Source: Aplysia californica | Lineage: Eukaryota | NCBI RefSeq assembly: GCF_000002075.1 | Contig: NW_004797305.1 | Span: 1,749,575-1,813,574 of the forward strand | DNA length: 64,000 nucleotides | Direction of reading: 5' to 3' | In this document: one piece after another, positions 1 to 64,000 of the stretch | How positions within the stretch are numbered: the first letter of the stretch is position 1 | How the letters are laid out: every line of letters begins with the position of its first letter | The notes under the pieces: model-generated | What the model was told of the DNA's origin: nothing | Databases searched by the model: none | What the model saw: only the letters and a program-made list of their open reading frames with translations | Made by a program: the position numbers and the translations under genes

Positions 1-25830: not shown

Positions 25831-28800
25831 ATGCATAGAATAATTTATGATTGCTTTTGTTTATTGTGATATGAAGTACTTTGTGGCATTACTTTGGTCA
25901 GTAGAAACATGCGGTGAAACTTTTCTGTTGTCTCTGAGCTTCAAACTAAAACTTTGAGTTATTGACTTACATAAATGACATATATCAAATTTGGTCATGC
26001 CCCTTTCTCATTCAGAGTTTGAATCCCTTGATCTAGGTCTGCTTGTTGTATTTAACTGAAACACCAATCCCCCAATCCAGTGTTGTTCCTTGCCAGTACA
26101 TAATGGAGCCTTTTAACTGCTACCTCCTTTCCTCAAATGCAGTCAATGATATGAGGAAGCTGAATTACTCAAGAATGTCGGTATATATGATGTTCTTTCA
26201 AATGTGATCAAGACATTGTTCTAAGTTTAAGCTTTCCCCGCCCCATTATTTCCAGGAACTTATGATGGTTTAGTATCAAATTGACCAAAACAAGTGTGAG
26301 AAAGAATGAACATGCTCATGCAAAATTTCGTTCTTGGGGGAAAGGGCATAGGGCTCAGCAGTTTTGCCCTTCCAAATTTACAAAAGCTAACGGTATCACA
26401 TGATACAAGTGAGAGTTTATTTTACTTCTCCTCTCCATTTGTTTTTTGTGAGATGCTCTTTTGCCTCTGTTGTTTAATGAGAATGAGAGAAGGTTGATTA
26501 GGTATTGCTTTTTAACAGGTTTATTTAGGGTTTTTTATGTTTTGGGCATTAAAGTTAAAATTAATGTTGAAGATTTGAGATGAGTTTGCTTGCACACTCT
26601 TTATTTATTTAATTTTAAGTTGGTTTAAGAAAAATCTAATAGACAAATAAAGATTTGAACACCAATTTTCATCACTGACTTCCTTGTGGTCAATGTTTGA
26701 GGGCATGTGTGCTAGCACTATTCATGGTATAACTATTTTGAGTTCAGACTAGTGCATCGTTTTGTAGACGGTGGCTTCTCTCAGTTATGTCTTCCTCTAA
26801 TCAAAAATCGATTGAAGCAGATTTTCTTTAACAGATCAGTCTGATTGCATGATGATTCACGTTTCATCCATGAAGACTTTTCTACATGTGTTTTAGCCAT
26901 GAAGTACCTCTACTGATCGTTTCATCTCATTAAATTTTAGTTTACATATTTTGTATCATTTTGTTGGAATTGTTTCAGTGTTGCCATAGGGTCAGCTGCC
27001 TTAACTTTCTTCTTTGTTGAAGTCATAATATAAGCTTCAGCATGTTTCCTCATTTCAGTCGATGGGTAGTGCGTTGTAGTACTTATACGTGCAGGTCTGA
27101 AGGCTGTACATCGGTGAAAAATAATGCTTCACAGTCACAGAATCCATGCTCCGTTGCTGGTTTGTCTTGTTTCCCAGCATAACAAATTTGCTGTTTCTTT
27201 TAGATGTGTAGTTTATGAATGTCAGTTACAAGTGGTTCACATCATCAACAAAACTTCAAATTTACCAGAGATGCTGAAAATAAAACAAATACAGTTAAAA
27301 AGATGCTTAGTTAGGTGTTGGTTTCACAACACTTTATAACTTAACCACATGGTCATTTAACTCTTCTTAGTGGCTTGCCACTTTAACTGGCACACAGCAT
27401 CATTCAGTTGCTTACAGTCATAACTACCTCCAGCCAACCCATCATGAAATCATATTATTTGTTGCATGGATCCTTCATTTCTACTCAATTTGATGTTTAT
27501 TTTACTCAAATAGGTTAAAAAGGGGGCAGAGTTTGGGAAGTTTGTGATACTGAAAACTTAGATGATATAACTGGCTGCATACATGAGTGGAAGAGCCTTC
27601 CTTATAATATATTAAAGAGTTAAGAGAAGAAGTCATGGGGATTAAAACCCATCTCCAGTAGGATCAAGTCATGGTGGGAGAAACTTGAAAACACCCCAGA
27701 CAACCTAGATTTATATGCCTGTTGTTTTGAACCCAACTTCGCCACACCGCAATCCAACATAAAACCAACTGAGCTAATGATATGCCCTCTGAAACCTCAG
27801 AAACATGTGATATACTCAGGATCGGACACAGCTAGGCAACTATTGAAGTACATTAGTGAGACATCATGGTGAAATCAGGTGCTCATCAAAATGAAATCCA
27901 TGAAACCATCATTTTTCTGGCTGTTGGGCAATTTTTCTTCTTTTTTTTTCTTTTTTGGCACAACACTTTTTATGTCCATTTTAAAACACATTTCTTTGTG
28001 AATTTTACTGAAAAGCATTGATCAATGGCACAAAATATTTAAATTTAGTTTCCAAGGACACTCAAGTTTTGGAAGTCACAATACTTTGGTGGCCATTCTT
28101 TCTTGCTAATTTTACCTCTGACACTAGGCAACCCTCACCTCCTTCAACTTCAATTGCCAATATCTCGACTTCCATTAAAGATTAGTGGATACTTTATTCA
28201 GCAAAAGCTAAATGTACAGCTTTAAGACACTGACACCAAAAAACTCCAAGCCAAACGCCCAAAGTTGACGAGCGCCTCATTCCACTGCGTGGTGATGGTG
28301 GATGTGCCGTGGTTACATTGGACAAAGGCCTATATGATAACTCTATGATCTACTTTCTAATGTGGAGAGGGTATTGAGATTGAGATGAACCCCCTTAAAA
28401 TGTGTATACCACTTTTACTGTACTAGTATTACTTTTACGAGATAAAATTGAAAATATACATCTTCCAGTTCAGTTAATGATTTCATAAAAATACATGCAT
28501 GTACACTTATGTAACACAAAGGCCCATAGTGGTCTCTTTTTGTTGTACAATGAAGCAGCCAGTTAGTTCATTTATTTAAAGTGCTTATTTTGTTCCTTAC
28601 TTTTCAAACTTGACATAAAACTGAAACACAGAAAACCCTTTAATTTTAATTGTAAAATTTAGTAATTTATACACGTGGATATGAAGCAGACCAGGGTAGC
28701 TGGTCTACCTTGCAGTACCTACATACATAGGCGGAAACTAGTTTTGTATGAGTTCCTCTAGTGGGGGAGGGGGGGGGGCAGAGTAGGATAGTAGGCTACC

Positions 28801-29638
28801 AGGACCTTCCAGGTTTACTGACAAATCGAAATATATATATATATTGTTTCTGTTGTTGTTGTTTTTTGTAATTTTAGTGATGGTTCGAAATGAGCCTGAA
28901 ATCTGCCTTCGGTCTGCTGACCAGACATGTCAGTGTGTCAAAAGTTATCCCCCCGCCCCTTCTGGCTACTATTTATACATGTGTTCAAGTGCTAGCTTTC
29001 CAGTGTGTTCGTGTTTGAAATGAGGAAAAGCGACAAGATGGGACCTTCTGTTTACCAAAATGGAACTCCAGACGCCAAATGTATGATGTAGGCTACCATA
29101 AGTATCTGGGTCAGCGATTCCATTGGGCTACACGCAATGCTGAGAATCGCGGTAAAACAGGAGCAAGTAAAGAGGAAATATTTACTTGTACATTTATTTT
29201 ATTTTTTCTTTACACAGAACAGGATTCGAATTCTGAACAGTTTTTTTGTTCCCAATCATCGAGAAGAGAGGGGGGGGGGGGTCAATTTCAATACAAACGG
29301 AACCTTACAGTTAGAGGAGGCCTAATATAGCGAGAGAAAGGGAGGGGGGAGGGACGCGATACCAATGAATCTCTTCCGAGATTTGCTGACTTGTCTGAAA
29401 CGGCAAGGGAGAACGGGTATGGAAATGGAACCTTACTTCTTATTCGTCACGAGCAAAAATAATGTCGGGCATTCTTACGTATGTGACTGATAGAGCAGTA
29501 GCACAACACTAAAGCAAAAATAAGGATTCACAAAAAGACATACCTGCTCTGCATCTGGGCATAATAATAATAATAAATTTAGTTAATTGAATGACCCTTT
29601 CATTGAGAGAGGGCTCTCGTGGTCTTTTGTTTTAATAC

Positions 29639-30088
29639 GGTTTTACGGCGCTCGCAACTACATAATGGTTATTATATGAGTACATGTATTATGAGCGCTA
29701 AGGGGTAGATGTCAACAGAGAAGTCCAAACGGGGAATCAGGCTTACTCTGCTCACCTCTCTAGCCTCAACAGCACAAGTGTGACAAGTCACAAAGTCTGT
29801 TTCGACTACCAAGGCACCCCAGAAACAACAGTTCACCAGAGAGTGACAAACATGATACAAAAGAAATATCGTAGAGGAAAATGACGATAGTAAGTAATAG
29901 TAGTGATGAGGAAAGAAAAAGCAGCAGCCCCGTATGTTGTTCCGGCACAGTATGAGCATGAAATTGATGATGATAAATCAGCCCATTTACAATTCTCTAT
30001 GCATAAACACGTATGCTAATATCATCCCTTTGGGAATGGCCGAAAGACAACGGTACCGGTACTTCAGTCAGTAGCACTGCCCTGGAGT
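29639..30088 (-). mobile_element. Retroposon family B
   Basis: Reverse-complement match to the other family B copies. Confidence 0.7.
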
Positions 30089-30107
30089 GGGGGGGGGGGG
30101 GGGGGGG

Positions 30108-30922
30108 GTGTTCGTCTCTTATTCAATAGGTCGTGGGTTCGAATCCGGATAGCGATGGAAAATGTTCTTTTCTAAAATTTTCTCCTTTCCTGTTCTCTAA
30201 GTACTTAGACTCTAAGTACGTACTTTAACACTTTAACAATGTTCTGCCGTCTGCTTTCGTCTCCACTTCTGCCACACCTACTTTGCCCCCTCCTCTGGGC
30301 TCCTGACTCTCTCTGCAGCCTTTCTACTGCTACATGACATGTACTCCTTGGCCCCTTCTTACTGCTGTCTTTCAGCCACACCCCTGATCTTCAAAGATAT
30401 ACAACTAGCTTTCTCGGATAAGGGGTGGGGGGTGTTCGCCTCTCATTCAATAGGTCGTGGGTTCGAATCCGGATAGCGATAGAAAATGTTCTTCTCTAAA
30501 ATTTTCTCCTTTACTGTTCTCTAAGTACGTACTTTAACAATGTTCTGTCGTCTGCTTTCGTCTCCACTTCTGCCACACCTACTTTGCCCCCTCCTCAGGG
30601 CTCCTGACTCTCTCTGCAGCCTTTCTACTGCTACAATGTACTCCTTGGCCCCTTCTTACTGCTGTCTTTCAGCCGCACCCCTGATCTTCAAAGATATACA
30701 ACTAGCTTTCTCGGATAAGGGCGTAAAATCTCGGAGGTCCCATGTGCAAGTTGTGCATGTTAAAGATCCTTTGGTGGTCCAAATTCGATAATAAGAGTAG
30801 GCTTCGGCGGCCACTCGGGCAAAAATCAACATTTCCTACCAAATGAAAATGTTTAATGTGTACCTCGCGCTCATATGACCTTTTGCAGTTGCGAGCGCCG
30901 TAAAACACTTACCAAAAAAAAT
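30108..30922 (+). mobile_element. SINE family A, 5'-truncated, with tandem duplication of about 310 bp
   Basis: About 30108-30424 is repeated at about 30431-30721; only the second unit continues into the tail GCGCTCATATGACC...GCGAGCGCCGTAAAAC and an A-rich end. Confidence 0.8.
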
Positions 30923-31944
30923 TAAAAATAAATAATAATTGAGATTGAGATTTTTTAAAAACGGGGTTGAATTTTAAGTGCAGTCCGGACAGTGAACTAT
31001 GACCTCTGAACTGTGGCTTTCACCTCTTTTGTTATGGTCCTGAGTGCTGATGCCGTGTAAAGAGCTTCGACAATGCTGGCTCTTCTCAATCCTGAGTCTT
31101 TAATTTTTTACTATTTTGAAAAATTGGCACCCACACGCATTAATACACTTCAAGCTCATGTTTGCACCAGGGATGAGAAGCTGACCTGGCCTGCTCCTTT
31201 CTAAACTCTAGATTCTAGATCTAGATCTAGATTATTGGATTTTCATTCCGTCCCCAAACCTGTGCCTGTGGGCCAGTCGTGTACTGTGTGTGTAGCAATG
31301 ACAATGGTGTTTATATGTTATCATCATTGAGAGTAGTGTGTCTGTTGTCGAAGGATTTTTCTAAACTCAAACCAAACTTGATAGAACCAATGATGATACA
31401 TAACATTATATGTATCATCATTGATAAAACATCGGCTAGCAGAACATGCCATACAACAGGTTATCGAGGGTATGCAGACACTGAGTCAGAATAAATCTGC
31501 TTACTTTAAACGAAGTGACTATTTCTCAGAATGTTCGGGAAAAATAAACTTGAACTCTATTTCTCCTAACTGTTTCCGTTCTCGATATTTTTTGGTTATT
31601 TGCGAGATTTAGGCATCTCCTTTCATTGTGCCATTCTGCGTGGACTGGGAAGAAGCTTATTTTTTGTATCAAATTCAATTTCTAGAGCTAGAGATTTTTA
31701 AATGTCTAAATATTCAGATACTTCAGTTGTGGTTAGGGCAACGCTCCCGGACTATACTTCATTTGAAAATACCTTCAAAATGTACTGCGAGAAAACAAGA
31801 CTAATTATCGACCTTGAGTAACTTATTTTGCATTTAGTCACTCAGCAAAAACTAAAATCCTTCATGTAAAAAAAAAATCCCGCCCCTCCCCCTCCCACCC
31901 CCATGTCTCGTTCACACCTTATAGACACACCACATGCACACACG

Positions 31945-31980
<36 letters not shown>

Positions 31981-33046
31981 ACTCATACGGGCCACTCCAT
32001 TCGCAATTATTATCTACAAATCTCGAGAATGGAAACCGTTCAGAGAAATAGAGTTCAAGTTTATTTTCCTGAACGTTCGGAGAAATAGAGCCAGCCTTTA
32101 TTAAATTACTGTGGGTGTCGCGTTCGACGAGATTACATTCATCAACGAGAAGTCGGCTCCAACAAGGCAATCCTTAATCCCCGTTTTTTTTCCTCTATAT
32201 ATCTCTTTGTAAATGTACGTCAGCTCCAATGAGGTTGCAAACCGACCGAAGTCGCTTTCAACGAGGTCGCGATATAAAAGCAATCAGCGGCCCTAAAAAC
32301 GAAGAATTTTTCTCCTTTCTCTCCATCTCATGCAAGCTCAAGGCCCATCCTCGATTCCTAACACATTGTATTGCTAGATCTAGTGTGACTCATAATGTGC
32401 CCCAAAGCCAAGAGGATGGGTGAGGGTTGGCCTACAGTAGGGATGGAAGGGGGTGGTTGGGAACGCGATGCGGGCTGTGTCAAACTGGATGAACTCTGGA
32501 TGGGTAGGTCTTTTTTTTTTTATAGTAAAGGGTTTTACGGCGCTCGCAACTGCATAAGGTCATATGAGCACCTATGGGTAGGTCTAGATCGAGACCATTT
32601 TTTTTTCAATTTTCTTTTCTTCCCCTGATCAGATAATACAAGCTCCTGCCTTTACTTTATGTAGATCTAGGCCTAAATGTGAGAGGGTATGTGTCCCCAC
32701 AAGAAGTGTTCAGAAAAAAAAAAAAATTTTTAATGCAGAAATGACGGTCACAACACTGCTCGAACACGCACACACTGATGCTGTTTGAGACTTTCGTCAT
32801 CAGGGGGAACAACTGTTTTAATTACTGGTATTGGTACATTGTGTAATATAACAACTTGTCTTCTTTCTTTTCTTAAGCCTTAGTCACGTTTAACGAGAGG
32901 TCGGATCCAACGAGGACAACAAGCCGGTCCCGGCAACCTCGGTGCGATACCCACTGTGCAAATTTCTTCTCTAGATCCATATCAAGTATACCAACCAAGA
33001 GTGACTACGATCTCAAGCTGAAAAAGCAAATTTATTCTATTTAAGT

Positions 33047-35553
33047 ATGGAAATCAGTCAGGAAGACGTAGTTGGCTTTGTAGGTAATGTTTTTTGCAAG
33101 AGGGTCCAAATTGTCAAGAGACTGTTATCATACGTGGACATAAACTGGCTTGTTGAAGAAAGTGAAACAGGATTCAATTATGTGTGCAAAATTTTGAAAA
33201 ATAGAGCGTTAGAAGAAAAGAACAGTAAGATTAAGCAGCAAATAGACTGCGTTCTGCATCTCAAGAAGCACGGATTCAAGTGTTCAGAATTTGTAGCAGG
33301 GAAAGATGGATCATTTCTACAAACGTATAAGTACACAGGTGAGGTCTGTTGTATAGGCCTATTGTTGTCTGCTTTAGATATAGGCTACAGTTTTGGGGTA
33401 TTATTTTACTTTTGCAGCCTTTTCATATATATTCAGAATTCAATAGAAGCACTTTTCTTGTTCCTTTTCATCCTTTTTACAGACACGAATATGTACAATA
33501 TAAAGTATAACACTGATAGCTCGAATTCGTCGGGACAGACCTTTGTAGTTCAAGGGATCTGTAGTTCAAGGGATATTTTACAAAGATAGAGAAGAAATTA
33601 AAAAACGGGACATTTCGACGGTTGCATGATTTCAAATCTGCTGTGTTCGACCTATCCATATTGTACTGCATTCAACTTTATATTCATGCGCAAAATTTAT
33701 AGTTAAAAAAATATCAAATGTTAAATGTTTTATGCCTTTATACAAACCATATTACAACAAGCCCAATTATGTAGTAATATTTCATGTGTTTTTAATGAAC
33801 TGAAGCTGGGTTTCACTGACCTGAAAAAAACTAGGGTTGTTTTTGTTGCGTTTTTGGGGGGGGGGGGGGGGGAGGGGGAGGGGGGGGTTCACTAATCAAA
33901 TATAATGTTTGCCTATTTTTAACCATGAGACACTAATTATTGGCAGTTAGATATCATTGATAAGTTTATATTTGTTATCTGATCTATAAATTGATGTATG
34001 ATTTTTTTTTATGAGAGTTGCTATTGATGGTCACTTGGTTTGATTTTTTCTTTTCCGAGGACTTGATGGACAAAGTTTCAGTCTTTTGGGCTTTCTGTAT
34101 TCTTTCATCCCTGGGACTGAACTTGAAAGTACTGGTTGTGTGAATGAATGTGCGGTAATATTTGAGCTGGGAATGCTGTTAGGACATTTTCATCACACGT
34201 TAAAAGTAAGTACAACATTGTTGTGTTGAAGCTGTGAAATTAAATTAGAAGTCTCTTAACCCTGTCCGTACATTGTTTTTACTATCGTATCCATACAACG
34301 TAGGGCTGTGCTCGTTAATCCAATCCGTACGCTTTGCCTAGCAGTCTGTCAAAACGATTTTTGGAGAAATATTGAAAGTTTCAAAGAGATCTTCGTACTA
34401 GAAGTATTTTAAAATGTGAAGAATACAACCCCGGAGGTACAAAGAGACCCCAGGGTGTACGGATAGGGTTCATATGTTACATCTTGTTTTGAAATGACAG
34501 TCACTACAGTTGATTTGAACAAGGGCCCCAGAATAACACCTACATAAATATGGCGTTTTCATTTTAGTGAAATGATTTGCTCACAAATTTAGTCACACAT
34601 TGTACAAATTGAAAGTTTAAATGTGGACAGGAAAATCTGAAATTGTCAGATCTATTATAAAGACTTATAGATTGAAATCTCTTTATTAAATATACCATCA
34701 GTATTTTTTTGGCCAATACCCTAGCAAAGATGTGTTAGTGCTGTATGCTCCATGAAGAATATACTTTAAAATAACTTTTGTTTTAAAATGTAGAAATGTT
34801 TTTATGCCTCCATCAACACAGTTTAAATCATTTAGGAGGCGGGTGTCTGACCCACTGTATCACGGTCAATCCTGGTTGAGAGGAATACAACATCCCAGCA
34901 GAAACATTGAGATGCTCGATGAAAATCACTCCCCACTTGGAAATCAAACTCAGATCCCCTGCGTTGGACTGCAAAGCACTTAAGCTCTATTCCATAGATG
35001 CTGGTGGAGAAACAGTATAACACGGAGGTTGAACACTGAAGACTCCAAATCTCGCATCCGTCGAACTGTGCCTGCGGTCCCATTTTTTTCTTCTTTATCT
35101 TTGTAAGATCCCTTAAACTATGGATCCCTCGAACTACCGAGGACGATCCCGACGAATTCGAGCTATCCGTGTTATACTGTACTTCCTCGTACCTTACACG
35201 TTGGTGAATATGTTAAAAACAAATAGAGGACGCAAACAAAAGGTCATTATGTATTGAACATTTATAAAGCTGGGTATGTGTGTTTTTAGAAAGGTATAAT
35301 TTTCTTTGTCTTTGTCTATTTAAGTCACATAATAAGGAATTGGTTGAAAGCTGATTCTCAATACAGTGGAAACCATATAACAGGCCCGGTTATAGCAGAG
35401 ATCCGGTAATAACATTTTTAAAATCCCCGTTTTTTCCTACTCTTTGTCTCTATTAAAAGTTATCGGCAATAACAGGGCCTCATCGGAGCCCAATCAGTTT
35501 TAGCAGGGACAGAGGCTTGTTAACTCTATATGTAAAAAGTAAGGGAGAGAGGA

Positions 35554-35595
<42 letters not shown>

Positions 35596-38500
35596 TAATG
35601 CCGTGATGGAGCAAGAACATGCAAGCCACGCCACTGCAAGCACACGCAGTGGGTGAAGCGAGAGAGGGCTGCGGTGTGCTGCAGACTTCGATCTAGCCCT
35701 AAGCCTAGCTACACGCACACATAATGTGTCATGAGCAGGCCTGCCACATGGCTATGAGAGAGGGCTGGATTAGTCCACATATGCTTCTTTCCCTTACATT
35801 TCTGATTTTACAGGGATCTGATATAACAGGACTTTTTCTCTGGTCCCACCATCCCTGTTATATCAGGTTTCCACTGTAACTTCATGGAAAGTGAAGCTAT
35901 TATCAATAATCACCCTACTTGGATGAATTGTACCAAAGATAGTAAATAACAAGGTGAGCCACTCAGCCAAAAAAGTGTCCGCAGGAAGTATGCCCTTTGC
36001 TTCAGATGGCGCTGCAGTCTGTTTTGAAGCTCTCTTTCGTTTTTCCAGAAGAAGATTAGGAATAGCACCTCCTTGCGTGCGCAGATCGACTGCTGTTCAT
36101 CAGCAGTTTGGGTACGTTCAGTGCGTAGTTTTAGGGGTTTTTTTTATTTTAATGACCTCTCGCCTTTCATTCTAAAGTCAAATTAAACGAAGAAAACCAT
36201 CACCCTTTCCTCCCGAAGAGGTTTTTTGTCAGCGTAACCATTAAAAAAAAGCGTTCTTCCGAAATTTATCCCAAAACATGCTAGTTTCACTTTGATTTTT
36301 AAAAACTCAAGTAGGGTAACTCTGTTCGCAAAGAGTGCGCTTTTGTGAAGAGGGCGCCACCAAATTTTGAGGACACTTTTTTAATTGGCTCAAAGAGAGA
36401 AGTGGCCCATCTTGTTATGTACTATCATTGATTGTACATAACAGCTTGCACTAAGAAAATTAATTCCATCTTTTTAGACAACAAACATCCCTTGTTCCCT
36501 CAAATAAAAACATCAGTCAGATGTGTGTGTGTGTGTGTACTCGTGGTGGAACACCAAACCAATGTGCCAGGATCTGGACAATAAAGATGTATCTTATCTT
36601 ATAACGAATAATACATCACTGATAAATAGATGCTAATTCTGTTCAATTGGTTTTTTTTGTATTTTTATGAGCAGTAACCATCTTTAGAAGAATTGTGTTT
36701 TCCATATAAACTCATGCGATCTGATTTTTTACTTTTATAGGACTTGCCTCATGATAACTTACTGCCGGACCTGGAGGAACCATGGTACATGTCAAATATA
36801 GGCCTCCTTTCCGATATGGAGTATTTGCAGGTTATCGAGGTACTGTTACTAAAAGTTATGAGAATATATTACACACATTTTCTTGTCAGTAAAGCAATTT
36901 TAAAAATAAACTCTGACATTAAAATGTCTGTATGTGATTAGTAAGAGTAGGGGCACAGTATTTTTTAAATTTTGAAAGTACATTTTACACCAATGTTTCT
37001 CAACACCTCCCCCCCCCCTTTCCTATACACATGCTGTGGGTTTGCTGATTATACCTCTTGTGAATTATTAGAGAGAAACTATGTTTGTCCCACTAATCTG
37101 AAGAACTATGCACATGAAATCACTGTACACTCATGACTATTGACTCATACGCATTTAATATTCTTTCAATCATAAACTTTGAATTAACTTTTCCAGAACA
37201 TCCCTAGATCTGTTCTACCCTTAATATGTATTGTCTTTTGCTTTTTATCTTTTTCTAATCAGGAGCTAAAGTGTAAGTGAATCCACCTTTGTTTGCTAGT
37301 TATTGCATATTTTACTGAGCTCATATTTCTCTAGTTTGTGTTTTTGAAGTTCTTGGTACATTCTTCATAAGCTTATATATATATATATCACCAAATCTTA
37401 AAGCATTGTCATAATTTTACTTGTGTGATGTTCAGAATTATGGTTGATATCCAAAGCAGAGATGTCTGCAGTTTCATAATGCATACCTGTATTATATGTT
37501 CAGTCAAGGCGGGATTTTAATCAGGGAATATATATTTAAGCCCTTATTTATTTGCCTTAAAAGGCTATATTTTATTGTGTAAAAGACCTTTGATTTTTGT
37601 TAACTAAATTGTGGTGTGTTTCAGGATGGCCCACAGCGTATAAGGCTCAAAGCTATGATAGAAGAAATTGACTCGACTTTTTCAGCTGTTCAAGACAGGT
37701 TGAGTAAAGGTGAAAATTTTTTTTATCTTTCTTAATTCTTATCAGTTTTAGTTGGTATTCCTTATTATTTTTAAAAAGAATTTATTGCAAAACTCACTAG
37801 AGCCCCCAAAATGAGATTATGATCTATACGTGTGTTATAGTCTGTCCTCAGAGGATTTCACGCCCGCAACCCGCAACTTGCGGGCTCGCAACTTTTGCCC
37901 TTTTGCGCAACTTTTGCCGTTTTGGTGAGTTTGTGAATTTTAGCCAATTTTCTGCAAAATTTGGGAAAATAATAATAAAATTTCGTTAATGAGCGGGTGA
38001 AACTTTCTTCGACGACTAAAAATAACGACGCCATGGGGGACAGTTCGTACCAGAAATACCACTTCCTTTGTCTTCTTAGTCCTGTTTATACAAGAAGCGG
38101 ATTGTTGAGAGAGAGAGGCATTCACCTGGACTGAATCGTCTTCTAGCTTGATATCTATCTACAGTAAATCAATCGTAAACACGATGTTGTGCCATCTCTT
38201 TCTGGTGTGGCTTTGCGCTACTTTTTTTCCACATGCACATCAGGAGAAGTGGAGAGAAGCTTCTCTCTTTACACATCGCTCGTTTACTGTGGGCGTAGAT
38301 CTCAGTCCGAAGAAACAAGCATGTCCCTTTTATTCCTGTGGTACAACCATTTGCGGATATTGATTTTTTTCAATTGAATTTTTCATTTTGTTTCTAGATC
38401 TAGTCTACTTTGTATCCTGCGTAAAGACTTTTCCAAAGAACATTTTTATGAAAATCTATGTCAATAGATTTCTATATTTCATACATATGACATTTGCTCA

Positions 38501-41500
38501 TGCACCATCAAGTTTTTTTACAGACATTCACTTTAACTTTTGGTTTTGATTCAACAAAACTCATATATTGGTTACTTTGATTGCAATGAGCTTTCCAACA
38601 ATGTATTCCATGACCTTTTATTAGCTATTCGCGTCTTGCATCTGTTCTTGCAACTTTTGCTAATTTTTCTTTCAATTTTTTTCAACTTTTGCTATCTTCA
38701 AATGCAACTCTCTCCGGGGACAGAATAGTATGTTGAGCTTAATTTCCCCCTGAAAATCCCACAAAGACTCTGTATTTGTTATGTTTTTGTTTAACCCTTT
38801 TCCTATGGGCTTTCGTAGCTTAGAGGTTAAGGTGTTGGCCTCTCATTCAAAGGTCCCGGGTTCGAATCCGGGTAGCGACTGAAAAATTTTCTTCGCTAAA
38901 ATTGTCTCCTTTCACCTCCTTTCCTGCTCTCTAGCAATGTTCTGTCGTCTGTTTTCGTCTCCTCTTTCTGCCCCCATCCCCCTCACCTCCTTTGCCCCCT
39001 CCTCTGGGTTCCTGACTCTTTCTGCAGCCTTTCTACTGCAACTCCTTGGCTCCTTCTTACTGCTGTCTTTCCTCCAAACCCCTGATCTTCTGGTAGGAAA
39101 GATCTACACTTAGCCTTCTCGGACAAGGGCGAAAAATCTCTGAGAGCCCGTGTGCAAGTTGTGCACGTTAAAGATCCTTTGGTGGTCTAAAATCAATAAG
39201 AGTAAGCTTCGGCCGCCACCCGCGCAAAATTCAAAATTTTCTACCAACTGAAAAAGTTTAATGTGTCCCATGCGCTCATATGACCTTATGCAGTTGCGTA
39301 AAACACTTGCCCAAAAAACCCACCCCTTTTCCTCTAAGTGGCTAGTGAGCCAATCCTATTTTGCAGAGTGCACCTTCTGATGAAAATGCAATCATTTACT
39401 TCCCAATAAACACTGAAAAGGACTCACTACACTCAAATTGCAAACAGTATTCTGTAAATAGATGTTAAATTTTCTAAAATGGGGTTGGGAGGGTGTCAAT
39501 TAATTGGTTTGTGGATAGTTTGGTTGAGTGTTGTTTTCAACCATGCATTGTTTCAATTTGTGGGTGTGTGGTAACAAATTTTGAAGCTCAACTGATTGCA
39601 CAAAAACAGCAATAATTTTTAGGATATTTACTTTTTTACTGGTAAAAAGTGACATGTACATTCAAAATTCAATGCAGATTGAATAAGTGACATATAAAAA
39701 ACAGTTCCTTTGTAATGTATATTTTTACTAAGTTGATGGTTCTAAAATTTAATGGGGTTTCTAAATATATTTTTCTTATTCATCATTCATGTGTCCCCCC
39801 CCCCCCCCCTTTTTTTTTTTACTTCACAGGCATTCTTCACGGAGATTTCCATGGGTACAATCTAATTGTTGAGCACTCCTTTAACAGTCAGATGAGACGT
39901 TGTAGTTTGAAGTCTAATATTTTAAAAGAATTCAAGGCATTAAAGGAAGAACTTCGTATAAAAAATAACCCCAGCTCACTACCATCTTTTGCCTCCATTC
40001 TGCAACAGAAATGTAACAGACCTAGCTTTGAGGAAATTCTTGAAACTTATGGCATCATAGACTATGGGGAAGTTTCCTTTTCTTTCATTGTGTTAGAGGT
40101 TGGCCGACTTATTGTTGACCTGATGACTATTGTTTTATCAAAGCCTCCAAAGGAGGAGGGTGTTGATGTTTGCAAGTACCCAGTTTACTTTGAAAGTGAT
40201 GTCAGTGAACAGCTTCACAGGGAAGTTTGTGTCAGGGAACCCTCCAAAAATGAACATATTCCTATCTCCGAAAACAGCATCACCAATTGTACCAAGGATT
40301 CCGTACAAAGTTGTGAAGCCAGGACTAAAATTCCTAAAGGAGAATCTGCAAAACAAACAAAATTGATGAAAACAGACAAAGAGAGTAGAACAGAACACTT
40401 TCTCCGTGATGTTGTTGGCCTCGGAGGGGTGGCTCTCAGTGGCTACTTGCTGACTAACACTCTCACAGATGTGGACATTTCAATCTTGAAGGCTTCTGTG
40501 ATGAGCTCTCTTATTCAGTATTATATTTTAGGTGAGAATTTTTAGTGGTAATAGAGGTTAAAACATTTGGGAAATATTAGTTATCTGGGGTCTGAAAGAT
40601 ATCTTTATATAATTATCTCATGACTTGCAAAGGAATATTTTAGGATATTTCTCCAGTAAACACTTACCTGTTCATATACACATACAGTGGAGTCCACTTG
40701 AACCAAACACATTTAATCTGAAAATACCAGTAAACAGAAGACCACTAATAGAATCCGAGGTTGTGTCCTTCATTATTTGAGCAATATCTCTAAACTCAAA
40801 ACATGGCGAAATTTTAAAAAAATCTGTTGGTCCTACCTATTTCAATTTATATGTACTTTACTGTATATTTAAAAACAAAATTCTCACTTTTTAAAAATAA
40901 CTTCAATACAGGAAATAAGACAATGCTGGGAGAGGATTCTCTAATGCAGATTGAATGGAAGATATCCTGCTTCCAGTGTTGCGTGCATGAAAATACAAAA
41001 TGTTATGAAGAAAATGTTTTTCAAACATTTGTTCATATACATAGTGAATCCTGTTATAACTAGAGGGAGGGGACTGGTGTAAAATATCCGTTATAGCGGG
41101 ATTCTCCTTATAAGGGATCCTGCAATAAATTTAAGGGAAATATTAAAGTAGCCTAACCTAAGAGTTTGGTGTTCTATTTATTTCCTTTTGTTATCTCGCT
41201 GATGATGATTTTGTTCAACATGACCTCTAGGTCGTACTTGATCAAAAATAGAATCAGGTTTCTTTCTCTAGGGCTATCGATGTTGAAAGCTCGACATTGG
41301 CGATCAGAAAGAAAGGGCTCTAGGCTAACTCGCCCGCTGTGTTGTCCCCCACCCCACCACGCCCTGTGGTGCGTTCCGTCTGCTCACGCACATTGGGTAC
41401 TCACCACACCCTTCCCACGTCACACATTCGCTCCATCCATCACAGCACTGTGACCTCTCCATCCCCACTTCGTAAAAGTGAGAGGCATGGTAGGCTTAAA

Positions 41501-42745
41501 TAATTTAGACTGGGCTGACCTATCACGCGATGCGTACTGCTTGTCTGTGTATGCCACACCCTCCCCACTCATTCGCTCCGACCTTCATTGTTGGCGCCAG
41601 TGAGCTCTCCCATTCTTTGTTTCACTAGATCACCTTGTTTCTCAACTGGCAGGGTTTTACATATATGTATAATTGGCCTACACACTGTGCACAGTAGCAG
41701 CGATATTCCGCTATAACCGACTCGCGTGTTTGTCTGATTGCGCTATAGCAGTACTTTATTTACAAAGCTAAAGAAGCGAAAAAAGGGGTTTTAGAATAGT
41801 GTCTTCATAACAGACTTCTCGTCATTTCAGGACTCGTTATAAGTGGACTCTACTGTATCATGTTCATAGACACCTTACTGGCTGAAATATAATCTACTGC
41901 ACATGTGAAAGGCTGCTTATCGATGGTGTTGCAAGCAGTTCACTTAGTCTGTTTGGGACAAAAAAATTGTTTTTGTTGTTTTGCTCCTATCAGGAATCAT
42001 GAAAAGCAAGAGAATTGTAAGCCTTGATCATAGCATTAAACTGCATTTTGATGATGTTGTCATATGCTTCTTTGATGAAGCTTTAGAAAGATGGAAAAAT
42101 CGAGAATTCTCAAAATTTGAAATTACGTGGATTGCTTGCGACAGAGACAATATAATATATATTTGTTTATTTTTAAGAAGTTCTTTATGTTTGTTTTTAT
42201 TTAGATTTTTAAAATTTTGTTATTTGTGTAGTCACAGTCAAAAAGTTTTGTCTTGCAAAATCCCTCAGACTGAAATTGCTTTTTAGGGTAAGCTGTGTAA
42301 TTTACCAATTAGTCTGAACCTTTTATGATTGTTGAATGAAGTATTTTCCAGAACCTTCAGGAGGAATGATATTATATAAAACATTTTTATAAATTTCCAG
42401 TAGGCTTAGTGTGAGGCAGTATAAAAAAACTTAATAAAAATTGCAAAAAGGTGGAAAAATGTTGGTTACTTCAATTTCATATTATTTATTTTGACAAACT
42501 CCTAATTTCATCAAAATGACACACAATTTTTATCCCTTATTCTCTTTACCTTGGAGACTAATAATACTTATATATTGTTTTTTGTTTTCATAGGCACCAA
42601 GGCCATGGCTGAGCAACCAGAAAACAGTCAGTATGTAGGCTTGGGTGCAGCCGAGGCAGAGAGACTTTTGTGGGTGATAGATTCTATGAGTCAAAATGAG
42701 CTGCATCAAGCCTGGATAGAAAGTGCAATCATATTTTTAACTTGA
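33047..42745 (+). CDS. Hydroxylysine kinase-like / aminoglycoside phosphotransferase (APH/ChoK) family protein, about 491 aa. Exons 33047-33338, 34060-34205, 36741-36839, 37625-37709, 39830-40531, 42594-42745
   Basis: Six exons join in frame. N-lobe LLSYVDINWLV...YVCKI (cf. LPSYDDQNF...YVLKI of HYKK), SFIPG, ELGMLLGHFHHTLK, LSKGILHGDFHGYNLIV (Brenner motif), GIIDYGE, C-terminal EQPENSQYV. In-frame TGA at 33002 supports ATG 33047 as the start. Orthology to HYKK itself is uncertain. Confidence 0.85.
34260..34468. mobile_element. piggyBac-like MITE
   Basis: TTAA-CCCTGTCCGTAC ... GTACGGATAGGG-TTCA; same family as 53461-53703. Confidence 0.7.
35364..35876. mobile_element. Tc1/mariner (Tigger-like) MITE
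   Basis: TA-CAGTGGAAACC ... GGTTTCCACTG-TA. Confidence 0.75.
38807..39320 (+). mobile_element. tRNA-derived SINE, family A, full length
   Basis: A box TAGCTTAGAGG, B box GGTTCGAATCC, conserved tail, flanked by an approximate TSD CCCTTTTCCTAT / CCCTTTTCCTCT. Confidence 0.88.
41041..41856. mobile_element. Degenerate Tigger-like MITE
   Basis: AGTGAATCCTGTTATAAC ... GTTATAAGTGGACTCTACTG-TA, with subterminal GTTATA repeats. Confidence 0.55.
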
Positions 42746-42991
42746 TAATGGATAACTGTTGAAATGTTAAAAAATTTTGTGTGTGTGGTAACTGAACGGC
42801 AGGGAAATTGAGCACTTGATAAAATCCTGAAGTGGCGCGGAGCATCGCTCCAACTGGCTCAAAATGTTGGTCAAATAGCCTCCCCCCCAACTAGTACCTT
42901 TGCCTTCCTTGCTGTTAAACCTGTTTCTGTACAATCAGTGCCTGATGCATGAAACTGGCTTACTAAGGGTCTGAGGTAGCTGATGGTAAGA

Positions 42992-43244
42992 ATATTCTGT
43001 TTGATGCAAAGTGTATTGTGCAAGATAATGAATACCGATACTCAAACACAGGGAGTCAGTTTCCTCTCATTGAGTCTGAGGTATCGTTATATATACTTAT
43101 ATACAAAACATATACATGTATGAACTATAATAAGCAATATCAGATTCAACGATACCTCAGACTCAATGAGAGGAAACTGACTCCCTGTGTTTGAGTATCG
43201 GTATTCATTATCTTGCACAATACATTTTGCATCAAACAGAATAT
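42992..43244. repeat. Long inverted repeat (97-bp arms, 59-bp AT-rich spacer)
   Basis: 42992-43088 is the reverse complement of 43148-43244, with one mismatch seen. Confidence 0.95.
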
Positions 43245-45651
43245 ATATATATACATATATATATATATGTTTGCGTGTATGTACATGTAAAGGAGGGAGA
43301 TGGACTGTTTTTGTTAGACCTAAAGAAGTGTTTTAAGACCTAGTTATTATTGTAGAGGGTTGTGCAGGCCAAGGTACCTAGCTTGATTTAAAAAGGATAC
43401 ATTTTGGTGGGAAGGCCAGGATATAGCTTGAGATATTCTTGACACCTTATTTGAGAGGAATAAACTGTTTTGTATAACATGTATGACAAGTGTGAATGAA
43501 AATATTAGTGCAGAGGTTTCTTTTATCCTTCTAGATCTAATTAACTTTCTGACTCGGTTTTTCCAATTTTCAGATTACTTTTGTGATTACTGTGCATCAC
43601 ATGTACTTGCATGTATGTATATGAATAAATTCTACATCTGTATACATACCTGCATTTTTGTGAATTCATTTCAGTGGGGCAGGTGTTTGAATGTATTAGA
43701 TAGGTTCTTAGAATAAAATGATGGTTCTTTAGCTGGGGTTGATGCTTGAAAACCAAGGTCTCAATGGGTGATTATAACTCCTAGGCCTTTGTGATAAGAA
43801 GCTCTCTCTTACTTTCATAGGTCCTCCATGAAATACTAATAGCCCTGGTGGGTGGCTGGGGGATGCTCTGGTGTTTGCTCCTTCTTTTGTATCAAACGCC
43901 TATCAGCCTATCATCCTTATCTCTCCTCCCATTCTTTTTATGTTACCCTCAATCTCTTTTTATTTAAATCGAACATCAATCATCCTTATCTACCCTCCCT
44001 CTTTTCCGGTATGTTACTCTCTAGCAACACCTCTAATCTTTGGTACTTTTTTATTTCATTCATTTGCTGAAAATACTGTATAATTCTTACTAAAACTAAC
44101 CTTAAGCTAACAGCCCTGGCTTAATTTAGAGACTTAGAGAGGCACTCTACATTGATATTTTAAAGCCCCTGTAGCACTTTGTAAATGGCTGTATTGTGTG
44201 ACACCAACTTTTGAAGACAGTGGAAAGCTGATGAAAAAAGTCACAACGAAGCTTGGGCCCCCAAAGAGACTTGGATCCTCACATGTGTCCTTTGTTTTAG
44301 CTGTAGATTGAAACTGCCAGTCCTGCTAAAATCTCGTCAGCCATACACAAACCTGCTCCTGGATTTACCATGAATTAATTAACATCATCCTTCTGTCCAC
44401 TAGACAGAGGCCTTCTTTCTGCATTATTGAAAAAGATGCCTTCCTTTTGTATCTCATCGTCTTGCTTCTCCTCTCCTCTTTCCAATTCAGTGTACATGCA
44501 ATCCCTTAAAATATAGCTGGAAGTTCATACTGTTGAAATTGTTCAAGGTGGCCACCCAATGTTGAGGAGACAAGGTTGTTATCTTAGACAGGTGGATGTC
44601 TAGGTCAGTTTCATTATAATATTATGTTTATTTAAAGCGAAAGGGGGAAAAGTTGGAAGTGGTCGTTTTTACAGGTGATTGTCTTGGAGAGGTGGCCATT
44701 TGAGCAGGTTCAACTGTATTTGGAAAGAAGCTACCAAGATGAATCAGTACCACTTGAACCTTTTATTTTTAATTTTTCTACACTCTTTTATATCTACAAT
44801 ATAGGCTACAGGTGTAGACATGTAAAAAATTATGTTGTTTTGTGGTTTGGCTTATTGTTTCCGTCATGATTTCTGCCCTAATCTGAACTCTTTGATTCCT
44901 GATCTCCACTTAAGTGGTGTTTTTGTTTCTGGGTTTTCAAAAGATCGCCAATTAAGTGGCGTTTTGGGGGTACCGATTTCATCAACCCCAAGATCTTCAC
45001 CTGGTCCTGTGCTACACTTACTATGTGTACTAATTTTTCTCAGTGATTGTCTGACCAGTTACGAATAGTTTGAGTGCTCACACAGAAGTATCAATGTTTG
45101 ACTGAATTATAACCGTTTTAGGCAACACTTTTCGCAGCCTCAAATTGAGAGCATAAAATTGTGGAACCCCTTGCATGCATGTGTACAGAAAGAGTTAAGA
45201 AAAAAAAACCAAAACAGGGAAGCACTTTCCAAAAAGTGTAAGGGAGGTGCAACAGTACACAGAAAAGGGGATAATTTTGTTGTATAAAGTATAAAAAAGT
45301 ACATATGATAAAACGTTTTACATTCAATAGCACATGTTTCAGTTAATTTAAACAGTTTCGAAACACATGTTATTACATATAATGTATAATTTTAGAGTAC
45401 TTTTTTGTTCTCATCTGTAGACTGACTGTGTTTGTCCGTGGCCTATACCGTGGGGCAGGGTGAGAAAGGCAATGATAATGATGATGATGTAGACTGACTA
45501 AGTGTAGTAGAAGTTGGAGCACAGAAAACGTTGTACTACATATTATCTGTGTCGTGTTGACTTCTGCAAGGGTGAAAATGGATCAGATTCTTCTTGCAAA
45601 TTTGCTGTGACATGTATACGGGGTTTTTTTTTGGTTTTTGTTATTGTTTTA

Positions 45652-46010
45652 GTAGAGTTTTTTACCGCATAAGGTCATATGAGCGCCAAGGAGTGGATGT
45701 CAGCAGGGAATCAGGCTTACTCTGCTCACCTCTCTAGCCTCAACATGACAGCACAAAGTCTGCTTCGACTATCAATTAGGTACCGCGGAAATAGCGGGTC
45801 ACAAGAGAGTGACAAACAATTCAAACATACAAAATAAGTAGAGGAAAAGGGCGATAGTAAGGAACATGCAGTTCAGACACAGTTATGAGCATGACATTGA
45901 TGAATCAGCCCATATTTCCAATTTTACTGAGCATAGAACATATTAATCATTTAATGTCCCCCTTTGAGAATGGCGTAAAGACACGTCTGTCAGTAGCACC
46001 ATCCCAGGGG
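45652..46010 (-). mobile_element. Retroposon family B
   Basis: Reverse-complement match to the other family B copies, with internal deletions. Confidence 0.65.
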
Positions 46011-46310
46011 GTATGTATACGTTTTGAAACTCAACTCTCCTTTTCAAACCTTCAGTTACTTCAAATACAGCAGGCCTACTATTACAATGTCTTTACGTCC
46101 ACCTGCCATTCTACGTATCCGTTTCTATCTGTCATACATTGTTGTAGGCTACTAGATCTACTGCAGTTGTCAGTAGACTTATTAAAAGTCGCAAAAACTT
46201 CCTGGAAAAAAGCAACAACACATTAGATTCAGCATTGATCAAATCATGGGCCTCTGAAAGAGTGCTAATAACCATACTATCATCATACCGCCCCTTCTCC
46301 TCCTTCAATT

Positions 46311-46311
<1 letters not shown>

Positions 46312-46350
<39 letters not shown>

Positions 46351-46375
46351 CCACACACACACACGCGCACACACA
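46312..46375. repeat. (CA)n microsatellite
   Basis: Read directly from the sequence. Confidence 0.9.
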
Positions 46376-47032
46376 AACGGAAAAATGAATACTTTCGTAT
46401 AAGAAGAAAGAGAGGCTGGGACTGGGATAACTTTCATCTTTACACTTGAATCTACAATTAAATTATTATTTACTATTTTTTTACAAAATAGCGAATGATG
46501 CGAAATGGCCCATCTGATTCTTTCAGTTGCCACATTGCCAGGATGAACGATGCTTTTTACCATATTATAATCTAAGGGCCGAAGATTAGAGGTGTTTAAT
46601 CAACTAGAAAGTAACAAATAAAGCAAAGAAGGAGTAGAGATAAGGACGAAAGATGCTTGATACGAAAGAACAAGCAATCCCAAAGACCTTACAATGCAAC
46701 ATAACCTCCTTGCTGCTTTCACACTGTTTGAGTATCGGCTGCAGTTGGCATGTGCCAGTGTGAATTACCTGGAAGAACAAGCGCTGCGGAATAAAAGAAA
46801 CCGAAACTAGGCCTAATAGCAGTTGACATCAGTCATGGTGTGTGTAAATGCTGAGTAAGAGTGTATGCACGCTGGCCACTGCGTTTTAAATGTTGAAGTC
46901 AAGGGCTAGAATCTAGATCTACCGTGAGTTGGGAGCTCAAACGGCTGTAATTAATTGGCAGTATGTATCTACTCTCAACAGTAGTATTGTCAACAGCACC
47001 ACCGACCAGTCCTGATTACTGATAGAAAAATT

Positions 47033-47861
47033 GGTAAGATTGTACTTTACCGGACCACCGGTCGGAACTACTTTCGCTGTGGCGCCCCTGGTGCCTAGTG
47101 GTCCGCTGTTCTTCGTTTCCGAGCTCCCCTACTCACTCTCCTACTCAGTTTTCTACGTCCTCACTCTTCAACTGCCAGCAATCGACTGCCGTCTCTTACC
47201 GGGTTTTTCAGTCATCACGACCGTGCCACTGTGCCCTTTGACCCATGACCCTGACACCTTGAGGCTAATTGGTCAATCTAATCACGTGGTCCACTATTCT
47301 TATTTGCTCGCGACTCTGCTGGCTTGGCCTAGGCCCTAGGCCTACTCCTGGTCCGGCAAAGTACAATGGAGGGCTAGAGATGCGCACGAGAGCTCATTTG
47401 CATAATTGCAACCCCATTGGCCCTGCTCGCGACTTATCATGCTATTGTTTATATGTGTGTGTGTGAGTGTCTTTAAATTATTGTTACCAGGGGGGGCTAG
47501 CCCCCCTGAAACCCCCCCATTGATATGTAAACACGACTGTCTGCTCATGTTATTGTTTCACATTTTTGTGTGTTTTCTTTGTTATAGTTTCCAGGGGGGC
47601 AAGCCCCCCTGAACCCCCCCACCCCACTGTTGGTATGATACACAGTGGTCCACCAAAGTTAAATCCCCTGCCCACTCTCAACCACCACCACCTCTCGCTC
47701 ACCTCGCCTCGCCAGTCACCGCTGACTTCGCTGTGCGTGCGCGAAGTCGCCCGCGGAACTACCTTTTGTCCGCACGCAGAGTACTATGAGTGCGTAGTTA
47801 GGCTAGGCGTGCGTAGTAATCACGGGCCGAGACGGGTGGTCCGGTAAAGTACAATCCAGCC
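47033..47861. mobile_element. MITE with GG...CC termini and 8-bp TSD (Merlin-like)
   Basis: TSD GAAAAATT at 47025-47032 and 47862-47869; 22-bp perfect inverted repeat GATTGTACTTTACCGGACCACC just inside the ends. Confidence 0.85.
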
Positions 47862-48045
47862 GAAAAATTATTATGACGATGTTATGTTATATTTGATATT
47901 GTTGATTAAAAAATAATAGAGGGGGCTCGGTCAAGTTGGCTAGTTGTAGGTAGGCCTTCAGTACAGTAGCCTACAGTAGTACAGTGGAACTCAGATTCAA
48001 CGAGGTCAATGGGCCTGGGCTAAAATCTTGTTGAAATATTATTAT

Positions 48046-48530
48046 GGCCACCTCTATTCTCACCCGGAGTGAGAATAGTGCAGGCGAGTCTTGTGGCTAT
48101 TCTCACCCGGTGCGCGTTCACCAAATTTTGCGTTCACCCTAAACCATAGAATTCTACACTGTGAGGAAAAATTGTAGAATTCTGTGCCGTGAACAAACGT
48201 TCCATTACAACTGTAGCCTACTAAAAGCGTACAATTTTGTCTGTGGGCAGTGGAGAGAGAAAGAGAGAGAGGAGTAGCGCGAGAATTTCCGGGCAAAACA
48301 AAATGGCGACCCGCGTAGTTCGGCTCGATTCGAAAAGTTAAATAGCCGTAGCATCTTTGTAGACAACCAAATTAATTTACTTTTGTGTTTTAACATCATT
48401 TTTTAACTTTGTTTTGGTCAATTTGATCGTCCGCACCGATAGACAGTATTCAGAAAGAGACAGAGAGAGAAAGAAGAGGGGAGGAGTTGATCTTGCGAGA
48501 ACTTCCGGGCGGGTGAGAATAGCCACTTTC
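48046..48530. mobile_element. Second copy of the Mutator-like element, inverted relative to 7777-8273
   Basis: Reverse complement of 7777-8273 with few differences; nested in a Tc1/pogo-like MITE; TSD not clean. Confidence 0.85.
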
Positions 48531-48648
48531 ATGAGATTATTATAAGCCTATTATAACTATAAGTATAGTATAGCAAACATGATGTTTTGTGTAGATATTT
48601 ACAGGCTCTGAGCAAGTAATACTGTATAAAGAGAAGTCACAAGTAATG

Positions 48649-48906
48649 GGCGCTTTTTCGGTAGTTCCCACGCCGCAATTGTTATTCACGGGTTTAGGCC
48701 CCAAGAGTAGGGGGGTTTCAGGGGGGCTTGCCCCCCTGACCTAATATAAATAAGGTTGGGGGTTTCAGGGGGGCATGGAATTTTACCACAATTTAATGTT
48801 TTGCAGTTGTTAGGTTTGATATCATAGCTCGCTGCGAATCAAACGTATACATCTAGATGTAGGTCTGGCTCAAATAAGGGGGGGTGGGAACTACCGAAAA
48901 AGCACC
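48649..48906. mobile_element. MITE with GG...CC termini and 8-bp TSD (Merlin-like)
   Basis: TSD AAGTAATG at 48641-48648 and 48907-48914; TIR GGCGCTTTTTCGGTAGTTCCCAC / GTGGGAACTACCGAAAAAGCACC. Confidence 0.85.
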
Positions 48907-49110
48907 AAGTAATGCCTGCATATTATGAGCTCTATTAAAAAAAAGACAGATTCGTTCAAAGGCTCGCCTGTGTCATCTCGATCGTTTACCAAAAAGTTGT
49001 GTTGCTGTGTAGAGCCTAGAATCTAGCACGGCAACTTTGGACTCCATAGAGACCAGCGCACAATTCATTACATAGAGATACGTCAAGACTAGGTTATTAT
49101 CATTGTAATA

Positions 49111-49907
49111 CAGTATTATAACTCCTATAGTGGGACTTTTGGTTCCAGACGAAAAATCCTGCTGTAGGCGAGTTCCCGCTATAGGAATGGAAAGGGGAAA
49201 TTACAGAAAAAAATTCATAAAATCCTCATGATTACCCCCCTTCCATATCAATAGAATTTGCGCTTTAGATTAGTCTTCCTTTTCTTGTCAACTTCGTTTA
49301 TTATCTCGGCCTTCAATTCTCGTGAGAAGCGCATTTCTTTTTGTGTTTGTTGGAAGCCGTCTTTTCCTCGGTCTTGTAGCTTTTGTGCTGTCTGTCGTAC
49401 CGTTAGACCTACTGTAGATCTGGTGAAGTGGATGCGTGTGTATGCCTGAGTGTGAGCATCAACTATTGCAATTCAATGAATTTCAATTAGGAATCTCGCT
49501 CGACACGCTCTCCTCTTCTTTTACTTTTTGTCCAAGCCTATGCCTAGGGCTATGATCTATACGCTCTCATACCATACTGAGAGTCTAAGCTACGGCACAT
49601 CACTTTTGGAGTGGCTCACGTAAAGCGTCTCTCCGCATCATCCCTCTCTACCGCCTGCCCCACCTCACTCATCGTTGGACTGGCCTATCACGCCGCCGCT
49701 CCGCTGACTGTCTGTTGGAGCCGGCCTACAGCCCCCAACCCCCTTCCCCCCAGCTAGAACTCGCTCAGTCTCTCCCACTGTATCCGAGGTTGAGCCTTTC
49801 CTTGCCCCGCTAAACGCAAGCATAGGTAAATGAGTTTACATTTTTTTAAAAGGGGAATCCCGGTAAGGTCCTGCTGTAACAGGTACTGCTATAGTCATAT
49901 TCTACTG
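49111..49907. mobile_element. Tc1/mariner (Tigger-like) MITE nested at a TA site
   Basis: TA-CAGTA...TACTG-TA; interrupts the host MITE at a site that is empty in the copy near 11550. Confidence 0.75.
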
Positions 49908-52049
49908 TAATGATCAGTTGCCGAGGGGAAAGAAAAGACTGACGTGTGTATCTGCGACGTTCAACGCCGAGACCGCTAGTGCCGCCGCCCCCCCCCCTCC
50001 TGGACACGCACACACAGCCACACGTGTGCAGGCCGCAGTGCTTGCTCCAATACATGTTTTGCTCTATACGCACGCAATTGCATGCACAAATACATTTTTT
50101 TGCTATACACGTACACAATTGCGTGCAAGGTATCATACTTTGACACTATTCACGCAATTCCGTGCCGTAATGCCAAAGATTCTCTATTACTTGGATATTA
50201 TCTTGCTCCTTGGGCTTTTGTCCGCTCCATGGCGGGCCCGCTTTGCCGTTTATCTCGTGATGGGCTACGTCGCTAGGGGATGCGAGGTTAGTTTCATCGT
50301 CAACTGCTTGGGGTGTGTGTACAACTTTGTTTGGGGAGGAAAAGAGGAGGTACAGAATGGTACTGGTACAGGCTAAATTTATGGAAAGAGAATAACTGAG
50401 ATTGTTTAAAGATAACACAAATTAACACACACTCAAAAAAAGAACGAAAGGGAAAAAAAGGGTTTGGGGTGGGGTTCCTTTTTTTTTCAACCCACTGTCA
50501 AATTCACCTACCTCAGGTGGCCAGACGTGGTCTCGCATTGCCCAATGCTTTGACATAAATTTTGAATTGGCCCTTCACACTCTGGATGGGCCGCCATAAT
50601 CCATTGACCTGCCGTTGTTGTTAGTCCCTCCTGTAAATGTTTACCCAAGTTGACCAATGGGTAGGCTTAACATTACTAACAATACATTTCAACAGCTGGT
50701 AAGGGAAGCGTGATCCGTAATAACCTTTTAGCCCCATCCACAACTCATGCACAAATCATGTGTGAGTGTGAGGTGACTGGTCACTATTTTGTTTGCCTAA
50801 TCTGTAACAAAGTAACAATGGACTTTGACGTGAACTTGCAACAGAAGCATCGCTCGTTCTCCGAGTGGTGTCGACCCGTGTGTATGTTTTACCATGGCAC
50901 TCGGTCTTCATCGTCTTACTTACATAATGTTTAGTTTATTTTATCCTTGTACTAAACCAGCAACAAAAAGAAAGCTTACTGCAAACAAAAAAAAACCCAT
51001 CAAGACAACAAACAAAAAAACCCTTCTTACACCAGTACCCTCCGCCATTTTTCAAAAGAAAACTAATACCCTTTTGAATTAGCCCTACAGCAGTCTAAAG
51101 ACTGAGATCAGCCCTGGTTTGGACCTCAGAAGAGAATGATTTGCTTTTATTCATTTTGACTAGTCCTGCCTAAGACGACAACCTGTGTTATACGGCCTCT
51201 TTTCTCCTTGTCAATGGGTGGCCGTTTTACACAGGTTTGACTGTACACACAATTGTGGTGTTAAAGAAACTTCTGTTCAAGCAAACTATGATATCTTGCA
51301 CGCAATTGCTTGCGTATAGCAAAATTTGAATTTCTGTGCACGTTGTTGCGTGCATATAAACTCAGCCGTCCTAAGAGCAATCAAAGCGTTCCCAAGGGGG
51401 TTGCTGTTAAGCAGACTCCATGTACTGTAGTACTAGCACTAGATGAGAATGAGACAGGTTGAGCTGAATTCTGAATGGTGCCTGGCTAGGACTAGACTAG
51501 GACAAGAAGGGGGAAGAAATTCCAGATACTGGTGTACATGTACTGCCATTAAAACAGTAATTAGAAGTACGAGACCAAATACTAAGAATTATCATGACAA
51601 TAGGGGTTTAGACTGGACTAGACAGGCTAGGCTGGATCCTGGATGGTGCTTGACATGACACTTGACAAGGCCCAGGCTAGGACAAGGAAGGAGGAGAATT
51701 TCCAGTTGTGAATATCATGATGATTGTCAAAATACTGGTTAAAATTAAAATTTGTTTATAATTGTTTTGAATTTGAATTCTGTTTTAGTACATGATGTGC
51801 AATTTTTGTTGACTTGTTTGTCTGATAAATAAATAATAATATTATAATATATATATCATGATTTAATAAAAGATTGCTTCTACAGAGGTGACAGGAGATA
51901 AAAACAAAAATCAAATACAAACAAATAGATCGAACCATTGTCATTTAATCCTCTTTTTGTTTTCTCACATTGTTGAAATATTGTATTTATACCGCAACTC
52001 ACATTTTCTAAGACAATGATTTATATATGGATATTATAATACACTCATC

Positions 52050-52465
52050 ATTTAGAGCCATCATGTGGATATTCTGTCCTGGGCGCTTTGGAGTGAAGGG
52101 CAAGGAGGAGGCTGATAGGCTGGCAGGCAGTGACGTGGTTGATGGTGACGTGAAATTTGACAAAGGAGAGAAGTGTTGAAGATCCTGGAGGAAAAGTTGT
52201 GGGATGAAGAAGACAGGGAGACAGCAGAACACCACGCAATCATTAGGATGCGGGAAATGGGGATAGTGAGGGGAGAAGGAAGAAAGGAACGATTATCTGG
52301 AAAGGAAAGACGTCGCCATAATCAGACAGCTACTGGAACAATCAATATGGATACCTTGTGGGCTTTGGTGTTGTTGGGAACTGAGCACTTATGGACCTGT
52401 CCGGTGTGCAATGACGTTGTTGCCCAGGACCTGTCCGGTGTGCAATGACGTTGTTGCCCAGGACA
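52050..52465 (+). mobile_element. Decayed RNase H-containing LINE 3' end (Ingi-like)
   Basis: WIFCPGRFGVKGKEEADRLAG (RNase H C-terminus), then HNQTATGTI...LWTCPVCND; ends in a tandem duplication of about 34 bp; in-frame stop present. Confidence 0.7.
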
Positions 52466-52659
52466 GGCAATACCAGTATCAGAATAGGAAAATGTCCACT
52501 TTTTGACAAAGGCAGAAAAAAGTCAAGGAAAGAATTTGGTCTTGAGGCCAGTAGCAGTATATGAAGGGTTTGGGAAAGCTTGTAATATTCACTTACAATA
52601 TTCTGTCTTTTTTTTTTCTTGCAGTTTGAGTTGATGCTGCAAATGACAGTTTGTTTGCT

Positions 52660-55600
52660 ATGAAAATGAATCTGCCGCCGGATCGTCAAGGACACTTGAG
52701 CGATTTAATGTCCAAATCTGTTGGTGAGCTCAAAGAACTTCTTGAGAGACAAGAAAAAATTCTGTCTGGAAGGTAAAATCACATTGATTGCTAATGTAGT
52801 TACAACAAAATGTGGGTTTACAAAAACAGTTCGTATCTACTTTTATTTGGGATTCTATTTTGCATTTGTATTTTGTTTCAGTACTCTTGTTCAAGTTTTT
52901 TTGTGTATGCTGCACTAAAATTTAGTTTTGTGCCGAAGTAAGTTTACATGTCATGTCAGTTTATAAAGTCACTCTAACTAATTTTTTTAGCTGAATAGGG
53001 CTGCAGTTTATCATTTTGTTTTTATTTCAGTTCCTTTCTATTGTCCTGATGTATATTTTTCCTTTGGTCTAGAGGGAGAAAAGTGACAAATGGTGGACAG
53101 TGGAACCGGTAATGGTTTTTAGTCTCAAATGGAGGAATTTTGTCCCAGAGGTGCAATTCCAACTTGACACCTAGTACAGAGGTTGATGCCTGTGGTATTT
53201 GCTTTGTTAAGGTTTACCTGACCAGTCTGAAATATGAACATTCACAGCATAAGAAATAGCTCCATTTAGACCTTTAATATGAATACACAAACATAGCTGC
53301 TCCCCACTATGTAGTGCCCTTATTTACTGTAAATTATAAATGAATTTGGCTTGCCTTAATTTTGGAAGATCTTTGGTCATTTTTGGGGTTTTCTTTTAGT
53401 TCACTGAGTTGTAGATTTGCAATATCTTTGAAAGTCAAGTCTGTGCAGTATCTTCTTTAACCCTTAGATTCGTACGCCCTGGGGTCATTTTGTACCCCCA
53501 CGGTTGTATTCTTCACATTTTTAGAATACTTCCAGTACGAAGATCTTTTTGAAACTTTCTGTATTTCTCAAAAAATCATTTTGACAGACTGCCATGCAAA
53601 ACGTACGGATCGGATTAACGAGTAGATTTCCTCTTTGAAAGTGGTGGCACAGAGTTCCCCTCGTCGTATGGATACGATAGTAAAACACAACGTACAGATA
53701 AGGTTAACCTGAATAAACCACCGTTACTACCAAACCATTGACCAAAGTAATTTTTCTTTTAATATGTTTTGTTTTTTCTTCCTTCTTTGTTTCAGGGCAT
53801 TTCTTAAAACCTTGCCTGATAAAGGAGAGAGATGTAGAAAATTTGCAGAACATTTGAGAAATCTTATATCACAAAAGACTGAAGCATTTCGTCGTACCTT
53901 ACCTAGCCAAACTGACATGGATCATGTATCAGGGTTCAAGCAAATGTCAGATGTAGTAAAGATAAATACAGAAATCTTTGGTTCTGAATTAGTGAAAGAT
54001 GTGACAGAAAGGAAAGTAGGATTGTCTGCAGTTGCTGACAGTGGTGTTAAAGAAACTTCTGTTCAAGACCATATGGATATAGCTTCAAGTTTACAAGTGA
54101 GTCAAGTATATTTCAGTGTACTATGTACTGTAGTCTCCACTGAAGATCCCACCGCTTACAATCCTGGTTTACTTGAGATCCCGCTTTTTTAAGAAAACAG
54201 AATTTTTACTACACAAAAGTCACCCCTAAGATCCAGCTCTTAAGGATTACATTCATCATTCTACTAAGATCCCACATGTGAAATAATAATTTACGGAACA
54301 AAAACTTGGGGGGTGGGGGGGCACGCTTCATTTACAAGACAGTCAATACTTTCATGATGACCCATGGAAGTTCGAACACACAGTCTACACCGCAGCAGTG
54401 GAGTGTGTTAAGAGAAACACAAAGAACGCAAGTGATGGAGGCATACGCGACTCACACGGGCATTGAGGCAGCACGCGTGGACATTGGATCTAGCCTACGG
54501 CAAAGCTACACACAGACACAAAAAAATACAAAGAGAGTCGTGGAGACGAGAAAGGGAGGCAGGCCTCGATTTCACCTTTGACCCTTGCTATCCTTTAATC
54601 CTGATTGTGTATAACGCACGAGGTGGGATGAAGGCGGTGGTATGAATGTGGCACAGCGGACAGTGTTTGGTGTGTAGGCCTAGTGTGCTGTATCGTGACT
54701 GGCCGTCTAAATTAAGTTTTCATTCCCCGTTCGACCACCAAACAAAAACAAACAAGCAAACTAAAACTACCATGGGGGGTAAAAATAACAGTGCACACTT
54801 TTGCGGGACCGCTATGGGATTATAGGCCTACTTACAAATAAAGGGAAATAGCACGGGAAATTTTCTACATGAAAATCTCTGGATTATGTCCACTTCGCTC
54901 TCAAGCACGCTTCGGCATTAAGCACGCTTATGCTTTCTCCCGATGACCGTGCTTAAAGCCGGCATGGACTGTACTGCCCGTTGCGTCACAGGTCATCCAT
55001 TCTCGTGAAAGTGATCATAGCTCCATTGAAAGTCACGACGAAATGTTACTATGTTTGCCCCAGATGGGATCACACTGAGGTGGGAACTCGTCGATGCGTT
55101 TGTTTTCCGTATATATACATTACACTCGCACCTGAGCTCTCTACCTGAACTTACTTTACAATCTGGGTGGGTAGTGCCTACAAATCTGTATCGGATGGGA
55201 TCATATGGAACTGAACTCTTCAGTGCTTTTGTTTCCCTGTCCACTGCCGTGGTAGTTGTCCGTACACCCTAATTTGCTAGACAGACTGAATTTGAATTGG
55301 TGTGGTCACAATGCAATGTTGCGTTGCGACAAAAGCGGGGGAAACTCGGTCAGAGATGGAAAGCTGTCAATTTTTGGACAGGTAAAGTAAAGGGGAGGAG
55401 AAATAGAATCAGTCTAGATCTTGCGACTCACAATTGGATGAGTGTTGCCTTTGTCTTTGTAATCGGTCATCAAGGTTGACTACTCTTTGCTCCCCTTAAG
55501 TCTTATACCCACCCAGGGGTCACATCAGTTCGTTTCAGAGTAAGGGGAGACCATTTTACTAGTTGTGGGCCTGACCATGAGTCACAATAGATTATTCCCT

Positions 55601-58600
55601 TGGTGCGTCAGCAAAGATCTTGTTCGCCGTAGAAGTAAGATCCACATTTTCCTTGCTCTCAAGCACAGGGATCTTAGGCAGAGACTACCGTAGTACCCTG
55701 ATTTAGAGCCTCACTCTTATGATATGTAAATAATTGTTTTGTTAACATTTGAGCAACTTATTTATTTTCAATGAAACTGCTAAGCCCCATAGAAAAGATC
55801 AAGGCTTTTTGTTGTCAATTGCCTGTGACATTTAAGTAACATTGAGCCTAGATATGAAAAGAATGGAAGACAGAGAGAGGAAGTGAGAGAGACGGAGAGA
55901 TTCACATATATATGAGTCTATGAAAAAACGAAACAGAGAGAGTGGTAGAAACAGATAATTATGTATATATATATTACAACAAAAATGAAGTTGCTCAGCA
56001 CCAATTTTTCCAATACGCTAGTAATGGAAGAGTGTGCCTTTATAAATGCAAGAAAATTGTAAAATCCAGCTTTATTACAGTAGTCTTTGTTTAAAATGGA
56101 CTCAGGGGAAAATTAATTTAGAATTTAATGATAACATTTCGGCTTCTTGTGACTATATTTTGTTGAGGACAATAAAAGACTGATGATATTTTTATTGTAA
56201 TATTGGCTTTTTTCTGCATTCCCTTTACTTCAACTCATGTAAAGTTCACTGGGCTTTGAAGTCACACACCAAGCTACTTTTCTATCTTTTCTGATTTACT
56301 GTTTTCCTTGACTTTTAAAGAAGTAGGAAAATATAATTTGTGCTATATTATTTCATTTGCAGAAAATAAGCATCAGTCAACCTGGAGAAAAGAAGGTTTC
56401 AGAGACTGATGTGCCACAAAATGTTTTTGAGAGGGTTGTAAGAAAGATGGAGAGAGCAACACCTCAAGAAAAATTTATGCCCAACAGGTATAGTATTCTA
56501 TTTTTTAAGAAAACTTTCTACCAGTTGCAGTAATTTCGACAGTGCTTGCAGAGAAGGACTTTACTTTACTTTTACTTTTCCGACCCAGCGGCCATTTGGG
56601 TTCTAGCCCTTCGGTCTGTCGATATGGCAAAGAATTGACAGGTTTTAATCAGTTGTGCTTTGTACAGAGAAGGACAAAGACTCATATAATAGCACAGGAC
56701 TCTATTTACATTCATGTACACACACATTGACCATAATTAATATATCTACCAAAGTCTATCTATCCACTTAAATCCACCCTAAATTCTGTGGAATCATTTC
56801 AGACTGATGGCCCTGATAGTCTAGTAGTTAGGCTACCGGACTCTTGGGCATATTTGGTTGTTGGAGGCTCAGCCTTGTCTAACGTTGTGTCCTTGAAAAG
56901 GCACTTCACATGAAATTTCGCGTTTGGTTTAGTCCTGTTGGAGATGGACGTTACATTCAGAGGTCCCGCCTCTATAACCGTACAGTGTTGCAATGGAGGT
57001 AAAACCGATACAATTTCAAGTTCATTTTTTTTTTTTCATTTCAATCATTCACTGATTTACATACTTAAATGATGGCAAAACTCATTCTCTGCTTTACGAC
57101 TTTTTTCTTTGTTTTCTTGATCTTTGTCAACTTGGGACCTCATTAGTTTTTTAACACACGACTTTTTCAAGCCAATTGTACACTAAGAGCAAAGTTACAT
57201 TCTAATTATTGCATTACTGAATCAAATTGCTCGTTTTCATTTGTAGAGGAAAACCCTTCATTGCTTTGCCACCCTCAGAACTCTCAAGTCCAAGGCTGAC
57301 ACAAAGCAAACATTCCGCCCCCACACTGTGCCAAATACTAACGTTGTTGAGGAATCCAATGTGAGGCCTCCAGAGTACAAATTCAAGGAGTCAAAGCTGA
57401 TTTCAATCAACGAGTCTGTGAAACTCATAGATGAGCAGAGAGCAAGAAATGAGGTTGGTTAATTTCAGAAGACTTACTTTTTGCTTCTTTTACTTTCCGT
57501 TTTGTCGATATATATAAATATGGACCTGTACAGTAAAATTACATAAGCTGATACTGATTTTAAATCAAGAAAAGCAGTTTTTGTCTTCAAACTGATTAGA
57601 GTTTATTTTTGTGTGTGCTTGATAACCAGTGTCTGTAATAGCTCAGGAGCAACAGGGCTGGGCCTTTCTATTTGTTTTACTTCATTTTGTCAAAACTGTA
57701 TTCTCCACTTTCTTCTTCCTTCCATGTAAGGAAAACTGGTTCAGGTATTTTCAACAGCAAAAAACATTTTACTTGTGTTTCAGAAACTGATAGCTGAACA
57801 TGCTGCCCAACGGCTGGCTGCGCAACTTGTACCAAAGATGGCAACTTACTCAGGTCAAGGGAACATGCAGTATCCTTTTTGGGAGGTAGCTTCATTAATT
57901 TATTATTGGAAATTTAGAGAAATGTGTGACTAAATACTAGCTCTGTGCTTTTCTTCAGATGGAATACATACTCATTTTGACTCATGTTTTTGGGTATTTG
58001 TTTTTTTCTTTTGAATGAGTACTGTGACTGTGTGCAGTATACAGAATATGTGGTGATTTGTCATTTTTTTCTAACAGAGGGGGAGAGAGGGTTTAGAGAG
58101 ATTAGTTGGAAATGTATGCTCTGATTGATTGAGAGAGGAAGAGAGAGAGAGAGTGTGTCAGGGTTAATGCTTCCATTGACTTGAGAAAGTTCAGAAAGTA
58201 TAAATAGTCAACCTGGGCTATGGTCTTCTCTTCTGTCAAGCTATATTCCATCTCCTAGGTCGGAATCTAAGTCCCTCCTCAACATACTCTTAGGCCTTCC
58301 TTTCTTTCTCTTTCTGTGTAGATTCTATCATAAGGCTTAGAAGGTAATGTTTGTTTTCAGTTTTGAGATGGGTTCAATCCACTTTCATTTTCTTTCTAAA
58401 TTTCTCTTGATTTGTTAGCTCTAATAGAGTTGTATTCTTTTGGTGTCTGGTCAATTAATTTTGCCTGTGGGTATGCGTACGGCCTCCCGTACACATAGCC
58501 TCATAACTATGCGTACGGCCTCCCGTACACATAGCCTCATAACTATGCGTACGGCCCTCCCTCCCGTAGGCATAGCCTCGTGGCTATGCGTATGGCCCTC

Positions 58601-59837
58601 CCTACGTACGGCCCTTAGATTTAGGTAGAAGTACGCTCACGGCCTTGATAATCTCTCAGCTGGACCGCATCACTTTATCGATCGATATCTTGGCCAAGAC
58701 AAGATAGTTCACTCCTCTATAATTAAACCAATGAAAAAAAGTGTCCTCAATATTCGGTGGCGCCCTTTTCGAAAAAGTGCAGACTTTGCGATGTGTGTGA
58801 AAATATATGATAAAAGTGAAATTAACAAAGTGTGCTATTCCTATTCTTCTTCTGGTGAAACGAAAGAGAGCTTCAAAACAAAGACTGCAGAGTCATCTGA
58901 ACCAATGTGCGGACTTCCGCGGGCACCTTTTTGGCTGAGTGAACTATTTTGTTATGTACGATCTTTGGCCAAGAGACGCTCTACGAGGTCAAGATAACTT
59001 GCCAAGTCATTGGTCACTATTTATAACTTTGACCTGTAATTTACTACGTCATTTTCCATTAAAGGAATGCTGAAATTTTCCATTGAAAGAAGGTCAGCGT
59101 CTATGCCCTTTATAGCTGCTCGCTTCCCAATCAAAGTAGGTCGTCCCTATATATAGGGCCTGCGCGCTTCCCGGGTAGCCTGGCTCACGCCCTTTATAAA
59201 GGGCCTGTGCTTTTCCAGGGTTTAAGTTTTTCCACTTGTAGTGTCGGGTTTGATAGTTTATGTGCCGCCAACAAAGCCTAGCTTATTATGTGGAGTGGAG
59301 GGCATAGCCACTTCGATTAATTTTTAGTATTTTCTTAAGCAGCTAAAATATAGGTTACCGAGTATGAACAGTTTTTTTAAAACCAGCTAATAATGATCAT
59401 GTTGATGGCTTTTAATCTTCTTTTATTTTCATTTGAATTGTGAAGAAATAAAAGGATGGGTTCATGTTAGAGAATGGACTTTATGAAATCAAACTACAAA
59501 ACTGTTTCTATACTTATACCCTCACTCCCCCTATCCACCCCTCTCACATGTAATACAGGGAAGTTAAACTTACTCTTTGTAAGTCTTTTCCATCTAAAGG
59601 CTCAGTTACAGTACGGTACCCATTTATTTAGATGGTGCTTTGAATTGTCCTTGTTTCACATTATTTTACTTTAGCAGGGGAGTGGGTGCCATGTGAGAAT
59701 ATGGTTTGTCCTTAACTGTTCATAGATACAGGGAGCCTAAGCTACCAGAACAGGGAGACAGTGATGATGATGAAGATGAAGAGGAGACTCAAAATTTTCA
59801 GCCTGATGACGACGATGATGTTGATGACAATGTTTAA
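52660..59837 (+). CDS. POLR2M: RNA polymerase II subunit M / GRINL1A (Gdown1), about 303 aa. Exons 52660-52772, 53796-54096, 56363-56487, 57279-57453, 57784-57869, 59726-59837
   Basis: N-terminus SKSVGELKELLERQEKILSGRAFLKTLPDKGERC contains the Gdown1 LPDKG motif; also KFMPNRTLK, KLISINESVKLIDEQ, HAAQRLAAQLVPKMATY, YRE and an acidic tail. All exon phases are consistent when the last intron is spliced as U12-type. AATAAA at 59933-59938. Confidence 0.9.
53461..53703. mobile_element. piggyBac-like MITE (related inverted copy at 34260-34468)
   Basis: TTAA flanks on both sides, CC...GG ends; body aligns in reverse with 34260-34468. Confidence 0.7.
54128..55690. mobile_element. Tc1/mariner-like non-autonomous element in a POLR2M intron
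   Basis: Imperfect TIR CTGTAGTCTCCACTGAAGATCCC / GGGATCTTAGGCAGAGACTACCG, TA flanks, subterminal AAGATCC repeats; no transposase ORF seen. Confidence 0.7.
56559..56668 (-). mobile_element. Short 3' end of the same LINE family as 8630-9442
   Basis: Near-identical reverse complement of about 9335-9442, including the (AAAGT)n tail. Confidence 0.85.
57870..59725 (+). other. U12-type (minor spliceosome) GT-AG intron of POLR2M
   Basis: 5' site GTATCCTTTT at 57870; branch point TCCTTAAC at 59709-59716, with the AG at 59724-59725; no long polypyrimidine tract; splicing gives in-frame MQ|YREPK. Confidence 0.88.
58473..58612 (+). repeat. 36-bp minisatellite (two exact units plus degenerate units)
   Basis: ATGCGTACGGCCTCCCGTACACATAGCCTCATAACT head-to-tail, no spacers. 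Confidence 0.85.
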
Positions 59838-60156
59838 GCAGGCAGCATGTTCCAAGGTCCACACTCAAGGGAGATAACATGAAAGAAATTTCTCTGGCGA
59901 ATTCTCTTTTCTTTTCTGCTAAATCGTGCTTTAATAAAGTGCAGCCGTACCACAGAACTGAAAAAGTGATAAAATCTGGTACCAGGCCTTTTTCTGTTCT
60001 CTGTGCCATCATGCCACTGAAGATCTAAGGATACACATGGGACACACATGCTACTAACATGTGGGATCATCATTTTGTAGAGATGTTAGCGCTATGAAGA
60101 GAAATGCCACTCTTTGTGAGGATTTTGAGCCCCATAATTTTCACTGCTTGTTTTAA

Positions 60157-61081
60157 CTCACTTCAGACGCGTCACACAACAGTTGCGTGACCCCCGCCAT
60201 GACGCTCGCGACGGGTCTCACAAGCCCTGCGTGACCAACTTTGGAATTTTTTTTTCGCTCTACAAATCACGCACGGATCGCGAGACCCGCCTCGTACCCT
60301 TGTTTGGCCAAGCCTGAGCTACTTAAACTTCGTTTCGTATCTCTGGGGCCGGTAGTTTTTAAGTTATTGAAGGTGAAGGACAGTGACCCCAACTGGGGTT
60401 GAACAGACCGGAACTCGCGCTTTGTTTTTTTTCTATACAGCTCATAGTAATCCGACAGTCGCGTCGTAGTAACGGTCGAAGAAGTCGCATGAACAAGAAT
60501 CACATAATTTCGCCGTTTTCTATACTTCTGTGCGTTTTACTAGTTCTAGTGTCTCAGAATATGATGTGTCTAATAGTTAGGATCCTGGATATGTACCCGA
60601 ACACGGCCCGAGTCGTAGTTCTAGGGCTAGATCTAGCACTAGTACCGGTGTTGTTTTTCGCGCAACGAAATCACAACGTCGTGCCGTACATCTGTCTCAT
60701 GTAATTCAGTGTATGGGTCTGAATCAATTCACAGACCAGCTTTTATATTTCCACCAAACACTTGCACATGTATACAAATCAAACCAGAACACTTTGAACT
60801 TTTATTTTTGTTGTTGCAGTGAATTTCATTCTACTTGTCACGTCTCTGGAAATTTTTCGAAAATCAAATTCATGCCAATTTTTAAAATATCATACGAATT
60901 AAAGTATTAGACTTAGACAACTTTAGTTTTTTGTATTAGATTAAGCTTGAATGTTACTTTACTGTGTCAAAAAATGATTACAATAGGGTAATTCTGAGAG
61001 TTGTGGTGATTTATTTAAATTCCCCCCAAAACGCCAGTCTTCAACGCTTGTGACTGGTGAAAGGGCCCAGTCGCAAGTGAG
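60157..61081. mobile_element. TTAA-flanked non-autonomous DNA element (piggyBac-like)
   Basis: TTAA-CTCACTTCAGAC ... GTCGCAAGTGAG-TTAA; CpG-rich body contrasting with the flanks. Confidence 0.6.
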
Positions 61082-62299
61082 TTAATAAAGTTCGGAGTGA
61101 ACATCTGTGTATAGGAACCTGGCAACTTAGACCTCATGGCTCCAAGACAAAAAATGTGTGCGAACCATGAGCTTTGGAGAAAAAAAAGATGCAACTACCT
61201 GTCACTAAAAACAGACCATCCGACTCTTACAAGGTAATTTGTATCGCTCATCCTAATTCTATGGGTTTCTTTATGGTGGGTAGGCCTATTTGCAGATGTT
61301 CAAGGTGATATTTATGGTTTGATTCGGTAGTGGTACATGCTCTTTTGATTGATTGCTGATGTTACAGCAACTTATGTCCTCAATTACCATTAAAATGAAG
61401 ATTGATCTTTCTTGACTGTGAACTGTTAGTACCGTTTAGTGATTTAATGAACAAAATCCATGTGCTTTTTTGGCTTTTTTCAAAGGTACGAAAGTAGCAT
61501 GTTGGAGTAAGAATATGCCGTTTGACTAAGTTATACTTATATGTATTGGCATACAAGTATTGGTGACTGTTGGTACTCTAACACTGTATTTGTTATTTCA
61601 TATAATATAGAGAAATAGGTATACTTAAATCAGTTTCGTGATTACTTGGTCACTGCTGAGTTTGTTTTGGTTTTTGTTGACACTGTTGTCAATTTCAGTT
61701 TCCTATTGGAAGTGGCCAAGTGTTTTTGAGCTTCAGTTGATACAAATTTCAGGATGGAGCCAATTGCATGGTGGGATCCAATTGCATGTCATCTTGCCAG
61801 TTACGTGGCAAATTTGCCTGCACCGTTCAGTTTCGCACCAAATCGTTTACCGCTTTCCTCTCGAAAATGCGCAGTGATGTTTTTTGCAATGACGACATAC
61901 CAGTTGGGTGTCGCATTTCTCCTTCCTAGCACACCATGGCATTAGTATTTGACAAATGCTATTAGGAAGTAAACTATTACTGAGTCATGTACTTGTGATT
62001 AAGATGAGAGAATGTATAAAAATCAGATGGATTTGTTAGGCCTCTCTTCTGAGCCTAGTTTCCTATTTCTGACATGATTTTTGTTCTTGCTTTATCCCGA
62101 ACCCTCTCCCTTATCCAAAATACGTCAACTGACTAAAAATAATCATTTGCAACATTGAACACTTTGAAATAGACAGAAGAAATCTAAATTAACAGGAGAA
62201 AACTCAGTAATTCTAAAACATCACCACAAAACAGTTGTGTGCAACTGATACATCGGTGTTATCAATGTCATCTTGAATCTTCTTGAAAGTTCTTCTTCT

Positions 62300-63760
62300 G
62301 GCAGGATTTTCTGATGTGCACAGAATCGTGCCCTTCTTCCATCAGCCATGTAGAATACTTTCTGTTCCCGCAGAGAGAGCTGTATTGGTGCAATAGTTAG
62401 TCCACCGTTTCTCCAACAACGTAATCTACAGCTGATGTGGAGGAAGAGGCTGCATACCGTTCAAGAGGACATTGTTGTTCAGTAGATTTGTGATAAATCT
62501 CTTCCTAGTATGGATGCATCTTAACAGTATACTTTGTTAGAGTTAAGGTTATGTCCATGATCTCGTTGGGGTCAGCGTCTTTCCTGTAGGATGATGAATT
62601 GTCTTCAGCACCTTTTTAAGCTACTGAAGAGCTGATTGGGGCACAGCTCCACCAGGGCCCTCTAATTCTTCGCTTTCTTCAGTAATCTGTACATCAAGAT
62701 GTGCTTGGTCAAGAAACGCTCGATCTTCTCTGGTGAGGTTGACCAGTGGTACCGTTTCATATGATGAGGTTGCAAAATTTGGTCTTCCTAAGAATTTTTC
62801 AAAGGTAGTAAAGGGATGTGTTGCCTTGTTGACCCAGTTGTAATGCTCGTAATAACATTCTTCCAGCTGCTCAGGCCACTTTTTTGCATCTGACAAATAG
62901 TTTTTTGAAAATATTCCACCTCGGTTCTGTTGAACCTGTCAACACGGCCTTGTGATTGTGGGTGGTAAGGTCTGCCGTTGAGTATTTGAATGCGGAATTC
63001 TTCAAAACTCATTGGATTCTATACCATTGTCCGACTGGAGAATCCTAGTTGCCCCATATAGGGGGATGAAATGGACCAGGTTGTTCCCTATTTGTTTGGC
63101 ACTTTTGTCCTTGACTGGGGAGCTGAAGGCAAATCATGAATAGCTGCTAGAGCAGTCCACCACGTTCAAAATGTAGTTGCACCCTTGCTGTGATGGCATT
63201 TCTTTAGATCTATTTGCCACCTGCTGTTTTGGTAGGTGGCTGGAATGGGTTTCCTCGATGCATTTTATTTTTGGCAGATCTCTTGCCTGTGCACATTCCG
63301 AGCAGCAGATATTTTCCTTGAACAAAAGTTGTGACAAATTCATTGGTCACGCGGTAACAAATTTGCCTCAGACTTTCGTAAATTGTACTACTTTTCCTGT
63401 GGTCTTTTGCGTGGTTCAATTCAACCATTTTAGGTTGTTCATATTTTGTGAGACACTTACGATTGCCAGTCACCAAATCCTCGGACTTGAAAAACATAGC
63501 ATCTTCTTTGTCAATACAAAAAAATTGCTCAATATGTTTGCAAACAAGTACAAGGTGTTCTGAAGTCAATGTCTGGTTTTGTCTTTTGGCAAATTTTCTT
63601 GATCCCCATTGTCATTGAGGTAGATAATACCTCACCTTTACAACTGTCAGAATTTCTTTGTAAGAAGTCCAAAAGATTTCTGGCCTGTCTTTAGTTTGAT
63701 GTCTCCGTCGATGTGTATACCAAAGAAAATCCCTTCTTTGGGAACAGTGTCCTCCTCCAT
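62300..63760 (-). mobile_element. Decayed Ginger/Gypsy-type DDE integrase (rve) element
   Basis: Frameshifted pieces: H...CSEC zinc-binding region, YILNVVD, YGATRILQSDNG, ILNGRPYHPQSQGRVDRFNRT, HYNWVNKATHPFTTFEKFLGR. Several stops and frameshifts; no LTR or RT seen; outer limits uncertain. Confidence 0.8.
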
Positions 63761-64000
63761 GTTGAGTTTTTAGGCCTACATTCCTACAAGGATTTCAACT
63801 TCAGTGCTCAATAGTGCATGGTCATGCATTACTATCTTAAGCAATCTCGCACAGCGAATTGGGAAGGAAAGTACTTTCTTCAAAATGAAATAAAACTGGC
63901 AATGGTGCCATGTGGTGCATGTCATTCAGCCTCTTCATGTATATAATATAAATTTGCCACGAAATTGGCAACAAGACGCACAATTGGCTCCCTGCCACGG

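Follow-up and report, generated by a model that had tools for sequence, protein, structure and literature searches.

A U12-type last intron, probably old in molluscs, lies at the start of the likely counterpart of the cytoplasmic anchoring signal in Aplysia Gdown1

Minor introns under the control of U6atac have reportedly been described, in one study, as "molecular switches". The known switches have measured retention and act through control of mRNA level, and they share with the Aplysia intron described here the need for removal of a single slow-class intron to make the full-length product; a relocalised protein would be the output proposed for Aplysia. Transcripts that retain U12-type introns undergo exosome decay, as described in PMC4066798. 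The human U12-type introns of MAPK14, POLR2E and PTEN are, like the one in Aplysia, in phase 2 and the only minor intron among major ones, and POLR2E is another Pol II subunit gene. The MAPK14 and POLR2E donors are identical to the Aplysia GTATCCTTT at positions +1 to +9, and the PTEN branch site is identical to the Aplysia TCCTTAACT over 9 nt (PMC6717393). Unlike the human GT-AG U12 rows listed there, the Aplysia intron is the last of its gene and holds a MITE-like insertion. For human Gdown1 itself, passages of PMC9728996 place the cytoplasmic anchoring signal (CAS) at residues 352-357 and report that its mutation unlocks shuttling, that nuclear GDOWN1 reduces global transcription, that the CAS mutant accumulates in the nucleus only with export blocked, and that in fly and zebrafish a signal with one or two arginines is functional. 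According to passages of PMC13443923, the resolved regions that bind Pol II extend no further than residue 334-344.

The locus lies in a 64,000-nucleotide stretch of the Aplysia californica genome (the window), for which a reading made from the sequence alone had proposed that a U12 intron interrupts the 3′ end of Gdown1/POLR2M. The gene, LOC101852079, is present in one copy in the genome. Its proposed identity is borne out by a match to Pfam GCOM2 (PF15328; 37.3 bits against a curated cut-off of 27) and by the LPDKG motif. The human GDOWN1 chain (PDB 28jc_M, 9t5h) matches the Aplysia protein with an E-value of 7e-10, with Aplysia residues 217-283 aligned to human 300-363 (C-terminal helix and Tyr-Arg motif); LPDKG, helix alpha5 and the Tyr-Arg motif with its acidic tail are common to both proteins. 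The RefSeq protein (P0001, 303 aa) is identical, letter for letter, to the six-exon translation, and Asp or Glu make up 18 of the 36 residues of its last coding exon. A start of exon 4 at 57247, behind an AG near 57246, was ruled out, as reads put it at 57279.

Coordinates of the Aplysia Gdown1 exons, splicing signals and neighbouring features in the window
Feature	Position	Strand	Basis or remark
Coding exon 1	52660..52772	+	ATG at 52660; spliced contig covers exon from 52625
Coding exon 2, LPDKG motif (RPB10-binding region)	53796..54096	+	Pfam GCOM2 E 3.9e-5; contig joints; human alignment
Coding exon 3	56363..56487	+	Contig joints, translation
Coding exon 4, start of protrusion-binding helix	57279..57453	+	Acceptor at 57278; contig joints
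Coding exon 5, encoding the end of helix alpha5 and an NES2-like region	57784..57869	+	Last two bases belong to Gln267
U2-like cryptic GT in exon 5	57854..57855	+	No use among listed joints
Last intron, U12-type GT-AG, 1,856 nt, phase 2	57870..59725	+	Joint 57869->59726 and signals
U12 5′ splice site GTATCCTTTT	57870..57879	+	U11/U1 pairing
U2-like cryptic GT, 16 nt into intron	57886..57887	+	No use among listed joints
Stop codon on intron retention	57931..57933	+	287-aa product
MITE-like repeat in last intron, 16-nt terminal inverted repeats	58699..58952	+	Repeat search
U2-like pyrimidine tract with tandem AG (59674, 59677)	59655..59677	+	About 50 nt upstream of U12 acceptor
U12 branch site TCCTTAAC	59709..59716	+	Adenosines at -12, -11; pairs with Aplysia U12
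Last coding exon, encoding the Tyr-Arg motif (CAS counterpart) and the acidic tail	59726..59837	+	Stop 59835-59837
AATAAA 3′ of stop, candidate polyadenylation signal	59933..59938	+	Sequence

Both signals of the last intron fit the U12 consensus, as had been proposed: GTATCCTTTT at 57870 agrees with RTATCCT(T), and TCCTTAAC at 59709-59716 with TCCTTRAC near the 3′ end. The intron ends at the AG at 59724-59725 and splits the codon for Gln267. Across both strands of the window, GTATCCTTT begins 2 of 7300 GT dinucleotides, the second of which (43400, minus strand) has no evident exon before it in three-frame translation. TCCTTAAC occurs once in the window, so that the three AGs (of 7948) that have it at branch distance all follow the same copy. 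Multiplied together, these frequencies give a chance of about 1e-7 that a given junction has both signals at its ends.

Pairing with the snRNAs of Aplysia itself points the same way. The donor forms six Watson-Crick pairs and one wobble with U11, against zero to three Watson-Crick pairs for the other six donors, and four Watson-Crick pairs with U1, against six to seven for the others. At the branch site the U12 duplex energy is -7.4, but the T-rich acceptor of intron 1 gives -7.6, so energy alone does not separate the two. The pyrimidine fraction at this acceptor, 0.68, falls within the 0.63-0.95 of the gene's four U2 acceptors. Genes for U11 (106.4 bits), U12 (134.2 bits) and U4atac (91.3 bits) were found in the Aplysia genome over their cut-offs; for U6atac the genome search, by a method that cannot demonstrate absence, gave no match. 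We judged the class by motifs, own-snRNA pairing and comparison with scored human rows, and a U12-type assignment is supported by the signals, the U11/U12 pairing, the spliced junction and phase 2. Such GT-AG signals make removal by the minor spliceosome likely. The MITE-like repeat within the intron has at least 40 scored copies and 2591 candidates in the genome, and an Rfam search of 52000-61000 found no RNA.

The predicted RNA joint, 57869->59726, is present with GT..AG ends in one contig of run X6. This contig (991 nt, depth 40.6) spans all five junctions and carries, at this joint, 40 letters on the short side without ambiguity; together with the RefSeq model, it constitutes the support for the junction. 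The run records name none of the runs as RNA, and that X6 is RNA is our guess, backed by its spliced contig. Coverage of the exon bins stayed below 3x in the raw poly(A) runs X21-X23, where no listed joint fell at intron 5 (4 of 24 listed runs examined). X6 also contains about 2750 depth-bases in the single-copy 5′ part of the last intron that exons do not account for. This signal could be retained intron at about one quarter of the spliced depth; a depth-12 island is also found within the ordinary intron 2. Read-through would give the 20-residue tail written out in the sequence-only reading, with the stop codon ending at 57933. The U2-like GT dinucleotides that it placed on either side of the U12 donor, at 57854 and 57886, are likewise there, and each pairs with Aplysia U1 through six Watson-Crick pairs and one wobble, equal to the gene's four ordinary donors. 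From either of them, splicing to the tandem AG at 59674/59677 is predicted to yield a truncated product, and no such use appears among the listed joints.

By alignment, the junction appears to fall at the start of the counterpart of the anchoring signal, a point absent from the earlier reading. The split codon (Gln267) aligns to human Arg352, and Tyr268, Arg269 and Lys272 align to Tyr353, Arg354 and Arg357. The human signal thus has three arginines where Aplysia has Gln, Arg and Lys, that is, one arginine and a lysine. Within the mollusc-like set, Tyr-[Arg/Gln] is present in 41 of 43 proteins, while the 352 position holds Arg or Lys in 6 of 41 and the 357 position in 8 of 41 (two rows wrongly picked); of the three CAS arginines, molluscs conserve only the middle one. 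To our knowledge, no intron separates the helix from the CAS in human POLR2M. That the human gene does without this minor intron, as held in the earlier reading, agrees with the gene lists of PMC6717393 and holds for mouse as well: neither gene is among the listed minor-intron genes, and a search of the human/mouse table (Additional file 1) for POLR2M/GRINL1A gave 0 matches in 8 files, with three controls found. The intron before exon 5 is shared by the vertebrate-type model P0121, which is read through at the same place.

Gene models from other molluscs suggest that the intron is not confined to Aplysia. We scanned 169 proteins for breaks at the last-intron site and judged conservation from broken gene models. 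The limpet protein Lottia P0016 continues past the site as Tyr-Pro-Leu and the scallop protein Ylistrum P0159, a RefSeq model, as Tyr-Pro-Cys, before each stops; in the window, 11 of 7300 GTs would give Tyr-Pro-[FLC]. Tyr-Pro followed by a stop is what a phase-2 U12 donor would leave when read through, and the intron therefore likely dates to the gastropod-bivalve ancestor. Saccostrea echinata P0162 has an 8-residue insert at the site that begins Asn-Pro-Leu, and Batillaria P0018, Tegillarca P0022, Candidula P0008 and Magallana P0078 show a break or joint at the same spot. The read-through tails of Aplysia, Lottia and Ylistrum share nothing past Tyr-Pro, and their lengths (20, 15 and 11) fall within the range expected by chance (median 14, quartiles 5-27); a selected read-through peptide is therefore rejected. 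Scans for genomic orthologs confirmed 0 of 34 and 1 of 424 metagenome matches, the one (L005) being a spliced message and uninformative on the intron, and none in four viral-contig scans. Both Lingula protein copies are without Tyr-Arg and were excluded from the break count.

The intron is thus probably old and common to gastropods and bivalves, as far as protein models can tell. The suggestion that it is ancestral and was lost in vertebrates, examined here within molluscs, is plausible. A gain in the mollusc (or lophotrochozoan) stem, in place of an ancestral intron with vertebrate loss, would explain why 7 of 7 proteins broken at the site are molluscan, with no trace in the remaining scanned proteins. 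For the other groups, however, most of the proteins are curated or derived from transcripts, and such proteins are unable to reveal introns. Among vertebrate-type proteins 40 of 44 are intact and four are broken elsewhere or otherwise, weak evidence of intron absence; in P0116 the normal tail seems to be shifted in frame, with no sign of an intron. Passages of PMC10639083 describe recent minor-intron gain as rare and loss as 3′-biased, which agrees with the losing of a last intron. We consider a stem origin unlikely, though a serious competitor.

With a probability of roughly 0.8, we favor the reading that the last intron is spliced at 57869/59726, carries U12-type GT-AG signals, is likely removed by the minor spliceosome, is likely old in gastropods and bivalves, and is spliced in most messages rather than serving as a dedicated switch. 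From the known pathway, U11 and U12 would recognise both intron ends jointly and U6atac would catalyse removal, so that every full-length 303-aa Gdown1 would need the minor spliceosome. Where splicing lags, most unspliced transcript would stay in the nucleus and be degraded there, as happens with human U12 introns, and the main effect would then be a modest brake on the amount of Gdown1. A retained or mis-spliced message is predicted to encode a protein that keeps every Pol II-binding region, lacks the Tyr-Arg motif and acidic tail, and ends in unselected, intron-encoded residues. In mouse, according to passages of PMC6717393, 467 minor introns show no retention in any tissue and those retained are shorter.

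A regulated switch, in which stress or cell state leads to retention or intronic polyadenylation and a 287-aa, anchor-less Gdown1 shuttles into the nucleus to damp transcription globally, is improbable to us. Its appeal lies in the architecture: the split codon is the one aligned to Arg352 at the CAS start, the Pol II-binding regions end upstream, retention of a last intron leaves no junction downstream, and Tyr-[Arg/Gln] is widely kept. The unexplained X6 signal in the 5′ part of the intron and the Ylistrum model that ends in read-through also fit. Yet the read-through tails show no conservation and have lengths expected by chance, the outer CAS positions are seldom Arg or Lys in the mollusc-like set, the human CAS mutant requires blocked export for nuclear accumulation, Gdown1 is regulated in human and mouse without a minor intron, and minor introns absent from human are common (34 of 136 in a published three-species set). 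According to one bioRxiv preprint, intron-encoded hydrophobic protein ends are reportedly a route to degradation, which would also count against a switch, although the GRAVY value of the Aplysia tail is only a neutral -0.13, with 1.01 in Lottia and 0.70 in Ylistrum. Degradation of hydrophobic ends of this kind proceeds by the BAG6 mechanism. Fainter still is the prospect of the full chain, in which a slowed minor spliceosome yields anchor-less nuclear Gdown1 as a global Pol II brake, kept since the gastropod-bivalve split and lacking in mammals.

Most doubtful is a nested or competing intron, for which the major spliceosome would use 57854 and 57886 with 59674/59677 and 59697 in an appreciable fraction of messages. 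In its favor, the cryptic donors equal true U2 donors in U1 pairing, 59674/59677 lie behind a U2-like tract, splicing of 57854->59697 preserves both the frame and Tyr-Arg, and pairs of cryptic donor and acceptor are common around mouse minor introns (passages of PMC6717393). Against it, no such joint is among those listed, the single unbroken contig uses the U12 junction, and most site combinations shift the frame.

The intron is less novel than the sequence-only reading assumed: POLR2M is missing from the human/mouse list, but the Aplysia junction is already in the RefSeq model. According to passages of PMC10639083, intronIC was applied to the annotated introns of Aplysia, among other genomes, and the intron is therefore probably an unremarked row in introns.info. 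We found no report in the literature joining POLR2M/GRINL1A with a minor or U12-type intron, although introns.info, its Dryad file and bioRxiv supplements may list it; Gdown1 papers contained no mention of a minor intron, and the supplements of PMC11347168 and PMC10639083, whose lists may not be gene-level, had no POLR2M/GRINL1A row.

Together, these findings add a probably old minor intron, in a gene associated with Pol II, that is invisible from the human and mouse catalogues, and the intron accounts for wrong C-termini in several mollusc Gdown1 gene models. If its retention were regulated, it would link minor-spliceosome activity directly to global transcription through Gdown1 localisation. 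It would then bear on whether minor introns serve as switches or persist as neutral relics, and on how the anchoring signal of Gdown1 is switched off, a question raised in passages of PMC9728996.

LOC101852079, a six-exon gene on the + strand, translates to the 303-aa RefSeq protein of Aplysia californica, which scores 37.3 bits against Pfam GCOM2 (cut-off 27) and has human GDOWN1 as a PDB match (E 7e-10). It is the sole Gdown1 copy found in the Aplysia genome, with six matches, one per exon. All five junctions are spanned by a 991-nt contig (depth 40.6) from X6, a sequencing run whose organism label differs from that of the DNA runs and whose RNA status is a guess by the tool; its four listed exon pieces show zero letter differences from the window. 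The joint 57869->59726, which removes the last intron (intron 5), has GT..AG ends and is unambiguous, with 40 letters on its short side. Because three raw poly(A) runs are too shallow (<3x over exon bins; gene joints listed are three reads, all from intron 2), the junction proposed in the sequence-only reading is supported by this one contig and the agreeing RefSeq model. The cryptic U2-like GT sites described in that reading, two beside the donor, do exist, as does a U2-like acceptor ~50 nt upstream of the genuine acceptor; none of the joints listed from the runs examined uses any of them. Separately, 116 letters of the X6 contig lying 5′ of 52625 are not placed on the window and point to an upstream untranslated exon.

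Intron 5 and repeats in and near the Gdown1 gene (window coordinates)
Feature	Position	Strand	Details
Intron 5, last intron	57870-59725 (1856 nt)	+	Gln267 codon split after second base (phase 2)
MITE-like repeat	58699-58952		Inside intron 5; 16-nt terminal inverted repeats
Three tandem copies of 36-41 nt unit, and AG microsatellite	58483-58605 and 58122-58164		Inside intron 5
Interspersed repeats	53468-53734, 54269-55069, 56540-56670, 60143-60400		Many divergent reads from elsewhere in transcriptome

The MITE-like repeat has at least 40 further copies, with 81-89% identity among those scored.

Intron 5 is very likely U12-type. Its donor is GTATCCTTTT, and the start motif GTATCCTTT begins 2 of the 7300 GT sites in the window; the branch motif TCCTTAAC occurs once in the window, counting both strands, and its adenosines lie 12 and 11 nt before the end of the intron. 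In register, the donor forms six Watson-Crick pairs and one wobble with Aplysia's own U11, but only four pairs with its own U1; the four other donors and the two cryptic GT sites form 6-7 pairs with U1 and 0-3 with U11. These rarities and pairings, together with the spliced contig, bear out the U12 donor, and the branch point near the AG, first read from the sequence. Duplex energy with U12 does not discriminate by itself (-7.4 for intron 5, against -7.6 at intron 1, whose acceptor is T-rich). Nine letters of the donor are identical to the minor donors of human MAPK14 and POLR2E, and nine of the branch site to that of a PTEN minor intron (PMC6717393, Additional file 1), all scored human minor introns. 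U11, U12 and U4atac are present in the genome, each above its Rfam cut-off; the genome search returned no match for U6atac, a miss that the tool marks as uninformative. A single gene was found for each of U11, U12 and U4atac, unlike the U1 and U2 genes, which alternate in a tandem array with a ~3.08 kb period (G000, C516 and C2468). A second perfect GTATCCTTTT, at 43400 on the minus strand, has no evident exon before it and is probably a chance occurrence.

The age of the intron was judged indirectly, from breaks at the intron 5 site among 169 related proteins scanned. A phase-2 intron starting RTATCCT, if read through, encodes x-Tyr-Pro. The Lottia gigantea (P0016) and Ylistrum balloti (P0159) models have Tyr-Pro at this codon and then stop, whereas Tyr-Arg continues in their relatives Patella and Mizuhopecten; by chance, 28 of 7300 window GT sites would give Tyr-Pro and 11 Tyr-Pro-[FLC], a background that is Aplysia's rather than that of Lottia or Ylistrum. 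The Saccostrea echinata model (P0162) carries an eight-residue insert beginning Asn-Pro-Leu, picked by eye, as might arise from bypass of a U12-like donor altered at its second base, or from an assembly error. Models from Batillaria, Tegillarca and Candidula break at the site, and that of Magallana joins an upstream exon to it, indicating position rather than intron type. All seven proteins with a trace are molluscan; an origin before gastropods and bivalves diverged is therefore likely, as is a pan-molluscan distribution. Among other Gdown1-like proteins, two short ones from the fungus Rhizophagus irregularis (P0168, P0169) have an LPDKG motif, an acidic end and a stretch resembling the start of the C-terminal helix (profile E 2e-7 and 9e-6; Pfam 20.9 and 21.4 bits, under the cut-off of 27). 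An animal-like Gdown1 labelled Ancora sagittata (P0069), from a gregarine parasite transcriptome, is likely host contamination.

Human POLR2M is not known to have an intron of any kind at the intron 5 position. A survey of human and mouse minor introns (PMC6717393) has 0 matches to POLR2M, GRINL1A and GCOM1 in its eight supplement files, where the controls PTEN, MAPK14 and POLR2E were all found. Vertebrate loss is favoured over mollusc gain, because recent minor-intron gain is reported to be rare and loss 3′-biased (PMC10639083). A worked example in that paper gives 136 minor introns common to Saccoglossus and Aplysia and 102 common to both and human, leaving 34 of 136 unshared with human; absence of an Aplysia minor intron from human is thus ordinary. 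Since the junction is part of the RefSeq model and Aplysia is among the species of that intronIC survey, intron 5 has probably been catalogued automatically; our literature search found no paper discussing a minor intron of Gdown1/POLR2M.

Aplysia Gln267, Tyr268, Arg269 and Lys272 align with human Arg352, Tyr353, Arg354 and Arg357, in a local alignment that has a gap of two residues immediately upstream. Human residues 352-357 form the cytoplasmic anchoring signal (CAS), whose arginine mutation unlocks nucleocytoplasmic shuttling, nuclear GDOWN1 lowering global transcription (PMC9728996). The Pol II-binding regions that have been resolved reach no further than residue 334-344, and the second export signal lies at 332-340 (PMC13443923). 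Because the counterparts of these are all encoded upstream of intron 5, the 287-aa retention product is predicted to retain Pol II binding as well as the export-signal region while losing the anchor and acidic tail. Translation upholds the earlier statement that retention removes Tyr-Arg and the acidic tail; the gating of that tail proposed there is a prediction only.

A regulated switch, in which mis-splicing of intron 5 removes the cytoplasmic anchor, appears improbable. It gains slight support from ~2750 depth-bases in X6 that exon signal leaves unexplained over the 5′ stretch of intron 5, which is single-copy; five bins at or inside introns 1-4 are fully accounted for by such signal. This excess fits a ~240-nt piece at depth ~12 (vs 40.6 spliced), but the piece is itself unlisted in X6 and need not touch an exon, a depth-12 island also lies within the ordinary intron 2, and two other intron 5 bins are empty. 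Against a switch, the tails that read-through gives in Aplysia, Lottia and Ylistrum have only Tyr-Pro in common, and their lengths (20, 15 and 11) fit chance (median 14, quartiles 5-27, n=3587). Motif counts, made on 149 proteins after removal of 20 cluster members and including two mis-picked rows, place the motif in 41 of 43 mollusc-like proteins; the middle position is Arg in 39, but Arg/Lys stands at the first CAS position in only 6 and at the third in only 8. In mouse, 467 minor introns were retained in none of the tissues, and those with retention were shorter (PMC6717393), and the nuclear exosome targets unspliced U12 transcripts (PMC4066798).

Most probably (roughly 0.8), intron 5 is instead an ordinary old minor intron, through which full-length Gdown1 would depend on the minor spliceosome and which would at most limit its amount. 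The most interesting point of the analysis is a prediction only: that retention of intron 5 would deprive Gdown1 of its anchor.
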